Source: Lachnospiraceae bacterium (GTDB taxonomy: Bacteria; Bacillota; Clostridia; Lachnospirales; Lachnospiraceae). Taken from it: DNA of 64,000 bases. Where the stretch lies: NCBI GenBank assembly GCA_017626325.1, contig JAGAIZ010000064.1:951-64950 (forward strand), written 5' to 3'. How positions within the stretch are numbered: position 1 is the first letter of the stretch; every line of letters begins with the position of its first letter. The notes beneath the pieces are model-generated. The model saw only the letters and a program-made list of their open reading frames with translations. It made no database searches and was not told the origin of the DNA. Positions 1 through 64,000 of this stretch are shown piece after piece. Both the position numbers and the translations under genes were made by a program.

Positions 1-26
1 ATATTCCGGCAAGGAGGATGATAGTG

Positions 27-236
27 ATGCCACTTACATTTGCAAAAGAGGGAGAAATCAATTCCATTAAGAAGGTCGGCGGTAAGGAAGAGACAAGACA
101 GTTTCTGGAGAAGCTTGGATTCGTGACAGGCGCTGATGTGACGGTGGTATCTACCGTAGGCGGAAATGTCATTGTGAATATTAAGGATTCCAGAATTGCC
201 ATTGGCAGGGATATGGCGGCACGCATTATGGTGTAG
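27..236 (+). CDS. feoA: FeoA family ferrous iron transport protein
   Basis: Small (about 70 aa) protein MPLTFAKEGE...GNVIVNIKDSRIAIGRDMAARIMV, typical of FeoA, and located upstream of feoB. AAGGAGG at 11-17 favours the ATG at 27 over the ATG at 18. Confidence 0.85.
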   Translation: MPLTFAKEGEINSIKKVGGKEETRQFLEKLGFVTGADVTVVSTVGGNVIVNIKDSRIAIGRDMAARIMV

Positions 237-377
237 GCATATGCGTCTGCGGATAATTATGGTTAAAGGGTGATAAGGCGATAATGCCGGACCACTTTTT
301 TAATAAAGGGGAGTAAGTTGTAACTAACATCTATTCTATGTGTGGGATAGAGAGTATCAGAGGATAGGAGAACAGTG

Positions 378-599
378 ATGAAAACATTAAAGGAAGTGGC
401 CTGCGGACAGACCGTAACAGTGAAGAAGCTGTCCGGCGAGGGTCCGGTCAGGAGACGTATCATGGATATGGGCATTACCAAAGGCGTTTCAATCTATGTG
501 CGTAAGGTAGCGCCTCTTGGAGACCCTGTGGAAGTAACTGTGCGCGGATATGAATTGTCTCTGCGCAAGGCGGACGCTGAGATGATTGAAGTCGAGTAG
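378..599 (+). CDS. feoA: FeoA family ferrous iron transport protein (second copy)
   Basis: 73-aa protein with the FeoA-like core ...KLSGEGPVRRRIMDMGITKG...VRGYELSLRKADAEMIEV. It sits immediately upstream of feoB. The ATG at 378 follows the in-frame GTG at 375. Confidence 0.85.
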   Translation: MKTLKEVACGQTVTVKKLSGEGPVRRRIMDMGITKGVSIYVRKVAPLGDPVEVTVRGYELSLRKADAEMIEVE

Positions 600-626
600 C
601 TAACTTAGAAAGTTGAGGAGGAAAAA

Positions 627-2777
627 ATGTCAGTTAAAATTGCACTTGCAGGTAACCCTAACTGCGGTAAAACGACTCTGTTTAACGCACTGACAGGTTC
701 CAACCAGTTCGTAGGAAACTGGCCGGGCGTTACGGTAGAGAAAAAAGAGGGTAAATTAAAAGGAAATAAAGACGTGATTATCATGGACTTACCTGGTATC
801 TATTCTTTATCTCCCTATACCTTGGAGGAAGTGGTAGCCAGAAACTATCTGATTAACGACAGGCCGGATATTATCCTGAATATCGTAGACGGTACGAATA
901 TTGAACGTAACCTGTATCTGACCACACAGCTTCTGGAGCTTGGCATTCCGGTTGTGATGGCGGTTAACATGATCGACCTTGTCAATAAGAACGGCGATAA
1001 GATTTCCCTGCAGAAGCTGAGCCAGAGCCTGGGCTGTGAGGTGGTGGAGATTTCCGCCCTGAAGGGAACAGGAGTTATGGAAGCGGCAAACAAGGCCGTA
1101 GCGCTTGCCGGCAAAGCAGCGCAGCCTGTGGCGCATAAATTTGATGAGAAAGTGGAGAATGCCATCAGCGACGTATCCGCACTCTTAAGCGGCGTAGCGG
1201 AAGAGCAGAAGAGATTCTTTGCTGTCAAGCTGCTTGAGAAGGACAATAAGATTGCTGAGCAGATGAGTTCTGTTCCTAACGTTGATTCGCAGATCAAAGC
1301 GCTGGAGGAAGCCTTCGATGATGATACGGAGAGCATTATTACCAATGAAAGATATGTGTACATTTCCAATATTATTAAGGACTGCGTAACTAAAAATAAG
1401 AAAAACGCAATGACAACCTCTGATAAAATTGATAGAATTGTTACAAACAGATGGCTGGCGCTGCCGATTTTCGCAGTTGTAATGTTTATTGTATACTATG
1501 TATCCGTTACGACGGTGGGTGCGTTCGTAACAGATTGGACCAACGACGTATTGTTCGGCGAGATCATCCCTCCGGCAATTGAGAGTGTGCTTACCTCTAT
1601 CGGCTGTGCAGACTGGCTGTCAGGCCTGATTCTTGACGGTATCGTGGCCGGTGTTGGCGCTGTGCTCGGTTTCGTACCCCAGATGCTTGTGCTGTTTATC
1701 TTCCTGGCATTCCTGGAGTCCTGCGGATATATGGCGCGTATCGCGTTTATCATGGACAGAATCTTCCGTAAATTCGGTCTGTCCGGTAAGTCCTTCATTC
1801 CGATGCTGATTGGCTCCGGCTGCGGTGTGCCCGGCGTTATGGCGTCCCGTACCATTGAGAATGACAGAGACCGTAAGATGACGATTATGACCACGACCTT
1901 CGTACCCTGCGGCGCGAAGCTGCCGATTATCGCCCTTATTGCGGGCGCATTCTTCGACAATGCGGGCTGGGTAGCATGGAGCGCATATTTCGTAGGTATT
2001 GCGGCAATCATCTGTTCCGGTATTATCCTGAAGAAGACTAAAATGTTTGCCGGTGATCCGGCTCCTTTCGTTATGGAGCTTCCCGCATATCATATGCCTA
2101 CCGTGGGCGCGGTGCTGCGCAGCATGTGGGAGCGCGGCTGGTCCTTTATTAAGAAGGCAGGTACCATTATCCTGTTATCTACTATCATTCTCTGGTTCCT
2201 GATGAGCTTCGGCTGGGAAGAGGGCTTTGGCATGGTAGAAGAACTGAACAACAGTATTCTTGCCAGAATCGGCAGCGGCATTGCCTGGATATTCGCGCCC
2301 CTTGGCTGGACACAGGGCGGCGAAGGTTGGAAGATGGCAGTTGCTGCAGTTACCGGCCTGATTGCAAAGGAGAATGTGGTGGCAACCTTCGGTATGCTCT
2401 ACGGCTTCGCTGAGGTTGCAGAAGACGGTGCAGAAGTATGGGGCAATCTGGCAGCAGTTATGACGCCTGTTGCAGCATATGGCTTCCTGGCGTTCAATCT
2501 CCTGTGCGCACCCTGTTTCGCGGCGATGGGCGCTATCAAGAGAGAGATGAACAATACGAAGTGGTTCTGGTTCGCGATTGGTTATCAGTGTCTGCTTGCT
2601 TACGTGGTTGCCATGGTGATCTACCAGCTCGGCACACTTTTTACAGGCGGCGGGTTTGGCATCGGAACAGTTGTATCGATTGCGCTGGTAATCGGTTTCC
2701 TGTATCTGCTGTTCAGACCTTACAAAGAGTCTACGGAGCTTAAGGTAGACTTGAAGAAGAGCAGGAAAGCGGCTTAA
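627..2777 (+). CDS. feoB: Ferrous iron transport protein B
   Basis: 716 aa. The N-terminal G-domain has the G1 motif GNPNCGKTTLFN and DLPGIYSL, followed by a polytopic membrane domain. RBS GAGGAGG lies upstream. Confidence 0.97.
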   Translation: MSVKIALAGNPNCGKTTLFNALTGSNQFVGNWPGVTVEKKEGKLKGNKDVIIMDLPGIYSLSPYTLEEVVARNYLINDRPDIILNIVDGTNIERNLYLTTQLLELGIPVVMAVNMIDLVNKNGDKISLQKLSQSLGCEVVEISALKGTGVMEAANKAVALAGKAAQPVAHKFDEKVENAISDVSALLSGVAEEQKRFFAVKLLEKDNKIAEQMSSVPNVDSQIKALEEAFDDDTESIITNERYVYISNIIKDCVTKNKKNAMTTSDKIDRIVTNRWLALPIFAVVMFIVYYVSVTTVGAFVTDWTNDVLFGEIIPPAIESVLTSIGCADWLSGLILDGIVAGVGAVLGFVPQMLVLFIFLAFLESCGYMARIAFIMDRIFRKFGLSGKSFIPMLIGSGCGVPGVMASRTIENDRDRKMTIMTTTFVPCGAKLPIIALIAGAFFDNAGWVAWSAYFVGIAAIICSGIILKKTKMFAGDPAPFVMELPAYHMPTVGAVLRSMWERGWSFIKKAGTIILLSTIILWFLMSFGWEEGFGMVEELNNSILARIGSGIAWIFAPLGWTQGGEGWKMAVAAVTGLIAKENVVATFGMLYGFAEVAEDGAEVWGNLAAVMTPVAAYGFLAFNLLCAPCFAAMGAIKREMNNTKWFWFAIGYQCLLAYVVAMVIYQLGTLFTGGGFGIGTVVSIALVIGFLYLLFRPYKESTELKVDLKKSRKAA

Positions 2778-2842
2778 AGAGATTCTTGGAATTTATAGAA
2801 GATAATAAGAAAGTCAGACAAGAAAAGATTGGAGTTGAGAAT

Positions 2843-2977
2843 ATGGGTACAGCTATAGTACTGTTGATTGTTGCGGGAGCCGTAGGGCTTGCAGTCCGCA
2901 GCATGATTAAGGATAAAAAAGCAGGCAAGTCGCTTCAGTGCGGCGGGGACTGTAAGCATTGCGGCGGCTGCCACTAA
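2843..2977 (+). CDS. FeoB-associated Cys-rich small membrane protein
   Basis: 44 aa: one hydrophobic helix (GTAIVLLIVAGAVGLAV) followed by CGGDCKHCGGCH. RBS GGAG lies upstream of the ATG at 2843. The longer ORF from 2786 has no RBS. The position directly after feoB matches the known small Cys-rich FeoB partner family. Confidence 0.7.
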   Translation: MGTAIVLLIVAGAVGLAVRSMIKDKKAGKSLQCGGDCKHCGGCH

Positions 2978-3026
2978 AGACTCAATCTGACACACATGAC
3001 ATACAAAACATATAGGGAAGATTATG

Positions 3027-3064
3027 AGCGGGATTTGTATAGATCCCGCTTATATTCGTATTTA
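3027..3064 (+). terminator. Rho-independent terminator candidate after the feo operon
   Basis: Stem AGCGGGAT (3027-3034) pairs with ATCCCGCT (3043-3050) around an 8-nt loop. A T-rich tract follows. Confidence 0.5.
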
Positions 3065-3082
3065 TAAAGGAGATTATCAGTT

Positions 3083-3433
3083 ATGGCAAATGTAATCATT
3101 ATAGCGTTGTTGGCGGCAATTGCGGTCTATGCCGTCATATCGTCCCGCAGGCATTTCAAGGGAGAGAGCGGCTGCTGCGGCGGCGGTGGCGGAGACATCG
3201 CCATCAAGAAAAAGCTGGAGCATGAGAAGCTGGGAGAATATGTCATTCACATAGAAGGGATGACCTGTAATAACTGTAGAATCCGCGTGGAAAATGCCGT
3301 TAATAAGCTGGACGGCGTCTGTGCAAAGGTGTCTCTTAAGAAGAAACAGGCAGTAGTCTCTTATGACAGAGAGGTTTCAAAAGAAGAAATCATCAAAGCC
3401 GTGCGGGCTGCAGGTTATCAGGTGAACGAATAA
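3083..3433 (+). CDS. Membrane-anchored Cys/Gly-rich protein fused to a heavy-metal-associated (HMA) domain
   Basis: N-terminal helix MANVIIIALLAAIAVYAVI, then GCCGGGGGD, then an HMA fold with the GMTCNNC metal-binding motif. RBS AAAGGAG lies upstream. Confidence 0.75.
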   Translation: MANVIIIALLAAIAVYAVISSRRHFKGESGCCGGGGGDIAIKKKLEHEKLGEYVIHIEGMTCNNCRIRVENAVNKLDGVCAKVSLKKKQAVVSYDREVSKEEIIKAVRAAGYQVNE

Positions 3434-3664
3434 TTGGCGCCCTTTGGCTTGCTGGCAGGCAGCAGCCCTGTTATAGAGCCTGCGGGGGCAAAAGCCTGGA
3501 AACAGCGCAGCCAGCGGCGTGCAACTGCCGGTTGACAGATTTCCAAGCGTGATTGGTAGCGGTTTTTCCTGGAATAAGTTATGATATAGGAAATAAATCA
3601 AAAGGGTAATGACTCTGACAGAATGACAGGTCAGAAGCGTTACTTGTCTGACAGGAGGATTCGC

Positions 3665-4465
3665 ATGACATTAGGAGAGAAAATCTATAGACTACGAACA
3701 GAGAAAGGACTTTCACAGGAAGCGCTGGGCGATGTGTTGAAAGTGTCCAGACAGTCCGTATCCAAATGGGAAACAGACCAGTCTGTACCGGAGCTTGATA
3801 AATTGGTGGCAATCAGTGATTTTTTTGATGTGAGTACGGACTATCTGTTAAAGGAGGAGACGACGGAAGATACAGGAAGCGCTGCTTCTTCCATGTACCG
3901 CACAGCAAGCTATGCGTCAGAAGATTTTTCCTGCCGCCGTCGTCATTACGAATACAGAAGTCAGAAGATGGTGGGCAGCCTTCCTTTCATACACATTAAC
4001 GTCGGCCCCGGGCTGTATCGTGCAAAGGGCATTATTGCCATCGGCAATATGGCATCCGGTGTGATTGCGGTAGGTTTTCTTGCGACGGGAGTCATTGCGG
4101 TGGGACTTCTCTCGATAGGGCTTCTGGCGCTGGCTACGGTGGCTGTGGGATTGTTGGCCTATGGTTCTCTGGCTGTGGGGGTGATCAGCTTTGGCGCGGT
4201 GTCTTTCGGCATTTTCTCTATGGGTGCATATTCGGTGGGGCAGTTCGCATTCGGGGCGAAAGCGGAAGGTGTACAGGTAGCGATTGGCGACGTGGCGCGG
4301 GGGAAGATTGCCCTCGGCTATTCCCGGGCAGCCGGCGATTATACACAGATCAGCGGCGGAGAGTCCTTTGACTATGAAAGCGCCTGTCGTGCCATCGACG
4401 CGCAGGTGTCTTCTCACTGGTGGTTCTTTAAGAGCTGGGCGAAGAGGATGATCCGGTTATTCTGA
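3665..4465 (+). CDS. XRE-family helix-turn-helix protein with a C-terminal Gly-rich hydrophobic repeat region
   Basis: The N-terminus MTLGEKIYRLRTEKGLSQEALGDVLKVSRQSVSKWETDQSVPELDKLVAISDFFDVSTDYLL is a canonical HTH_3. The C-terminal half is an array of G-x-hydrophobic repeats. RBS CAGGAGG favours the ATG at 3665 over 3623. Confidence 0.8.
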   Translation: MTLGEKIYRLRTEKGLSQEALGDVLKVSRQSVSKWETDQSVPELDKLVAISDFFDVSTDYLLKEETTEDTGSAASSMYRTASYASEDFSCRRRHYEYRSQKMVGSLPFIHINVGPGLYRAKGIIAIGNMASGVIAVGFLATGVIAVGLLSIGLLALATVAVGLLAYGSLAVGVISFGAVSFGIFSMGAYSVGQFAFGAKAEGVQVAIGDVARGKIALGYSRAAGDYTQISGGESFDYESACRAIDAQVSSHWWFFKSWAKRMIRLF

Positions 4466-4559
4466 GCGATGTGCATGGAAAGGCTTACCCGATTCTGTTT
4501 GCTGTATTCTGTATGAAATAAAAAGTATCAGAATTTATAGAAACGCCGGCGGATCGTCG

Positions 4560-4588
4560 TAGAAATATTCGTATTTTCATGGTACAAT
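4560..4588 (+). promoter_or_regulatory. Sigma-A type promoter candidate
   Basis: TAGAAA (4560-4565), a 17-nt spacer ending in TGG, then TACAAT (4583-4588). It lies about 60 nt upstream of the dehydrogenase gene. Confidence 0.4.
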
Positions 4589-4649
4589 AGCGCTATATTT
4601 ATGGAGGGCTATTGAGAAATGGACCTTAAGAAAGAATGAGGTATTAACG

Positions 4650-5606
4650 ATGAAACTGGTAGTCTTGGAAAGAGACAGTGTCGGTACGGATATTGATGTA
4701 AGCTGTTATGAGAAGTTCGGAGAGGTGACGTACTATCCGAATACGGTGGCGGCAAATACAGCGGAGCGCGTGAAGGACGCTGATATTGTCATTGTCAACA
4801 AAGCGCCGATGAATGAGGATACATTGAAGGACGCGCCGAATGTGAAGCTGATCTGTCTGTTTGCGACAGGGTATGACAACGTAGATTTGGATTATTGTAA
4901 GAGCCGCGGCATCAGGGTAGCTAACGTAGTGAATTATTGTACGCCCGCGGTAGCGCAGCATACGCTCCTGCTTGCTATGGTTTTGTCTGAGAAGCTGGCG
5001 TATTATGACGATTATGTGAAATCCGGCACATACAGCGCGCAGGAGAGATTTTCCAATTTTGACAGGGCGTTTACGGAGCTTGAGGGAAAGACCTGGGGTA
5101 TTGTCGGTATGGGAAGCATAGGACGGAAAGTGGCATCCCTGGCGTCGGCCTTTGGGTGTAAGATAATCTTCTATTCCGCTTCCGGCAAAAGTACCTGTAC
5201 GGAGTATGAGAGAGTAGAATTTGATACGCTTTTGCAGGAGTCGGATATCTTATCCCTGCATTGCCCGTTAAGCGACAGGACGAGGAACCTCATAAATAAA
5301 GAAGCGTTTGCGAAGATGAAGAATACGGCGGTGCTGGTTAATGTGGCGCGGGGTCCGGTGGTCAACACACAGGATCTGTATGACGCGCTGATGGAAGGGC
5401 AGATTGCTGCTGCCGGGCTGGATGTGCTGGAGAAGGAGCCGATGGCGAAGGATAATCCGTTGGCCGGCATTCAGGACAGCACGAAGCTGATCATTACGCC
5501 CCATATGTCCTGGGCAAGTACAGAATCCAGAATTCGTCTGGTGGAGGAAGTGGCGAAGAATATCGAAGCGTTTCTTGCGGGAACGGACAGGAATATTGTG
5601 AATTAA
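4650..5606 (+). CDS. D-isomer-specific 2-hydroxyacid dehydrogenase (glycerate/hydroxypyruvate reductase-like)
   Basis: 318 aa with the NAD-binding motif GIVGMGSIGRKVA. The family-typical VNVARG, LDVLEKEP and ITPHMSW segments carry the Arg/Glu/His catalytic positions. Confidence 0.85.
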   Translation: MKLVVLERDSVGTDIDVSCYEKFGEVTYYPNTVAANTAERVKDADIVIVNKAPMNEDTLKDAPNVKLICLFATGYDNVDLDYCKSRGIRVANVVNYCTPAVAQHTLLLAMVLSEKLAYYDDYVKSGTYSAQERFSNFDRAFTELEGKTWGIVGMGSIGRKVASLASAFGCKIIFYSASGKSTCTEYERVEFDTLLQESDILSLHCPLSDRTRNLINKEAFAKMKNTAVLVNVARGPVVNTQDLYDALMEGQIAAAGLDVLEKEPMAKDNPLAGIQDSTKLIITPHMSWASTESRIRLVEEVAKNIEAFLAGTDRNIVN

Positions 5607-5656
5607 GAAAGAGTAAGAACGATCGAATAATCAGGAATAAGAAAGGATAATTCAAT

Positions 5657-6961
5657 ATGGGAATCGTGATTAAGAACGCGCTGGCAGTATTGCCCCAGGG
5701 TGCGGAGGATGTAATCAAAGAGACGAGCATTTATATAGAGAAAGACCGTATCGCGGCTGTCGGGGACGCGCCGGAGGGTTTCGTGGCGGACAAGGTAATC
5801 GACGGAAAGGATAAGCTGGTGATTCCGGGCTTAATTAACTGTCATACCCATTCCTATATGTCCTTTATGCGCAATGTGGCGGACGATCTTTCTTTTATGG
5901 ACTGGCTGTTTGGAACGATTGACCCTATCGAGCAGCAGATGACGGACGAAGATACTTACTGGGGCGCGAAGCTGGCGATTATTGAGATGATGAAAAGCGG
6001 AACGACCTGCTTTAACGATATGCAGATGAATATTCGTCAGACCACAAGGGCGGTGAAGGAATCCGGCATGCGCGCGGTTATCTGCAGGGGACTGGTTGGA
6101 AGCGGTAATGACGAGGCGGGACAGACGCGTCTGCGTCAGGCATACGAAGAACGGGACGCCGCGAAGGACTGCGACAGATTAACGTTTCGTTTAGGACCTC
6201 ACGCGCCCTATACCTGCGACGAGGAATTCCTGCAAATTGTAGCGGCGGAAGCGAAGCGGGAGCATATGGGAATCCATGTGCATCTGTCCGAAAGCGTAAG
6301 TGAAATAGAACAGATACAGGAGAAATACGGATGTACGCCGATAGCGCTGGCAGAGCGAAGCGGTATCTTCGATGTGCCTGCGATTGCGGCTCACTGCGTG
6401 CAGGTAACGGATGAGGATATCGATATTCTGGTCAGGAAAGGGGTCAGCGTCGTGACCAATCCTGCCAGCAATATGAAGCTGGGCAATGGCTTTGCGCCCA
6501 TCGGAAAGATGCTGGAAAAGGGTGTGAATGTCTGTCTGGGTACGGACGGCGCAGCCAGCAACAATTGTCTGAATATGTTCCACGAACTGAGCCTTCTGAC
6601 GCTGATTCATAAGGGAACAGGCAGGACGCCTCAGTGCGTCAGTGCCAGGGAGGGCTTCCGTATTGCGACGATCAACGGCGCCAGGGCGCTTGGGCTGGAA
6701 CAGGAAATCGGTTCTATCGAAGCCGGTAAGAAAGCGGATCTGGCGATTCTTGACCTGAATACACCGTCCTTAACGCCCAGAAATAATCTCCTTGCGGGAC
6801 TCTCTTATTCTGCCAACGGTTCCGAAGTGGACACTGTGATCATCAACGGACAGATTACGATGGAGCACCGCAGGATACTGACGATGGACGAGCAGCTTGT
6901 ATACAGAAAGATTCAGGGCATTATCGAGCGGATGGGATTGGATAAGAAGCAGTATTCTTAA
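5657..6961 (+). CDS. mtaD: Amidohydrolase, 5-methylthioadenosine/S-adenosylhomocysteine deaminase-like
   Basis: 434 aa with the metal ligands INCHTHSYMS (HxH), HVHLSE and GTDGAASNN. Length and motif order match MtaD/TrzA-type deaminases. Confidence 0.8.
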   Translation: MGIVIKNALAVLPQGAEDVIKETSIYIEKDRIAAVGDAPEGFVADKVIDGKDKLVIPGLINCHTHSYMSFMRNVADDLSFMDWLFGTIDPIEQQMTDEDTYWGAKLAIIEMMKSGTTCFNDMQMNIRQTTRAVKESGMRAVICRGLVGSGNDEAGQTRLRQAYEERDAAKDCDRLTFRLGPHAPYTCDEEFLQIVAAEAKREHMGIHVHLSESVSEIEQIQEKYGCTPIALAERSGIFDVPAIAAHCVQVTDEDIDILVRKGVSVVTNPASNMKLGNGFAPIGKMLEKGVNVCLGTDGAASNNCLNMFHELSLLTLIHKGTGRTPQCVSAREGFRIATINGARALGLEQEIGSIEAGKKADLAILDLNTPSLTPRNNLLAGLSYSANGSEVDTVIINGQITMEHRRILTMDEQLVYRKIQGIIERMGLDKKQYS

Positions 6962-7088
6962 GAACAGATTGGTATAACGTAGAACATATTTCCCAGAGTG
7001 GAGAAAGATTTAGTGATGGCATAAATATGTAATATTTGGTATACTGATATTACAGACAGAACAAATGAAATCGAAAGGAGATTGTGAT

Positions 7089-8309
7089 ATGTTAGCGACA
7101 TTAATACCCTTTTTTGATAAAGATATGAAGGTATGCGCCTATTCACTGTTTTCTCAGAAGGAAAATTATCTGTTAAATCCGGTACTTCAGGGTTCGTCCA
7201 AGCATGACGGGGCGGCGAATGTGAGCGGGTTGGATATTATACAGAAGATTGGCATCGATACGCTTTCTCCGGGAACAGACGTATTTATTACGGTAGGGCA
7301 TATCGCTATTTTCTCAGATATTGAGTCTCAGAGCAGTTCCATGCGGGGCAGGCTTGTGCTGCTTCTGGATGATGCGATCCAGAATGACGAGGCTTATAGG
7401 AACCGCCTGGCACAGCTTAAGAAGGAAGGCTACAAGCTGGCTATCCGTAAGCTTCCGGTGGCGGCTTATGAGCAGTACAAGGAGATTCTTGCACTCATGG
7501 ATTATATTATTCTGGATTGTAAGAAAGTAGATGTGATGAAGGCCAAAATTTATTTTGGCAAGCTCTATCCGAGTATTAAGATCTGCGTGGGCAATATCGA
7601 GAATCAGAAGATGTTTGATTATATTAAGGATGACGACAGCTACAGTTTGTTTGAGGGCAAATTCTACCGCATTCCAATTACAAGGGGAGAGACAGAGGTT
7701 TCGCCGCTTAAGATTAATTATCTGGAGCTCATGAATATTGTGAATGATAAGGATTATGAACTGACGGAGGCGGCGGACATCATCGGGCGGGATACAGCGC
7801 TGGTGGTGGAGCTTCTGAAGCTGGTAAATAAGATCGCGATTAATTCTGAGGTTACTTCTATCCGGCATGCGGCGGCAATTCTCGGACAGAAGGAATTAAA
7901 GCAGTGGATCAATACTGTAATTACGAAGGAATTGTGCGCGGACAGACCCAATGAGATCGCAAGACTTTCCCTGCTTCGCGCGAAGTTCGCGGAGTGCCTG
8001 GCGCCTTGCTTCGGGCTGGCGATGAAGTCTTCGGAATTATTCTTAATGGGCCTTTTCTCGGTACTTGACATTATCCTTAATATGACGATGGAAGACGCCT
8101 TGAAGAAGGTGAATGTGTCCAGAGAGATTTCGGACGCGCTGGTCTATCACAAAGGCGAGTTCGCCGAGCTGTATGAGTTTATTACGGCATATGAGAATGC
8201 GGACTGGCAGGAGGTATGCCGGGAGCTGATTGTCAAGGATATCAGCGTGAATACGGTGTACGACGCATATACGGAGACTATGTGCTGGTACAGGGATATG
8301 TTTTTCTAA
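7089..8309 (+). CDS. Degenerate EAL domain plus HDOD domain signalling protein (YuxH/COG3434-like)
   Basis: About 406 aa. The N-terminal half is EAL-like, but the family YELL(F/Y)R segment reads AYSLFSQ. The C-terminal half is HDOD-like (...ALVVELLKLVNKIAINSEVTSIRHAAAILGQKELKQWI...). RBS AAAGGAG favours the ATG at 7089. Confidence 0.7.
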   Translation: MLATLIPFFDKDMKVCAYSLFSQKENYLLNPVLQGSSKHDGAANVSGLDIIQKIGIDTLSPGTDVFITVGHIAIFSDIESQSSSMRGRLVLLLDDAIQNDEAYRNRLAQLKKEGYKLAIRKLPVAAYEQYKEILALMDYIILDCKKVDVMKAKIYFGKLYPSIKICVGNIENQKMFDYIKDDDSYSLFEGKFYRIPITRGETEVSPLKINYLELMNIVNDKDYELTEAADIIGRDTALVVELLKLVNKIAINSEVTSIRHAAAILGQKELKQWINTVITKELCADRPNEIARLSLLRAKFAECLAPCFGLAMKSSELFLMGLFSVLDIILNMTMEDALKKVNVSREISDALVYHKGEFAELYEFITAYENADWQEVCRELIVKDISVNTVYDAYTETMCWYRDMFF

Positions 8310-8417
8310 GGAATAGGATATGATTCACAATCCGTGAATTTTCATCAGTGATGACAGGACAGACGACCATCACTATAATAAAAATTCGGCTGATTAATCT
8401 TAAGGAGGAAACTATCA

Positions 8418-9665
8418 ATGAGTAGCGAAATCAGAGACATTAATCTTGCCGAATCCGGTGAGAGAAAGATTGAGTGGGTGAAGAGGAACTGCGATCTTCT
8501 GCGTACACTGGAGAAGGAGTTTAGTGAAAGCAAGCCTTTTGCGGGCAAGAAGGTAACCCTGTCCGTGCATCTGGAAGCCAAGACCGCGTACCTGTGTCTT
8601 GTGCTGGCAGCAGGCGGCGCTAAGATGTATGTGACAGGCTCGAATCCCTTGTCTACCCAGGATGATGTGGCGGCTGCCCTTGTGAAAGCCGGACTTGAGG
8701 TGCACGCCTGGTATGACGCGACGCCGGAGGAATATGAGAATCATATTCGCGCGGCGCTGGCGGCAGGACCCAATATCATAATCGACGACGGCGGCGACCT
8801 GGTGAATATGGTGCACAAGGAAATGCAGCATCTGATTCCGAATATTATCGGCGGCTGCGAAGAGACGACTACGGGAATTATCCGTCTGGAAGCCATGAAC
8901 AAGGCGGGAGAACTGAAGTTCCCGATGGTTCGTGTTAACAATGCGGCATGTAAGCATTTCTTTGATAACAGATACGGCACGGGTCAGTCCGTGTGGGACG
9001 GCATTAACCGGACGACGAACCTGATCGTAGCGGGCAAAATCGTTGTTGTGGCAGGCTATGGCTGGTGCGGTAAGGGAACCGCTATGAGAGCCAAAGGGCT
9101 TGGCGCGCGGGTTATCGTGACAGAGATCGATCCTATTAAGGCAATCGAGGCGGTGATGGACGGTTTCGACGTAATGCCCATGAAGGAAGCCGCTAAGGTG
9201 GGTGATTTCTTCATAACCGTGACAGGCTGCGACGGCGTGATCGATCAGGAAGATTTTGCTGAGATGAAGGAAGGCGCGATTCTGTGCAACGCGGGGCATT
9301 TTGACTGTGAGATCGATATGGCGTGGTTAAAGGAGAACGCGGTAGAGACAAGAGAACAGCGCAAGAATATCATGGGCTATAAGCTGCCTACAGGGCAGTG
9401 GATTTTCGTGCTGGCAGAGGGACGTCTCGTTAATCTGGCGGCAGGCGACGGACATCCGGCGGAGATTATGGACATGAGCTTCGCGATTCAGGCATTGTCA
9501 GCCAAATATCTGGTGGAGCATGGCGGCGAGCTTACCGAGAAGCTGATCGATGTGCCGGAAGAAGTGGATAAGGATGTGGCAAGGCGTAAGCTTGCTTTCC
9601 TGGGCAAAGAGATCGACGTGCTGACCCCCAAGCAGGAGAAATATCTGAACAGCTATGCGCTGTAA
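8418..9665 (+). CDS. ahcY: Adenosylhomocysteinase
   Basis: 415 aa. The sequence is highly characteristic of the family (LAESGERKIEWV, NIIIDDGGDL, EETTTG, VVVAGYGWCGKG NAD motif, GHFDCEID, EGRLVNLAAGDGHP). A strong RBS AAGGAGG lies upstream. Confidence 0.95.
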   Translation: MSSEIRDINLAESGERKIEWVKRNCDLLRTLEKEFSESKPFAGKKVTLSVHLEAKTAYLCLVLAAGGAKMYVTGSNPLSTQDDVAAALVKAGLEVHAWYDATPEEYENHIRAALAAGPNIIIDDGGDLVNMVHKEMQHLIPNIIGGCEETTTGIIRLEAMNKAGELKFPMVRVNNAACKHFFDNRYGTGQSVWDGINRTTNLIVAGKIVVVAGYGWCGKGTAMRAKGLGARVIVTEIDPIKAIEAVMDGFDVMPMKEAAKVGDFFITVTGCDGVIDQEDFAEMKEGAILCNAGHFDCEIDMAWLKENAVETREQRKNIMGYKLPTGQWIFVLAEGRLVNLAAGDGHPAEIMDMSFAIQALSAKYLVEHGGELTEKLIDVPEEVDKDVARRKLAFLGKEIDVLTPKQEKYLNSYAL

Positions 9666-9775
9666 AGCCTGTACGGTGCATGAGTTGTGTTCTGTGCGGT
9701 TAGAATGTACAGGCTGCGTATAGATAAAATAAGCGGACTAAGAACAGACATGGTTATTTAGTAATAAAATAGAGG

Positions 9776-9817
9776 CAGTCGTTTACTTTGATCAAGGAGT
9801 AAACGCCTGTCTTTTTG
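9776..9817 (+). terminator. Rho-independent terminator candidate downstream of ahcY
   Basis: Stem CAGTCGTTTACT (9776-9787) pairs with AGTAAACGCCTG (9798-9809) with one internal mismatch. TCTTTTT follows. Confidence 0.55.
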
Positions 9818-9837
9818 CAAAAAGGAGACTCTCTATC

Positions 9838-11604
9838 ATGCAGGAAAATACGAAGACCTACCAGTCCGGAGAGCTGCTTAAGCGGTTTCTCCCTTATTAT
9901 AAGAAGTATTGGAGAATTGTGGTTATTGATTTATTCTGCGCGGGGCTCACGACTATATGTGAGCTGGTGCTGCCGATGATTATCCGGTTTATCACGAACA
10001 CGGGCATGAATGATCTGGCGTCTCTGACGGTGACGACGATTGTGCGGCTGGGCGTGCTGTATCTGTGCCTGCGCATCATCGACACGATGGCGAATTTCTA
10101 TATGGCATACACAGGGCATGTGATGGGTACGAGGATCGAGACAGATATGCGCAGGGACGCTTACGGGCATCTGCAGAAGCTGTCGGATACTTATTATAAC
10201 AACACAAAGGTGGGGCAGATTATGGGACGCATTACTAACGATCTGTTCGATGTGACGGAGTTTTCCCATCACTGTCCGGAGGAATTTTTTATTGCAGGCC
10301 TGAAAGCGGTGATTTCCTTTATCATTTTGGCACAGATCAGTGTGGGGTTGACCGTTATTATTTTCGCGGTAGTGCCTGTTATGGCGGTAACGTGTATTAT
10401 CATCAATCTGCGTATGCGGGAGGCATTCCGCAGGCAGCAGGTGCAGATCGGTGAACTGAATGCCCGGATTGAGGACAGTCTGCTGGGACAGAAGGTGGTT
10501 AAGGCCTTTACCAACGAGGAGAAAGAGAAGGAGAAGTTTGAGGAAGACAACCGCAAATTCTTCCGGTTGAAGAAAGAGACCTATAAATTCATGGCGGCGT
10601 TCCAGACTACGACCAGAGCCTTTGACGGACTCATGTACCTGGTTCTTCTGGTGGCCGGCGGTATCTTCATGGTGAAGGGGAAGATTGCGCCGGGAGATTT
10701 GGTGGCATATGTGATGTATGTGACGACGCTGATTGCGACCATACGGAGAATCATTGAATTTGCGGAGCAGTTCCAGCGGGGCATGACAGGAATTGAGCGT
10801 TTTGTTCAGATTATGGACAGCGATATTGAGATTTTCGACGAGCCGGGCGCGGTGGAGTGCGTCAGCCCACAGGGCAACATCTCCTTTTGCAATGTAAGCT
10901 TCGAGTATCCGGACGACCATAATGTGGTCTTTAAGGGCCTGAATCTGGATATCCGTTCCGGGGAAAAAATCGCGATCGTAGGACCTTCCGGCGGCGGCAA
11001 GACGACGCTGTGCAATCTGATACCCAGATTCTATGATATCGATCAGGGTGAGATTCTGTTAGACGGCAAGAACATTCATCATTATACCCTAAAGAGCCTG
11101 CGCCGGAATATCGGTATGGTGCAGCAGGATGTCTACTTATTCTCCGGCACGGTATACGAAAACATTGCTTATGGTAAAGAGCACGCGTCCAAAGAAGAGG
11201 TGATGGAAGCTGCGAAGCGCGCCGGGGCACATGAATTTATCATGGCGCTAAAGGACGGCTATGATACCTATGTGGGTGAGCGGGGCGTGAAGCTTTCCGG
11301 CGGACAGAAGCAGCGGATCAGCATTGCCCGTGTCTTTCTGAAGAATCCGCCCATTCTGATTCTGGACGAGGCTACCTCCGCGCTGGATAACGAGAGCGAG
11401 TTCCAGGTGGCGAGATCCTTAGAGGAACTGGCGAAAGGCAGAACCACGATTACCATTGCCCATCGTCTTTCCAGCATCCGCAATTCTGATCGTATTCTGG
11501 TGCTTACGGAGGATGGTATCGTGGAAGAGGGAACCCATGAGAGTCTGTTGGCCCAGGGCGGTATTTATTATCATTTCTATGTGACTGCCAATGAATTGAA
11601 ATAG
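9838..11604 (+). CDS. ABC exporter, fused permease/ATP-binding protein (MsbA/multidrug type)
   Basis: 588 aa with a six-helix N-terminal domain. It has Walker A GPSGGGKTT, signature LSGGQKQR and Walker B ILILDEATSALD. Confidence 0.9.
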   Translation: MQENTKTYQSGELLKRFLPYYKKYWRIVVIDLFCAGLTTICELVLPMIIRFITNTGMNDLASLTVTTIVRLGVLYLCLRIIDTMANFYMAYTGHVMGTRIETDMRRDAYGHLQKLSDTYYNNTKVGQIMGRITNDLFDVTEFSHHCPEEFFIAGLKAVISFIILAQISVGLTVIIFAVVPVMAVTCIIINLRMREAFRRQQVQIGELNARIEDSLLGQKVVKAFTNEEKEKEKFEEDNRKFFRLKKETYKFMAAFQTTTRAFDGLMYLVLLVAGGIFMVKGKIAPGDLVAYVMYVTTLIATIRRIIEFAEQFQRGMTGIERFVQIMDSDIEIFDEPGAVECVSPQGNISFCNVSFEYPDDHNVVFKGLNLDIRSGEKIAIVGPSGGGKTTLCNLIPRFYDIDQGEILLDGKNIHHYTLKSLRRNIGMVQQDVYLFSGTVYENIAYGKEHASKEEVMEAAKRAGAHEFIMALKDGYDTYVGERGVKLSGGQKQRISIARVFLKNPPILILDEATSALDNESEFQVARSLEELAKGRTTITIAHRLSSIRNSDRILVLTEDGIVEEGTHESLLAQGGIYYHFYVTANELK

Positions 11605-11726
11605 CGTTATTCAGGGATTTGAGATTTTCTATAAAAGGGATTGCATGAAGTATTGCGTATAAGGTATATTTAATATAGGGGTAGTAACCAGATATGGAGA
11701 GATAAAGAAAAGGGAAGCGTATAAGT

Positions 11727-12329
11727 ATGGGAGCATTGACAGCGAAAGACCAAGATAAAATGGCGGAAGTATCACAGATCTGTATGGCGCATTCCGCTAC
11801 GGCTCTGAATATGCTGATTAACCGGGAAGTTAAGATTCGCGTGCCTATGGTTAAGGTGGTAAACAGCGCGGATATTAAGAATATTCTGGCGGCGTTTGGC
11901 ATGGGCGGCGTGACGGTTCAGATAGATTTTAAGGATGATTTCAACGGCAACAATCTGCTGATGATGAAGGCGGACGATATTAAGATTATTATGGATCTTA
12001 TGATGGGCGGCGCCGGCGTTGCGGCGCCGGGCGAATTGAACGAGATGCATCTATCCTGTGTGGCGGAGGTTATGAATCAGATGATGGGGGCTTCTGCGAT
12101 CGTTCTGACGGAGATGATTCATAAGACCGTGGATATCAATCCGCCTAAGACGACCTTCGTGCAGACGCCGGCGGATATTAACGGGATAGATTTTCTTCCC
12201 TTTCCGGGGGATGAGATGACGCTTGTGGTCTGTCATTTCGAATCGGTGGGACTGTTGAAGGGGATTCTGATTCGAATTTATCCGATGAAGGAGACACGTT
12301 ATATCTGCGATAATTTCAGCGCCAGATAA
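11727..12329 (+). CDS. CheC/FliY-like domain protein
   Basis: 200 aa. LTAKDQDKMAEVSQICMAHSATALNMLINREVKIRVPMVKVV resembles the CheC/FliY N-terminal repeat. The second repeat, LSCVAEVMNQMMGASAIVLTEM, keeps E-x2-N. Confidence 0.6.
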   Translation: MGALTAKDQDKMAEVSQICMAHSATALNMLINREVKIRVPMVKVVNSADIKNILAAFGMGGVTVQIDFKDDFNGNNLLMMKADDIKIIMDLMMGGAGVAAPGELNEMHLSCVAEVMNQMMGASAIVLTEMIHKTVDINPPKTTFVQTPADINGIDFLPFPGDEMTLVVCHFESVGLLKGILIRIYPMKETRYICDNFSAR

Positions 12330-12430
12330 TTCGACGCTTTATGGCAGGATTCGATTGGAAGATTTTCACAAATAACAGGAGAGGATATATCGGCAAAACG
12401 CCGAAAATCAGCGATAATCACCGAAAAAAC

Positions 12431-12459
12431 TTACAACTGCCTTCAAAAAATGGTAAACT
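12431..12459 (+). promoter_or_regulatory. Sigma-A type promoter candidate for the CarD-family gene
   Basis: TTACAA (12431-12436), a 17-nt spacer ending in TGG, then TAAACT (12454-12459). Confidence 0.4.
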
Positions 12460-12516
12460 AATATATATTGAGGGATATATCGGAAATGTTGTGGTTGTGA
12501 GATTTTGGAGGGTGTT

Positions 12517-13032
12517 ATGTTTGAGAAGGGTGAATTGATAATGTGCGGCGGACATGGCGTCTGCCGCGTTGTTGACATTGTGGGAAATCCGATTGACCGG
12601 TTGGACAGGAAGAGAAAATACTATCTGCTAGAGCCGGTTTTCGAGAAGAGCAGCACAATATATACGCCGGTTGACAATGAGAAGGTCATCATGCGCAGAA
12701 TCATGAATAAGGAAGAGGCGGAAGAGTTAATCGAGCGTATTACGGGGATCGATACGGTCTGGATTCAGGAGGAAAAGCGCAGGGAGCAGATGTATAAGGA
12801 AGCTATCCGCACCTATGACTGTCAGAGTCTGGTGCAGATTATCAAGACGTTATACCTGCGTAAGCAGAACCGCCTGAAGGAAGGCAAGAAGGTGCTTTCC
12901 TCCGATGAACAATATCTGCGTAAGGCAGAAGAGCTTCTCTACAGTGAGATGTCGCTGGCGCTTGCTATTCCGAAGGAACAGGTAGAAGAGTATATTACGC
13001 AGGCGGTTGACAAACAGAACAGTATGGTATAG
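12517..13032 (+). CDS. CarD/CdnL family transcriptional regulator
   Basis: MFEKGELIMCGGHGVCRVVDI... is a CarD_CdnL_TRCF-type N-terminus, followed by a helical C-terminal domain. RBS GGAGGG lies ahead of the ATG at 12517. Confidence 0.85.
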   Translation: MFEKGELIMCGGHGVCRVVDIVGNPIDRLDRKRKYYLLEPVFEKSSTIYTPVDNEKVIMRRIMNKEEAEELIERITGIDTVWIQEEKRREQMYKEAIRTYDCQSLVQIIKTLYLRKQNRLKEGKKVLSSDEQYLRKAEELLYSEMSLALAIPKEQVEEYITQAVDKQNSMV

Positions 13033-13110
13033 GAGATACGGGATATTCCAAAACAATGAATTGGAATATCCCGTTTATAATGCTCTGCTTTCTTAGCTTA
13101 TTATATAGGG

Positions 13111-14313
13111 TTATTTTTCCTCGCATACCTGGAAAATATAGAACTTCAGATAATACGACTCTTCCGCCGCCCACAGAATCGGATGGTCCGGCGCCTGGGT
13201 GTGGAATTCCACCTGTCGGAGTCTCTTATGGGCGCCTCTTGCGGCTTCCCGGATGGTCTTCGCGAACAGTTCAGGATCCATGAAATGGGAGCAGGAGCAG
13301 GTGGCAAGGAAGCCGCCGTCCCGAACCAGCTTCAAGCCCCGCAGATTGATCTCACGGTAACCCTTTACGGCGTTTCTGACTGCCTGTCTGGATTTGGTAA
13401 ACGCGGGAGGATCGAGAATGACCACGTCGTAGCGCTCGCCCTGTGCTTCTAAGGAGGGCAGCAGGTCGAAGACATCCGCGCAAAGGAAAGAGACGCGGTC
13501 CTCCAGGCCGTTTCGCCGCGCGTTTTCCTGTGCCTGCCGGATACCAAGCTCCGAAGCGTCTACGCCCAGAACAGAAGCCGCTCCTGCAATACCGGCATTC
13601 AATGCAAAAGAGCCGGTGTGGGTAAAGCAGTCCAATACCTTTTTGCCGGGACACAGTTTCTGAACAGCGGCGCGGTTATTTTTCTGGTCAAGAAAGAAGC
13701 CGGTTTTCTGTCCGTCCTGTACATCCACGACATACTTCACACCGTTTTCCGTAATCTCTACTTTCGTGTCGAAGGGTTCTCCGATAAACCCCTTATAGCG
13801 GGGGAGCCCTTCCTGCAGACGCACTTTGGCATCGCTTCTTTCATAGACGCCGCGGACGGCAATACCGTCTTCCTTCAAAACAGATACCAGGGCTTCCAGA
13901 ATCAGGTTCTTAAGCCGGTCAATTCCTAAGGCCAGAGATTCTACCACCAGTACGTCGGAGAATTTGTCCACTACCAGGCCGGGCAGCCAGTCCGCTTCTC
14001 CGAAGATAAGACGGCAGCTATCCGTATCGATGACCTGCTTGCGGTATTCCCATGCGGCGCGGACGCGTTCCTTTATGAAATCCTCCGTGATGGGATGATC
14101 TTTATGGCGGCTCATGATTCTTACTGTGATCTTAGAGCTGGTATTGATGAAACCATAGCCCATAAAGTATCCGTCGAAATCATGTACGGCCACAATATCT
14201 CCGTTCTCAAAATCGCCGGCGATGGATGCGATTTCATTGTCGTATACCCAGGCGCCTCCGGCTTTCAGAGTACGTCCTTCTCCCTTTTTCAAAGTGACGA
14301 TCGTATGGTACAT
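13111..14313 (-). CDS. Class I SAM-dependent rRNA (cytosine-C5) methyltransferase, RlmI-like with a PUA domain
   Basis: N-terminal PUA-like region (LKKGEGRTLKAGGAWVYDNEI). SAM-binding motifs VLDCFTHTGSFAL and ILDPPAF are present. RBS GAAAGGCAGGA favours the ATG at 14313 over 14367. Confidence 0.85.
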   Translation of the reverse strand: MYHTIVTLKKGEGRTLKAGGAWVYDNEIASIAGDFENGDIVAVHDFDGYFMGYGFINTSSKITVRIMSRHKDHPITEDFIKERVRAAWEYRKQVIDTDSCRLIFGEADWLPGLVVDKFSDVLVVESLALGIDRLKNLILEALVSVLKEDGIAVRGVYERSDAKVRLQEGLPRYKGFIGEPFDTKVEITENGVKYVVDVQDGQKTGFFLDQKNNRAAVQKLCPGKKVLDCFTHTGSFALNAGIAGAASVLGVDASELGIRQAQENARRNGLEDRVSFLCADVFDLLPSLEAQGERYDVVILDPPAFTKSRQAVRNAVKGYREINLRGLKLVRDGGFLATCSCSHFMDPELFAKTIREAARGAHKRLRQVEFHTQAPDHPILWAAEESYYLKFYIFQVCEEK

Positions 14314-14599
14314 AGGAACAAATCCTGCCTTTCTTCTGTGTGATGTAATTTTTATGATAATAGTCATGAAATAATTATGATGACAATATTTTCAACTGCT
14401 TTTATACTAACTATCAGTGTACTTTATATTTTGAGCCCGGTCAATGCGGTATTGCTATCGGCCGGATTTGCCGCTATACTATTCTTAATATGGAGTTACA
14501 CGCCTATCGGCCGGTTTTCATGCCTGCCGTACAGGAATAAGGAATATGAAAAGAAACAGGAAACAAAATATTTATAATAAAGAAAGGACGCATACCTCT

Positions 14600-16834
14600 A
14601 TGAAAAAAGATGCAAAAATCGATACCAAAAAAATGGAAAAGGAAATTGACAAATTAGTGAAAAAGCTGACTCTGGATGAGAAGCTTTCCATGATTCACGG
14701 CGCGACGCTTTTCAAATCAGGCGCTGTAGAGAGACTGGGTATTCCGGCTGTGTCCACGTCTGACGGGCCGATGGGCGTCAGGGCGGAATTCATGAACGAC
14801 AGATGGATTCCCTCGGGCAATAATGACGATATGGTATCTTATCTGCCAAGCAACAGTGCGCTGGCTTCCACATGGAATACACAGCTTGCGCATGATATGG
14901 GGCATGTGCTGGGCGCGGAGGCAAGAGGACGCGGCAAGGATATGATCTTAGCGCCGGGCATCAACATCAAGCGCGATCCTAAGTGCGGCAGAAACTTTGA
15001 GTATATGAGTGAGGATCCCAAATTAACCGCTACGCTTGCGGTACCCTTCGTGCAGGGTGTACAGGAGAATGACGTGGCGGCATGTGTGAAGCATTTTGCG
15101 GCGAACGGTCAGGAGACGGACCGTCTGATGGTGGACGAAGAGATTGACGACAGAACCTTATATGAGATTTATCTTCCCGCATTCAAGGCGGCGGTACAGG
15201 AAGGCGGCGCTTATTCCGTGATGGGCGCTTACAACAAGATTAACGGCAGCCATTGCTGTGAAAGTAAGGATTTGCTGGATCTTGTGCTGCGTCATGAATG
15301 GGGTTATGACGGCGTTGTGATCAGCGATTGGGGCGGCGTGCATAATTCTAAGGAAGCAGCGGAATGCTCCATGGATCTGGAAATGTCTGTTTTCCCCGAT
15401 TTCGAGAATTATAAATTCGCCAATCCATTAAAGGAATTGATTCAGAAGGGTGAGGTTTCTGAGGAAAGAGTAAACGCTAAGGTCCGCAATATTCTGCGGA
15501 TGATGTACCGTCTTAAGATGATCGGCAAACAAAAGGACAGCAGGAAAGCAGGCGCTTACAATGCCCCTGAGCACCGTGAGGCGATTCTGCGCACGGCGGA
15601 GGAATCCATGATCTTATTAAAGAATGAGAAGGGTGCGCTTCCGCTGGATAAAAAGAAGATCAAAAAGCTGGTGGTAATCGGCCGGAACGCGGCTAAGATA
15701 CATTCTGACGGCGGCGGCAGCGCAGAAATCAAGGCGCTGTACGAGATCTGCCCGCTGATGGGACTTAAGATGTATCTGGGCGGAAACGTACAGGTTGAAT
15801 ATGTGAAGGGGTATCATGTCCCGGATAAGCCGAAAACCTTTGAGCAGAACTGGCAGGCAACCAGTCTGGACGATCTGGCGGATTCGGATGTGGGACAGGC
15901 AGTCAGAGACGAGGCCCACGAACAGGAGAACCACCGCAAAGGAGAAGAGCAGCGGCTCGCCCAGATAGAGAAGGAAAAAGCGGAGGTTCACGAGAAGAAC
16001 AAGAAGCTCTTTGCGCAGGCAGTAGAGGCGGCGCAGGATGCGGACGCGGTGATTTTCGTAGGCGGTCTGAATCATGATCTGGACAGCGAAGGATTTGACC
16101 GTTCTAACATGAAGCTTCCGTACGAACAGGATATTATAATAGAAGAGCTTCTTAAGGTAAGACCGGATATGATAGTAACGCTGATCGGCGGTTCTCCGGT
16201 AGAGATGCCCTGGAGAAACAAGGCGCAGACGATTCTGTGGAGTTATTATGCGGGTATGGAAACCGGCAATGCGTTTGCCAGGGTGATCTTCGGCGAAGTA
16301 AATCCTTCAGGAAAGCTGGCGGAGACTTTCCCTGCCAGATATGAGGACTGTGCGACAGGGCAGAACGGCCAGTTCGGCAAATGGGGATCGATCAGACTGG
16401 AGGAAGGCCTGTATTATGGATACCGCCATTTCGACCGTCAGCGTATTGCGCCGGCATTCTGCTTCGGACACGGGTTATCTTATACTGATTTTGAGTACAG
16501 CGGCCTGTCCATGAAAGCGGAGAAGGGCAGGAATGTGAAGCTGACTTTCACCGTTAAGAATACGGGTAAGCGAGCGGGCGCCGAGATTGCGCAGGTCTAT
16601 ATTGCGCCGATTGCAGCCAGGACGAACCGCCCGGTTAAGGAGTTGAAGGCGTATGCGAAAGTGGAACTGGCGGCGGGCAAGTCCGGGAAAGTCAGCCTGA
16701 CCTTGAACCAGCAGGATTTTGCGTATTTTGACGAGCATTTGCATGAATTTATAACGGATGCGGGCGATTATGAGATTCTGGTAGGCGCTTCCTGTGAAGA
16801 TATCCGCTTAAGAGGAATCGCCACCCTGGCATAG
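14600..16834 (+). CDS. Glycoside hydrolase family 3 beta-glucosidase
   Basis: GH3 motifs KHFAANGQE and the nucleophile segment GVVISDWGG, plus a C-terminal FnIII-like domain. No signal peptide. RBS AGAAAGGA favours the ATG at 14600. Confidence 0.9.
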   Translation: MKKDAKIDTKKMEKEIDKLVKKLTLDEKLSMIHGATLFKSGAVERLGIPAVSTSDGPMGVRAEFMNDRWIPSGNNDDMVSYLPSNSALASTWNTQLAHDMGHVLGAEARGRGKDMILAPGINIKRDPKCGRNFEYMSEDPKLTATLAVPFVQGVQENDVAACVKHFAANGQETDRLMVDEEIDDRTLYEIYLPAFKAAVQEGGAYSVMGAYNKINGSHCCESKDLLDLVLRHEWGYDGVVISDWGGVHNSKEAAECSMDLEMSVFPDFENYKFANPLKELIQKGEVSEERVNAKVRNILRMMYRLKMIGKQKDSRKAGAYNAPEHREAILRTAEESMILLKNEKGALPLDKKKIKKLVVIGRNAAKIHSDGGGSAEIKALYEICPLMGLKMYLGGNVQVEYVKGYHVPDKPKTFEQNWQATSLDDLADSDVGQAVRDEAHEQENHRKGEEQRLAQIEKEKAEVHEKNKKLFAQAVEAAQDADAVIFVGGLNHDLDSEGFDRSNMKLPYEQDIIIEELLKVRPDMIVTLIGGSPVEMPWRNKAQTILWSYYAGMETGNAFARVIFGEVNPSGKLAETFPARYEDCATGQNGQFGKWGSIRLEEGLYYGYRHFDRQRIAPAFCFGHGLSYTDFEYSGLSMKAEKGRNVKLTFTVKNTGKRAGAEIAQVYIAPIAARTNRPVKELKAYAKVELAAGKSGKVSLTLNQQDFAYFDEHLHEFITDAGDYEILVGASCEDIRLRGIATLA

Positions 16835-16982
16835 TACAATTACTGACAGGCAACGTATATTTTCCGGGCTGCGGGGACATCCTTACTACAGAAGCTTATT
16901 ACAGTATAGCTGCTGACAGATTGTAGAAAGGATGTAACCGTAGGAGCAGCCGTTCCTTCTGGTTATAAAGGAACACAGAGCG

Positions 16983-17222
16983 ATGGATTATAATGAATTG
17001 CCGATTGGCTTAGGACTGGCGTTTGCGACGAATCGTGCGGCGATGGAGCGGTTCGTGGATATGACGGACAATGAGAAAGAAGAATTTGTTGAGAGAAGCC
17101 GCAGCGTGATGTCGAAGAGCGAGATGGAGCGTCTGGTAGGGTCGCTGGCAGAGGATGACGAGGAGCCGGACATCCATCTGGAAGATGTGAAAGATATTTT
17201 TAAGGGACCGGGTATCGGCTAG
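16983..17222 (+). CDS. Hypothetical acidic 79-aa protein
   Basis: A clean ORF in an otherwise empty intergenic gap. I recognise no family. Confidence 0.4.
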   Translation: MDYNELPIGLGLAFATNRAAMERFVDMTDNEKEEFVERSRSVMSKSEMERLVGSLAEDDEEPDIHLEDVKDIFKGPGIG

Positions 17223-17282
17223 AGACGATACTGCTGCCGGAGGATTTCGGAAGGATATTTGGCATAGGGAGGTTATATCGGG

Positions 17283-18641
17283 ATGAGGATACGGCTGCCT
17301 GATAAAGTGCATACAATTATAGAAACGCTGCAGGCGGCAGGATATGAGGCATATGCGGTAGGCGGCTGTGTCCGCGATTCTGTTTTAGGCAGGACTCCCA
17401 ACGACTGGGATATCACTACCTCTGCCAAACCGGAAGAGACGAAGAGGCTTTTTGCGCGTACGATCGATACCGGAATTATGCACGGTACCGTGACGGTTAT
17501 GCTGGAGAGAGAGGGCTTCGAGGTAACGACGTACCGCATCGACGGAGAATATGAGGACTGCCGCCACCCCAAGGAGGTAACCTTTACCGCCAGTCTGGAA
17601 GAGGACTTGAAGCGCCGGGATTTCACGATCAATGCCATGGCGTATAATGAGCAGGACGGACTGGTGGATATTTTCGGAGGCATTCGCGATATGGAAGCGG
17701 GTGTGATCCGGTGCGTGGGCGATGCCCGGGAACGTTTTACGGAGGATGCGCTGCGTATGCTGCGGGCAGTCCGGTTCTCAGCGCAGCTTGGATACCGGAT
17801 CGAGGAAACGACTGCGGATGCGGTTAAGAGGCTTGCGCCCAGCCTGCGCAGGATCAGCGTGGAACGGATTCAGGCGGAGTTAGTTAAGCTGGCTGTCTCT
17901 CCGCATCCCGATTATCTGCGTATTGCCTACGAGACGGGCATTACGGCGGAGGTGCTGCCGGAGTTTGATTTATGCATGGAAACGCCGCAGAATAATCCTC
18001 ATCACTGTTATAGCGTAGGGGAGCATATTCTGCACTCCATGCTGGCTGTGGAGCCGGATAAGGCGCTGCGGCTTGGGATGCTTTTTCATGATATCGGCAA
18101 GCCGCAGACATTAACCATAGATGAGGATGGTATTACCCATAATAAAATGCATCCGGCTGTGGGAGCAGAGATGACGAAGAAGATTCTGCGGCGGCTGAAA
18201 TTTGATAATGATACGATTGATAAGGTGACGAAGATCGTCCTGTATCACGATCAGGAAATCGCTCTTAATGATGCCGGCGTCAGACGCGCCGTAAACCGGA
18301 TGGGAGAGGATATCTTTCCAATGATACTGGCGGTACGGCGTGCGGATATCAGCGCGCAGAGCGATTATAAGCGAGAAGAGAAATTAGAGAGATTAGATTA
18401 CATAGAGAGAATGTACGAGGATATCCGCAGCCGTCATGAGGCTGTCAGTCTCAAAGATCTGGCGGTAAATGGCAGCGATCTGATCGCACTGGGGATGCAG
18501 CCTGGCAGACAGATCGGAGAGATATTGCATGAGCTATTGGAGATCGTTCTGGAGGATCCCTCGAAGAACCGGAAGGATGAGCTGACAGACATATGCAGGA
18601 GAAGGATTAAGGGACGGCGGATATCTGACGCGGAAACATAA
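17283..18641 (+). CDS. cca: CCA tRNA nucleotidyltransferase
   Basis: The AVGGCVRDSVLG and DWDITT motifs and RRDFTINAM mark the polymerase-beta-like head. An HD domain (LFHDIGKP) follows. Confidence 0.9.
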   Translation: MRIRLPDKVHTIIETLQAAGYEAYAVGGCVRDSVLGRTPNDWDITTSAKPEETKRLFARTIDTGIMHGTVTVMLEREGFEVTTYRIDGEYEDCRHPKEVTFTASLEEDLKRRDFTINAMAYNEQDGLVDIFGGIRDMEAGVIRCVGDARERFTEDALRMLRAVRFSAQLGYRIEETTADAVKRLAPSLRRISVERIQAELVKLAVSPHPDYLRIAYETGITAEVLPEFDLCMETPQNNPHHCYSVGEHILHSMLAVEPDKALRLGMLFHDIGKPQTLTIDEDGITHNKMHPAVGAEMTKKILRRLKFDNDTIDKVTKIVLYHDQEIALNDAGVRRAVNRMGEDIFPMILAVRRADISAQSDYKREEKLERLDYIERMYEDIRSRHEAVSLKDLAVNGSDLIALGMQPGRQIGEILHELLEIVLEDPSKNRKDELTDICRRRIKGRRISDAET

Positions 18642-18726
18642 ACAGAAAGAAAATTGTCAAATGAAATTCATACTTTTCCACCGCTATTCATAAGATAAGA
18701 TAGACGAGAAAGCGGAGGGTATTCGT

Positions 18727-19722
18727 GTGAATGACAGAGCTGTCGGTTTATTAGACCAATATGAAATAGAAGTGAATCGCACTTGGAAAGGCCGGGGAGC
18801 GATTCTGTGTGAATCGGACCGGGGACTGCTTATTATGAAGGAGTATGCCGGACCGGTGGAAAAAGTAAAATTTCAGGATTACCTGTTAAAGCATATTAAT
18901 GAAAGCGGCGCAGTACGGGCAGAGTCCATTCTGAGAACGAAGGAAGAGGAAATGATCGTCTACGATCAGGACAGAGTCGCTTACATAGTTAAGACATACT
19001 GTGACGGCAGAGAGTGCAACCACAGAGATTCGCAGGAATGCGCGCAGGCTGTCAGAACGCTTGCGAAGCTTCATAACGCAGCCGATCTGTCAGAATATGA
19101 ATTTCTGCAGAATCAGCCTGTTTTTCGAATTGAAAATGAATATGAGAAGCATAACAGGGAGCTTAAGAAGGTAAGGAAATTCCTGCGGGAGAAGAGTCAG
19201 AAAACAGATTTTGAAATCTATCTGATGAAGCACTATGATTATTTTCTGGATATTGCCTTGCAAATTACGGAAGAATTGCGGTATTATGCCTATGGGGAAG
19301 ATTCTTACGAATTTCCTATTGTATGTCACGGGGATTATCAGTATCATAATATTATTCAGACGCAGTCGGGAAGCGTGCTGGTTAATTTTGAGAAATGTGT
19401 GAGAGATTATCCAGTCAGGGACCTGTATTTGTTTCTGCGCAAATTATTAGAAAAGAATAATTGGTCGCAGATACTTGGGGATATGCTTCTGGAGAGTTAT
19501 AATAGGGAAAGAACATTGACTGACAAGGATTACAGGCAGTTATATTACCGGTTTGCCTATCCTGAGAAATTCTGGAAGATTGTGAATTTCTACTATAATA
19601 CCGGTAAGGCGTGGATACCTGACAGAAATATGGAGAAAATAGAAAAATTATTTGCGCAGGAGAGGGAGAAACAGCTTTTTCTGGAAAATATATTTGAACA
19701 GCGGGGATTTATGGTCAGATAG
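18727..19722 (+). CDS. CotS-family spore coat protein (kinase-like fold)
   Basis: 331 aa with the kinase-like catalytic segment VCHGDYQYHNII and CotS-like length. The start is a GTG preceded by GGAGGG. Confidence 0.75.
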   Translation: MNDRAVGLLDQYEIEVNRTWKGRGAILCESDRGLLIMKEYAGPVEKVKFQDYLLKHINESGAVRAESILRTKEEEMIVYDQDRVAYIVKTYCDGRECNHRDSQECAQAVRTLAKLHNAADLSEYEFLQNQPVFRIENEYEKHNRELKKVRKFLREKSQKTDFEIYLMKHYDYFLDIALQITEELRYYAYGEDSYEFPIVCHGDYQYHNIIQTQSGSVLVNFEKCVRDYPVRDLYLFLRKLLEKNNWSQILGDMLLESYNRERTLTDKDYRQLYYRFAYPEKFWKIVNFYYNTGKAWIPDRNMEKIEKLFAQEREKQLFLENIFEQRGFMVR

Positions 19723-19740
19723 AAAGGATAAGGTTTGCAT

Positions 19741-21228
19741 ATGCACAAAAGAGTTTCGCAGGCGGTTACGGTTATCATGATAATGGCAATGCTTATCATG
19801 GGCTGTGCGTCAGAGGCAAGCAATATCGGTCTTGCCAAGGATAAAGAAAGAAGTGCGGTAGATACCGGATTCAGCGTAACTGCGGTAGGAAGCTATGATT
19901 CGGCAGATACCGCAGTCGTTATGTCCGTAGATATGGATAACAGCAGTGTGACTTTTATGAATATGGATACGGGCAAGCAGTATACGCTGTATTATAACGG
20001 CACTACCTATGTTACGGATAAGCATGACGGGCCGATGACGGTTTCCCAACTGAAAGCGGGAGATGTGGTCGACGTTAATTTCCTGAAGGGTAAAAGGCAG
20101 ATAGCCAGCATACAGTTAGCTCCTGATGCGTGGGTCTATGACAATGTGGAGAATTATGACCTGGGCGGAATCAACAAAACCGCCAGTATCGGGGCTTCCA
20201 CGTATTCCCTGCCGGAAAATGTGGTCGTACTGTCAGGCGGAAGACGGACAGAGATCATGGATGTCGTGGCGCAGGATGTGGTTACGATCTCCGGTGTTGA
20301 CCATAAGATCTACAGTATCAATGTGGAAAAGGGACATGGGTACCTGCGTCTCAAAAATGACCAGGCGCTGATCGGCGGCTGGATTGAAGTAGGCAGCAGC
20401 GTGATCAGAGAGATTACGGAGGATATGCTTCTGGTGGTACCGGAGGGAAGCTACCAGGTATTGTTATCCAATGACGGTATCAGTTGTACCAAGGAAGTGG
20501 TAATCGAGCGGGATAAAGAAGTCGTACTGGATGTGGGCGATGTGGAGATCGCCAGAGATAAGACCGGCAGAATCCTGTTCAGCGTTACGCCCCAGGACGC
20601 CGTGGTCACGGTAGACGGTAAGCAGATCGATACCGAAAAGGCAGTGGAGCTTCCATACGGCATTCATCAGGTGCACCTGGAGGCAGAGGGTTATGATTCC
20701 TTAACCAAATACATTCAGGTAGGTTCTGAGAACGCAAGCATCAGCTTTACACTGGAGAAAAGCAAAGAGGAAGAAGATGCATCGGATACTATCAGTCAGA
20801 ACAGTATAGAGAATCAGAGCGCGAACACAGACACGACTGCGGACAATGCATCTACAATCAGTGAGAATACGATCACCGCTTCAAGCGGCAACAAAGTATA
20901 TATAGACGCACCGAAGAATGTGGAGGTCTATCTTGACAGCAATTATGTAGGCATTGCGCCCGTGAGCTTCAAGAAGTCTGTGGGCAGCCATACGATTACG
21001 CTGCGCAAGAGCGGTTATAAGACTAAGAGTTATACGATATATCTGTATAACGACGGCGAGGATATTACATATTCCTTCACGGATCTGGAGAAGGAATCGG
21101 ATACCGTAAGCAGCAACAGCAGTTCGTCCGGTTCTACAAGCACTACAACCTCCGATACTGCGGATGAACCTACGGAAATAGAAGCGGATGATACGGTAAG
21201 CGGGAATACCAGATATCTGTTTGAATGA
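19741..21228 (+). CDS. PEGA-domain lipoprotein
   Basis: Signal peptide with lipobox LIMGC. It has PEGA-like repeats (for example VYLDSNYVGIAPVSFKKSVGSHTITLRKSGYKTKSYTIYL) and a Ser/Thr-rich tail. The ATG at 19741 follows GAAAGGATAAGG. Confidence 0.75.
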   Translation: MHKRVSQAVTVIMIMAMLIMGCASEASNIGLAKDKERSAVDTGFSVTAVGSYDSADTAVVMSVDMDNSSVTFMNMDTGKQYTLYYNGTTYVTDKHDGPMTVSQLKAGDVVDVNFLKGKRQIASIQLAPDAWVYDNVENYDLGGINKTASIGASTYSLPENVVVLSGGRRTEIMDVVAQDVVTISGVDHKIYSINVEKGHGYLRLKNDQALIGGWIEVGSSVIREITEDMLLVVPEGSYQVLLSNDGISCTKEVVIERDKEVVLDVGDVEIARDKTGRILFSVTPQDAVVTVDGKQIDTEKAVELPYGIHQVHLEAEGYDSLTKYIQVGSENASISFTLEKSKEEEDASDTISQNSIENQSANTDTTADNASTISENTITASSGNKVYIDAPKNVEVYLDSNYVGIAPVSFKKSVGSHTITLRKSGYKTKSYTIYLYNDGEDITYSFTDLEKESDTVSSNSSSSGSTSTTTSDTADEPTEIEADDTVSGNTRYLFE

Positions 21229-21256
21229 TGAGATACAGTCGGATAGAAAGGCGTGG

Positions 21257-21994
21257 ATGAAAATGGCGGACAGGCATGATGCGAAGTACAGTTATGAAGA
21301 GTTTCTGGAGATTATCCGAACGCTTAGAGGTGAGAACGGCTGTCCCTGGGATAAGGTGCAGACCCATGAAAGCCTGAGGCCCTGTATGATGGAAGAGGCG
21401 GCGGAGCTGCTTGCCTCCATCCGTATTTATAACCAGACGGGCAATTCTGAGAATATGCGGGAAGAGCTGGGAGATGTGCTTCTGCAGGTAGTGATGCATG
21501 CGCAGATCGCATCCGAGGAAGGACTGTTTGGCATGGAGGACGTGGTGGATGAGGTCAGCCGTAAGATGGTCCGCAGGCATCCGCATGTGTTTGGCTCAGA
21601 GAGCGCCGATACGCCGGATGAAGTGCTTACGAACTGGGAGGAGATTAAGAAAGAAGAGAAGAAGGACAAGGAATGGATCAAGTCGCCTCTTAGGGAAATC
21701 CCGGGAGAACTCCCCGCGCTGACGCGGGCAGCCAAGGTTTTAAAGAAGATTGATAAGTTATATGAGAAGGGCAGCAGCTATGAGCAGGATGTGGATGCGC
21801 TGCAGAAGGCGGTAGACGCCCTGCGGGAATGCGAGCCTCAGGCGTACAGCAAGGAGATAGAGCGCATTATGGCGGACGCTCTGATCAGTCTGTCTGATAT
21901 TGCCAGAATTTGTAAGATTTCGCAGGAACAGGTTCTGACAGACAGAATCGATGATATGATAGATAAATATGATGGAAAAGCGGATAAGGAATGA
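21257..21994 (+). CDS. mazG: MazG nucleoside triphosphate pyrophosphohydrolase (YabN-like)
   Basis: CPWDKVQTHESL...EEAAEL...ELGDVLLQVV is the MazG EExxE/D core. Its position ahead of yabO/yabP mirrors Bacillus synteny. The start could also be 21221 or 21263. Confidence 0.85.
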   Translation: MKMADRHDAKYSYEEFLEIIRTLRGENGCPWDKVQTHESLRPCMMEEAAELLASIRIYNQTGNSENMREELGDVLLQVVMHAQIASEEGLFGMEDVVDEVSRKMVRRHPHVFGSESADTPDEVLTNWEEIKKEEKKDKEWIKSPLREIPGELPALTRAAKVLKKIDKLYEKGSSYEQDVDALQKAVDALRECEPQAYSKEIERIMADALISLSDIARICKISQEQVLTDRIDDMIDKYDGKADKE

Positions 21995-22073
21995 TGAGAA
22001 TCTGCATAACTGCGGAATTGTAAATGCGGCGTATGGAAAATCCCTCAAATGCCGTAAAAAAGGCTTTTTTGGC

Positions 22074-22102
22074 TTGACAAGAACATGAAAACCGTCTATA
22101 AA
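22074..22102 (+). promoter_or_regulatory. Sigma-A promoter candidate for hup
   Basis: TTGACA (22074-22079), a 17-nt spacer, then TATAAA (22097-22102). Confidence 0.5.
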
Positions 22103-22174
22103 TATGTATAGGCGTTTCAAAAGAGAAACATCTAATAATAAAAATGATAACTCATTTAACAGGAGGAGTTCAAG

Positions 22175-22450
22175 ATGAACAAAACAGAATTAATCGCAGC
22201 TATGGCTGATCAGGCAGGATTATCCAAAAAAGACGCAGAGAAGGCTTTAAAGGCATTTACAGATGTTGTTGCAGAAGAATTAAAGAAAGACGGTAAAGTA
22301 CAGTTAGTTGGTTTTGGTACTTTTGAAGTTTCCCAGAGAGCAGCCAGAGAGGGCAGAAATCCTCAGAGCGGCGAGGTTATGAAGATCGCAGCGTCCAAGG
22401 CTCCTAAGTTCAAAGCTGGTAAAGCTTTAAAGGATATGCTTAACGCATAA
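22175..22450 (+). CDS. hup: DNA-binding protein HU
   Basis: 91 aa: MNKTELIAAMA...VQLVGFGTFEVSQRAAREGRNPQSGEVMKIAASKAPKFKAGKALKD. This is the canonical HU sequence. Strong RBS AGGAGG lies upstream. Confidence 0.95.
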   Translation: MNKTELIAAMADQAGLSKKDAEKALKAFTDVVAEELKKDGKVQLVGFGTFEVSQRAAREGRNPQSGEVMKIAASKAPKFKAGKALKDMLNA

Positions 22451-22466
22451 TCGAACAAGATCTGTA

Positions 22467-22505
22467 AAGCCTGTATGTAGATGCATACAGGCTTTTCCTT
22501 ATTTG
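22467..22505 (+). terminator. Rho-independent terminator after hup
   Basis: A 12-bp stem: AAAGCCTGTATG (22467-22478) pairs with CATACAGGCTTT (22484-22495). A T-rich tail follows. Confidence 0.7.
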
Positions 22506-22533
22506 TACAGGAATTTATATTGGGAGGAAGAAT

Positions 22534-22776
22534 ATGAGATTAGATAAATACTTAAAGGTGTCCCGTCTGATCAAGCGGCGCACGGTGGCAAACGAAGCAT
22601 GCGACGCGGGAAGAGTGATGATCAATGACAAGCCCGCCAAGGCGTCTGCGAATGTTAAGCCTGGCGATACGATTACGATCCAGTTCGGCAATAAAGAAGT
22701 CAAAGTAGAGGTATTGGACGTGCAGGAGACTGTGCGCAAGGAGGAAGCGAAGGAATTATTCCGGTATCTGACGTAA
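22534..22776 (+). CDS. RNA-binding S4 domain protein (YabO-like)
   Basis: 80 aa: MRLDKYLKVSRLIKRRTVANEACDAGRVMINDKPAKAS is an S4 fold. Synteny with yabP and yabQ supports the call. Confidence 0.85.
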   Translation: MRLDKYLKVSRLIKRRTVANEACDAGRVMINDKPAKASANVKPGDTITIQFGNKEVKVEVLDVQETVRKEEAKELFRYLT

Positions 22777-22851
22777 GAGCGCAGGAGGGAGGAATAATTG
22801 AGAAAGATCAGACATACATTTAATAAGTACCATTGTTATGGGAGGGCATGT

Positions 22852-23142
22852 ATGGAAGATCTGAATAATGTGAATAGAAAGCCGCACAAGCTGATGCTTA
22901 CCAACAGAAGGACATGTAACATCAGCGGCGTCAATGATGTACTTTCTTTTGACGTAAACGAAATCCTGCTGGAAACGGAACAGGGCATGCTGATGATCAG
23001 GGGTAATGAGCTGCATATCAGCAGATTATCTCTGGATAAAGGCGAAGTGGATGTAGACGGACGAATCGACAGTTTTACCTATTCGGAGAATGCCGGATAC
23101 AGCGCGAAGGGCGAATCATTACTGGCAAGACTGTTTAAGTGA
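22852..23142 (+). CDS. yabP: Sporulation protein YabP
   Basis: HKLMLTNRRTCNISGVNDVLSFDVNEILLETEQGMLMIRGNELHISRLSLDKGEVDVDGRIDSFTYSE matches the YabP pattern. The ATG at 22852 is used instead of the upstream TTG at 22798. Confidence 0.85.
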   Translation: MEDLNNVNRKPHKLMLTNRRTCNISGVNDVLSFDVNEILLETEQGMLMIRGNELHISRLSLDKGEVDVDGRIDSFTYSENAGYSAKGESLLARLFK

Positions 23143-23165
23143 GATTTCGGGGGAAATCATAGGAT

Positions 23166-23654
23166 ATGAGTCAGGACATTGTGCAGGAGGTTACTTTTTT
23201 TCTACATTCTATCCTTATAGGTTTGTTTATTACATTTGTCTATGACTGGATATTGGTTTTTAGAAAAATAGTAAAGCACGGTATCGTTTTGATATCGGCA
23301 GAGGATTTCATTTTTTGGCTTTTTTGTGGAATTGGTGTTTTCTATATGCTTTATAGAGAGAATAATGGCGTCTTAAGATGGTTTGCCGTAGTGGGGGCTA
23401 CGCTGGGGATGCTTTTTTATAAAGCGGTGATTAAAAATAGATTTATATACATTATGTCAACTTGCATACACAAGATAATGTGGTTCGCATTTCGCGTAAT
23501 ACAAGTTATGCTAAAACCGCTGAAATGCCTGATTTTCGCGGTTAGAAGGTTTGTTCGATTTGTTTTCAAAAAGTGTAAAAAGTGTATCGATTATGTAAAA
23601 AAGCGGTTGACGGGTTGCATAAAAATGCTTAAAATGGTTTTATGTAAACACTGA
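23166..23654 (+). CDS. yabQ: Spore cortex biosynthesis membrane protein YabQ
   Basis: 162-aa polytopic membrane protein immediately after yabP. Composition and synteny fit YabQ. Confidence 0.7.
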   Translation: MSQDIVQEVTFFLHSILIGLFITFVYDWILVFRKIVKHGIVLISAEDFIFWLFCGIGVFYMLYRENNGVLRWFAVVGATLGMLFYKAVIKNRFIYIMSTCIHKIMWFAFRVIQVMLKPLKCLIFAVRRFVRFVFKKCKKCIDYVKKRLTGCIKMLKMVLCKH

Positions 23655-23686
23655 GAAGGTGACAGGAGAGGGGTATCGTTTACAGT

Positions 23687-23992
23687 ATGGCAAGAAAAGC
23701 AGCATATCGTAAAAAGCGCCAGAACAAAATGGGCATGCTTCTGGTTACCACAGTAGTGTTGATGATGTTACTCGTGGTTACAGTAAAGAGCGCGGAGCTT
23801 CGTGAAAAGCGGGAAGTATATATGGCAAAGGAAGCGGAGCTGATGGAACAGATCGAGGCGGAAGAAGCAAGGGCGGAAGAAATAGAAGAATATGAGAAAT
23901 ATACGCAGACTAAGAAGTACGTGGAAGAAATCGCCAAGGAAAAACTGGGGCTTGTATATAAAGGCGAGATCATATTTAAGGATGAGAACTGA
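23687..23992 (+). CDS. divIC: Septum formation initiator (DivIC/FtsB family)
   Basis: 101 aa with one N-terminal transmembrane helix, then a coiled coil and the ...KLGLVYKGEIIFK tail typical of DivIC/FtsB. The syntenic position is after yabQ. Confidence 0.75.
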   Translation: MARKAAYRKKRQNKMGMLLVTTVVLMMLLVVTVKSAELREKREVYMAKEAELMEQIEAEEARAEEIEEYEKYTQTKKYVEEIAKEKLGLVYKGEIIFKDEN

Positions 23993-24106
23993 GCAGATTA
24001 TGGATGTATTCCGAATCTGCTTTTTCTATTTCTTATGAATAATCCGGCAGGTCCTCTCATATATTGATTAAAGATGAATGTCAGTGATATAGAATGGAGG
24101 ACTATC

Positions 24107-25348
24107 ATGAGAAAACAGGCGGAGGTCAGGGATGAGAATATTGTAACGATTATACCGGAGTATGGCAGGCAGAGGCTTCTGACTTATGCGGAATCTTTCC
24201 GGGATCTGGCGGATTTGTTCGAAGGAGAGGAAGAGGACGCTGACAGCGGGGAGGCATGGGCAATAGAGGACAGGCAGAATTATCTGTGTCAGAGGAGGCT
24301 TAAGGAGAATCAGGAGCTGCTGGCGGAGCATCTCAAGGAAATGGCGCATATTATGTCAGAGGTGGCGAAAGAGACTTGTCATTACCGCCCTATGGGGGAA
24401 AGGCGTTTTAAGCAGATGTCCAAAGTCCTTCGTGAATCGGGTATTTCTCTTAAGAATTTCTTCGAAATAGAGCATGAGGATGGGCACACAGAACTCAGCC
24501 TGACAATGAGATATATCGGCAATAAGTATATAAAGCTGGGAGAAAGCGAGCATATTTCCGTCGAGGATGTGGCGGATTATATATCGGTCGCCATGAATAT
24601 GCGTCTGTGCGCTGCGAGGAATTCTCCGGTGTATCTGACCGGAAATTATAATACTTATTATTTTCAGGAAGAGCCGGATTATCATCTGCTGACAGGGGTA
24701 GCCAAAGCCGTCAAGGAGACGGAGAAGATATCCGGGGATAATTATTCCTTCTATGAAGCGGATACGGGAAGGATGATGATACTTCTTTCTGACGGAATGG
24801 GATCAGGGGAGAAGGCGTGTGAAGAATCAGAGCGGGTAATTGAGATTATGGAAAGCTTTCTTACCGCAGGATTTCGCAAGGAATCGGCTGTCCAGATGAT
24901 CAATGGGGCGCTTGCCGCAGCCGGGCAGGAACAGAATATGTCCACCATTGATATATGCGACATTAATTTGTATACCGGTGAGTGTGAGTTTATCAAGGCG
25001 GGCGCTGCCTGTACTTATATCAAAAGAGGACATTTGGTGGACAGGCTGTCGGCGCAGAACCTGCCGTTAGGGGCCTTTGGACAGTTGGAAATAGGGAGCA
25101 TGGACAGAACGCTGCAGAACGGCGATTATATCATAATGCTGTCGGACGGCGTGTTAGATGCGCTTTCGCAGGGAATGGGAGAGGAAGTGCTGCCGGAGAT
25201 TATCGGGAGAATGGACTACGCCAGTCCGGGTGAAATAGCCAATCAAATCCTGGCTTACTGCATCAGGCAGAGCAATGGACAAGTCCGGGACGATATGACG
25301 GTGCTTGTCACGGGAATCTGGGATCAGACAGAAGATTGCATTTTGTGA
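24107..25348 (+). CDS. spoIIE: SpoIIE-family PP2C protein phosphatase (short form without a membrane domain)
   Basis: PP2C motifs GDNYSFYEA, LLSDGMGSGEKA and IMLSDGVLD. The syntenic slot is divIC-spoIIE-tilS. GGAGG lies 6 nt before the ATG at 24107. No hydrophobic N-terminal region is encoded. Confidence 0.75.
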   Translation: MRKQAEVRDENIVTIIPEYGRQRLLTYAESFRDLADLFEGEEEDADSGEAWAIEDRQNYLCQRRLKENQELLAEHLKEMAHIMSEVAKETCHYRPMGERRFKQMSKVLRESGISLKNFFEIEHEDGHTELSLTMRYIGNKYIKLGESEHISVEDVADYISVAMNMRLCAARNSPVYLTGNYNTYYFQEEPDYHLLTGVAKAVKETEKISGDNYSFYEADTGRMMILLSDGMGSGEKACEESERVIEIMESFLTAGFRKESAVQMINGALAAAGQEQNMSTIDICDINLYTGECEFIKAGAACTYIKRGHLVDRLSAQNLPLGAFGQLEIGSMDRTLQNGDYIIMLSDGVLDALSQGMGEEVLPEIIGRMDYASPGEIANQILAYCIRQSNGQVRDDMTVLVTGIWDQTEDCIL

Positions 25349-25423
25349 CAGAATTGCCTATTATTATAAGAGGATGCCGGATATTTTCAGTGCGATTACT
25401 TAGAAGACGCAGTCAGGATTAGA

Positions 25424-26932
25424 ATGGAAGATAATACATATACTAAGGTGAGAAGGTTTATAGAGAAATATCATATGATAGCGGAGGGCGATCTGGTCGC
25501 CGCGGCCGTGTCCGGGGGAGCGGATTCCGTGTGCCTGCTGCACCTGCTATGGCGGCTTAAGCAGGAAGTACCCTATCGTTTGGTCGCGGTGCATGTGAAT
25601 CATCTTATGCGCCCGGACGCATCAGAGGATGCGGCATATGTAAAGGAATTATGCGGACAGATGGACCTTCCGTATTTTCTGAAGGAAGTGGATATGTGCG
25701 GGTATGCGTCCGGACAGAAGCTGTCGCTGGAAGAAGCGGGCAGAATCCTTCGGTATCAGAGCTTCGAAGAGGTGCTGGCAGATCAGGCGGGCAGGAATGA
25801 AACAGGTAAGGTCGCGGTAGCCCATAATGCCGACGACAGAGCGGAGACGATGCTTTTTCATATGTTCCGCGGAAGCGGCATGAGAGGACTGCGTTCTATT
25901 CAGCCGGTCAGGGGGACGGTCATCCGGCCGGTTCTGTGTCTGGAAAGGGAGGAGATAGAAGCATATCTTAAGGAGCATCATCTCCGTTACTGTGTGGACA
26001 GCACGAATGAGGAGGATACTTATACCCGCAATAAGATCAGGCATCATATCCTGCCTTATGCCAGACAGGAGATCTGTCAGGGGACGGTAGCGCATATGAG
26101 CGAGCTGGCGGACGTCCTGTCGGAGACGGAAGCGTATCTGGATGAACAGACGAAGCGGCTGTACGAAGCCTGTGCGGAAATCTATGGCGGGTATACCGGA
26201 CCAGGCGGGAATGACAGGCAGAAGACAGTGAGCGGACTTAAGATCAGAGGCAGTATGTTGTCTGTGGCGCATCCGGTTATGGTCAACAGGGTGCTGCTGT
26301 ATTGTCTGGAACGGCTGATACCGCACAGAAAGGATATTACGAGACAGCATATTGCAGACCTGGCGGCGCTTATGCAAAAGGAAGGCAGTAAAGAGCTGTT
26401 TCTTCCCGGCGGGGTGAAAGCGTATAAAGAATACGATATGCTTTATCTGATCAAAGATGCGGCGCGGGCGGCAGAGGAGAATCCCGGTAAGCTGCAGGAT
26501 AGCGGCGGTGCGGTATATGAAATTGTGCCCCCGGCCAGCGTCCATATACCGTCTGCAGGAGATTTCGAATTCTCGCTGCATGGACCGGAATCTGACCTGT
26601 ATCGGCAAATTTTCTGCAATAAGGGACAAAATATTCCAGAAAATAGATATACGAAATGGTTTGATTATGATAAAATAACTACGATTCTATCATTACGGAC
26701 AAGGCGGGAGGGAGATTATCTTACGATAGACGCGTCTCTTAACACGAAATCCGTAAAGCAATATATGATCAATGAGAAAATCCCGAAAATACAGCGAGGA
26801 AGCATGTATTTGCTGGCTGACGGGTCGCATGTCATGTGGATACCGGGATACCGGATGAGCCAGTATTATAAAGTGGATGAAAGTACAAAGCGTATCTTAC
26901 AGGTAAGCATAAGAGGAGGGCGTAATGGCTGA
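25424..26932 (+). CDS. tilS: tRNA(Ile)-lysidine synthetase
   Basis: PP-loop motif AVSGGADSVCLL. Length and the C-terminal TilS domain fit, and synteny with hpt and ftsH supports the call. Confidence 0.9.
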   Translation: MEDNTYTKVRRFIEKYHMIAEGDLVAAAVSGGADSVCLLHLLWRLKQEVPYRLVAVHVNHLMRPDASEDAAYVKELCGQMDLPYFLKEVDMCGYASGQKLSLEEAGRILRYQSFEEVLADQAGRNETGKVAVAHNADDRAETMLFHMFRGSGMRGLRSIQPVRGTVIRPVLCLEREEIEAYLKEHHLRYCVDSTNEEDTYTRNKIRHHILPYARQEICQGTVAHMSELADVLSETEAYLDEQTKRLYEACAEIYGGYTGPGGNDRQKTVSGLKIRGSMLSVAHPVMVNRVLLYCLERLIPHRKDITRQHIADLAALMQKEGSKELFLPGGVKAYKEYDMLYLIKDAARAAEENPGKLQDSGGAVYEIVPPASVHIPSAGDFEFSLHGPESDLYRQIFCNKGQNIPENRYTKWFDYDKITTILSLRTRREGDYLTIDASLNTKSVKQYMINEKIPKIQRGSMYLLADGSHVMWIPGYRMSQYYKVDESTKRILQVSIRGGRNG

Positions 26933-27449
26933 ACGAGTTGAAGTATTATTGACTGAGGAAGAAGTAGACAGAAGAATTCAGGAGATTGGGGATCAGATTT
27001 CCAAAGATTATGCGGGCAAACAGGTGCATCTGGTATGTGTATTAAAAGGCGGCAGCTTCTTTATGTGCGAGCTTGCAAAGAGGATCACCGTACCTGTTTC
27101 TCTAGATTTCATGTCTGTATCCAGCTATGGCGGAGATACCAAATCCAGCGGCGTGGTTAAGATTGTCAAAGATTTAGACGAACCTCTCGGCGGCAAGAAT
27201 GTATTGGTCGTGGAGGATATTGTGGATTCCGGAAGAACGTTGAGTTATCTGCTGGAAATGTTAAAAGACAGAGGGCCGGAGGATGTGAAGCTGTGCACGT
27301 TGTTAGATAAGCCGGAGAGAAGAGTCGTGGATGTAAAGGTAGATTATACCGGTTTTGAGATTCCCGATGAGTTTGTGGTAGGCTACGGATTGGATTATGA
27401 TCAGAGATATCGTAATCTGCCTTATATCGGCGTTGTGAAATTTGATTAA
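26925..27449 (+). CDS. hpt: Hypoxanthine phosphoribosyltransferase
   Basis: 174 aa with the PRPP-binding motif VLVVEDIVDSGRTL and the LDFMSVSSYG segment. It overlaps the tilS stop by 8 nt. Confidence 0.95.
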   Translation: MAERVEVLLTEEEVDRRIQEIGDQISKDYAGKQVHLVCVLKGGSFFMCELAKRITVPVSLDFMSVSSYGGDTKSSGVVKIVKDLDEPLGGKNVLVVEDIVDSGRTLSYLLEMLKDRGPEDVKLCTLLDKPERRVVDVKVDYTGFEIPDEFVVGYGLDYDQRYRNLPYIGVVKFD

Positions 27450-27464
27450 TGAAAGAGGTTTACT

Positions 27465-29330
27465 TTGAGCAGAAATAATAGAGGTTTTTATTTATATTTT
27501 GTGGTTATTATCGGGCTGCTTTTGTTCACGGTCTGGATCGGCACGCTTCAGGTACAGCACAGCGGATATACCAGAGGACAATTCGAAGTCCAGTTGAAAA
27601 ACGGAGAAGTGGCGCGCGTTGACATATGTCCCAATAAAGATACGCCGACAGGTTCTTTGGAGATTACGCTGAAGAATGGAGAAGAGAAGGTTCTCTATGT
27701 GACGGACGTCACAGAGATGGAAGAGCTGGTCAGAAGCTATAACATTGATCCTGCGGTACAGGATGTGCCGCAGGAAAGCTGGTTCCTAAACAGTATTCTT
27801 CCGATTCTGATCGTGGTGATTGTCTGTGTCTTTTTCTTTGCGATGATGAATGCCCAGAATGCCGGCGGCGGCGGCAGCAACGGCAAGATGATGAATTTCG
27901 GCAAAAGCCGTGCGAGACTCACAATGGGCAGCGAGAATAAAATTACGCTGGAAGAGGTCGCGGGGCTCAAGGAAGAGAAAGAAGAGCTGCAGGAGATCGT
28001 AGAATTCTTAAAGGATCCCGGGAAGTTTACAAAGGTAGGGGCGCGTATCCCCAAGGGAGTGCTCTTAGAGGGCGCACCCGGTACCGGAAAGACGCTTCTG
28101 GCAAAGGCGATCGCAGGAGAGGCGAATGTGCCTTTCTTTAGTATCTCCGGTTCCGATTTCGTAGAGATGTTTGTAGGCGTAGGCGCATCCCGTGTACGTG
28201 ATATGTTCGCGGAGGCTAAGAGACATGCTCCGTGTATTATCTTTATCGACGAGATCGACGCGGTGGCAAGACGACGCGGCACCGGTATGGGCGGCGGTCA
28301 TGACGAGCGCGAACAGACATTGAACCAGTTATTAGTGGAGATGGACGGCTTCGGTGTGAATGAAGGAATCATCGTCATGGCGGCAACGAACCGTGTGGAT
28401 ATACTGGATCCCGCGATCCTGCGTCCGGGACGTTTCGACAGGAAGATTACAGTGGCGTCTCCCGATGTACGGGGACGAGAGGATATTCTTAAGGTACATG
28501 CCAGAAATAAACCGCTTGGCGACGACGTAGATTTACAGCAGATCGCGCAGACTACAGCAGGCTTTACCGGCGCGGATCTGGAGAATCTCTTAAATGAAGC
28601 CGCTATCAATGCGGCCATGGATAAGCGTGTATTCGTAAAGCAGGAAGATATTAAGAAAGCTTTTATTAAAGTCGGTATCGGCGCGGAGAAAAAAAGCCGT
28701 ATTATTTCCGATAAAGAGAAGAAGATTACGGCTTATCATGAGGCGGGCCACGCGATTCTGTTCCATGTGCTGCCTGATGTGGGGCCGGTATATACAGTAT
28801 CTATTATTCCTACGGGACTGGGTGCGGCCGGTTATACTATGCCGCTTCCTGAAAAGGACGAAATGTTCATGACCAAAGGAAAGATGCTTCAGGATATTAT
28901 GGTATCTCTGGGCGGCCGTATTGCCGAGGAAATTATCTTTGATGATATTACGACGGGAGCTTCCAGTGATATTAAGAAAGCGACTAAGAGAGCCAGAGCT
29001 ATGGTAACGCGGTACGGCATGTCGGATCATATCGGCATTATAAATTATGATGACGATGATGATGAAGTGTTTATCGGCAGGGATCTGGCGCATGCCAAGA
29101 ATCACAGCGAGCTGATCTCCGGCGAGATCGATAAAGAAGTCAAGCTCATCATTGACGACTGTTATCAGAAGGCGAAGGACATTATTATGGAGCATGAAGA
29201 CGTGCTGCATAAATGCGCAGAGCTTCTGTTAGAGAAAGAAAAAATCAACCGTGCAGAATTCGAAGCGCTGTTTGACACCTATTATCCGCAGCCGGAAGAA
29301 CCCGGTGCAGAGATCAAAACAGAGGGATAG
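27465..29330 (+). CDS. ftsH: ATP-dependent zinc metalloprotease FtsH
   Basis: Two transmembrane helices, an AAA+ module with Walker A GAPGTGKT and Walker B IIFIDEID, the SRH, and the zinc motif HEAGHA. The start is a TTG preceded by GAAAGAGG. Confidence 0.97.
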
Positions 29331-29486
29331 TTGTATAAAATGCACAAAAAACACAAAGTAAAATTGTAATATTTGTGAATCCTTGGTATTGTGGACGAAC
29401 AGGGGCTATGCTATTATACTACTTGTAACCCCCCAATACATTATATAGTTTTTTGCTATACCCCATAAGAAAGAAATACCTTCTCT

Positions 29487-29518
29487 AAAAAGGACAGCTT
29501 TTACAGGCTGTCTTTTTT
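29487..29518 (+). terminator. Rho-independent terminator after ftsH
   Basis: AAAAGGACAGC and GCTGTCTTTTTT form a stem-loop followed by a T-run. Confidence 0.7.
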
Positions 29519-29653
29519 ACTATCCGTCTGTCATGAAGATTTTGTTTGAAAAAAAGCATTCGAAATCGTTTAAGTCTTGAATCTCCACGATATATAGTAT
29601 AAAATAAAAATATCTATTTTTTTCGCATTTTTTAGAAGAGGGCTAATACGAAT

Positions 29654-31786
29654 ATGGATATCAATCAATTTCAGAAAGCAGAAAAGTATCAGCAGTATAT
29701 AGCCGGTATGCGGCCGGTGTTTAACCGGAAGGCATTGTTTTCGGATATGACGGAGGATTATGTGTGTCCGCCGGAACCCAGCGCTTATGGAGAGGTAGTA
29801 ATTCATTTCCGCTCTGCAAAGAACAATATTGACAGAGTGTTCTTCGTCTCTAAAGGCGAGAAGCATATAATGATGAAAACAGAGTCGGATGAATATTTCG
29901 ATTATTATTCTCATTCCGTTCAGTTAGAGAATGAGAAGCTGATTTATTATTTTCAGGTACAGGCAGGTAAAATTTCCTGTTACTATGATACCAGGGGAGT
30001 CTGCAAGGATATCAATGAATATTATCATTTCCAGTTGATTCCGGGTTTCAAGACGCCTGACTGGGCGAAAGGAGCGGTGTTCTATCAGATATACGTAGAC
30101 CGCTTCTATAATGGGGATCCGTCCAATGATGTGCTGACCAATGAATATCAGTACATCGGCGATAAGACGGTTAAGGTGGAGGATTGGAATAAGTATCCTG
30201 CCGCTATGGGAGTCAGGGAATTCTACGGAGGCGACCTGCAGGGTGTGCTGGATAAGATGGATTATCTGCAGGAGCTGGGCGTTGATGTTATCTATTTCAA
30301 TCCCTTATTCGTATCGCCGTCCAATCATAAATACGATATACAGGACTATGATTATATCGATCCTCATTTCGGCAGGATTGTGCATGATGAAGGGGAGCTG
30401 CTGCGCCCCGATCAGTGTGAGAACCGCTTCGCGACCAGGTATATTGACCGCGTTTCCAACAAAGAGAATCTGGAAGCCAGCAATGCTCTTTTTGCAGAGG
30501 TAGTAAAAGAAGCTCACAGAAGGGGTATGAAGGTTATTCTGGACGGTGTGTTCAATCATTGCGGTTCCTTTAATAAATGGCTGGACAGAGAGCGTATTTA
30601 TGAGAATGCGCCCGGTTATGAGAAAGGCGCTTATATTACCAAGGACAGTCCTTACCATAATTATTTTCAGTTCTATGATGACAATAAATTTCCTTATAAT
30701 GGCTCTTATGACGGCTGGTGGGGGCACGACACGCTACCGAAGCTGAATTATGAGAATTCCAGAGAACTGCTGGATTATGTGTTATATATCGGCAGGAAAT
30801 GGGTATCTCCGCCTTACAATGTAGATGGCTGGCGGCTGGATGTGGCAGCGGACTTGGGACATAGCCCTGAGTTTAATCACAATTTCTGGAAAGAGTTTCG
30901 CAGGACGGTAAAGGAGGCAAATCCCAATGCGATTATTCTGGCAGAGCATTATGGCTGTCCGAAAGACTGGCTGCAGGGGGACGAGTGGGATACCGTCATG
31001 AATTATGACGCCTTTATGGAGCCGGTCACCTGGTTTTTGACGGGGATGCAGAAGCACAGCGACGATTACAGAGAAGATCTGCGGGGCAATGCGGACAGCT
31101 TCTGGGGCGCCATGCGTCATCATAGTGCGAGTTTTACGATGCCTTCCCTGTTGGTAGCGATGAATGAGCTGTCCAATCATGATCATTCCCGTTTCCTGAC
31201 GAGAACAAACCGTAAAGTGGGCAGAACGAATACGCTTGGTCCTCAGGCGGCCAATGAGGGCGTTAATAAGGCGGTTATGCGCGAGGCGGTCGTTATCCAG
31301 ATGACATGGCCCGGTGCACCCACGATCTATTATGGAGACGAGGCGGGCGTCTGCGGTTTCACAGACCCGGATAACAGGCGTACCTATCCATGGGGACAGG
31401 AAGATCAGGAATTGATAGACTTTCATAAGGACATCATTAAGATTCATAAAATGCACCAGGAATTTCAGACCGGTTCTTTGAAATATATGGAAGCGGAGTA
31501 CAATGTGATCGGTTACGGCAGGTTCACCAGGCAGGGACAGTCGGCGGTATTGATTAATAATAACGATTATGAGATTACGAAGGATCTGTCCGTATGGTAT
31601 TTGGGAATTCCCAAGGAGTGTACGGTGAAGCAGATTTTCCTGACCACGGCGGAAGGTTATACGACTGTGGAGAAGGAATATCCGGTAATCGGCGGCAAGG
31701 TCAGCGTGACGCTGCCCCCGACTTCGGCGATTATTCTGCATTATGATAACCGCGCCATAAAAAATTTCTTGCATTTTATGGAGTGA
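29654..31786 (+). CDS. Glycoside hydrolase family 13 enzyme (neopullulanase/cyclomaltodextrinase-like), cytoplasmic
   Basis: All four GH13 conserved regions are present: ILDGVFNHCG, DGWRLDVAADL, ILAEHYG and LSNHDHSRF. No signal peptide. Confidence 0.9.
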   Translation: MDINQFQKAEKYQQYIAGMRPVFNRKALFSDMTEDYVCPPEPSAYGEVVIHFRSAKNNIDRVFFVSKGEKHIMMKTESDEYFDYYSHSVQLENEKLIYYFQVQAGKISCYYDTRGVCKDINEYYHFQLIPGFKTPDWAKGAVFYQIYVDRFYNGDPSNDVLTNEYQYIGDKTVKVEDWNKYPAAMGVREFYGGDLQGVLDKMDYLQELGVDVIYFNPLFVSPSNHKYDIQDYDYIDPHFGRIVHDEGELLRPDQCENRFATRYIDRVSNKENLEASNALFAEVVKEAHRRGMKVILDGVFNHCGSFNKWLDRERIYENAPGYEKGAYITKDSPYHNYFQFYDDNKFPYNGSYDGWWGHDTLPKLNYENSRELLDYVLYIGRKWVSPPYNVDGWRLDVAADLGHSPEFNHNFWKEFRRTVKEANPNAIILAEHYGCPKDWLQGDEWDTVMNYDAFMEPVTWFLTGMQKHSDDYREDLRGNADSFWGAMRHHSASFTMPSLLVAMNELSNHDHSRFLTRTNRKVGRTNTLGPQAANEGVNKAVMREAVVIQMTWPGAPTIYYGDEAGVCGFTDPDNRRTYPWGQEDQELIDFHKDIIKIHKMHQEFQTGSLKYMEAEYNVIGYGRFTRQGQSAVLINNNDYEITKDLSVWYLGIPKECTVKQIFLTTAEGYTTVEKEYPVIGGKVSVTLPPTSAIILHYDNRAIKNFLHFME

Positions 31787-31861
31787 TATGTTATAAATGA
31801 TATTTGTGAGACATGCTGATTTATCTGCCTGTTGAGACAGGCAGTCGGATGTGCTCACTAT

Positions 31862-31943
31862 GGATGGATTCCCGAGTGGCCAAAGGGGACAGACTGTAAA
31901 TCTGCTGCAAATTGCTTCGGTGGTTCGAATCCACCTCCATCCA
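31862..31943 (+). tRNA. tRNA-Tyr (anticodon GTA)
   Basis: The acceptor stem GGATGGA/TCCATCC folds by hand. The anticodon loop is CTGTAAA, there is a long variable arm, and the T-arm is GGTGG-TTCGAAT-CCACC. CCA is not encoded. Confidence 0.9.
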
Positions 31944-31947
31944 TTTT

Positions 31948-32033
31948 GCCGGCGTGGCGGAACTGGCAGACGCACAGGACTTAAAATCCTGCGGGGCTAA
32001 CCCCCCGTACCGGTTCGATTCCGGTCGCCGGCA
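31948..32033 (+). tRNA. tRNA-Leu (anticodon TAA)
   Basis: Acceptor stem GCCGGCG/CGCCGGC. The anticodon stem CAGGA/TCCTG carries the loop CTTAAAA. There is a long variable arm, and the T-arm is ACCGG-TTCGATT-CCGGT. Confidence 0.9.
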
Positions 32034-32037
32034 GTAG

Positions 32038-32069
32038 AAAACTCTTGAGAAATCAAGAGTTTTTCTTTT
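32038..32069 (+). terminator. Rho-independent terminator after the tRNA pair
   Basis: A perfect 11-bp stem AAAACTCTTGA / TCAAGAGTTTT with a GAAA loop, followed by a T-run. Confidence 0.85.
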
Positions 32070-32140
32070 ATCCAAGAGCGTAAATTCTGTATACCTAAAA
32101 CAAATCATGAAGCAGATCTTTTAAGATTTCTGTTAATATA

Positions 32141-33082
32141 TCAAAAGCCAATTTCCATAGTTTGGATAATTTCTTCAGGATTCTCTTTCATTCTTGCAAT
32201 GATAGTACAAATACCATGTTCAGAAGTCGGCAAAGTAAAGGAAGCATTGGTATTGAAATCCTGCAGCCAGTACTGTTCATCTTCATTTGGAGTTATGATA
32301 ATCCGGTATTCCATATTGTTTCTGTTAGAGGCAATATGGTAAGTTGTTATTTGTTTTCCATCCTCTGTTACTGCATCTTTGGAATATAATCCATAAAAGT
32401 CAGGATCAGTATTGGCAAGCATTTCCGCATAAGTGGTATAAAAAAGAGAGTAATTTTGTTCGGCATTGCTGGTAAGGACTTGATGCAGTACAGGATTAAA
32501 TAAATTTACGCCGGAGGCATTTAAATGATTATTATCATGGAAACAGGTGTGCTTGTCCAAATTTAAATATTGTTGTTTGATCAGGTTGAAATCATAAAAC
32601 TCCACGTTATATTCAGCAGCGATCTCTCTGACTTGGTTAATATAGTTATCATAATCAAGAGTGCTTATGAGCAGTAGATTATCCATAGGAGAAATAAAAA
32701 GCGTAATGGAAATATCTTCTTGTTGACAATGCTCTATGATTTTACGGAGATATACTTCGCTGATTTCTCCGATTGGATCTTCTCTCAAAGTTCTTCCCTG
32801 ACTGACTAATCTGTTTCCATCCTTGAATTTTCTTGTAGAATATAAATACATTCCATCATAATATTTTGCATAACCGTTTTCGCCAAATTCTTCATAATAG
32901 TTGTAAGAACGATAATCATCGGTGGATTTGGTTTCCTTTATAAAAATATAATTTCCCTTATTTTGTACACAGTTTAGATTATTGTATAAAAAAGCGGCTA
33001 GCGTTTGTTCTGATCTGATCTTTATTACAATGATATTATATAAATAATCAGAGTAAAAGATATTGGCTTGCCATATTTTCAT
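32141..33082 (-). CDS. Hypothetical protein with an SGNH/DltD-like C-terminal block; possibly a 5'-truncated remnant
   Basis: FHDNNHLNASG resembles the DxxH block V of SGNH/DltD-type esterases. No N-terminal Ser block, signal peptide or membrane anchor is present. No RBS precedes the ATG at 33082. The gene is very AT-rich. Confidence 0.4.
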   Translation of the reverse strand: MKIWQANIFYSDYLYNIIVIKIRSEQTLAAFLYNNLNCVQNKGNYIFIKETKSTDDYRSYNYYEEFGENGYAKYYDGMYLYSTRKFKDGNRLVSQGRTLREDPIGEISEVYLRKIIEHCQQEDISITLFISPMDNLLLISTLDYDNYINQVREIAAEYNVEFYDFNLIKQQYLNLDKHTCFHDNNHLNASGVNLFNPVLHQVLTSNAEQNYSLFYTTYAEMLANTDPDFYGLYSKDAVTEDGKQITTYHIASNRNNMEYRIIITPNEDEQYWLQDFNTNASFTLPTSEHGICTIIARMKENPEEIIQTMEIGF

Positions 33083-33259
33083 ATATATAATATGATTATA
33101 TTGTAAAGAAAAGGAAAATAGTGTCGTTTTTCTTTCAAGGATAAACAGAAATGTGTCTAACTCTTCATGATATAATTTGAAAAATATATAGAACGGCAGA
33201 TCAATTATATGAAAAAGAGTACGACCCGATTTACCAAAGAAGAAAGCAAAGGTGATAGT

Positions 33260-33439
33260 ATGCCGACAGTTGAAAACGTAAATTATGAGATGTTTGATTA
33301 TTTAAAGCAAATCAAAGAATATATCTCTGATTTTAAAAAACTGCCCAAGGAAGAAGCACAGAAGAAGGCACATAAAAATCTGATGGATGCGGGAATAGTT
33401 GATGCGAAAGGTGATCTGACCGGTTTTTATAAGCAGTAG
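33260..33439 (+). CDS. Small (59 aa) charged helical protein, candidate partner or antitoxin of the downstream gene
   Basis: AAAGGTG lies 6 nt before the ATG at 33260. The ORF ends 24 nt before the next gene. I recognise no family. Confidence 0.45.
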   Translation: MPTVENVNYEMFDYLKQIKEYISDFKKLPKEEAQKKAHKNLMDAGIVDAKGDLTGFYKQ

Positions 33440-33463
33440 TATTATTACCATTGAGGGTTTAGA

Positions 33464-34051
33464 ATGTACAAGACATTACATAATCTTGTTTTAGGATTTC
33501 ATGGATGCAGTCGTGAAACATATGAAAAAGTTTTAATTAACCACGAAGAGTTAAGTAAAAGCATGAATGACTATGACTGGTTGGGCAATGGCATTTATTT
33601 TTGGGAAAATAGTTATGCCAGAGCACTGGAATGGGCAGAGAGATTTAAAAAGGATGAAGGACCGTCAGTTATTGGAGCAGTTATTGATTTGGGATATTGT
33701 TTAAACTTGAGTGATTATGGTTGTACTGAAGTTTTATCATCGGTTTATGGATTATTAAGTGAAGAATGCCAAATGGAAGGAATTGGGCTGCCTGAAAATG
33801 GTGGAAAAGATAGCCTAAAACCTTTTCGGCGATTAGATTGCGCTGTTATTGAAAGGTTGCATAAACTAAATCAGGAAATAGAACAATCTGAATATGACAG
33901 CGTTAGAGGGATATTTTTTGAAGGAAAACCTATATATCCTAATGCGGGTTTTTTAGACAAAACTCATATTCAGATATGTGTCAGAAATCCAAATTGTATT
34001 AAAGGCTATTTTTCTCCTAAAGAGTATAATAAAAAATTTGCAAGGATATAG
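33464..34051 (+). CDS. Hypothetical 195-aa protein with a PARP-like ADP-ribosyltransferase-fold signature
   Basis: RBS GAGGG lies upstream. The motifs appear in ART order: GFHGCS (His13), GNGIYFWENSYARALEWA (Tyr45), SVIGAVIDLG, and THIQICVRNPNCIKGYF (Gln170 where PARP has the catalytic Glu). The functional call is an inference from motif resemblance only. Confidence 0.55.
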   Translation: MYKTLHNLVLGFHGCSRETYEKVLINHEELSKSMNDYDWLGNGIYFWENSYARALEWAERFKKDEGPSVIGAVIDLGYCLNLSDYGCTEVLSSVYGLLSEECQMEGIGLPENGGKDSLKPFRRLDCAVIERLHKLNQEIEQSEYDSVRGIFFEGKPIYPNAGFLDKTHIQICVRNPNCIKGYFSPKEYNKKFARI

Positions 34052-34071
34052 ATATAATATTTTTAGAGTGC

Positions 34072-34107
34072 AAAAGGGTATCTCGCATAATGGAAATACC
34101 CTTTTTT
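34072..34107. terminator. Bidirectional terminator between convergent genes
   Basis: AAAAGGGTAT (34072-34081) pairs with ATACCCTTTT (34096-34105). The stem is flanked by an A-run on one side and a T-run on the other. Confidence 0.7.
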
Positions 34108-34108
34108 A

Positions 34109-35215
34109 TTACTCCCGATCAACTTTTCTCCAATTCCTGCCACTGTCTATTACACAGAATAAAACGGTAATAAATACAATCCAAAGCTGTACATGATATA
34201 GCCCGTATACCCGACAGAATTCCTCCATGTTATAATACATCACCAGCATGAACGGAAGACAACCGGATATCAGGCGAAACAGCATTCCTCTCATACATAG
34301 ATAGACGGCGCATGGAAGAAGCCATATTGCAATGTTTGACAGGATTGCCTGAAAATTATTTTTCATTTCCGAGGAAATCCAGATACAGATTGCAGTCAGC
34401 ATCACCAGTGCGGCTAATATAATGATTACATATTTTATTACATAAAAGTCGATCCTGCCGCGCACCAGATCATTGAATCCGTAACTATGTGCGGCGATTG
34501 CGGCAGGCACATCGCCGCCATCCAGTCCGAATACAGACCAAAATAATAAAAATGAAATTCCTAAGAAGATAAAACCTGCTGCCAGACAAATCGTAAAGGC
34601 AGCCCCTACCTTCGCAAGGATATCCGTATGGAGTCCGTTCTCTGTTGTAAAAATGAGAGAACGGGTATCATTCTGCCGCTCTTCACTGAACAAGGTGGAG
34701 AATGCAATAATAAACCATGCACTCAAAATCTGTGCTCCCATCTGTAAATAATCTAAAAGCTTTTCCCATCCTTTGGTATATGCAAAGGGAAGCGAAGAAT
34801 CCACATAGATATCTAAGCTGGACTCCGCCATAGGGATCACATGCTCTGCAACTTTATATTCTCCTTCTTCCCATCCCCGCATGTACCCGTCAGACAGATA
34901 ATCTGTAACAAATCCATTTAAATAGTTGGAATCCTGCCAATAGCCGTACTCCCACACTACTTTACTGGGAAAGCCGTATCTTGCAATAATTTGCTCTGCG
35001 GTTTTATCTGTGAAAATACCTTTGTATTCTTCTGTGATTTCCCGGTCTTTCTGTATTGCTTCATAGCCATAATAATCAACGCCGTCAACGGTAGTATGTT
35101 CTTCTGATATGAGCATATAGAAATAGAGCGCCATCCATAACAGCATCAGAACACCTAGCGCAAGGACAAGCTTTTTATGTAATATTTTATATAATTCCAT
35201 TTTGTATAAACGCAT
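34109..35215 (-). CDS. ABC-2-type transporter permease-like polytopic membrane protein
   Basis: One N-terminal helix, a large loop of about 110 aa, then about five helices. It lies downstream of the ABC ATPase. GGAGG lies 6 nt before the ATG at 35215. Confidence 0.7.
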   Translation of the reverse strand: MRLYKMELYKILHKKLVLALGVLMLLWMALYFYMLISEEHTTVDGVDYYGYEAIQKDREITEEYKGIFTDKTAEQIIARYGFPSKVVWEYGYWQDSNYLNGFVTDYLSDGYMRGWEEGEYKVAEHVIPMAESSLDIYVDSSLPFAYTKGWEKLLDYLQMGAQILSAWFIIAFSTLFSEERQNDTRSLIFTTENGLHTDILAKVGAAFTICLAAGFIFLGISFLLFWSVFGLDGGDVPAAIAAHSYGFNDLVRGRIDFYVIKYVIIILAALVMLTAICIWISSEMKNNFQAILSNIAIWLLPCAVYLCMRGMLFRLISGCLPFMLVMYYNMEEFCRVYGLYHVQLWIVFITVLFCVIDSGRNWRKVDRE

Positions 35216-35308
35216 AAGGGACCTCCATCTCTTAACTTTCTTTGTCACAGAAATTCTTATCAAATTTATAATTTGTGTTTATTGCTTATGGTCTGTATTT
35301 AGACCGCA

Positions 35309-36172
35309 TTAAGTGGATAAGTAATACAGATAAGCATCTTCCAGTGTGGGAGCTACATTGACTGCATCTGCCGTAGGAGCAGTATTTGAAACAATTCTGA
35401 GTAATACCCCCTGTTCCACATTCTTAAGATTGCTGACAAGGTACTTTGCACTGAACTGATCGGAATCCTTCTGTGGGACGATGCACTCCCAGACGGCTTG
35501 TTTCACAGGTTTGATCATTTCGTCCGGTGTTCCGCGGACAGCCAGTTTACCGCTCTTCATCATCAGTATCTTATCTGCGATATACTCGATATCCGATACG
35601 ATATGGGTAGAGAGTATAATGATCCGGTCTTTGCTGAGTGAACTGATAATATTACGAAACCGAACACGTTCCTTGGGGTCAAGACCGGATGTGGGCTCAT
35701 CTAAGATTAAAATTTCCGGTTCGTTGAGCAGTGCCTGTGCAATACCCACTCTTTTTAACATACCGCCTGAAAAGGTTTTGAGCTTTTTATCTTTTACGTC
35801 GATCAGGTTTACTAACTCCAATAATTCAGAAACTCTTTTCCCGGCATAGTCATCCGGCAGGGCTTTTAAAGCAGCCATATACATGAGAAAACGCCATGCG
35901 CTGTAGTCAGGATAGTAACCGAAATCCTGCGGTAGATAACCAAGCAGTCTCCGGTAAGAGCCGCCCATTTTTTCAATTTCTGTGCCGTCACATAGTATTT
36001 TGCCTTCGTTTTTTTCCAGCAGACCGCAGATCATCCTCATCAGCGTTGTCTTTCCGGCACCGTTTTCCCCTAATAGTCCGTATACGCCGTGTGTTAAAGT
36101 GACATTTATGTTATTTACAGCTTTTTTTCCTTTGTATTCTTTGCTGACTTTATCCAGTTTTAATTCCTGCAT
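35309..36172 (-). CDS. ABC transporter ATP-binding protein
   Basis: Walker A GENGAGKTT, signature FSGGMLKRVG and Walker B ILILDEPTSGLD. Confidence 0.92.
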   Translation of the reverse strand: MQELKLDKVSKEYKGKKAVNNINVTLTHGVYGLLGENGAGKTTLMRMICGLLEKNEGKILCDGTEIEKMGGSYRRLLGYLPQDFGYYPDYSAWRFLMYMAALKALPDDYAGKRVSELLELVNLIDVKDKKLKTFSGGMLKRVGIAQALLNEPEILILDEPTSGLDPKERVRFRNIISSLSKDRIIILSTHIVSDIEYIADKILMMKSGKLAVRGTPDEMIKPVKQAVWECIVPQKDSDQFSAKYLVSNLKNVEQGVLLRIVSNTAPTADAVNVAPTLEDAYLYYLST

Positions 36173-36969
36173 AACAGATCACCCCTTTTCATTTTTTCCA
36201 GCATCATGGCAGCTTCAAAGCTATAACCTGCAATACATAGCAAAAGTATGAAAACCCAGATACCCAATGCAGTTTGCTCATAAACCTCAGAAAAAGTTGA
36301 AACTTCAACCCATAGGACGGTCATAAAAAGCCCGATGGCAATCAGACCGTAATTATTTTTTTTTCCTAATCCCATCAGCAGAACCATAAATTGAACACAT
36401 CCTGTCATCAGAAAGGGAACCAGAAAATAAATACCTATTTCGACGGCATTTTTTTGGACATTGCCGGATAAGGCAAGTGAGAGAACAGTCATAAACAATA
36501 GATTTATAATGCCATATAAGATCATTCGCAGGGCACATATTTGGCGATGGTTAAAAAAGCAGCTTCCGGCAAGTTCTGCTATACCAAATGTCTCCTCGCG
36601 GTTGCAGCCAATCATCATAAACATACTGAAAATCGGAGCGGAAGCGGTAATCGGAATATAAATAATCCTTTCCTGCATCGTATTGTGGAAAAACCAGTAT
36701 ACTGAAAGCAGCAGCAGTAAACAGATACCCTGAATTGCTATGACTTTATAATCAAGGAACCGCATTTGTGCCCTGATGATTTCTCTTTTGGAGGATAACG
36801 GGATGATTTTTTTATGTTCTATTTCCTGATTTAACAAAAGAAGAGATTGCGCCTTTTTCTTCTCATCAATCGGAATCTGCAAACTGTCCTGATGAAATAT
36901 TTCCGTTAAGTCCGTTTTCCGGACGGGGGTTGATTCGGAATTTATTTGGAGTTTTATTTTTGCTTTCAT
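36160..36969 (-). CDS. Polytopic membrane protein, putative anti-sigma factor/partner of the upstream ECF sigma
   Basis: Its ATG overlaps the sigma gene stop in an ATGA junction (36966-36969). It has a cytoplasmic N-terminal segment of about 85 aa followed by about six helices. Its 3' end overlaps the ABC ATPase start by 13 nt. Confidence 0.55.
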   Translation of the reverse strand: MKAKIKLQINSESTPVRKTDLTEIFHQDSLQIPIDEKKKAQSLLLLNQEIEHKKIIPLSSKREIIRAQMRFLDYKVIAIQGICLLLLLSVYWFFHNTMQERIIYIPITASAPIFSMFMMIGCNREETFGIAELAGSCFFNHRQICALRMILYGIINLLFMTVLSLALSGNVQKNAVEIGIYFLVPFLMTGCVQFMVLLMGLGKKNNYGLIAIGLFMTVLWVEVSTFSEVYEQTALGIWVFILLLCIAGYSFEAAMMLEKMKRGDLLCRN

Positions 36970-37511
36970 TTTTGATCCCACCTTTTTTGTAAATTTATGA
37001 TTCCCAGACGCAGCCGGGATTTGACGGTAGATAATTTTACATCGAGGATTTTTGCAATATCCGTATATTTTAACTCATGATAGTAGCGCAGAATGATTAC
37101 GTCTCTCTGTTCTTCCGGTATTTCTGCAAGCAGATCTGTAAGAAGCATATGATCTTCAATTTGCTTGTAAGCATTGTATTGGTTTATTGCAGCGTCTTTT
37201 TCCTGCGGAGAAATATCCCCGGTCAATTCTGTATGGGACAGAGATTCGGTCACTGTATTTTTTCGCAGATAATCCATACACAGATTTCTGGCAATGGTAA
37301 GCAGATATCCTTTCAGGTTTCGGCACTCGTAAGTGTCCACACAGCGGATGAAACGGCAGAAGGTTTCCTGTGTCAGATCATATGCGTCTGCGGTATCTTT
37401 TATCTGATACATACAGAAATGTAAAATTTCGTCATAGTATTTTTCTATTACATCCTGAAGCAGTTCCTTGTGACCATGCTGGATCTGTCGGATGATTTCT
37501 TTATCTTGCAA
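36966..37511 (-). CDS. ECF-type RNA polymerase sigma-70 family factor
   Basis: Region 2 (YDLTQETFCRFIR...) and region 4 (VIILRYYHELKYTDIAKILDVKLSTVKSRL). The start codon appears to be TTG. Confidence 0.85.
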   Translation of the reverse strand: MQDKEIIRQIQHGHKELLQDVIEKYYDEILHFCMYQIKDTADAYDLTQETFCRFIRCVDTYECRNLKGYLLTIARNLCMDYLRKNTVTESLSHTELTGDISPQEKDAAINQYNAYKQIEDHMLLTDLLAEIPEEQRDVIILRYYHELKYTDIAKILDVKLSTVKSRLRLGIINLQKRWDQK

Positions 37512-37624
37512 GACGGGAGTTTCCTTTCCGTGATATTGAGTACTCTATATAATATAACTGTTTTGGGATATAAAAAGTTTAAAGAAAATAAAAAATGCGA
37601 TTTTGCAACAGCCCCTTTTATTTG

Positions 37625-38390
37625 TACGCCTGGCGGCGCACGTTTCTTATGGGGCAGGTCCCGAATCCGCCCGGTAGTGGGAAGGATATAGTCGAAGGCA
37701 TGGATGCCCATCGCAAGGTGGAATCTGAAGGAAGCGGGATGTGGGGAACATACTAATCCACGGGCAAATCTCTGGTCTGACGAACAGAAATCACATAAGA
37801 GGTTATGCATGAGGGTAAGACTGCATAGCAAGCCGAAACCCGGTAACTACATGGAATCATGTATGATAGATGTGGCAGATGGACGGAGAGAAAGAGACAG
37901 TGCACAGCCAAAGCTCTTGGAAACGATACTGTATAGAGATAATCTTAACAGAGCGTATAAAAGAGTGAAAGCAAACAAGGGAGCTGCAGGTGTTGGTGGA
38001 ATGACCATAGAGGAAGCCTTGCCATACCTAAAGGAACATCAATGGGAGTTAATTAACCGCATACTTAGGGGGAAATATACTCCATCTCCGGTAAGGGTTG
38101 AGATTCCAAAACCAGACAATGGTGTGCGAAAGCTTGGCATACCAACAGTGATAGACCGCACAATCCAACAAGCAATAACACAACAATTAGTGTCAATCTA
38201 TGAACCATTGTTTGCGGAAAACAGTTATGGTTACCGCCCGAACAGAAGCGCAAAGGATGCAATCATAAAAGTTAAAGCGTATGGAGAACAGGGCTACACA
38301 CTTGCGGTGGTTCTTGATTTATCAAAGTGTTTTGATACTTTAAATCACGAGATTCTCATAAATCTGCTGAGACGGAATATAAAGGAATTC
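37625..38390 (+). mobile_element. Group II intron remnant (partial ribozyme 5' region plus truncated IEP)
   Basis: Only about 230 nt of structured-looking GC-rich sequence precede the RT ORF. That is too short for domains I-III. RT similarity ends near 38385, before RT5. The boundaries are approximate. Confidence 0.7.
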
Positions 38391-38480
38391 AACAAGGGCA
38401 ATCAGCGTTGCGGATATAGCTTATGGGTTTTATTACTAGCGACGAATTACGGACGGCTGCGCGCCATTTTGAAAGTGTGA
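37851..38480 (+). pseudogene. Group II intron reverse transcriptase/maturase, 3'-truncated
   Basis: LLETILYRDNLNRAYKRVKANKGAAGVGGMT, KLGIPTVIDRTIQQA, SYGYRPNRSAKDA and VLDLSKCFDTLNHE correspond to RT0-RT4. There is no YADD, X/maturase or En domain. The last 30 or so codons are unrelated sequence. Confidence 0.75.
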
Positions 38481-38564
38481 TATAATTTTTTGAAAAAGCT
38501 CCGATTTGATTTAGTATTCGCTGCTGAAACCGTAGTATATAGGTGAAGCCGGAAAGGGGGCGGT

Positions 38565-39128
38565 ATGATGATAGAAGATGATAAAATCATTGCGCTGTTT
38601 TTTGAGCGCTCAGAGCAGGGCATACGGGAGCTGGATATGAAATACGGAAAAGTCTGCCGCAAGATATCGAACAATATCCTGAATAACAGGCAGGACGCGG
38701 AGGAATGTGTCAACGACGCTTATTTAGGCGCATGGAACGCAATCCCCCCGACGCGCCCCAACCCACTGCTGACTTATCTCTGTAAAATCGTTCGGAACCT
38801 TTCATTGAAGGTATACTACAGAAAAGAAGCAGCAAAACGAAACAGCGCCTACACGATTGCTATGGAGGAAATCGAAGCCTGCATAGCAGACCCGAACACA
38901 GTGGAGACAGAGATTGAAGCCAGAGAATTAGCCCGTATTATTGAGAGCTTCTTAGATACGCTGTCTCAAAAGGAACGAGTTATCTTCATGCTCCGCTATG
39001 CGTATATGGATAACTATGCAGACATAGCGGAGCGCGTGGGAATATCTGAAAAAAATGTATCTGTCCGTCTGACGCTTATTCGGCAGAAGCTGAAACACTA
39101 CTTAATCGAAAGAGAGGTATTCGTATGA
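38565..39128 (+). CDS. ECF-type RNA polymerase sigma-70 family factor
   Basis: Region 2 (DAEECVNDAYLGAWNAI) and region 4 (VIFMLRYAYMDNYADIAERVGISEKNVSVRL). RBS AAGGGGG lies upstream. Confidence 0.85.
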   Translation: MMIEDDKIIALFFERSEQGIRELDMKYGKVCRKISNNILNNRQDAEECVNDAYLGAWNAIPPTRPNPLLTYLCKIVRNLSLKVYYRKEAAKRNSAYTIAMEEIEACIADPNTVETEIEARELARIIESFLDTLSQKERVIFMLRYAYMDNYADIAERVGISEKNVSVRLTLIRQKLKHYLIEREVFV

Positions 39129-40006
39129 ACTCAAAGAAATTTTCCGAAGCCATGAGTGAAGTTGATGACAAATACTATGAAGAAGCTGTCAATTATAAAA
39201 AGGGAGCAAAGAAGTCTGTTTGGGCTAAGTGGGGCACTCTCGCCGCGTGCTTATGTCTGGCATTAGGGGCGGCCTTTACAGCACCGGAATTCGTGCAGCT
39301 TTCTGATGTTGGAACGCAGCAGCCCCAACCCGGCAGCCCTATTGATTCTCCTGCACAGCCTCAACCCAGCAGCCCTATTGATTCTCCTGCACAGCCTCAG
39401 CCCAACAACCCCATTATTTCTCCTGCACAGGACGAAGCCAATAAGCATAAAGCGCAAGATATTGTTATTGATGAAACCATGACATGGGAGGAAGCGCAGC
39501 ACTCCGAACCTTTCGGCGGCTATCTGCTTTCCGAAGCGCCTGCCGGCTTTACTGCCGAAACAATTCAGCGTTATCAGGATGAAAACACAAATTATCTGTA
39601 TGGGCTTTGGACGAAAGGGGAAGGTTCTTTTGATGAGATAAGCTGGCGTGTTTCTTTCTATGACGAAACTATGGAGAACAGAGTAACATCGGTTGATGAT
39701 ATTCAGAACTATGATTTAAGCCTTTATCCGTTCCCGCTTGCCGATTCCGTACCGGAAGAATTGTTTGAAATTGTAGACCACCCTATTTTCAATATGGATG
39801 AGCTGACATTGGAAGCGGTCAACCGCAGAGCTTATTCTACCAACGAGAGCAATGATACAAGTGAAATCCGAATGTCTTTCGGCGTCCGCTATGGAGATAT
39901 TGTTGTAGAAGTAACGACTAAGGGCGTCTCACCGGAATGGGTTTACGACCAGCTTGTCAATATCTATCAGTATAAGAGCTGTATCAATTTCAGAAGCGGC
40001 GAATGA
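39125..40006 (+). CDS. Putative membrane-anchored anti-sigma factor with a Pro-rich repeat linker
   Basis: An ATGA overlap joins it to the sigma gene stop. The N-terminus MNSKKFSEAMSEVDDKYYEEA is followed by a single transmembrane helix (WGTLAACLCLALGAAF), three 12-aa QPQPxSPIDSPA repeats and an extracytoplasmic domain. Confidence 0.5.
   Translation: MNSKKFSEAMSEVDDKYYEEAVNYKKGAKKSVWAKWGTLAACLCLALGAAFTAPEFVQLSDVGTQQPQPGSPIDSPAQPQPSSPIDSPAQPQPNNPIISPAQDEANKHKAQDIVIDETMTWEEAQHSEPFGGYLLSEAPAGFTAETIQRYQDENTNYLYGLWTKGEGSFDEISWRVSFYDETMENRVTSVDDIQNYDLSLYPFPLADSVPEELFEIVDHPIFNMDELTLEAVNRRAYSTNESNDTSEIRMSFGVRYGDIVVEVTTKGVSPEWVYDQLVNIYQYKSCINFRSGE
39320..39427 (+). repeat. In-frame 36-bp tandem repeat, three units
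   Basis: The units at 39320-39355, 39356-39391 and 39392-39427 encode QPQPGSPIDSPA, QPQPSSPIDSPA and QPQPNNPIISPA. Units 1 and 2 are nearly identical at the DNA level. Confidence 0.9.
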
Positions 40007-40141
40007 GCAAAATTTGTTGCGTAAAAATCCGGCGATATCGCTAAAAATCAAGGTAAAAAATCATGAATTTAGTTGGTATTCACGGCGTTTCCCAGATGAT
40101 ATACTAAAACGGAATAAAATTGCTCAGGAATGGAGATTAGT

Positions 40142-41932
40142 ATGGAACGCAGCGGGAAAGACGGAGCCGTTCGGGAAGCAAAGCAGGAGAGATCCCATAA
40201 CTGTAAGATACTTTTGTTGGCAGCCGCGGTAATCATCTTGTGCGGGGCGGCAGTACTCTGGATGTCCGTGAGGAGAGAGAGACGTAAGGAATATGAAGAA
40301 ACGTTGATTGTAGACGTGTTTGATTCTCTGGCTAATTATCAGGGTATGCAGTCCGGATGGTTTGCGAAAATCGTAAAGGACAAATTTAACATGGAGCTGA
40401 ATATCATTGCGCCCAACGTGGCGGGCGGCGGCGATACGCTCTATCAGACCAGGGCGGCGGCAGGCAATCTGGGTGATCTGTTGATCTGCGACGGCAGCAA
40501 CAATAATCTGCAGGATCTGGTGACGGCGGGTCTGGTAATGGATATGAGCGAATACCTGGAGGGCAGGGATATCATGCAGTATGAGGCGGCTCTGCGGAAT
40601 CTGAACGACCCGGTGTCGGAGACGGCTATTTATGCGGTACCTTCGGAGATATCCGTACATAGCTGCCAGCAGCCCAGTGAAAATACGGAGCTGACTTTCG
40701 GACCGTATCTGCGTTACGATTTGTATACGGCAATCGGCTCTCCAAAGATGGAAACGCTGGAAGATCTGCTTCCGGTCCTGAAAGAGATGCAGGAGACGTA
40801 CCCAATCAGCGAATCCGGCAATAAGACATACGGTTTCAGCCTGTTTCGGGATTGGGACGGCAATATGATGAGCGCTGCCAAGCAGCCGGCGTGCTTCTAT
40901 GGATATGAGGAATACGGATTCGTGCTCTATAAGGTGGATGGTTCCGCTTATGAGGATATTCTGGCGGAGGATTCTATCTATCAGAGGATTCTGAAATTTT
41001 ATTTCGATGCGAATCAGATGGGGCTGATAGACCCGGATTCCATGAACCAGAAGTATATGGATGTGTACGATAAATGCGCTCAGGGCGACGTGCTTTTCTC
41101 CCATTGGCCGTGGCTTGGCAAATCCGCTTACAATACGGTAGAGCGGCGTATGGCGGGCAAGGGTTTTATGCTGGTGCCGATTGACGATATGCAGATTCTT
41201 TCCAACGGCTGCCGGCCGTTTGGCAATACCAACACCATTATCGCCATCGGCTCTAATGCGAAGGACCCGGAGCGGCTTGCGGATTTCATCGACTGGCTCT
41301 ATTCTCCTGAGGGAATATATGCCAACGGGGCACAGGCGGTGACAGGCACGGCGGGGCCGGAAGGGCTGACCTGGGAAATGACAGACAACGGGCCTGCGCT
41401 GACGGATTTCGGTATCCGCGCGCTGGCGGGAGAAAATGTGCAGGTACCGGAAGCGTGGGGCGGCGGCACGTGGGCCTCCGGCTGCTCCTGCCTGAATTTC
41501 AACGGAGTTGCGCTGATTGACGAATCGCCGGAGGGATATCCCTATTATTACACGCTGTGGGATACCTATCAGGCGCTGGAGAATACGGCGCTGGAAGAAG
41601 CATGGAGAAGGGATATGCAGGCGGACACGTCTTTGGATTATCTGATGGAACATGACCAGTACTTAGTCTGTCCGGGCATCACTTATCAGGCGCCTGCGGA
41701 AAGTTCGGAGATAGCGACGCTGCGCAGCCAGTGCAGCAGTGTGATTGTGGAAGGTTCCTGGAATATGATTTTTGCGGAGGATGAGGAAGCCTTCTATGAT
41801 CTGCAGAAGAAGATGAAGCTGGCGGCATACAGCCTGGGTTATGATCAGGTTCTGGCGCAGGATATGCAAAATGTGCAAATACAGACGCAGCTTCGCCAGG
41901 AGGCCATAGCGGCGGAGCAGGCGGCAGAGTAG
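40142..41932 (+). CDS. Large extracellular solute-binding protein (family 1, LplA-like), transmembrane-anchored with no lipobox
   Basis: A charged N-terminus and one helix (ILLLAAAVIILCGAAVLWMSV) precede an SBP-like domain of about 540 aa. GGAG lies 7 nt before the ATG at 40142. No permease genes are adjacent. Confidence 0.75.
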   Translation: MERSGKDGAVREAKQERSHNCKILLLAAAVIILCGAAVLWMSVRRERRKEYEETLIVDVFDSLANYQGMQSGWFAKIVKDKFNMELNIIAPNVAGGGDTLYQTRAAAGNLGDLLICDGSNNNLQDLVTAGLVMDMSEYLEGRDIMQYEAALRNLNDPVSETAIYAVPSEISVHSCQQPSENTELTFGPYLRYDLYTAIGSPKMETLEDLLPVLKEMQETYPISESGNKTYGFSLFRDWDGNMMSAAKQPACFYGYEEYGFVLYKVDGSAYEDILAEDSIYQRILKFYFDANQMGLIDPDSMNQKYMDVYDKCAQGDVLFSHWPWLGKSAYNTVERRMAGKGFMLVPIDDMQILSNGCRPFGNTNTIIAIGSNAKDPERLADFIDWLYSPEGIYANGAQAVTGTAGPEGLTWEMTDNGPALTDFGIRALAGENVQVPEAWGGGTWASGCSCLNFNGVALIDESPEGYPYYYTLWDTYQALENTALEEAWRRDMQADTSLDYLMEHDQYLVCPGITYQAPAESSEIATLRSQCSSVIVEGSWNMIFAEDEEAFYDLQKKMKLAAYSLGYDQVLAQDMQNVQIQTQLRQEAIAAEQAAE

Positions 41933-41963
41933 CTAAAAAGATAAAACAGCGGAGGGCGACAAA

Positions 41964-43979
41964 ATGATTGAGAGCAGTAAGGTAAAGAAAATTCTATACG
42001 GCGGGGATTACAACCCGGAACAATGGCCGGAGGAAACATGGGAAGAGGATATGCGGCTTCTGAAGCTTGCCCATATCGACGTGGTGACATTAAATGTGTT
42101 CAGTTGGGCGATGCTGCAGCCGGACGAGGAAACCTATGATTTCAGCAAGCTGGACAAAATCATGGAGTTAGTGACAAAGCACGGCATGAAGATCTGTCTT
42201 GCCACATCCACCGGGGCGCATCCGGCGTGGATGGCGAGGAAACATCCTGATATCCTGCGCACGGAGTTTAACGGCATGAAACGGAAATTCGGCAGCCGTC
42301 ATAATTCCTGCCCCAACAGTCCCACCTATCATAAATACGCGAGGGCGCTGGCGCAGAAGCTGGCGGAGCGGTATAAGAACTACGATAATATCGTGGCCTG
42401 GCATATTTCCAATGAGTTTGGCGGGGAATGCTATTGTGAGAACTGTGAGAAAGCATTCCGCAAGTGGCTGCAGAACAAATACCAGACCATTGAGGCAGTT
42501 AATCAGGCGTGGGATACGGCTTTCTGGGGGCATACGTTCTATGATTTTGAGGATATCGTAGCGCCCAATCTGCTTTCGGAGCACTTCGCAAGCAACAGGA
42601 CGACTTTTCAGGGAATCTCGTTGGATTACAAACGGTTTAACTCGGAAAGCATCTTAAACTGCTACAGGATAGAGTACGATGCGGTACACGCGGTTACGCC
42701 GGATATTCCGATTACCACGAATCTGATGGGAACCTATCAGCCGCTGGATTATCAGATGTGGGCGAAATATATGGATTTTATTTCCTGGGATAATTATCCT
42801 TCCAATGAAGCGCCCTATGAGGAGACGGCGATGCGCCATGACCTGATGCGCGGTATCAAGCAGGGCAAACCTTTCGCCTTGATGGAGCAGACGCCCAGCG
42901 TTACCAACTGGCTGCCTTACAATTCGCTGAAGCGTCCCGGCGTGATGCGGCTGTGGAGTTATCAGGCAGTAGCCCACGGCGCGGATACGGTAATGTTTTT
43001 CCAGATGAAAAGAAGCATCGGCGCCTGCGAGAAATATCATGGCGCGGTGATAGACCATGCGGGGCATGAGAATACGAGAGTGTTCAGAGAGGTTGCGGCG
43101 CTGGGGGCGGAGCTTGAGCGGATCGGAGCCAGGACTCTGGGCGCGAGGACGAAGGCGCAGGCGGCAATTGTGTTCGACTGGGATAACTGGTGGGCGACGG
43201 ATTATTCTGCAGGCCCCAGTGTGAATCTGCATTATTGTGATGAGATCATAAATTATTATAAGGCATTGAACGACCAGAACATTTCCGTGGATATGATTGG
43301 CGTGGAGGATGATCTGTCGGGTTATCAGCTCGTGATCGCGCCGATACTGTATATGGTGAAGCCGGAGTATGATGAGAAGCTGCGTGCCTTCGTGCAGGCG
43401 GGCGGTACTTTCGTGACGACCTTTTTCAGCGGCTATGTGGATGAACACGACTTAGTTACCGTGGGCGGTTACCCGGGTAAGCTCAGGGACATTCTGGGTA
43501 TCTGGGTGGAGGAAGAAGACGCTCTGCCTGATGAAACCAGGAACAGCTTCACCTATGAGGGAACTGTCTATCCGGCGGTTATGATCTGCGATTTGCTGCA
43601 CACGGAAGGCGCTAGGGCGCTTTGCGCATATGAGAAGGATTTTTACGCGGGTATGCCTGCGCTGACTTGCAACGATTTCGGAGAAGGAAAGGCGTATTAT
43701 GTAGCGACCCGTTCCAATGAGCAGTTCTACCGTGATTTCACGAGGAAGCTGTGCAGGGAGGCGGGCATTGCGCCTGTGCTTGATACACCGGAGAAGGTGG
43801 AAGCGACGAAGCGTGTGAACGACAACGGCAGTTTCCTTTTCCTGCTGAATCATGACGATAAGGAGCAGGAGGTAGCCTTGCCGGAGGGAGGCGTGGATAT
43901 TCTGACAGATGTGTCATATGAGGCCGGCGGCAAATTGAAGCTGGCGGGGAAGGGCGTTGCGATTATTCAGTTGGATTAA
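41964..43979 (+). CDS. Glycoside hydrolase family 42 beta-galactosidase
   Basis: The GH42 N-terminus has YGGDYNPEQWPEE. WHISNEFGGE is the acid/base region and ALMEQTPS is the nucleophile Glu region. A Cys cluster CYCENC is present. No signal peptide. Confidence 0.92.
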   Translation: MIESSKVKKILYGGDYNPEQWPEETWEEDMRLLKLAHIDVVTLNVFSWAMLQPDEETYDFSKLDKIMELVTKHGMKICLATSTGAHPAWMARKHPDILRTEFNGMKRKFGSRHNSCPNSPTYHKYARALAQKLAERYKNYDNIVAWHISNEFGGECYCENCEKAFRKWLQNKYQTIEAVNQAWDTAFWGHTFYDFEDIVAPNLLSEHFASNRTTFQGISLDYKRFNSESILNCYRIEYDAVHAVTPDIPITTNLMGTYQPLDYQMWAKYMDFISWDNYPSNEAPYEETAMRHDLMRGIKQGKPFALMEQTPSVTNWLPYNSLKRPGVMRLWSYQAVAHGADTVMFFQMKRSIGACEKYHGAVIDHAGHENTRVFREVAALGAELERIGARTLGARTKAQAAIVFDWDNWWATDYSAGPSVNLHYCDEIINYYKALNDQNISVDMIGVEDDLSGYQLVIAPILYMVKPEYDEKLRAFVQAGGTFVTTFFSGYVDEHDLVTVGGYPGKLRDILGIWVEEEDALPDETRNSFTYEGTVYPAVMICDLLHTEGARALCAYEKDFYAGMPALTCNDFGEGKAYYVATRSNEQFYRDFTRKLCREAGIAPVLDTPEKVEATKRVNDNGSFLFLLNHDDKEQEVALPEGGVDILTDVSYEAGGKLKLAGKGVAIIQLD

Positions 43980-44032
43980 GCCGGATATCATTGCAGAATA
44001 TTTCCATATTTCACAGAAAGGACAACGCTTTC

Positions 44033-45517
44033 ATGACAGCAGAGGAGAGGAAACAATATTTAGCACAGATACAGAAGATAATCGATCAGGGGCCTTACCA
44101 TGACACGTGGAGTTCTCTGACGGATTTTGCGATGCCGGAGTGGTTTACGAAAGCGAAGTTCGGTATTTTCATTCACTGGGGGCTTTACAGTGTTCCGGCT
44201 TACAGGAATGAGTGGTATTCGCGGAATATGTATATACAGGGTACGCCGGAATACGAGCATCACATCAGGACTTATGGGGCGCATAAGGATTTCGGCTACA
44301 AGGATTTTATCCCGATGTTTACGGCAGAGAAGTTCGATCCGGATTACTGGGCGGAGACGTTTAGCCAGGCCGGAGCCAGATATGTGGTTCCGGTGGCGGA
44401 ACACCACGACGGCTTCCAGATGTATCGGAGCGATTTATCGATTTATAACGCGGCAAGGATGGGGCCTAAGAGAGATATTCTGGGCGAGCTTAAGAGGGCT
44501 GTAGAGAAAAGGGATATGAAGTTTGGCGCCTCCACCCACCGGGCGGAGCATCACTGGTTTATGGGAAACGGGAAGGATTTCGACAGCGATATCAAGGAAC
44601 CTCTGCATTGCGGCGATTTCTACTGGCCTTCGGAGAGGCAGCAGCCGGATCAGCAGGATTTGTTCGCCAAACCATATCCTGACGCAGAGTTTCTGGAAGA
44701 TTGGCTGTGCCGTACCTGTGAGATTATCGACCGTTATCAGCCCGGATTATTGTACTTCGATTGGTGGATACAGCACGAGGCTTACAAGCCTTATCTGCGT
44801 AAGATTGCGGCGTACTACTATAACCGCGGCCTGGAGGGCGGCTATCCGGCGGCCATTTGTTATAAGCATGACGCCATGGCGTTTGGCAGCGGTATTGTGG
44901 ACGTGGAGAGGGGGAAGTTTGCGCAGGCGCAGCCTTATCACTGGCAGACAGACACGGCTATTGCCCGCAATTCCTGGTGTTATACTACTTCTCTTGCGTA
45001 CAAGAGCGCCAATGAGATTATCTGTTATCTGGCGGATGTAGTCAGCAAGAACGGCAATCTCCTGCTCAACGTGGGACCGAAAGCGGACGGCAGCTTTGCG
45101 GAAGAAGATGTCGGTATCCTGCAAGAGCTTGGCAGATGGCTTGCGGTCAACGGTGAAGCGGTCTATGAGACGAAGCCCTGGCGTTGTGCTGGGGAAGGAC
45201 CGACTAAGGAGACAGAAGGACAATTTTCGGACAGCGAGGCGACAGTATACACCAGCGAAGATTTCCGGTTTACGGCGGGGCATGGCTGTATCTATGCGGT
45301 CTGTCTGCATTATCCGGAGAATGGACGCATCACGATTCGTTCCCTTTCCAGGACGAAGGATGCCAATAAGCCGGACTTCCATGGTATTATTAAGAATGTA
45401 GAGCTTCTTGGTTTTGCGGAGAGACCGGAGTACCATATGGATGAAGAAGGGCTGCATATTACCACCTGCGCGGTGCGGAGCGAACGTCCGGTGGTGGTTA
45501 AGGTGAGCGTAGAGTGA
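44033..45517 (+). CDS. Glycoside hydrolase family 29 alpha-L-fucosidase
   Basis: WFTKAKFGIFIHWGLYSVPAY and RYVVPVAEHHDGFQMY are typical GH29 segments. The ATG at 44033 with AGAAAGGA upstream is preferred over the TTG at 43991. No signal peptide. Confidence 0.9.
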   Translation: MTAEERKQYLAQIQKIIDQGPYHDTWSSLTDFAMPEWFTKAKFGIFIHWGLYSVPAYRNEWYSRNMYIQGTPEYEHHIRTYGAHKDFGYKDFIPMFTAEKFDPDYWAETFSQAGARYVVPVAEHHDGFQMYRSDLSIYNAARMGPKRDILGELKRAVEKRDMKFGASTHRAEHHWFMGNGKDFDSDIKEPLHCGDFYWPSERQQPDQQDLFAKPYPDAEFLEDWLCRTCEIIDRYQPGLLYFDWWIQHEAYKPYLRKIAAYYYNRGLEGGYPAAICYKHDAMAFGSGIVDVERGKFAQAQPYHWQTDTAIARNSWCYTTSLAYKSANEIICYLADVVSKNGNLLLNVGPKADGSFAEEDVGILQELGRWLAVNGEAVYETKPWRCAGEGPTKETEGQFSDSEATVYTSEDFRFTAGHGCIYAVCLHYPENGRITIRSLSRTKDANKPDFHGIIKNVELLGFAERPEYHMDEEGLHITTCAVRSERPVVVKVSVE

Positions 45518-45534
45518 CGGCGGAGACGCAGGAA

Positions 45535-47115
45535 ATGAGTGAGAGTATGGAAACGTTATTTATAGCGGATGATGAGCTTTCCATCAGAGAAGGCCTAAAA
45601 TGCATTATCGACTGGGAGGAGCTGGGATTTACGCTGTGCGGCGAGGCCGCCAACGGCCAGGAGGCGCTTACGAAGATTCTTGCGTATCGGCCCAGTCTGG
45701 TGATGCTCGACGTAAAGATGCCGGGGATGCACGGCACGGAGATTATGGCGCGGGCGAGGGAAGCGGGTTTTACCGGGAAATGCATTATCTTAAGCGGTTA
45801 TTCGGATTTTAAATACGCACAGGAGGCGATTAAGAGCGGCGTCAGCTATTATCTGACGAAGCCTCTCGACGAAGAGGAATTATATCAGGTGGTCAGCGAG
45901 ATCAGGGATTTGATTCGCAGTGAAAAGCAGCAGTCCAGCCATATTGTGGCTTTAAAGGATAAGGCGAAGAGTATGATTCTTTATGAACTGCTCACAAACA
46001 AGCTGACTGCGCCATTGTCTGAGGAGGATAAGGAGCACTTCCGGCTGACGGCAGAGGTCTATCAGGTGGTAATCTGTGAGGATTTCCATACGCGTGATAC
46101 TTCCGCGCCGTACACCTTCGCGGAGCTGCTTAAGGTGACGAATAAGGAGAATAGTACCTTCGAACATCTGGAGGCGGACAGCAAGGATATTGTATTGCTC
46201 AAGGGCGCCCACGGACAGTACAGGCTGATGGATTTCCTGGAGCATCTGGAAGAACTGCCTCTGCAGTCGGGCAGTCCTATGGCTTCCATGTTCATAACCT
46301 ACGGCAGGCCGGTTTCTGAGGTGGAGGATATTCATCTCTCTTATGAAGATGCGCTGGCGCTTCTAAACCGCCGCTTCTTCTGTGCCCAGGAGCAGCACGC
46401 CCTTGGGTATGAAAGCCTGCCGGGCAATGTGGATAAAGTGCCTTCAAGCCCCCCCCGATGTGGATTTCTGGCGCTTGATAAGTATCTTGCTGCTGATTTT
46501 GTTAATCGCTTCGTGGATTATATTCTATCTTTTAATCGGAAGATGGTAGTCGCCGTTCTGCAGGAGCTGGAAGATACCTGTACGGATACGACGGAGGAGA
46601 TCAGTGCAATTAAGCTGTTTCTGACGGATATTTACCTGCAGATTAAGGAAAGAATTAATCATACCTATGGGGCGGCGGAGATTCCTTTTGAAACAAATTC
46701 AGCGGTCATAGAGTTTATCACCAGCCAGAATTATCTCTATGAGATTATCAGATTCCTGTCGGAGCAGTTCGAGAAGGTGATGAATGCTACCGGTAATCCG
46801 TCCAGAGATACGATTCTGGATGATGTGCTGTTCTATATTGACCATAACTTCAGGAACAATATCAAGCTGGAGACGATCGCGCCGCTGTTTGGCTACAACA
46901 GCGCCTATCTGGGTAAAATCTTCAATAAAACGGTGGGAGAGAGCTTCAATACTTATCTGGATCATAAGAGAATCGAATGCGCCAAGGAGCTTCTCATGGA
47001 AAATAAACTGAAGGTCTATGAGATCGCGGAGCAGGTAGGATATAAGAACGTAGACTACTTCCATAAGAAGTTCAAGAAATACGTAGGAGTAAGTCCTGCG
47101 GAGTATCGGAAGTAA
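45535..47115 (+). CDS. Response regulator with a C-terminal AraC-type HTH (YesN-like)
   Basis: The receiver domain has LFIADDE...VMLDVKMPGM. The C-terminal AraC HTH has FGYNSAYLGKIFNK...GYKNVDYFHKKFKKYVGVSPAEYR. The start could also be 45514 (GTG) or 45547. Confidence 0.9.
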   Translation: MSESMETLFIADDELSIREGLKCIIDWEELGFTLCGEAANGQEALTKILAYRPSLVMLDVKMPGMHGTEIMARAREAGFTGKCIILSGYSDFKYAQEAIKSGVSYYLTKPLDEEELYQVVSEIRDLIRSEKQQSSHIVALKDKAKSMILYELLTNKLTAPLSEEDKEHFRLTAEVYQVVICEDFHTRDTSAPYTFAELLKVTNKENSTFEHLEADSKDIVLLKGAHGQYRLMDFLEHLEELPLQSGSPMASMFITYGRPVSEVEDIHLSYEDALALLNRRFFCAQEQHALGYESLPGNVDKVPSSPPRCGFLALDKYLAADFVNRFVDYILSFNRKMVVAVLQELEDTCTDTTEEISAIKLFLTDIYLQIKERINHTYGAAEIPFETNSAVIEFITSQNYLYEIIRFLSEQFEKVMNATGNPSRDTILDDVLFYIDHNFRNNIKLETIAPLFGYNSAYLGKIFNKTVGESFNTYLDHKRIECAKELLMENKLKVYEIAEQVGYKNVDYFHKKFKKYVGVSPAEYRK

Positions 47116-47130
47116 GGAATGCGACTAAAA

Positions 47131-47181
47131 CACCCTCTTAGCAAACAAGTGTAAATACAGGCTTGCTTGTCTAAGAGGGTG
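47131..47181. terminator. Bidirectional terminator between convergent genes
   Basis: An 11-bp outer stem: CACCCTCTTAG (47131-47141) pairs with CTAAGAGGGTG (47171-47181). It is flanked by an A-run and a T-rich tract. Confidence 0.7.
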
Positions 47182-47185
47182 AATT

Positions 47186-50100
47186 TTATTCTACTCTGAA
47201 ATAGCATAATTTGATATCGCCGGAGAGCCGGATGGCCAGTTCCGCAGGCGTTTTAGTGTCGTGAAGCTCCTCCAGGATACCGGCCGTCGTATCGTTTAAG
47301 GGGATGCGGACATCGGTGTAGACGGGCTTCCAGGTCGCTATGCGGGCCATGGTCTCTTCTGCGGCTTTGGCGCTCATGGGAGCCTGGGGTACCTGAGAGT
47401 AAGTCCGTGTGTCGCCCTGCCAGCTTCCGACGCTTTGCCAGTTGTCTCCGCACTGTTTACTGCCGCCGCCCTGGCGATCTTCGGCATCCTGCCGGTTACC
47501 GGCTGTTCCACGCTTCAACAGAAGCTCTATGTGTCCGCCCTGCACACTTAACAGATGAAGGCAGACGGCGCGTGCTTCCGGGTCTATGCTGCAGTCCCGG
47601 TAATAGAGACTTCCTTCCTGTCCCGGCAGGGGTTCTGCCGCGGTAAAGCCGAACTGTCCCTCACTGAGTACGATATGCTCGTAATCGTCATAATGATCCG
47701 CTTTGATTCTGCGGCTTAAGTCGCGCAGTCCCGGTTTGCCGCCGCAAAGAGCAATGTGCGCGGTCAGAGGAAGGGTCTCGCTGGAAGAGCCTGCGCAGAT
47801 CGTGTATGTTCCTGCTTCCACCATAAGCGACTGGCTGATGACGTCGTAGAACCGGAATTCCGCTATGGGAATGAGGAAGCTGACCTTCCGGCTCTCCTTG
47901 GGCCGTATCGCTTTGATTCTGTCGAAGGCGAGGAGCTGCCTGCGCGGCTTCTTCACTCTGGAGGCGGGGGCTGTGCCGTAGACCTGCACTACCTCGTCGC
48001 TGATGCGGCTGCCTGTGTTTTGTATGGTAAAAGACACAGACAGGTTAATCTGATCGGCAAGCGTTACTGTGAGATCCGAGTAGGCAAAGGCAGAGTAGGT
48101 CAGGCCGTGGCCGAAGGGATAGAGCACATCGCCGTCGAAGTAACGGTAGGTACGGTTTCCTTTGATGATATCGTAATCGTCGATGTCGGGAAGGCTGCTG
48201 TCGTCTGCATACCAGGTCATATTCAGCCGCCCGGCAGGCGCATTTATGCCAAAGAGGGTTTCTGCCATGGCAGTACCCATATCCTGGCTGCCTGTGGCGC
48301 TCCACAGGATAGCGGGAACCTTCTCCTGAGCCGTCCGGATGGCGTAGGGGTAGTTGGAGAATAATGTAAGCACTATATCAGGATTTGCCTGGCAGACCGC
48401 TTCCAGTAAGGCTTCCTGTTCCGGCGGCAGAAGGATCGTGGAACGGTCTGTTTCTTCCTTGGCGTTAATCATGGGATTACAGCCCAGCGCCAGTATGACG
48501 GTTTGCTTCTCTTTGGCCAGGGCGATTGCCTGTTTCATCCCGGATTCTATCACTTCTATGGTAAAATGCACTTCTGTCAGAGATTTGCGGCCTGTTTCGG
48601 ATTGGGATAGCTTCAGGTCGATGCCAACGGTAGGCCCGGTCTGTTTGGTCACGGGCTTTGCCCACAGGCTGCCGTCCCCGGCGGCCATAACGGGATGATC
48701 AAACCGGTTGGTCAGAAGCAGAGCGCCGTCCGCCTGCGGCTCCAGATGGAAGATTTCCATAACGAACCAGTCAAAAGTACGCTCTTTTTCTGCGGCAATC
48801 CTGCCGATCTGATCCGCTTCTTCAGGGCTGACATACAGGCGCGAGTTCATATAGCATCCTGTGCGGACGCAGCGGAAGGTTATGTTGCCCTCGCCCCAGT
48901 CCTGCATGATGAAGACATCCGGCGTATCAGAGAGAGCAAGCGTACCGTCCTCCAGAACCGCAATACCCTTATCGCCGCATTTCAACAGAACGCGGTCCAG
49001 ACCATCCGTATAGGCAACCGTCTGCCCGGTCACGGCTTCCACGCCTTGCCGCAGCGTCGTCTCTGTGTAAGCGGCGCCGCCGTACCAGTCCTGATACCAG
49101 ATATCGCCCAGAGGACCGATTATGGCGACAGACTGTGCATCCTTCCGGGAAAGGGGCAGTAAATTGGTTTCGTTTTTCAGAAGGACGATAGATTCTCTGG
49201 ATACCTGCCTGCAGATTTCCCGGTGCAGGGGAGAATTGAGGTCGTCCTCTGTTACTGTGTCGTATGGGTTGCGGGATACCGCATCGTAGATGCCAAGACG
49301 CAGCTTGGTGCGGAACATATTCCGAAGAGCGCCGTCGATTTCCTCTTTTGTCAGAAGCCCGAGATCATAGGCCTCTCTGGCGGCCTGTGCCACCAGTGCG
49401 GGATTGTCGGACATGGCGTCTATGCCTGCCTTGACTGCGCCTGCCAACGTCTCAGCGTGGGTACCGTAGTAGTGGTGGTAGTCTGCTACCAGTGCCATAG
49501 CGCCGCCGTCGCAGACCGCGTGTCCCAATCCGTACTGTTTCTTCAGAATAGTATTCACCTGAGAATTCAGCATACCGGGAATACCGTTGATTTTATTGTA
49601 GGCAGTCATGATGGCCTCGGCCTTGCCCTGTACGATACATCGGCGGAAGGGTTCCAGATATAGTTCGTAGAGGTTGCGGGGGTCGATAGAGGAGTTCTTA
49701 TAGCCTCTCCCTGCTTCCGTATTATTGCCGTAGAAATGCTTCAGCGTAGCCGCAATCCGCAGGTAACAGGGGTCGTCTCCCTGCATGCCCTGAATGTAGG
49801 CGGAAGCCATTTCACCGGTCAGGTAAGGATCTTCCCCGTACCCTTCCTCGCATCTGCCCCATCGGGGATCCCGTTCCAAATCCACGGTAGGCGCCCAGCG
49901 GCTTAAGCCTCTGTCAGGATGGCGATGGTAGAGAACGCGGGCTTCGGTTCCGGTGACCATGCCGGCCTTTTTCACCAGTTCCGTATCCCATGTGGCGCTC
50001 ATGCCGATAGGCTGGGGAAAGGAAGTGGTCGTTTCGGGTTCTTTGAATTCATTCTGGTCGTTTCTTGCTTCTACGCCATGGGCCGCTTCTCCGCCTACGG

Positions 50101-50254
50101 ACATGCCGGGAATACCCAGCCTTTCCAAGTCGGGCATTCTGGTTGCCAGGCAGTCCAGTTTCTCCTCGATAGTCATAGCGGACAGCAGCCAGTCAAGCCT
50201 TGCTTGTATGGGAAGCGATACGTCCCAGAAAGGGGTTGTTTTGTCTGTTTTCAT
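47186..50254 (-). CDS. Large glycoside hydrolase family 3 enzyme (beta-glucosidase-like) with extra inserted and C-terminal domains
   Basis: GH3 segments RWGRCEEGYGEDP, KHFYGNN and MTAYNKINGIP. The nucleophile region reads HAVCDGGAM. GGAGGA lies ahead of the ATG at 50254. No signal peptide. About 200 extra C-terminal residues are present. Confidence 0.88.
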   Translation of the reverse strand: MKTDKTTPFWDVSLPIQARLDWLLSAMTIEEKLDCLATRMPDLERLGIPGMSVGGEAAHGVEARNDQNEFKEPETTTSFPQPIGMSATWDTELVKKAGMVTGTEARVLYHRHPDRGLSRWAPTVDLERDPRWGRCEEGYGEDPYLTGEMASAYIQGMQGDDPCYLRIAATLKHFYGNNTEAGRGYKNSSIDPRNLYELYLEPFRRCIVQGKAEAIMTAYNKINGIPGMLNSQVNTILKKQYGLGHAVCDGGAMALVADYHHYYGTHAETLAGAVKAGIDAMSDNPALVAQAAREAYDLGLLTKEEIDGALRNMFRTKLRLGIYDAVSRNPYDTVTEDDLNSPLHREICRQVSRESIVLLKNETNLLPLSRKDAQSVAIIGPLGDIWYQDWYGGAAYTETTLRQGVEAVTGQTVAYTDGLDRVLLKCGDKGIAVLEDGTLALSDTPDVFIMQDWGEGNITFRCVRTGCYMNSRLYVSPEEADQIGRIAAEKERTFDWFVMEIFHLEPQADGALLLTNRFDHPVMAAGDGSLWAKPVTKQTGPTVGIDLKLSQSETGRKSLTEVHFTIEVIESGMKQAIALAKEKQTVILALGCNPMINAKEETDRSTILLPPEQEALLEAVCQANPDIVLTLFSNYPYAIRTAQEKVPAILWSATGSQDMGTAMAETLFGINAPAGRLNMTWYADDSSLPDIDDYDIIKGNRTYRYFDGDVLYPFGHGLTYSAFAYSDLTVTLADQINLSVSFTIQNTGSRISDEVVQVYGTAPASRVKKPRRQLLAFDRIKAIRPKESRKVSFLIPIAEFRFYDVISQSLMVEAGTYTICAGSSSETLPLTAHIALCGGKPGLRDLSRRIKADHYDDYEHIVLSEGQFGFTAAEPLPGQEGSLYYRDCSIDPEARAVCLHLLSVQGGHIELLLKRGTAGNRQDAEDRQGGGSKQCGDNWQSVGSWQGDTRTYSQVPQAPMSAKAAEETMARIATWKPVYTDVRIPLNDTTAGILEELHDTKTPAELAIRLSGDIKLCYFRVE

Positions 50255-50418
50255 ATAAATCCTCCATGTCAGAAAAGTATAAACGCAGTAATCTGTGATA
50301 GAGTAAAAAGCGCCGCCGCGTCGTGAAAGCAATTCACGGATACGGCAGCGCCTTTTCCTTCTGTTCCCGCAGGCAGCGGGCCATTTAATCTTCAGAAGAA
50401 TTTCCTGTTATGTATTGA

Positions 50419-52113
50419 TTACTGAACTAACGCAACCTTCTCAGCGATGATGTCTGTCAGCATCTGTTCAGCTTCAGCCATACCGATGGACTCCAGTTCG
50501 TCTAACATAGCGTCGTAGGAGGAATCGAAGTCCGCCTCGGAACCCATGATGCAGCTAATCAGTCTCGGCCATGCCACTTCATCTAACTGGTTAGCGATTT
50601 CATCAAACTCCATGGGCTTCGCATATGCCCAGATAGCGGAGTACGGAGGCGTCTCGAACTCGTCAGCCTGAGGGAATACATCCACCAGAAGCTCTACGCC
50701 CCATGCTTCGCAGGCAGCTTTCTGCTCTTCGTCATAGGTTGCGGCAACAGAAGCGCGGCTCTTGGTTGTGTAGGTGCTTCCTGTGGAATCTTCGATACCG
50801 TCGCCATAGTAAGGGAACGGATAGTTGTGGAAGCCTACGCCGGTCTCTTTAGGATACTCCGTATCCTCTGTCGCTCTTGCGATTTCTTCGTCGGTACGGT
50901 AACGATGTCCCTCTTCATCGATGAAATAATTGACGTCTTCGATACCCCACTGTACTAATACCTGACCTTCGTCGGAGCAGATGAAGTCAAGATACTTGAT
51001 AGCGGCTACCGGATCCTCACAGGAGGTGGAGATACCGATACCGTAGCCGGTGGTAAGACCCTGATACATCAGAGCGGCACACTTGGTGTCCTTATCCATG
51101 GTAAGCGGGATCGGAGCGTATGTGGAGCCATATTTGCCGTCTGTCTTCAATACTTTCTCACCGTCCGCGTAATCCCAGTCTGTATCGAACAGCGCTACGA
51201 CGCGGCCGGAAGCGATTTTAGCGATATAATCCTCATGTGTCTGTGTTGCGAAGTCAGGGTCAAGGATGCCTTCGTTGTACATACGGCACATCCAGCGGAA
51301 ATACTCTTTCTCTTTCTCCGAACGGAACTTGTACATGGCCTGGTTATTCTCGTCGATCAGCCACTGGCCGTTGTCCGGCGCGCCGTCCGCGATGAAGCCT
51401 GCCGGATTGCCCAGCGTAATCATCCAGTGCCAGTCAGAGCAGGATAAGGTGAAGCCGATTCTGTCAAGGCCGTCTTCTGTGGTGGGGCTGGCAGCCAGGT
51501 AATCCTTAATCATGGTCTCGAACTCTTCCAGAGTTTCAGGAAGCTTATAGTCGTTTGCTTTTAACGCGTCCCACTGAAGCTGTGCGGTTCCGGCGTGGGT
51601 AAATACTTCGCCGCCTACGTTGTAGGAGGAAAGCTGATAGATGGACGGGTCGTCCGCCGAGTATTTCAGTTTGTCAAGCTCATCGCCGTAGAGCTTCTTG
51701 ATGTTGGGGCCGTATTCCTCGATCAGATCTGTCATATCGATTAACGCGCCTGCATCGATTAAGCTGCCTGCGTCGCCTTTGGCGAAAATCAGATCAGGAT
51801 AATTCTGTTCTGCGATCATGAGAGGAACGGTTTCATCATTCTGTGAAATCGGATAGGAGGTCTTTAACTGAATACCTGTCTTCTCTGTGATAGCCTGCGC
51901 AACAGGATCTGTCCAGGGGTCTTCCTGTCCGTCCGCGTTGTAGAAGGTCAGTTCGATCACGTCGCCGGAAGCTGCAGCCTCGCTGTCTCCTGCTGATTCA
52001 GTAGTTTCACCGTCTGTCCCGGCAGCCGTATCGCTGCTGCCGCCGCATCCTGTAAGGACGCCTGCTGTCATTGTTACGGCAAGCAACAATGCGCTGATTC
52101 TTTTCTTTTTCAT
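50419..52113 (-). CDS. ABC transporter substrate-binding lipoprotein (large LplA-like family 1 SBP)
   Basis: Signal peptide MKKKRISALLLAVTMTAGVLTGCGG with a lipobox. It lies downstream of two permease genes. GAGG RBS precedes the ATG at 52113. Confidence 0.9.
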   Translation of the reverse strand: MKKKRISALLLAVTMTAGVLTGCGGSSDTAAGTDGETTESAGDSEAAASGDVIELTFYNADGQEDPWTDPVAQAITEKTGIQLKTSYPISQNDETVPLMIAEQNYPDLIFAKGDAGSLIDAGALIDMTDLIEEYGPNIKKLYGDELDKLKYSADDPSIYQLSSYNVGGEVFTHAGTAQLQWDALKANDYKLPETLEEFETMIKDYLAASPTTEDGLDRIGFTLSCSDWHWMITLGNPAGFIADGAPDNGQWLIDENNQAMYKFRSEKEKEYFRWMCRMYNEGILDPDFATQTHEDYIAKIASGRVVALFDTDWDYADGEKVLKTDGKYGSTYAPIPLTMDKDTKCAALMYQGLTTGYGIGISTSCEDPVAAIKYLDFICSDEGQVLVQWGIEDVNYFIDEEGHRYRTDEEIARATEDTEYPKETGVGFHNYPFPYYGDGIEDSTGSTYTTKSRASVAATYDEEQKAACEAWGVELLVDVFPQADEFETPPYSAIWAYAKPMEFDEIANQLDEVAWPRLISCIMGSEADFDSSYDAMLDELESIGMAEAEQMLTDIIAEKVALVQ

Positions 52114-52237
52114 ATTTACCTCTTTTCTGCGCCGCTTTGTATGGAGGATACCGGTCTGTGCAGGCAGCGCACAGTCACAAACCGGTTTTATTTTCATGGA
52201 AATGTGGTAAATACATTTCCAAAAGCAAACTTTGTTG

Positions 52238-53134
52238 TCAGTCTTTTACCGCGCCTACTGTCATGCCGCTTACAAAATACTTCTGTAAGAACGGATAGAC
52301 AATCAGAATCGGAACCGTTGCGATAATCGTAATTGCCATTCTAACGGAGAGCGGAGATATCGTACTGGATGTCTGCTGCGCCGCAGAATGAGGATCGATC
52401 TTCATCTGCGCTTTCTCCATGATCTCGTACAATACGTACTGTAAGGTAGGCAGTTCCTTGGCATATAAATAGGTGTCCATGAAGGCGTTCCATTGTCCAA
52501 CGGCTACGAACAGCGCTACTGTCGCAAGCACCGGCTTGCACAGCGGCAGAATGATTCTCCACCAGATCGTAAAATCATTGGCGCCGTCTACTCTGGCCGC
52601 TTCCTGTAAGGCAATGGGAAGTCCTTCGATGAAGGAACGAATCAGGATAATGTTATACACCCAGATCAGTCCCGGCAGAATATAGACAAGGAAGCTGTTG
52701 CCTAATTTCAGAGTTCGCATGATCAGTAAGTATTCAGGAACCAGACCGCCGCTGACATACATGGTAACGACGAACAATATGGTGAAGAGCTTATTGAAGT
52801 AGAAATCCTTTCTGCTTAATACGTAAGCAATCATTGCCGTACAGATAACGCCTGCCAGCGTACCGATTAAGGTTCTTGCTACGGAGAGCATAAGAGGCGT
52901 AATCAGATGATGCTTCTCAAATACGTAAATATAGTTGCTGACAGTAAATTTTCTTGGAATAATGAAGTTAATATTCCGCATTGTGTCGATCGGGTCGTTA
53001 AACGAAATAGCAAGTACGTTTAAGAACGGATACACGGTCACCATAATCGTAAGTATGAATACGACCAATAGTATGTAATCCAGAATGTTGTCCCGGCTTT
53101 TTATTTTATGATAACTGCCTTTTACTTTAGCCAT
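52238..53134 (-). CDS. Carbohydrate ABC transporter permease (LplC-like)
   Basis: Six helices and the EAA loop EAARVDGANDFTIWWRIILP. Confidence 0.92.
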   Translation of the reverse strand: MAKVKGSYHKIKSRDNILDYILLVVFILTIMVTVYPFLNVLAISFNDPIDTMRNINFIIPRKFTVSNYIYVFEKHHLITPLMLSVARTLIGTLAGVICTAMIAYVLSRKDFYFNKLFTILFVVTMYVSGGLVPEYLLIMRTLKLGNSFLVYILPGLIWVYNIILIRSFIEGLPIALQEAARVDGANDFTIWWRIILPLCKPVLATVALFVAVGQWNAFMDTYLYAKELPTLQYVLYEIMEKAQMKIDPHSAAQQTSSTISPLSVRMAITIIATVPILIVYPFLQKYFVSGMTVGAVKD

Positions 53135-53146
53135 GATAATCCCTCC

Positions 53147-54082
53147 TTAAATCAGTCTGCTTTCGCCCAGCCATCCGGCGATCTTATTTGCAATAAGAAG
53201 CAGCGCGATTCCGACTAATGACTGGAACATACCGATTGCAGTACCAAGACCGTAGTTGCTTGTGCCGATACCTCTGATATAAGCGAACCAGGAAAGTACC
53301 ATTGCATGGTCTTGTACGATAGCGTTGCTGAGAAGCATCTGACGCTCCATACCAACATTTAATGCGCTGCCGATACTCATAATCAGCAGGACGACAACGG
53401 TTGGCTTAATGCCCGGAAGGGTGATGTGCCAGATTCTCTGGAGACGGTTAGCGCCGTCCACCTTGGCGGCTTCATAGAGTCCCGAATCGATACCCGCCAT
53501 GGCGGAGAGGTATACGATGGCATCCCAGCCGACTTCTTTCCAGACATTGATGAGACATACGACGAGCCAGAACAACGGGGAATTGTTGCTCATAAGCTTT
53601 AGGTTTGTGCCGAGCATCGTATCCAGCATACCGCCGTCATTTAATACCATCTTGGCGATACTGGCGATAACAACCCAGGATACGAAGTGCGGCAGATAAG
53701 AGATTGTCTGCGTTATTTTCTTGAAACGGTTGAAACAGATTTCGTTGAGCATCAGAGCAAACAGAATTGCCGATACAGTGCCAAGGGCAATGCCCAGAAT
53801 ACTGATTCCGATGGTGTTGATCATGGTCTGATTAAACAGCCGGTCGGAGAAAGCTTTGATAAAATTGTCGAAGCCTACAAACTCCCGCTCCCAGATGGGT
53901 AACGCGAAGGTTTTCGGCTTTACTTCCTGAAACGCCATCGTCCATCCCCATAAGGGTACATACTTGAAGATAATAAGCCATATTACAAAGGGAACCGACA
54001 TCAACAGAAGATATCGCTGTTTCCACATCAGTTGTAAGCTGAATTTCTGTTTTATGACTTTTTCTTTACTTTTGACCTTCAT
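53147..54082 (-). CDS. Carbohydrate ABC transporter permease (LplB-like)
   Basis: Six helices and the EAA loop EAAKVDGANRLQRIWHITLPGI. Confidence 0.92.
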   Translation of the reverse strand: MKVKSKEKVIKQKFSLQLMWKQRYLLLMSVPFVIWLIIFKYVPLWGWTMAFQEVKPKTFALPIWEREFVGFDNFIKAFSDRLFNQTMINTIGISILGIALGTVSAILFALMLNEICFNRFKKITQTISYLPHFVSWVVIASIAKMVLNDGGMLDTMLGTNLKLMSNNSPLFWLVVCLINVWKEVGWDAIVYLSAMAGIDSGLYEAAKVDGANRLQRIWHITLPGIKPTVVVLLIMSIGSALNVGMERQMLLSNAIVQDHAMVLSWFAYIRGIGTSNYGLGTAIGMFQSLVGIALLLIANKIAGWLGESRLI

Positions 54083-54205
54083 CCAACTACCTCCTCACAT
54101 CTACTTTTCAGGTCTAAGGTTTTGAAGTTGGATTTATTATATAAGAATAAAAGATATAAAAATACCATAAATATTTGACTAAAAGTATCTTACATTTTAT
54201 ACACC

Positions 54206-56020
54206 TTATACAGAGGAGAGAACCTGTTCCATGGGAAGCATCAGCCGTACGGTGGTTCCCTTATGAGGCTCCGAGTACAGATGCAGACGGCAGGTCTCTC
54301 CATAGCAGAGCTTGATTCTTTGATTGATATTGTACAGGCCGATGCTTTTGCTCCTGCTCATATCGTGTTCCTCGATGGCAAGCCGCAGCTTCTGAAGTGT
54401 TTCCTGTGTCATACCGTTGCCGTTGTCTGTGACATCGATGTAGAGCAGTTCGCTGTCGCCGTGTGTTTTCCGGTAAACGGAGAGCGTAATGATGCCGCCC
54501 TGGGAGATATCCTCTAAGCCGTGCAGGATGGCGTTCTCCACAATAGGCTGCAGAAGCAGGGGAAGGATGCGGAGGGTATGAAGTCCGACGCCGTCCTCGA
54601 TTCTCTTAACGTACTGGAAGCGGTCGCCGAATCTAAGCTGCTGGATTGTAATATATGTATCCACATGGTCCAGCTCTCTGCCAAGAGTGGTAAAGGAGGT
54701 GCCTGTGTTGTCTAAGACATAGCGCATGGATTTGCCAAGCAGCTTGATGGCGGTGGCCGCCTCCTTATCTCCCGCGGTGAAAGCCTTCATGCGGATGGTT
54801 TCCAGTGTATTATAGAGGAAATGGGGGTTGATCTGGCTGGCAAGCATCTTAAACTCCATTTCCCGCTGGCTGATTAATAACTCTTTCTCTTTAATCTGGG
54901 CTTCGTATGTTTTCGCTTCCTGTTCTTTAATATTCTGCACCATGACCTGCAGATCCGCGAAGGCTTCCGAAAGCTCGTCATTGCCCTGGAAGGAGGAAAT
55001 CAGTTCATAGTCCTGATTGCTTGCCTTGTGCATTTCCTGACGAAGAAGCATGACTCTGCCTGTAAAATAATCGGTAAAGATATGAATCAGAATACCGGGA
55101 ATGAGGATGGCTACTATCATAATGGCAATACAAAAGGACAGAATGCTCCGAATGGTTAAAAAGCCCTGTCTGTCTATGGTGGTGATATAGAGCCGGGAAT
55201 CCGACTGGTAGGTGTGCAGGGTGGAAATATGGATCAGGCACTGGCGTCCGTCCTGCCGCATCTGACCGCTGTACTGAAAATAAGGTTCGCTGTGGTCGAT
55301 CAGCATAGGCTGACTCCCGCCGTAATACCGCCTGTCAGTGCTGTAGAAGACTGCTTCTTCGTCTGCGGAAATGATGCTTATGTATTCGCTGTTATCGATG
55401 CGGGTACGCAGATAGTCGTCGCTGATAGACAGTACCAGCACCGCGTGATAAGGAGAATTAACCAGAGGTATTTTGCGCACCAGACACAGATTCCAGTATT
55501 CATTGGAATAGGAATCTTCTCTGGACATGCCTGACCAGAAAATACCGGACTGGGAGATTCCCTTCTGATACCAATCAGTCTGCGCAATCTGAGGCGTTAC
55601 CGGTTCGAACTGCTTGTATCCGGTGATAGCAGGGTTGTCGGTATAGATGGTAATCTGCCTGATTTCCGCATAATTGCTGATATAGTTATCCAGAAGAGTA
55701 ATCCGGCTGATGGAATCCCGGCAGTCCGACTCATTTAAGAAGCTGCCTGTGAGGACATTGCGGATATCGTCGTTAAAGGATATATTCTCGGAGATGTTAT
55801 AGATCTGGGTCGTAATCTCGAAGAGCACATTTCTGGCGCGGCGGTTGTCAGATTCCAGCAGGTCTTTGTGATAATTCACCATCAGGCGGTAGCTGTTCCC
55901 CAGCAGGAAGACGCCGATTAATATAATAGGAAGAACAACGACGATGGCGTACATCAGATACAACTGCTGTTTGATGCGTGCTCTGTTGAAGATTTTTAAT
56001 AAATGTATATTATGGTTCAT
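54206..56020 (-). CDS. Sensor histidine kinase (YesM/LytS-type)
   Basis: Two transmembrane helices flank a sensor domain of about 260 aa. They are followed by a HAMP region, the H-box QINPHFLYNTL, and an HATPase domain with DNGNGM. Confidence 0.9.
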   Translation of the reverse strand: MNHNIHLLKIFNRARIKQQLYLMYAIVVVLPIILIGVFLLGNSYRLMVNYHKDLLESDNRRARNVLFEITTQIYNISENISFNDDIRNVLTGSFLNESDCRDSISRITLLDNYISNYAEIRQITIYTDNPAITGYKQFEPVTPQIAQTDWYQKGISQSGIFWSGMSREDSYSNEYWNLCLVRKIPLVNSPYHAVLVLSISDDYLRTRIDNSEYISIISADEEAVFYSTDRRYYGGSQPMLIDHSEPYFQYSGQMRQDGRQCLIHISTLHTYQSDSRLYITTIDRQGFLTIRSILSFCIAIMIVAILIPGILIHIFTDYFTGRVMLLRQEMHKASNQDYELISSFQGNDELSEAFADLQVMVQNIKEQEAKTYEAQIKEKELLISQREMEFKMLASQINPHFLYNTLETIRMKAFTAGDKEAATAIKLLGKSMRYVLDNTGTSFTTLGRELDHVDTYITIQQLRFGDRFQYVKRIEDGVGLHTLRILPLLLQPIVENAILHGLEDISQGGIITLSVYRKTHGDSELLYIDVTDNGNGMTQETLQKLRLAIEEHDMSRSKSIGLYNINQRIKLCYGETCRLHLYSEPHKGTTVRLMLPMEQVLSSV

Positions 56021-56311
56021 GAATATATTGCATTCCTTTTCTCTAGTATTGACCGTATTTCAAATCCAAAAAAAGCGGTATACTTTCCTTATTATCACTT
56101 TTATAATAGTATAAAATTGGGGAATTGAATATAGTAACTATTTGACTTCCTGTGCGGTCACTTCTTATTTCGTACGGACGCCTGCGGCAATCAGGCAGGG
56201 CCGGCGCATAACAGGCCGGAGGAAGTCGGAGCATTCCGGTAATTTTACAGTGACGTGAGAAGGTGGGCTGCCTTAAGGCAGACTGCACGCTTCGGAAGGA
56301 GGATTATTATT

Positions 56312-58651
56312 ATGAAATTCAGTAACGGATGCTGGCTGCTCAAGGAAGGTATGGCGTGTTTCTCGCCCCAGCAGGTGTATGACGCAAGGATTACGGACAA
56401 GGAAGTTATCCTGTGTGCGCCTGCGCACAAAATTAATCACAGAGGGGATACGCTGGGCGGCGCTAATCTGACTATTCGGATTACATCTCCGATGCCGGAT
56501 GTGATTCGGGTCCAGACAGATCATTATTTGGGTGTGCGTAAGAAGGCGCCTTCTTTTGAATTGAATCTGGACAATCCACAGACCTTACAGGTGGAGGAGA
56601 CCGAGGAAAAGCTGGTGGTTACCAGTGGTTCCCTGTCTCTGGAAATCGGTAAGAACAACTGGGCGATGCGATATATGAGGGACGGCAAGGTCATTACCCA
56701 GAGCGGCAGCAGGGATCTGGCGATGATTAAGACGGACTGGAAGGGCGACTGCTATGATTTAGACGGAGATTTGAAGAATACCTATATGCGCCAGCAGCTC
56801 AGTATCGGCGTGGGCGAATTGTTATACGGTACGGGCGAGCGCTTTACGCCTTTTGTGAAGAACGGGCAGAGTGTGGAAATCTATAATGAGGACGGCGGTA
56901 CCAGCACGGAGCAGTCCTACAAGAACATACCGTTCTTCCTTTCCAATAAGGGCTATGGAGTACTGGTCAATCATCCCGAGCGGGTTTCCTTCGAATTTGC
57001 CACAGAGAATGTGACGAAGACGGCATTTTCTGTGGAGGGGGGTTCTCTGGATTATTTCTTCTTCAACGGTCCTACCATGAAGGAAGTGCTGACCAGGTAT
57101 ACGGATTTGTCGGGTAAGCCTTCTCTTCCCGCACCTTGGACCTTTGGGCTGTGGCTGTCCACTTCCTTTACGACGAATTATGATGAAGCTACGGTTATGA
57201 GCTTCATCGACGGTATGCTGGATCGTGGGATTCCGCTTAGAACCTTCCACTTCGACTGCTTCTGGATGAAGGGCTTCCACTGGTCTGATTTCATCTGGGA
57301 TGATGAGGTGTTCCCTGACCCGGCGGGGCTCTTGCGGAGAATTAAGGACAAAGGCTTAAATATCTGCGTGTGGATTAACCCTTATATCGGACAGGAATCG
57401 GTTCTGTTTGCAGAAGGCGCGGAGAAGGGCTATTTCATCAAACGGCCTAACGGCGATGTATGGCAGTGGGATATGTGGCAGCCGGGCATGGCGTTGGTAG
57501 ATTTCACCAATCCTGCGGCATGTAAGTGGTTCCAGGATAAGCTGGAAGTGCTGTTGGATATGGGCGTGGACTGCTTCAAGACCGATTTCGGCGAGAGGAT
57601 TCCGGTTAATTGCGTTTATCATGACGGCTCCGATCCGAAGAAGATGCATAATTTCTATACTTATTTATATAATAAGACGGTTTATGAGCTGCTGGAGAGG
57701 AAGCGCGGCAAAGGGGAAGCGGTGCTGTTTGCGCGTTCCGCTACCGTGGGCGGCCAGAAATTTCCGGTACACTGGGGCGGCGACTGCTGGTCTGATTATG
57801 AGTCTATGGAAGAGAGTCTGCGGGGCGGTCTGTCGCTTATGATGTCCGGTTTCGGTTTCTGGGCCCATGATATCGGCGGCTTCGAGAGTACTTCTACGGC
57901 GGATGTGTATAAACGCTGGGTGGCGTTCGGCTTATTGTCCTCCCACAGCCGTCTGCATGGCAGCAGTTCCTATCGTGTGCCGTGGGTGTACGATGAGGAA
58001 GCGGTGGATGTAGTGAGAACCTTTACCCGCCTGAAAGCGTCTCTCATGCCTTATCTGTATAAGACGGCGGTAGATACTTCTAAATCCGGCGTGCCTACCA
58101 TGCGCAGCATGGTGCTTGAGTATACGGAGGACAGAAACTGCGGTTATCTGGATAAGCAGTATATGCTGGGCGATAACCTGCTGGTGGCTCCCATCTTCAA
58201 CGACGAAAGCAAGGGTATCTTCTATCTGCCTGAGGGCATATGGACTGACTTCTTCACTGGCGAGACGACGGAGGGCTCTGCATGGGTGGAGAAGGAATAC
58301 GATTATCTGCATCTGCCTTTGCTGGCAAAAGAGAACAGCATCATAGCCGTAGGCGCCTGTGACGACAAGCCGGATTACGATTACGCGGACGGCGCGGAAC
58401 TCCGTGTGTACGCGCTTGCGGAAGGCCGGGAAGCATCCACGGTCATCTACGATATGAAGCAGAATGTGGCGTTGACGGCTTCCGCTGTCAGAAACGGCGG
58501 TAAGATTACGATACAGGTAGAGGCGGATAAGCCTTATACAATCCGGCTTGTGAATGTGAAAGCGTTATCCGCGGCAGGAGCTTCCATGGAGATCACAGGA
58601 GAAGATACGGTTCTTGTGCCTGAGGCAAAGAAGATTGAAGTTGAGGTATAG
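56312..58651 (+). CDS. Glycoside hydrolase family 31 alpha-xylosidase (YicI-like)
   Basis: The nucleophile segment DCFKTDFGE and the acid/base segment VHWGGDCWS follow the YicI pattern. GGAAGGAGG RBS lies ahead of the ATG at 56312. No signal peptide. Confidence 0.92.
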   Translation: MKFSNGCWLLKEGMACFSPQQVYDARITDKEVILCAPAHKINHRGDTLGGANLTIRITSPMPDVIRVQTDHYLGVRKKAPSFELNLDNPQTLQVEETEEKLVVTSGSLSLEIGKNNWAMRYMRDGKVITQSGSRDLAMIKTDWKGDCYDLDGDLKNTYMRQQLSIGVGELLYGTGERFTPFVKNGQSVEIYNEDGGTSTEQSYKNIPFFLSNKGYGVLVNHPERVSFEFATENVTKTAFSVEGGSLDYFFFNGPTMKEVLTRYTDLSGKPSLPAPWTFGLWLSTSFTTNYDEATVMSFIDGMLDRGIPLRTFHFDCFWMKGFHWSDFIWDDEVFPDPAGLLRRIKDKGLNICVWINPYIGQESVLFAEGAEKGYFIKRPNGDVWQWDMWQPGMALVDFTNPAACKWFQDKLEVLLDMGVDCFKTDFGERIPVNCVYHDGSDPKKMHNFYTYLYNKTVYELLERKRGKGEAVLFARSATVGGQKFPVHWGGDCWSDYESMEESLRGGLSLMMSGFGFWAHDIGGFESTSTADVYKRWVAFGLLSSHSRLHGSSSYRVPWVYDEEAVDVVRTFTRLKASLMPYLYKTAVDTSKSGVPTMRSMVLEYTEDRNCGYLDKQYMLGDNLLVAPIFNDESKGIFYLPEGIWTDFFTGETTEGSAWVEKEYDYLHLPLLAKENSIIAVGACDDKPDYDYADGAELRVYALAEGREASTVIYDMKQNVALTASAVRNGGKITIQVEADKPYTIRLVNVKALSAAGASMEITGEDTVLVPEAKKIEVEV

Positions 58652-58720
58652 GAACGGAGGAACGGCTCTTCCCTGGGGTGCTGCAGTCGCTTTTCTATAG
58701 GATGGCACAAGTAAAAGTGA

Positions 58721-58752
58721 TATTGGTATAAAATGCGGAGTGAAATATTGCT
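58721..58752 (+). terminator. Rho-independent terminator after the GH31 gene
   Basis: AAAATGCGGAG (58721-58731) pairs with CTCCGCATTTT (58742-58752). Confidence 0.85.
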
Positions 58753-58839
58753 CCGCATTTTATATGTATAGATTGAAAATTAATAGTGTAAAAATTAAGA
58801 TAAAAAGGCAAAGTTTAACAATATACAGAATAAATTAAG

Positions 58840-58868
58840 TTGCAATATAATTTGAAATGTGCTATAGT
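58840..58868 (+). promoter_or_regulatory. Sigma-A promoter candidate in an AT-rich spacer
   Basis: TTGCAA (58840-58845), a 17-nt spacer, then TATAGT (58863-58868). The next start codon is about 225 nt downstream. Confidence 0.45.
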
Positions 58869-59092
58869 GATTGCAAAGCATAAGATTTCTTTAAGCGAAA
58901 GCTTATTTTGGCAGCACGGCTGCATCTGACAGTACCTATCTGTTCTTATCTTGTTGAATGTTGGCAGTTCAATAAGCATATCATCTTGAAATCCTGCTTT
59001 CAGAAACCCAATAACTTAAATACAGCAGGAAACAGGAAGATGAACAGATAAAGCATACCATGCCTGTATTTCTGCCCAAAGGAGGAAAAGGT

Positions 59093-59980
59093 ATGGTAAA
59101 TAATGTAGTGACGAAGCTGGAGGAATTGAATCTGGTGGACAAGTTTCTCTTTGATGAGACGATGGAGGATAAGGAAGCTTATCAGGCGCTTGTCAGTATT
59201 ATTTTGGAAAATGAGATAGAGCTTCTGGATAAACCGCAGACGGAGAAAGAACTGCGGGTATCTCCGCAGCTTCGTCAGGTCAGACTGGACGTAGTAAGTA
59301 TGGATCGGGAAAAGAGAATGTACTACACGGAAATGCAGAAGCGGGATACTGATAATCTGATTAGGAGGAGCCGGTATTATCAGGCTCAGTTGGATGTATC
59401 TTTGTTAGAGCCGGGAAGCACGGATTTTAATCTGCTTAACGATAGCTGCTTTATTTTGATTGCGCCTTTTGATATTTTCGGGCGAGGGCTGTACAGGTAT
59501 ACGTTTGAGGGAGTCTGCAGGGAATGCCCGGATTTAAAGTTAAAGGACGGGGCGGTCAGGATCTTTATCAACACCAGAGGAACAAATCCGGAAGATTTTT
59601 CCGGAGAATTCCTGGACTTTATGGAATACATTACCAGAACGACAGACGCGGTGGCCGAGGGCAGCCACAGCAGCAAAATAAAGCTGATTCATAACAGGGT
59701 CAGAAAGATTAAAATTTCAGAGAAGATGGGAGGAAAATATATGCAGCGTTGGGAGGAGATGGCGTATGCCAGACAGGATGGAAAGGCCGAAGGCGAAGAG
59801 CTTAAGCTGATCAAGATGATCTGCAAAAAGTTGGCAAAGAATAAAACTCCTGAGGAGATTGCCGAAGATTTGGAAGAAGAAATCAGCACGATTCTGCCGA
59901 TCTGTGAACTGGCCAGAGAGTTTGCGCCGGAATATGACAGTGAGAAGTTATATGAAAAATATCATATGACAAAGTCCTGA
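59093..59980 (+). CDS. Rpn-family recombination-promoting nuclease / PD-(D/E)XK putative transposase
   Basis: The N-terminal pattern LVDKFLFDETM...RLDVVSMD...YTEMQKRDTDNLIRRSRYYQAQL matches the Rpn/YhgA-like PD-(D/E)XK family. AAAGGAGGA lies ahead of the ATG at 59093. Confidence 0.75.
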   Translation: MVNNVVTKLEELNLVDKFLFDETMEDKEAYQALVSIILENEIELLDKPQTEKELRVSPQLRQVRLDVVSMDREKRMYYTEMQKRDTDNLIRRSRYYQAQLDVSLLEPGSTDFNLLNDSCFILIAPFDIFGRGLYRYTFEGVCRECPDLKLKDGAVRIFINTRGTNPEDFSGEFLDFMEYITRTTDAVAEGSHSSKIKLIHNRVRKIKISEKMGGKYMQRWEEMAYARQDGKAEGEELKLIKMICKKLAKNKTPEEIAEDLEEEISTILPICELAREFAPEYDSEKLYEKYHMTKS

Positions 59981-60121
59981 TTCTGGCGTATACAGTGCTC
60001 TTTCTTGTCGGGAAATAAAGATAGTGATATACTTAATGCATCACTTATAATGCGTACATAGGAACAGTAAATATGCGAGCTGAAGAGCGGATTTGCTGTT
60101 CGGAGAGTAAGAGAATTTGAC

Positions 60122-61660
60122 ATGAAAATACTGAAGAGAATACTGGCAGTCATAGGAATATTGGCGGCATTGTTGTGTGCTTTTATCCTATTATGCGCTG
60201 TGAATCCTGATATCTCGAAGGAACTGGCAAGTCTGCTGCCTCAGAACGAACAACAGGCAAAGCAGGAGGACAGCGTAAATCAAGAGGTCCAAGTGCCGAA
60301 GGAGACGGGAGAGAGTATTCCTGTGACGGAAGAGGAAGATGATACAGATACTTCCCAGAGCGGGCAGATATCAGATGTGTCAACAGACAGTATGCCATCA
60401 GACGCGGATGAACAAACAGAAGTCACAAGGGGCAGCAACGGCTATGAGATTCCTTCTGAGAGCAGTGTGGATGTGCCGGAGGCGGTAAGCGGCAAGACCG
60501 GTTATCAGCCGATCACGGAGCAAGCCGAGGAGCTGCCTGACGCGGAGGGCGGCGAATATACCAGTGATTTGGGCTATGGCGAGACGGGAGACGGACTTAG
60601 CTTTGACGAGGCATTTTATCCTTATTACTATATGCTGGACGCTAAAGGACAGCATCTTTACAGGCAGATTTATGCCAATGCGGCTGCCATGAATGAAGCG
60701 TTTGTGCCTGTTGAGGCGGTTCCGGTATCAAGGATTCGGGATATAGTATGCGCGGTTTATAACGACCACCCGGAACTGTTCTGGCTGAATACCGCGTATG
60801 TCTGCAAGTATGACAAGAACAGGATATGCGCGGAGCTGGAACTTGATTTTAACGAGACCGCGGAGGATATGGAGCAGGCGTCTGTCAGCTTCAATAATAC
60901 GGTGAACAATATTCTGACACAGGTGCAGAATCTGGGAAGCAATTATGAGAAAGAGAAGCAGGTGCATGATCTTCTGATTGACAAGATTACATACAATACC
61001 GGTGCGAAAATGAGTCAGAGCGCATACAGCGCCTTGGTAGAGGAGGAGACGGTGTGTGCGGGTTATGCGAGGGCGTATCAGTATCTGCTTCAGAAACTGG
61101 GGATTCCCTGCTATTATTGTACAGGCTATGCGGGAGAAGATCATGCGTGGAATATTGTGGCGTTGGAAGACGGTTATTACAATGTGGATGTGACCTGGGA
61201 TGATACGCCGGGCGGAGAGTATGATTACTTCAATAAGACGGATCAGGATTATGAGAATACCCATGTGAGAAGAGAGCTATCTGTCAATCTGCCGCCATGC
61301 GGCGGACAGATGTACCGGAATCTGGAGCAGTCCGCCGGAACGGGCGACGGAACTCTTCGAAGTCTGGAAGATGTAAGGCTGTCGCAGGAAGATGTACTGC
61401 ACGGCAGTCAGGAGTTTGCCGATTATGGATATGACCAGATGATACAGCATGGTATCGGCAGTTACAGTTTTAGCTGTGTGGCGGATCATTCGGTGCTGCG
61501 GCAGACATCTAACGGTTACGCGGTGGACGGAGACGTAATAGAGGATTTTGCAAACAGGGCGATGCAGACCCTTGGTGCGGCGAAGTGGCATCTGGAATGG
61601 GAAGCGGAGTTGCTGCAGGATGAGCTGGTTTTGTTTACATTCTATGCACGGATGGAGTAG
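60122..61660 (+). CDS. Membrane-anchored transglutaminase-like (Cys-His-Asp) domain protein
   Basis: An N-terminal transmembrane helix, an acidic low-complexity linker, then the core TVCAGYARAYQYLL...EDHAWNIVAL...YNVDVTWDD. Confidence 0.75.
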   Translation: MKILKRILAVIGILAALLCAFILLCAVNPDISKELASLLPQNEQQAKQEDSVNQEVQVPKETGESIPVTEEEDDTDTSQSGQISDVSTDSMPSDADEQTEVTRGSNGYEIPSESSVDVPEAVSGKTGYQPITEQAEELPDAEGGEYTSDLGYGETGDGLSFDEAFYPYYYMLDAKGQHLYRQIYANAAAMNEAFVPVEAVPVSRIRDIVCAVYNDHPELFWLNTAYVCKYDKNRICAELELDFNETAEDMEQASVSFNNTVNNILTQVQNLGSNYEKEKQVHDLLIDKITYNTGAKMSQSAYSALVEEETVCAGYARAYQYLLQKLGIPCYYCTGYAGEDHAWNIVALEDGYYNVDVTWDDTPGGEYDYFNKTDQDYENTHVRRELSVNLPPCGGQMYRNLEQSAGTGDGTLRSLEDVRLSQEDVLHGSQEFADYGYDQMIQHGIGSYSFSCVADHSVLRQTSNGYAVDGDVIEDFANRAMQTLGAAKWHLEWEAELLQDELVLFTFYARME

Positions 61661-61801
61661 GTTGAGAAATCACTCCGATGAGCTGATTTTACAATCGCAA
61701 TAAATTGCTCTGACATGGAGGAGTATTGCAAGCATATACTGGCAGTATTTATTCGTTATGATTTGTTTTTGTATATATTGTATAAATTTGTGCGTTTAAA
61801 A

Positions 61802-61858
61802 TGATATAATATCACAGTTTTGTACCTGCCGTATTGACTTTACAGGATACGGCAGGTA
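61802..61858 (+). promoter_or_regulatory. Extended -10 promoter candidate followed by a 12-bp stem-loop
   Basis: TGATATAAT at 61802-61810. The stem TACCTGCCGTAT (61823-61834) pairs with ATACGGCAGGTA (61847-61858) around a 12-nt loop. Confidence 0.4.
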
Positions 61859-61877
61859 TTATTATAAGCAAGAGAGG

Positions 61878-61934
61878 ACACGTGTACGCAAAGAGGTACA
61901 CATATTTTTATATTTCAAATGTACACGTGTACGC
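61878..61934 (+). promoter_or_regulatory. Array of GTACAC/GTGTAC half-sites (putative operator)
   Basis: ACACGTGTACGC at 61878-61889, GTACAC at 61896-61901, and the perfect 12-bp palindrome GTACACGTGTAC at 61921-61932. The array lies about 140 nt upstream of the SBP gene. Confidence 0.45.
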
Positions 61935-62069
61935 TACGAGGCTTATAACCTGCGCGGGAACCGCGCGGCGGAAGGCCGGGCAGTTACAAAATGCTCAGGC
62001 AGGAAATCAACAGGATGCCTGTCAACAGACAACAGGAAGCGTAATCAGACGCTTCGGAATGGAGGAAAG

Positions 62070-63417
62070 CATGAAAGCAAAGAAAGTTATGGCAGAGGTA
62101 TTGGCAGTAATGCTTGCGGCAGTATCCGTAACCGGATGCGGAAGCAGCGGGCAGAATGAGACGAAAGGAGCGGACACGACGGCCGAAACAGAAGCGGCAG
62201 AAGCAGAGACGAAAGAGGATACAGATACGGCGGCTGCAGAGAGCGGGGAGAGTGAACCGGTCACGCTGCAGTTCTGGAATGTATTCACAGGTTCGGACGG
62301 CGATATTTTAAGAGCGATAGTGGATAATTATAATGAGACTAACACAGATAATATCACAATCGAGATGGATATCATGCCTAATGATACATTACAGCAGAAG
62401 CTGCCCGCCGCTATTGCGACACAGACCGCACCGGATCTGGTTCTCTTCGGCGTGGAGAATCTTGCACCCTATGTCAGCAATGATTCGTTGGAAGATATCA
62501 GCGATTTCTGGGATGTAACCGGTGTGGATAAGGATAACTTCCTGGAAAATGTGGTGGAATTATCCTATGTGGACGGCAAGCTGTACGGAACGCCCATGCA
62601 GTACAATGTTTCTTACTTATACTGGAATAAGGATCTGTTTGAGGCTGCCGGATTGGATCCCGAGACACCGCCCGCCACGATGGATGAACTGGCGGAATAT
62701 GCACAAAAGCTGACTGACCCGTCCAAGAACCAGTTTGGGCTGGCGATGCCAAGCAATACCACATATATGCAGTTCTTATGGGCTAACGGCGGCGACGCGG
62801 ATGACCCGGAAACCAACAAGAATCTGTTGGATTCCGAAGAAAACTTACAAACACTGACATGGATGCAGGATCTGGCTGTCAATAAGAAGGTAACGCCTGC
62901 GAATGTGACAGGCTCCGACGCGGACGCTATGTTACAGGCAGGTCAGGTGGCAATGTACATGAGCGGCCCGTGGCAGATCAACGGTCTCAGAGAACAGGGT
63001 ATTAACTTCGGTATCGCGCCTTGTGTGGCGGGAAGCGCAGGTGCGTTCTCTCCTGCCGGCGGATGCAGTTATGTGATTCCGAAGGGCACGGATGCGGCAA
63101 AGAAACAGGCGGCTTATAAGTTCATGAAGTACTGGCTGACAGACGAGATTTTAAAAGAGTGGTCTCAGAAGAACGGTTTCCCGGTATGGTCCAGGACGTT
63201 GGCCGAGGATCCCGAAATTCAGAATGACGAGGTGTTAAATTCCATCTCCAAAGCAACGGAAATCGGCCGGGCATATAATCTGGGATATTCTCTGGCGAGC
63301 CAGATTGATAATGACGTAATGATTCCGATGTTTGAAAATGTCCTGACGGGAGCGAAAACACCGGAGGAGGCTTTGAAAGACGCGTCGGCGGCTATGGATA
63401 CCGTATTGGCGCAGTAG
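62070..63417 (+). CDS. Sugar ABC transporter substrate-binding lipoprotein
   Basis: Signal peptide MKAKKVMAEVLAVMLAAVSVTGCGSSG with a lipobox, then a family 1 SBP body. GGAGGAAAG lies ahead of the ATG at 62070. The upstream extension to 61834 is rejected. Confidence 0.9.
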
Positions 63418-63513
63418 TGCAGATGCACGAGCCGGACAGGTAAGTTGCGGGACTGCCCCGGAGCGGGAAAACCGACTGAACGGGCGGTCCCTTTTCTAAT
63501 GCGAGGTATGCTT

Positions 63514-64000
63514 ATGAATGAAAATATTTCACGGGAAAAAGCCCCGGGCGGGGCGCCGGCAACAATAAAGAAAAAATACAGACCGCAGCAGCAGAAAAGC
63601 GCGTATCTTTTTATTCTGCCGTCTATGCTGATTCTGACGGTGTTCGTCTTTGTTCCGCTGTTTGCGTCATTTATCATCAGCCTGCTTGATATGAATATTT
63701 TTATGCAGGATGTCTCTTTTGCGGGATTTAAGAATTTCGCCAGGGTTTTTCAGGATGACAGGGTACGCGGGGCCACATGGAACACCTTTTACTTCGCGAT
63801 ACTGGAGGTGCCGCTGCAGATAGGAATTGCGCTGCTGCTGAGCATATATGTGGCGAAGAACAACAGATATACGAGAGCGCTTCGTTCGATTTATTATCTG
63901 CCTTTTGTCTGTTCTATGACGGCGGTGGGCATTGTATGGTCGATGCTGCTGGATCCTAATCTGGGAATCCTGCCGTATCTGCTCAGATGTATCGGTATAG
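63514..64000 (+). CDS. Sugar ABC transporter permease (MalF/UgpA-like), 3' end outside the window
   Basis: My own translation gives MNENISREKAPGGAPATIKKKYRPQQQKSAYLFILPSMLILTVFVFVPLFASFIISL...LSIYVAKNNRYTRALRSIYYLPFVCSMTAVGIVWSMLLDP. The frame stays open to the end of the window. Confidence 0.85.
   Translation, partial: MNENISREKAPGGAPATIKKKYRPQQQKSAYLFILPSMLILTVFVFVPLFASFIISLLDMNIFMQDVSFAGFKNFARVFQDDRVRGATWNTFYFAILEVPLQIGIALLLSIYVAKNNRYTRALRSIYYLPFVCSMTAVGIVWSMLLDPNLGILPYLLRCIGI

Follow-up and report, generated by a model that had tools for sequence, protein, structure and literature searches.

The cassette at positions 33260–34051 of the analysed Lachnospiraceae DNA (the window, a stretch of 64 kb) raises the question of what kind of enzyme its 195-aa product is and what role the small protein encoded just upstream plays. 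The initial annotation had suggested a protein with the NAD-binding core of PARP- and diphtheria toxin-like ADP-ribosyltransferases (ARTs), in the layout of a type II toxin–antitoxin (TA) or abortive-infection module. We consider an autonomous mobile toxin–antidote (type II TA-like) module, in which a novel H-Y-Q ART toxin is paired with a helical-hairpin antidote that is likewise new, to be the best explanation and assign it a probability of about 0.5.

Organization of the locus

The cassette itself is real: re-examination confirmed the two ORFs with a ribosome-binding site each, the gap of 24 nt and the downstream hairpin. The small partner gene, encoding a proposed antidote or regulator of 59 aa, occupies positions 33260–33439 of the forward strand, and its stop at 33439 lies 24 nt before the start of the gene for the 195-aa ART-fold protein, the proposed toxin (33464–34051, forward strand). 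Both ORFs share one reading frame, with two stops between them. An alternative ATG at 33209 would give a small product of 76 aa, and at this length the gene is annotated elsewhere. The ATG at 33260 is nevertheless the likelier start, because a Shine-Dalgarno sequence (AGGTGA, 33250–33255, forward strand) is located 4 nt before it, homologues begin with MPT, and the codon changes relative to an 89%-identical orthologous locus (L144) follow a different pattern on its two sides: the 17 codons upstream carry 3 synonymous and 6 non-synonymous changes, the 59-aa core 17 and 9, respectively. Sequence inspection upstream of ATG 33209 found no comparable Shine-Dalgarno site. The ART gene, preceded by GAGGG at 33453–33457 (forward strand, 6 nt before ATG 33464), differs from its orthologue by 73 synonymous and 21 non-synonymous changes, and both genes are under purifying selection.

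Upstream of the cassette, an extended −10 element, TGaTATAAT (33168–33176, forward strand; TG at 33168–33169, hexamer at 33171–33176), was read from the sequence and is kept in L144 as TGcTATAAT, making it a candidate promoter of the two-gene operon. Further upstream, a promoter-like site (TTGGCT-17 nt-TATAAT, 33063–33100, forward strand; −10 at 33086–33091), which scored 10/12 in a consensus scan, is overlapped by a perfect 6-3-6 palindrome, TATAATatgATTATA (33086–33100, forward strand). The 20-nt block ATATAATATGATTATATTGT is identical in L144 and marks the point, at about 33082, where the DNA similarity of both loci starts; the region 33063–33100 may represent an upstream promoter with an operator.

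Downstream, the terminator claimed for the gene pair is present as the hairpin AAAAGGGUAU ... AUACCCUUUU (34072–34108), which is flanked by a U-run on the forward strand and, at its opposite side, by an A-run. A simple terminator scan gave no match for this hairpin. When folded, the hairpin at 34072–34105 followed by the U-run reached −16.9 kcal/mol (whole 66-nt fold, 34050–34115; z = −3.65), and none of 200 shuffles was equally stable. Probably it is bidirectional and shared with the convergent gene ending at 34109. In L144 the hairpin is missing due to a 48-nt indel.

Concerning the setting, the cassette was said to sit in the most AT-rich stretch of the window and next to a tRNA pair. The former holds, since the twelve 1-kb windows of lowest GC all start between 32101 and 33201 (GC 0.31–0.34, with 0.478 for the whole 64 kb and 0.341 for the cassette). 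The tRNA pair (tRNA-Tyr and tRNA-Leu, 31861–32034) exists as well, but at 1.2 kb upstream and with a 313-aa gene in between, "next to" is a loose description. Apart from these two tRNAs, Rfam detected no RNA at the locus and in particular no leader RNA; a search for att-like direct repeats, which would indicate an island linked to the tRNAs, turned up just short, AT-rich repeats attributable to chance. NCBIfam gave no match for either cassette protein or the two flanking genes.

Fold and putative active site of the 195-aa protein

An AF2 model of the 195-aa protein (pLDDT 87.1, pTM 0.81) shows, together with Foldseek, the split beta-sheet fold of ARTs. Searched against the PDB, it retrieved nearly exclusively ARTs, namely PARP1/2/3/4, tankyrase, PARP10, KptA/Tpt1, NatT, RhsP2 and the anti-CRISPR AcrIF11 (6KYF, E = 0.014), the top matches having probabilities of 0.99–1.0, E-values of about 1e-3 and TM scores of 0.38–0.44. 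Among viral proteins (BFVD), the best structural neighbours are ART-PolyVal (DUF3990-type) domains (E = 5e-5 to 2e-4, probability 1.0). Two helices (87–105 and 123–138) are inserted between the halves of the ART fold. One homologue, P0231, is fused to RHS.

On the sequence level, the query reaches Pfam PARP (PF00644) with 11.5 bits (E = 0.21) over residues 3–82 only and lies, like all Pfam scores of the family, below gathering (26.7 bits for PF00644). However, the same model is matched in the N-terminal half by 26 of the 34 sequences comprising the query and its 33 close homologues (alignment A1; best E = 8e-7), and among 82 distant relatives by 13, a further model, the Exotoxin-A catalytic domain, being matched by four. 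For the N-terminal half, the motif alignment originally made by eye was reproduced by HMMER against mouse PARP-2 (1GS0), with the pairs LVLGFHGC/MLLWHGSR, GNGVYFWE/GKGIYFAD and VLGAVIDLG/LLLSEVALG, in a single match which at E = 0.8 means little alone. Both PADLOC models of PD-T4-9_A, i.e., the toxin CmdT, were matched by all 34 sequences (best E = 7.9e-8; query 2e-6), the match spanning only residues 9–60 against a model of 191 positions, and PHROG 14664 matched the 195-aa protein at full length (2.4e-19). The suggested kinship with DUF3990-type proteins did not extend to membership, as PF13151 was found in none of the 34 A1 sequences and in one of the 82 distant relatives (E = 0.032). When PDB sequences were searched, both the query and the A1 profile gave nothing beyond chance matches (such as ribosomal uS7, a sorting nexin and the complex I 75-kDa subunit), and neither cassette protein belongs to any Pfam, NCBIfam or PADLOC family at the trusted threshold.

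In all 82 relatives, at 35–55% identity, H13, W39, G43, Y45, W47, D125, E153 and F183 are invariant, and H168 is kept in 81 of them; the conserved motifs are FHGC around His13, GxGxYFW around Tyr45, FxEG around Glu153, and His168-x-Gln170. His13 in strand 1 (HG) and Tyr45 in strand 2 (GxYF) stand where ARTs carry their NAD+-site residues. Pfam, the CmdT models of PADLOC, structure model and invariant residues agree on the ART/PARP-like fold proposed initially, and although each line of support is weak or partial, the protein is a real member of the ART superfamily.

The position of the catalytic acid is less uniform. Gln170 lies in the fifth main strand (164–173), as placed by strand order, and this position holds Gln in 78, Glu in two and His in two of the 82 relatives. 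The assignment as an H-Y-Q variant is therefore plausible with respect to Gln170, which fits the [EDQ] position, while the invariant Glu153 competes as catalytic candidate and His168 is a further alternative. An absent canonical Glu could also indicate a catalytically dead pseudo-ART acting by binding only, like domains of the TASOR, PARP13 or PARP9 type, and the pseudo-PARP domain of TASOR was a weak Foldseek match. We regard this as very improbable, since (near-)invariance of His13, Tyr45, GxGxYFW, Glu153 and His168-x-Gln170 among such distant relatives is typical of an active site and a natural H-Y-Q mono-ART, VopU (VPA1312), was reported to be active (VopU preprint, 2026). Its proposed triad H7/Y39/Q141 corresponds to H13/Y45/Q170, with the same spacing of 32 residues between His and Tyr in both proteins. 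This likeness is drawn from the description of VopU, which, in contrast to the protein studied here, is a secreted T3SS effector acting on a host protein and is not reported to have a small partner; the plasmid matches listed for our query included none of the E. coli plasmid homologues of VopU.

The small partner protein

The 59-aa protein is fully structured in its AF2 model (pLDDT 85.6), folding into a helical hairpin (helices 4–26 and 30–44) with a C-terminal beta-turn, and its family (alignment A2) shares the motif L41-x3-G45-[IV]-x4-G51-x-[LF]-x3-[YF] and a basic character (median pI 9.6). No significant match was obtained in Pfam, PDB sequences, PADLOC or Foldseek, and with HTH, RHH, AbrB and Phd matches likewise missing, neither a DNA-binding fold nor that of a known antitoxin can be recognised. 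Resemblances to the GA module and to the HA2 winged helix were sub-significant; helix 2 and the beta-turn resemble the recognition helix and wing of a winged helix at a non-significant level. Besides the basic pI, this likeness is the sole hint of DNA binding by the partner; the palindrome shared with L144 is located upstream of the operon. The PD-T4-9 models matched none of 58 small partners. Database searches with the small protein, which were limited by word indexing, yielded 6 matches with the single sequence and 51 with a profile.

Pairing, abundance and genomic context

Its role as partner of the ART gene, assumed initially, is supported by comparative genomics. The small protein is encoded directly upstream at 81 of 81 loci (80 genome loci and the window), with intergenic gaps of about −25 to +34 nt in the 73 of them where the upstream ORF was picked directly. 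Overall, a family HMM located it immediately before the ART gene at 137 of 143 loci, which stem from many phyla, and reverse look-up starting from the small protein led again to the ART gene. Such a tight two-gene operon with strict co-occurrence is characteristic of type II TA systems.

The family is abundant: clustering of its proteins gives 6,078 clusters at 90% identity and, at 50%, 3,583 representatives. The pair is distributed over Firmicutes, Bacteroidota, Actinobacteria, Spirochaetes, Proteobacteria and one assembly labelled as archaeal, and the family is common in Lachnospiraceae, Bacteroides and Prevotella of the human and animal gut. Moreover, it is mobile: 70 plasmids carry the pair, including Acinetobacter plasmids of 8.5 kb and 13 kb, conjugative plasmids and Pseudomonas syringae plasmids which also hold other TA genes. 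It was also present on 50 IMG/VR contigs, some copies adjoining phage polymerase, exonuclease or tail genes, and three cassette copies reside in a single MAG (L016, L039, L065). Neighbourhoods across 73 genomes are otherwise unrelated. Among 896 neighbouring ORFs, 601 were singletons and no third conserved gene was found; of the 25 most recurrent neighbour Pfam families listed, none occurs more than twice. The patchy, mobile distribution with unrelated flanks is again a hallmark of type II TA modules, and operon tightness, occurrence on plasmids and in phages, and unrelated surroundings all accord with the TA-like layout proposed at the outset.

Enrichment in defence islands, by contrast, was not borne out: the 149 genes within two positions of the cassette in 73 genomes showed none, the clearest defence match being one type I restriction-modification specificity subunit, and nothing recurred apart from generic matches in two to three genes.

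Presence on phages and conjugative plasmids would also be in line with a different role, in which the enzyme serves as offensive or anti-defence factor of a mobile element by modifying a protein of the host or of a rival element, with the small protein being its regulator or adaptor instead of an antidote. Precedents for such ARTs are AcrIF11, phage Alt/Mod and the ARTs of polyvalent proteins. In fact, contigs of true phages hold the cassette next to genes for replication and tails, the closest viral structures are the ART-PolyVal domains of injected phage proteins, and AcrIF11 itself appears among the structural matches. We nonetheless hold this to be unlikely, as most genome loci are embedded between housekeeping genes without mobile-element context, several copies can be present in one genome, and a strict, translationally tight upstream pairing in every lineage would be unusual for anti-defence genes.

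A third option starts from the chromosomal surroundings. In the closest relatives the ART gene neighbours an operon for an ABC-2 transporter with an ECF sigma factor, and in other genomes the cassette is located inside polysaccharide loci; considering also its acidic to neutral pI, the enzyme could be a non-toxic housekeeping, regulatory or resistance protein of the Arr or DraT kind, with the small protein as cofactor or substrate. This appears quite unlikely, given that neighbourhoods are otherwise unrelated, that searches of the query and its relatives against the Pfam models of Arr and DraT gave no match, and that the patchy distribution across phyla, plasmids and phages is better explained by a selfish module.

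Proposed mode of action

For the toxin–antidote module, we propose that the 195-aa protein would act as NAD+-using ART of the H-Y-[EDQ] (PARP/diphtheria toxin) clade, with His13 and Tyr45 holding NAD+ and Gln170 and/or the invariant Glu153, situated in the loop before the Gln170 strand, replacing the catalytic acid. The free enzyme would ADP-ribosylate an essential cell component, leading to growth arrest, and the presumably co-transcribed 59-aa partner would bind and neutralise it and perhaps aid its folding. Because the partner family is basic, the small protein might also repress the operon. The data show the ART fold with its conserved motifs, strict pairing, purifying selection, mobility and the lack of a third conserved gene, whereas enzyme activity, toxicity and neutralisation, the target and any role in plasmid maintenance or phage exclusion are inferred. 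As target, we weakly favour RNA or DNA, since the sequence is in part related to that of CmdT and numerous invariant aromatics surround the active site; modification of a protein, or hydrolysis of NAD+ alone, would be the less favoured alternative.

Several observations speak against this reading of the pair. Gln stands in place of the catalytic acid, a change that lowers transferase activity in other ARTs (discussed in the VopU preprint, 2026). Moreover, the charges are the reverse of those in many TA pairs, as the enzyme, at a pI of 5.6 (6.6 as median of its family), lacks the basic character of the partner family. The partner carries no recognised antitoxin fold and nearby defence genes are not enriched, and the ART matches are individually weak (sub-gathering Pfam scores, low TM, partial CmdT match).

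The same active site leads to a further alternative, in which the pair is likewise a toxin and its antidote and the enzyme kills by hydrolysis or phosphorolysis of NAD+ and not through transfer of ADP-ribose onto a macromolecule. Toxins of the RES/MbcT and Tne2 type hydrolyse or phosphorolyse NAD+ in this way, and Foldseek retrieved a toxin of the RES type, NatT. The enzyme's overall charge, which is not basic in the way that would suggest a nucleic-acid binder, and Gln in place of the catalytic Glu, point in the same direction: exchange of Glu for Gln in diphtheria toxin lowered transfer and raised NAD glycohydrolase activity, and expression of VopU appeared to deplete NAD (VopU preprint, 2026, and work cited therein). 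Yet both CmdT, which is its closest relative by sequence, and the members of the PARP family act as transferases, and the many invariant surface aromatics together with the Glu153 loop resemble a substrate-recognition apparatus, so that we consider killing by NAD+ consumption rather unlikely.

A more far-reaching version of the toxin–antidote reading is doubtful, but worth stating. The cassette could be the founding example of a very large, unnamed TA family, in which an H-Y-Q ART modifies nucleic acid or the translation apparatus in an undescribed way and is restrained by a new class of helical-hairpin inhibitors of 50–60 aa without hydrolase or chaperone, serving the maintenance of plasmids or prophages or, in gut commensals, abortive infection. 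Interest in the part that ART toxins play in bacterial conflict is growing fast: DarT targets DNA, CmdT targets mRNA and RhsP2 structured RNA, and to our knowledge every newly characterised ART toxin family has so far revealed new target chemistry. The family at hand is abundant and annotated everywhere as "hypothetical". A natural H-Y-Q active site with an obligate, non-enzymatic partner of 59 aa would, if true, represent a new mode of neutralisation for ART-based TA systems, and the idea is open to direct testing thanks to pairs in tractable Proteobacteria, such as WP_044311023/WP_005759896 of P. syringae and WP_043963130/WP_169744686 of A. pittii.

Relation to known systems

No description of this pair was found in the literature under its RefSeq accessions, DUF3990, ART-PolyVal, CC0527 or PARP-like TA systems. 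With PARPs and the Exotoxin A/diphtheria toxin group, the 195-aa protein shares the His and Tyr motifs and the order of secondary structures (HG strand, GxYF strand, helix, two strands, [EDQ] strand, final strand); it differs in having Gln for the catalytic Glu and in its lack of regulatory or translocation domains. Likewise, the similarity to ART-PolyVal/DUF3990 domains, which are ARTs tied to mobile elements, is structural only, and they are part of giant multidomain injected proteins, whereas the enzyme described here stands alone and has an obligate small partner. A polymorphic toxin with its immunity protein was rejected as main reading because the enzyme has no trafficking domain and its partner is encoded upstream, not downstream.

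DarTG, ParST and RES-Xre (MbcTA/NatRT) resemble the cassette in combining two genes and an ART-fold, NAD+-using toxin, and folds of NatT and KptA type appear in the Foldseek results. As antitoxin, these systems use either the macrodomain hydrolase DarG or proteins of HTH/Xre type; the cassette's 59-aa partner, by contrast, is a helical hairpin without enzymatic or HTH domain, and none of the models for these systems matched (Pfam-A, PADLOC). Membership in DarTG was dismissed, as the 195-aa protein gave no DUF4433/DarT match in Pfam or PADLOC and its partner is the helical hairpin.

The closest relative by sequence is CmdT, the mRNA-modifying ART toxin of the toxin–antitoxin–chaperone anti-phage system CmdTAC (PD-T4-9). 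Inclusion in this system was rejected in view of the missing CmdA match, chaperone-addiction tail and SecB-like third gene, the SecB family being absent from the 25 most recurrent neighbour Pfam families listed. Compared with CmdTAC, similarity of the ARTs is confined to some 50 residues, the partner precedes the proposed toxin here whereas CmdA is encoded after CmdT, the partner has no long disordered chaperone-addiction tail, and the 195-aa enzyme lacks overall basic charge where CmdT has a positive cleft. Nevertheless, both proteins are ARTs of about 190 aa from the H-Y-[EDQ] clade and match over a strand-helix-strand segment with His and Tyr, in which Tyr45 would correspond to the catalytic Y41 of CmdT by coordinate offset only (query 9–60, profile 6–57). 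CmdA is predicted to start with a pair of alpha-helices, and the 59-aa partner is a helical pair as well.

Organization and setting of the cassette

The pair, which is located in a Lachnospiraceae MAG, comprises a small ORF with its stop at 33439 and, after a gap of 24 nt, the gene of the 195-aa ADP-ribosyltransferase-like (ART) protein (33464-34051), both on the forward strand. For the small ORF, ATG 33260 (59 aa) is the likelier start over ATG 33209 (76 aa), because AGGTGA lies 4 nt 5' of the former with no comparable site before the latter, because homologues of other genomes start at the equivalent MPT, and because of the codon changes relative to L144, the locus of the 89%-identical orthologue: synonymous and non-synonymous changes number 3 and 6 in the 17 extra codons, against 17 and 9 in the 59-aa core. 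The ART gene, with GAGGG ahead of its start, differs from its L144 counterpart by 73 synonymous and 21 non-synonymous changes; both genes of the pair are under purifying selection. Downstream, a hairpin followed by a U-run (34072-34105; -16.9 kcal/mol, z = -3.65 versus shuffles) faces a convergent gene ending at 34109 and thus probably serves as terminator in both directions. It corresponds to a 48-nt indel (34053-34100) absent from L144, where the convergent gene ends are ~10 nt apart.

In a 1-kb GC scan of the 64 kb, the twelve lowest windows all begin within 32101-33201 (0.31-0.34 versus 0.478 overall). The ORFs, their 24-nt gap, the terminator and the low GC content are therefore as described in the initial annotation. 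The tRNA pair said to lie next to the cassette is present (tRNA-Tyr and tRNA-Leu, 31861-32034), but a 313-aa gene on the reverse strand (32141-33082) intervenes. Located where the GC content of the window is at its minimum (about 0.31), this gene shows only weak similarity to GDSL/SGNH hydrolases (E = 0.007), has matches only among contigs of the same organism, and may have arrived with the cassette or close to it.

DNA similarity to L144, the closest relative, begins at about 33082; the downstream ABC-2 transporter operon (34109-36172, reverse strand; ABC-2-like membrane protein, ABC ATPase and a 269-aa protein) is held in common, the upstream flank is not. The orthologous operon (L144:5598-9007) additionally has an ECF sigma factor. 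Two conserved candidate control elements precede the pair, an extended -10 (TGaTATAAT, 33168-33176) and a perfect 6-3-6 palindrome, TATAATatgATTATA (33086-33100), which overlaps the -10 of a second promoter-like site. The palindrome sits in a 20-nt block without a single difference between the two loci, whose overall identity is only about 85%, and could possibly be an operator.

The small partner protein

In the window and each of the 80 genome loci, an HMM derived from the upstream ORFs placed the small protein directly 5' of the ART gene; the overall tally is 137 of 143 loci, with 45 of 50 for viral contigs. The small ORF, taken for a partner in the initial annotation, co-occurs with ART homologues as an obligate partner. 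Spacing ranges from a 25-nt overlap to a 34-nt gap (73 of 81 loci with the upstream ORF picked directly), and a reverse look-up from two distant small proteins again found an ART gene downstream. The family shares the motif L41-x3-G45-[IV]-x4-G51-x-[LF]-x3-[YF], and an AlphaFold model (pLDDT 85.6) predicts a helical hairpin (residues 4-26 and 30-44) that leads into a short beta-turn. No significant relative appeared in Pfam, PDB sequences, PADLOC (CmdA model included) or PDB folds. The small proteins are basic (median pI 9.6), whereas the ART family is near neutral (median 6.6; query 5.6); binding of the small protein to the palindrome or promoter region would be speculation.

Fold of the 195-aa protein

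Several results, none of them strong singly, agree in supporting the ART/PARP-like fold predicted in the initial annotation. The query itself gave only a sub-threshold Pfam PARP match (E = 0.21, residues 3-82), a family recurrently matched by its relatives (26 of 34 in the close set, best 8e-7; 13 of 82 distant homologues, with Exotoxin A catalytic also matched by 4 of 82). In PADLOC, it matched two PD-T4-9_A models, as did all 34 homologues (best 7.9e-8), with only ~50 N-terminal residues covered, and PHROG 14664, of unknown function, was matched over the full length (2.4e-19). The AlphaFold2 model, calculated from an alignment of 34 sequences, is confident (pLDDT 87.1, pTM 0.81) and agrees with PARP in strand order (HG strand, GxYF strand, helix, two strands and, beyond two inserted helices, three strands). 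Its Foldseek hits in the PDB are nearly all ARTs, i.e., PARP1/2/3/4, tankyrase, PARP10, KptA/Tpt1, the RES-type toxin NatT, RhsP2 and the anti-CRISPR ART AcrIF11; top hits reach probabilities of 0.99-1.0, but E about 1e-3 and TM 0.38-0.44. The by-eye PARP motif alignment was reproduced for the first three motifs by HMMER with a homologue against mouse PARP-2, which at E = 0.8 is illustrative only.

Among viral models, ART-PolyVal domains from large phage proteins scored best (E = 5e-5 to 2e-4). The likeness to DUF3990-type proteins noted in the initial annotation was a reasonable lead, ART-PolyVal/DUF3990 domains being the nearest viral structural neighbours, without amounting to membership: scores fall short for DUF3990, as they do for Pfam PARP.

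Conserved and putative catalytic residues

Among 82 representatives with 35-55% identity to the query, H13, W39, G43, Y45, W47, D125, E153 and F183 are invariant, H168, C79 and N112 are conserved in 81 each and R53 in 80. His13 and Tyr45, singled out already by eye, are thus kept throughout and, judged from sequence, correspond to the His and Tyr by which ARTs of the H-Y-[EDQ] clade bind NAD+. Position 170 is Gln in 78, Glu in 2 and His in 2 of the 82 and falls in the fifth main strand, the site of the catalytic Glu in PARP and diphtheria toxin, an equivalence which the occasional Glu fits. Gln170 having been placed by strand order, the invariant Glu153 (FxEG, closing the strand before) and His168 are further candidates for the catalytic residue. 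VopU offers a precedent of a natural, active H-Y-Q mono-ART (H7/Y39/Q141; 2026 preprint), and E-to-Q exchanges in diphtheria toxin and PARP1 lowered transfer without abolishing it (cited in the same preprint). Taken with the position and conservation of Gln170, this renders the H-Y-Q reading of the initial annotation plausible, though not proven, and a dead pseudo-enzyme appears very improbable. The family also has conserved cysteines (C15, C79, C126, C172, C178; C15 and C126 in 73 of 82 each), which might bind a metal or be paired in disulfides.

Distribution and genomic neighbourhood

The ART family comprises 6,078 clusters at 90% and 3,583 representatives at 50% identity, and the pair occurs in species-representative genomes of Lachnospiraceae, Oscillospiraceae, Bacteroides, Prevotella/Segatella, Treponemataceae, Bifidobacterium, Olsenella and Saprospiraceae. 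A pair at 53% identity, small partner included, was seen in a gut-sample assembly that carries the label of a methanogenic archaeon (L079; JAJDHP010000019.1, Methanimicrococcus sp.), reflecting either cross-domain transfer or contamination.

The cassette is mobile. It is carried by 70 plasmids, with both genes "hypothetical" in RefSeq, including Acinetobacter plasmids of 8.5 kb and 13 kb and P. syringae plasmids, on one of which the pair adjoins parA and a RelE/ParE module. A further 50 IMG/VR contigs carry it; one lineage of phage-like contigs of 100-150 kb (L100-L111, L135, L139) shows fixed synteny, with a YonO-like single-subunit RNA polymerase homologue on one side and an SbcD-like exonuclease plus an HU-like protein on the other, and in a second lineage the cassette lies close to a gene of tape-measure size. 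An anti-defence or host-modifying enzyme of such mobile elements seems unlikely.

Clustering of 896 neighbouring ORFs (698 clusters, 601 singletons) revealed nothing conserved around the pair, recurrent clusters deriving from near-identical contigs. Of the 149 genes that lie at most two positions away in 73 genomes, the majority have housekeeping functions (e.g., ribosomal protein L20, tRNA synthetase, chorismate synthase, glycosyltransferases), and no Pfam family is represented three times or more; some copies of the cassette lie within polysaccharide loci. A non-toxic regulatory or resistance enzyme is a reading we regard as quite unlikely. A location in defence islands was not borne out: PADLOC found one type I R-M specificity subunit among the neighbours and, apart from generic hits in 2-3 genes, nothing that recurred. 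One Eubacteriales MAG has three copies (L016, L039, L065), and a Prevotella MAG has two paralogous ones (L034, L051), the ART ORF of L051 being shortened to 147 aa beside an intact small gene.

Proposed function and relation to known systems

Carriage by plasmids and phages, the unrelated flanks and the occurrence of several copies point to an element of the selfish or addiction type. With a probability of about 0.5, we regard the pair as a toxin-antidote-type module, autonomous and mobile, in which the 195-aa protein would be a potentially harmful NAD+-using enzyme, kept inactive through binding by the tightly co-expressed small protein. Fold, motifs, pairing, selection and mobility were seen in the data, whereas activity, toxicity, neutralisation and target are inferred. 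That the enzyme is an NADase toxin is a minor possibility. We lean only weakly towards a nucleic acid as target, in view of the partial relationship to CmdT and of the invariant aromatics that surround the Tyr, described for CmdT as well; however, the enzyme lacks the basic character behind the RNA hypothesis for CmdT.

In its working, the module would most resemble ART-based toxin-antitoxin systems (CmdTAC, DarTG, ParST, RES-Xre), yet it is a member of none of those tested. For CmdTAC, as PD-T4-9 has since been renamed and in which the ART CmdT modifies mRNA, only a partial, N-terminal match to the toxin (~50 residues) was seen, with neither an antitoxin of the CmdA type nor a SecB chaperone nor the same gene order; as to DarTG, no DarT model was matched and the cassette has no macrodomain partner. 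The cassette is real and widespread and, as far as full-text literature searches showed, uncharacterised, no description of the pair having been found. It encodes H-Y-[Q] proteins with an ART fold that make up a family of their own, together with a new small partner.

Variant homologues

In some homologues (P0124, P0132 and P0184; 291-343 aa), an additional helical segment of about 100-140 aa separates the two halves of the ART fold, located where the query has its two inserted helices. In P0231 (692 aa), an N-terminal ART domain is followed by RHS/YD repeats, a DPxG-type cleavage motif and a C-terminal tip, which is an unusual domain order or possibly a gene-call fusion. Finally, short proteins of Synechococcus phage S-B28 (MK016662.1, 24419-24694) and of the Streptococcus satellite prophages Javan248 (MK448383.1, 11267-11473) and Javan16 (MK448341.1, 8262-8450) match only the N-terminal His-Tyr half of the ART, at 36-39% identity.
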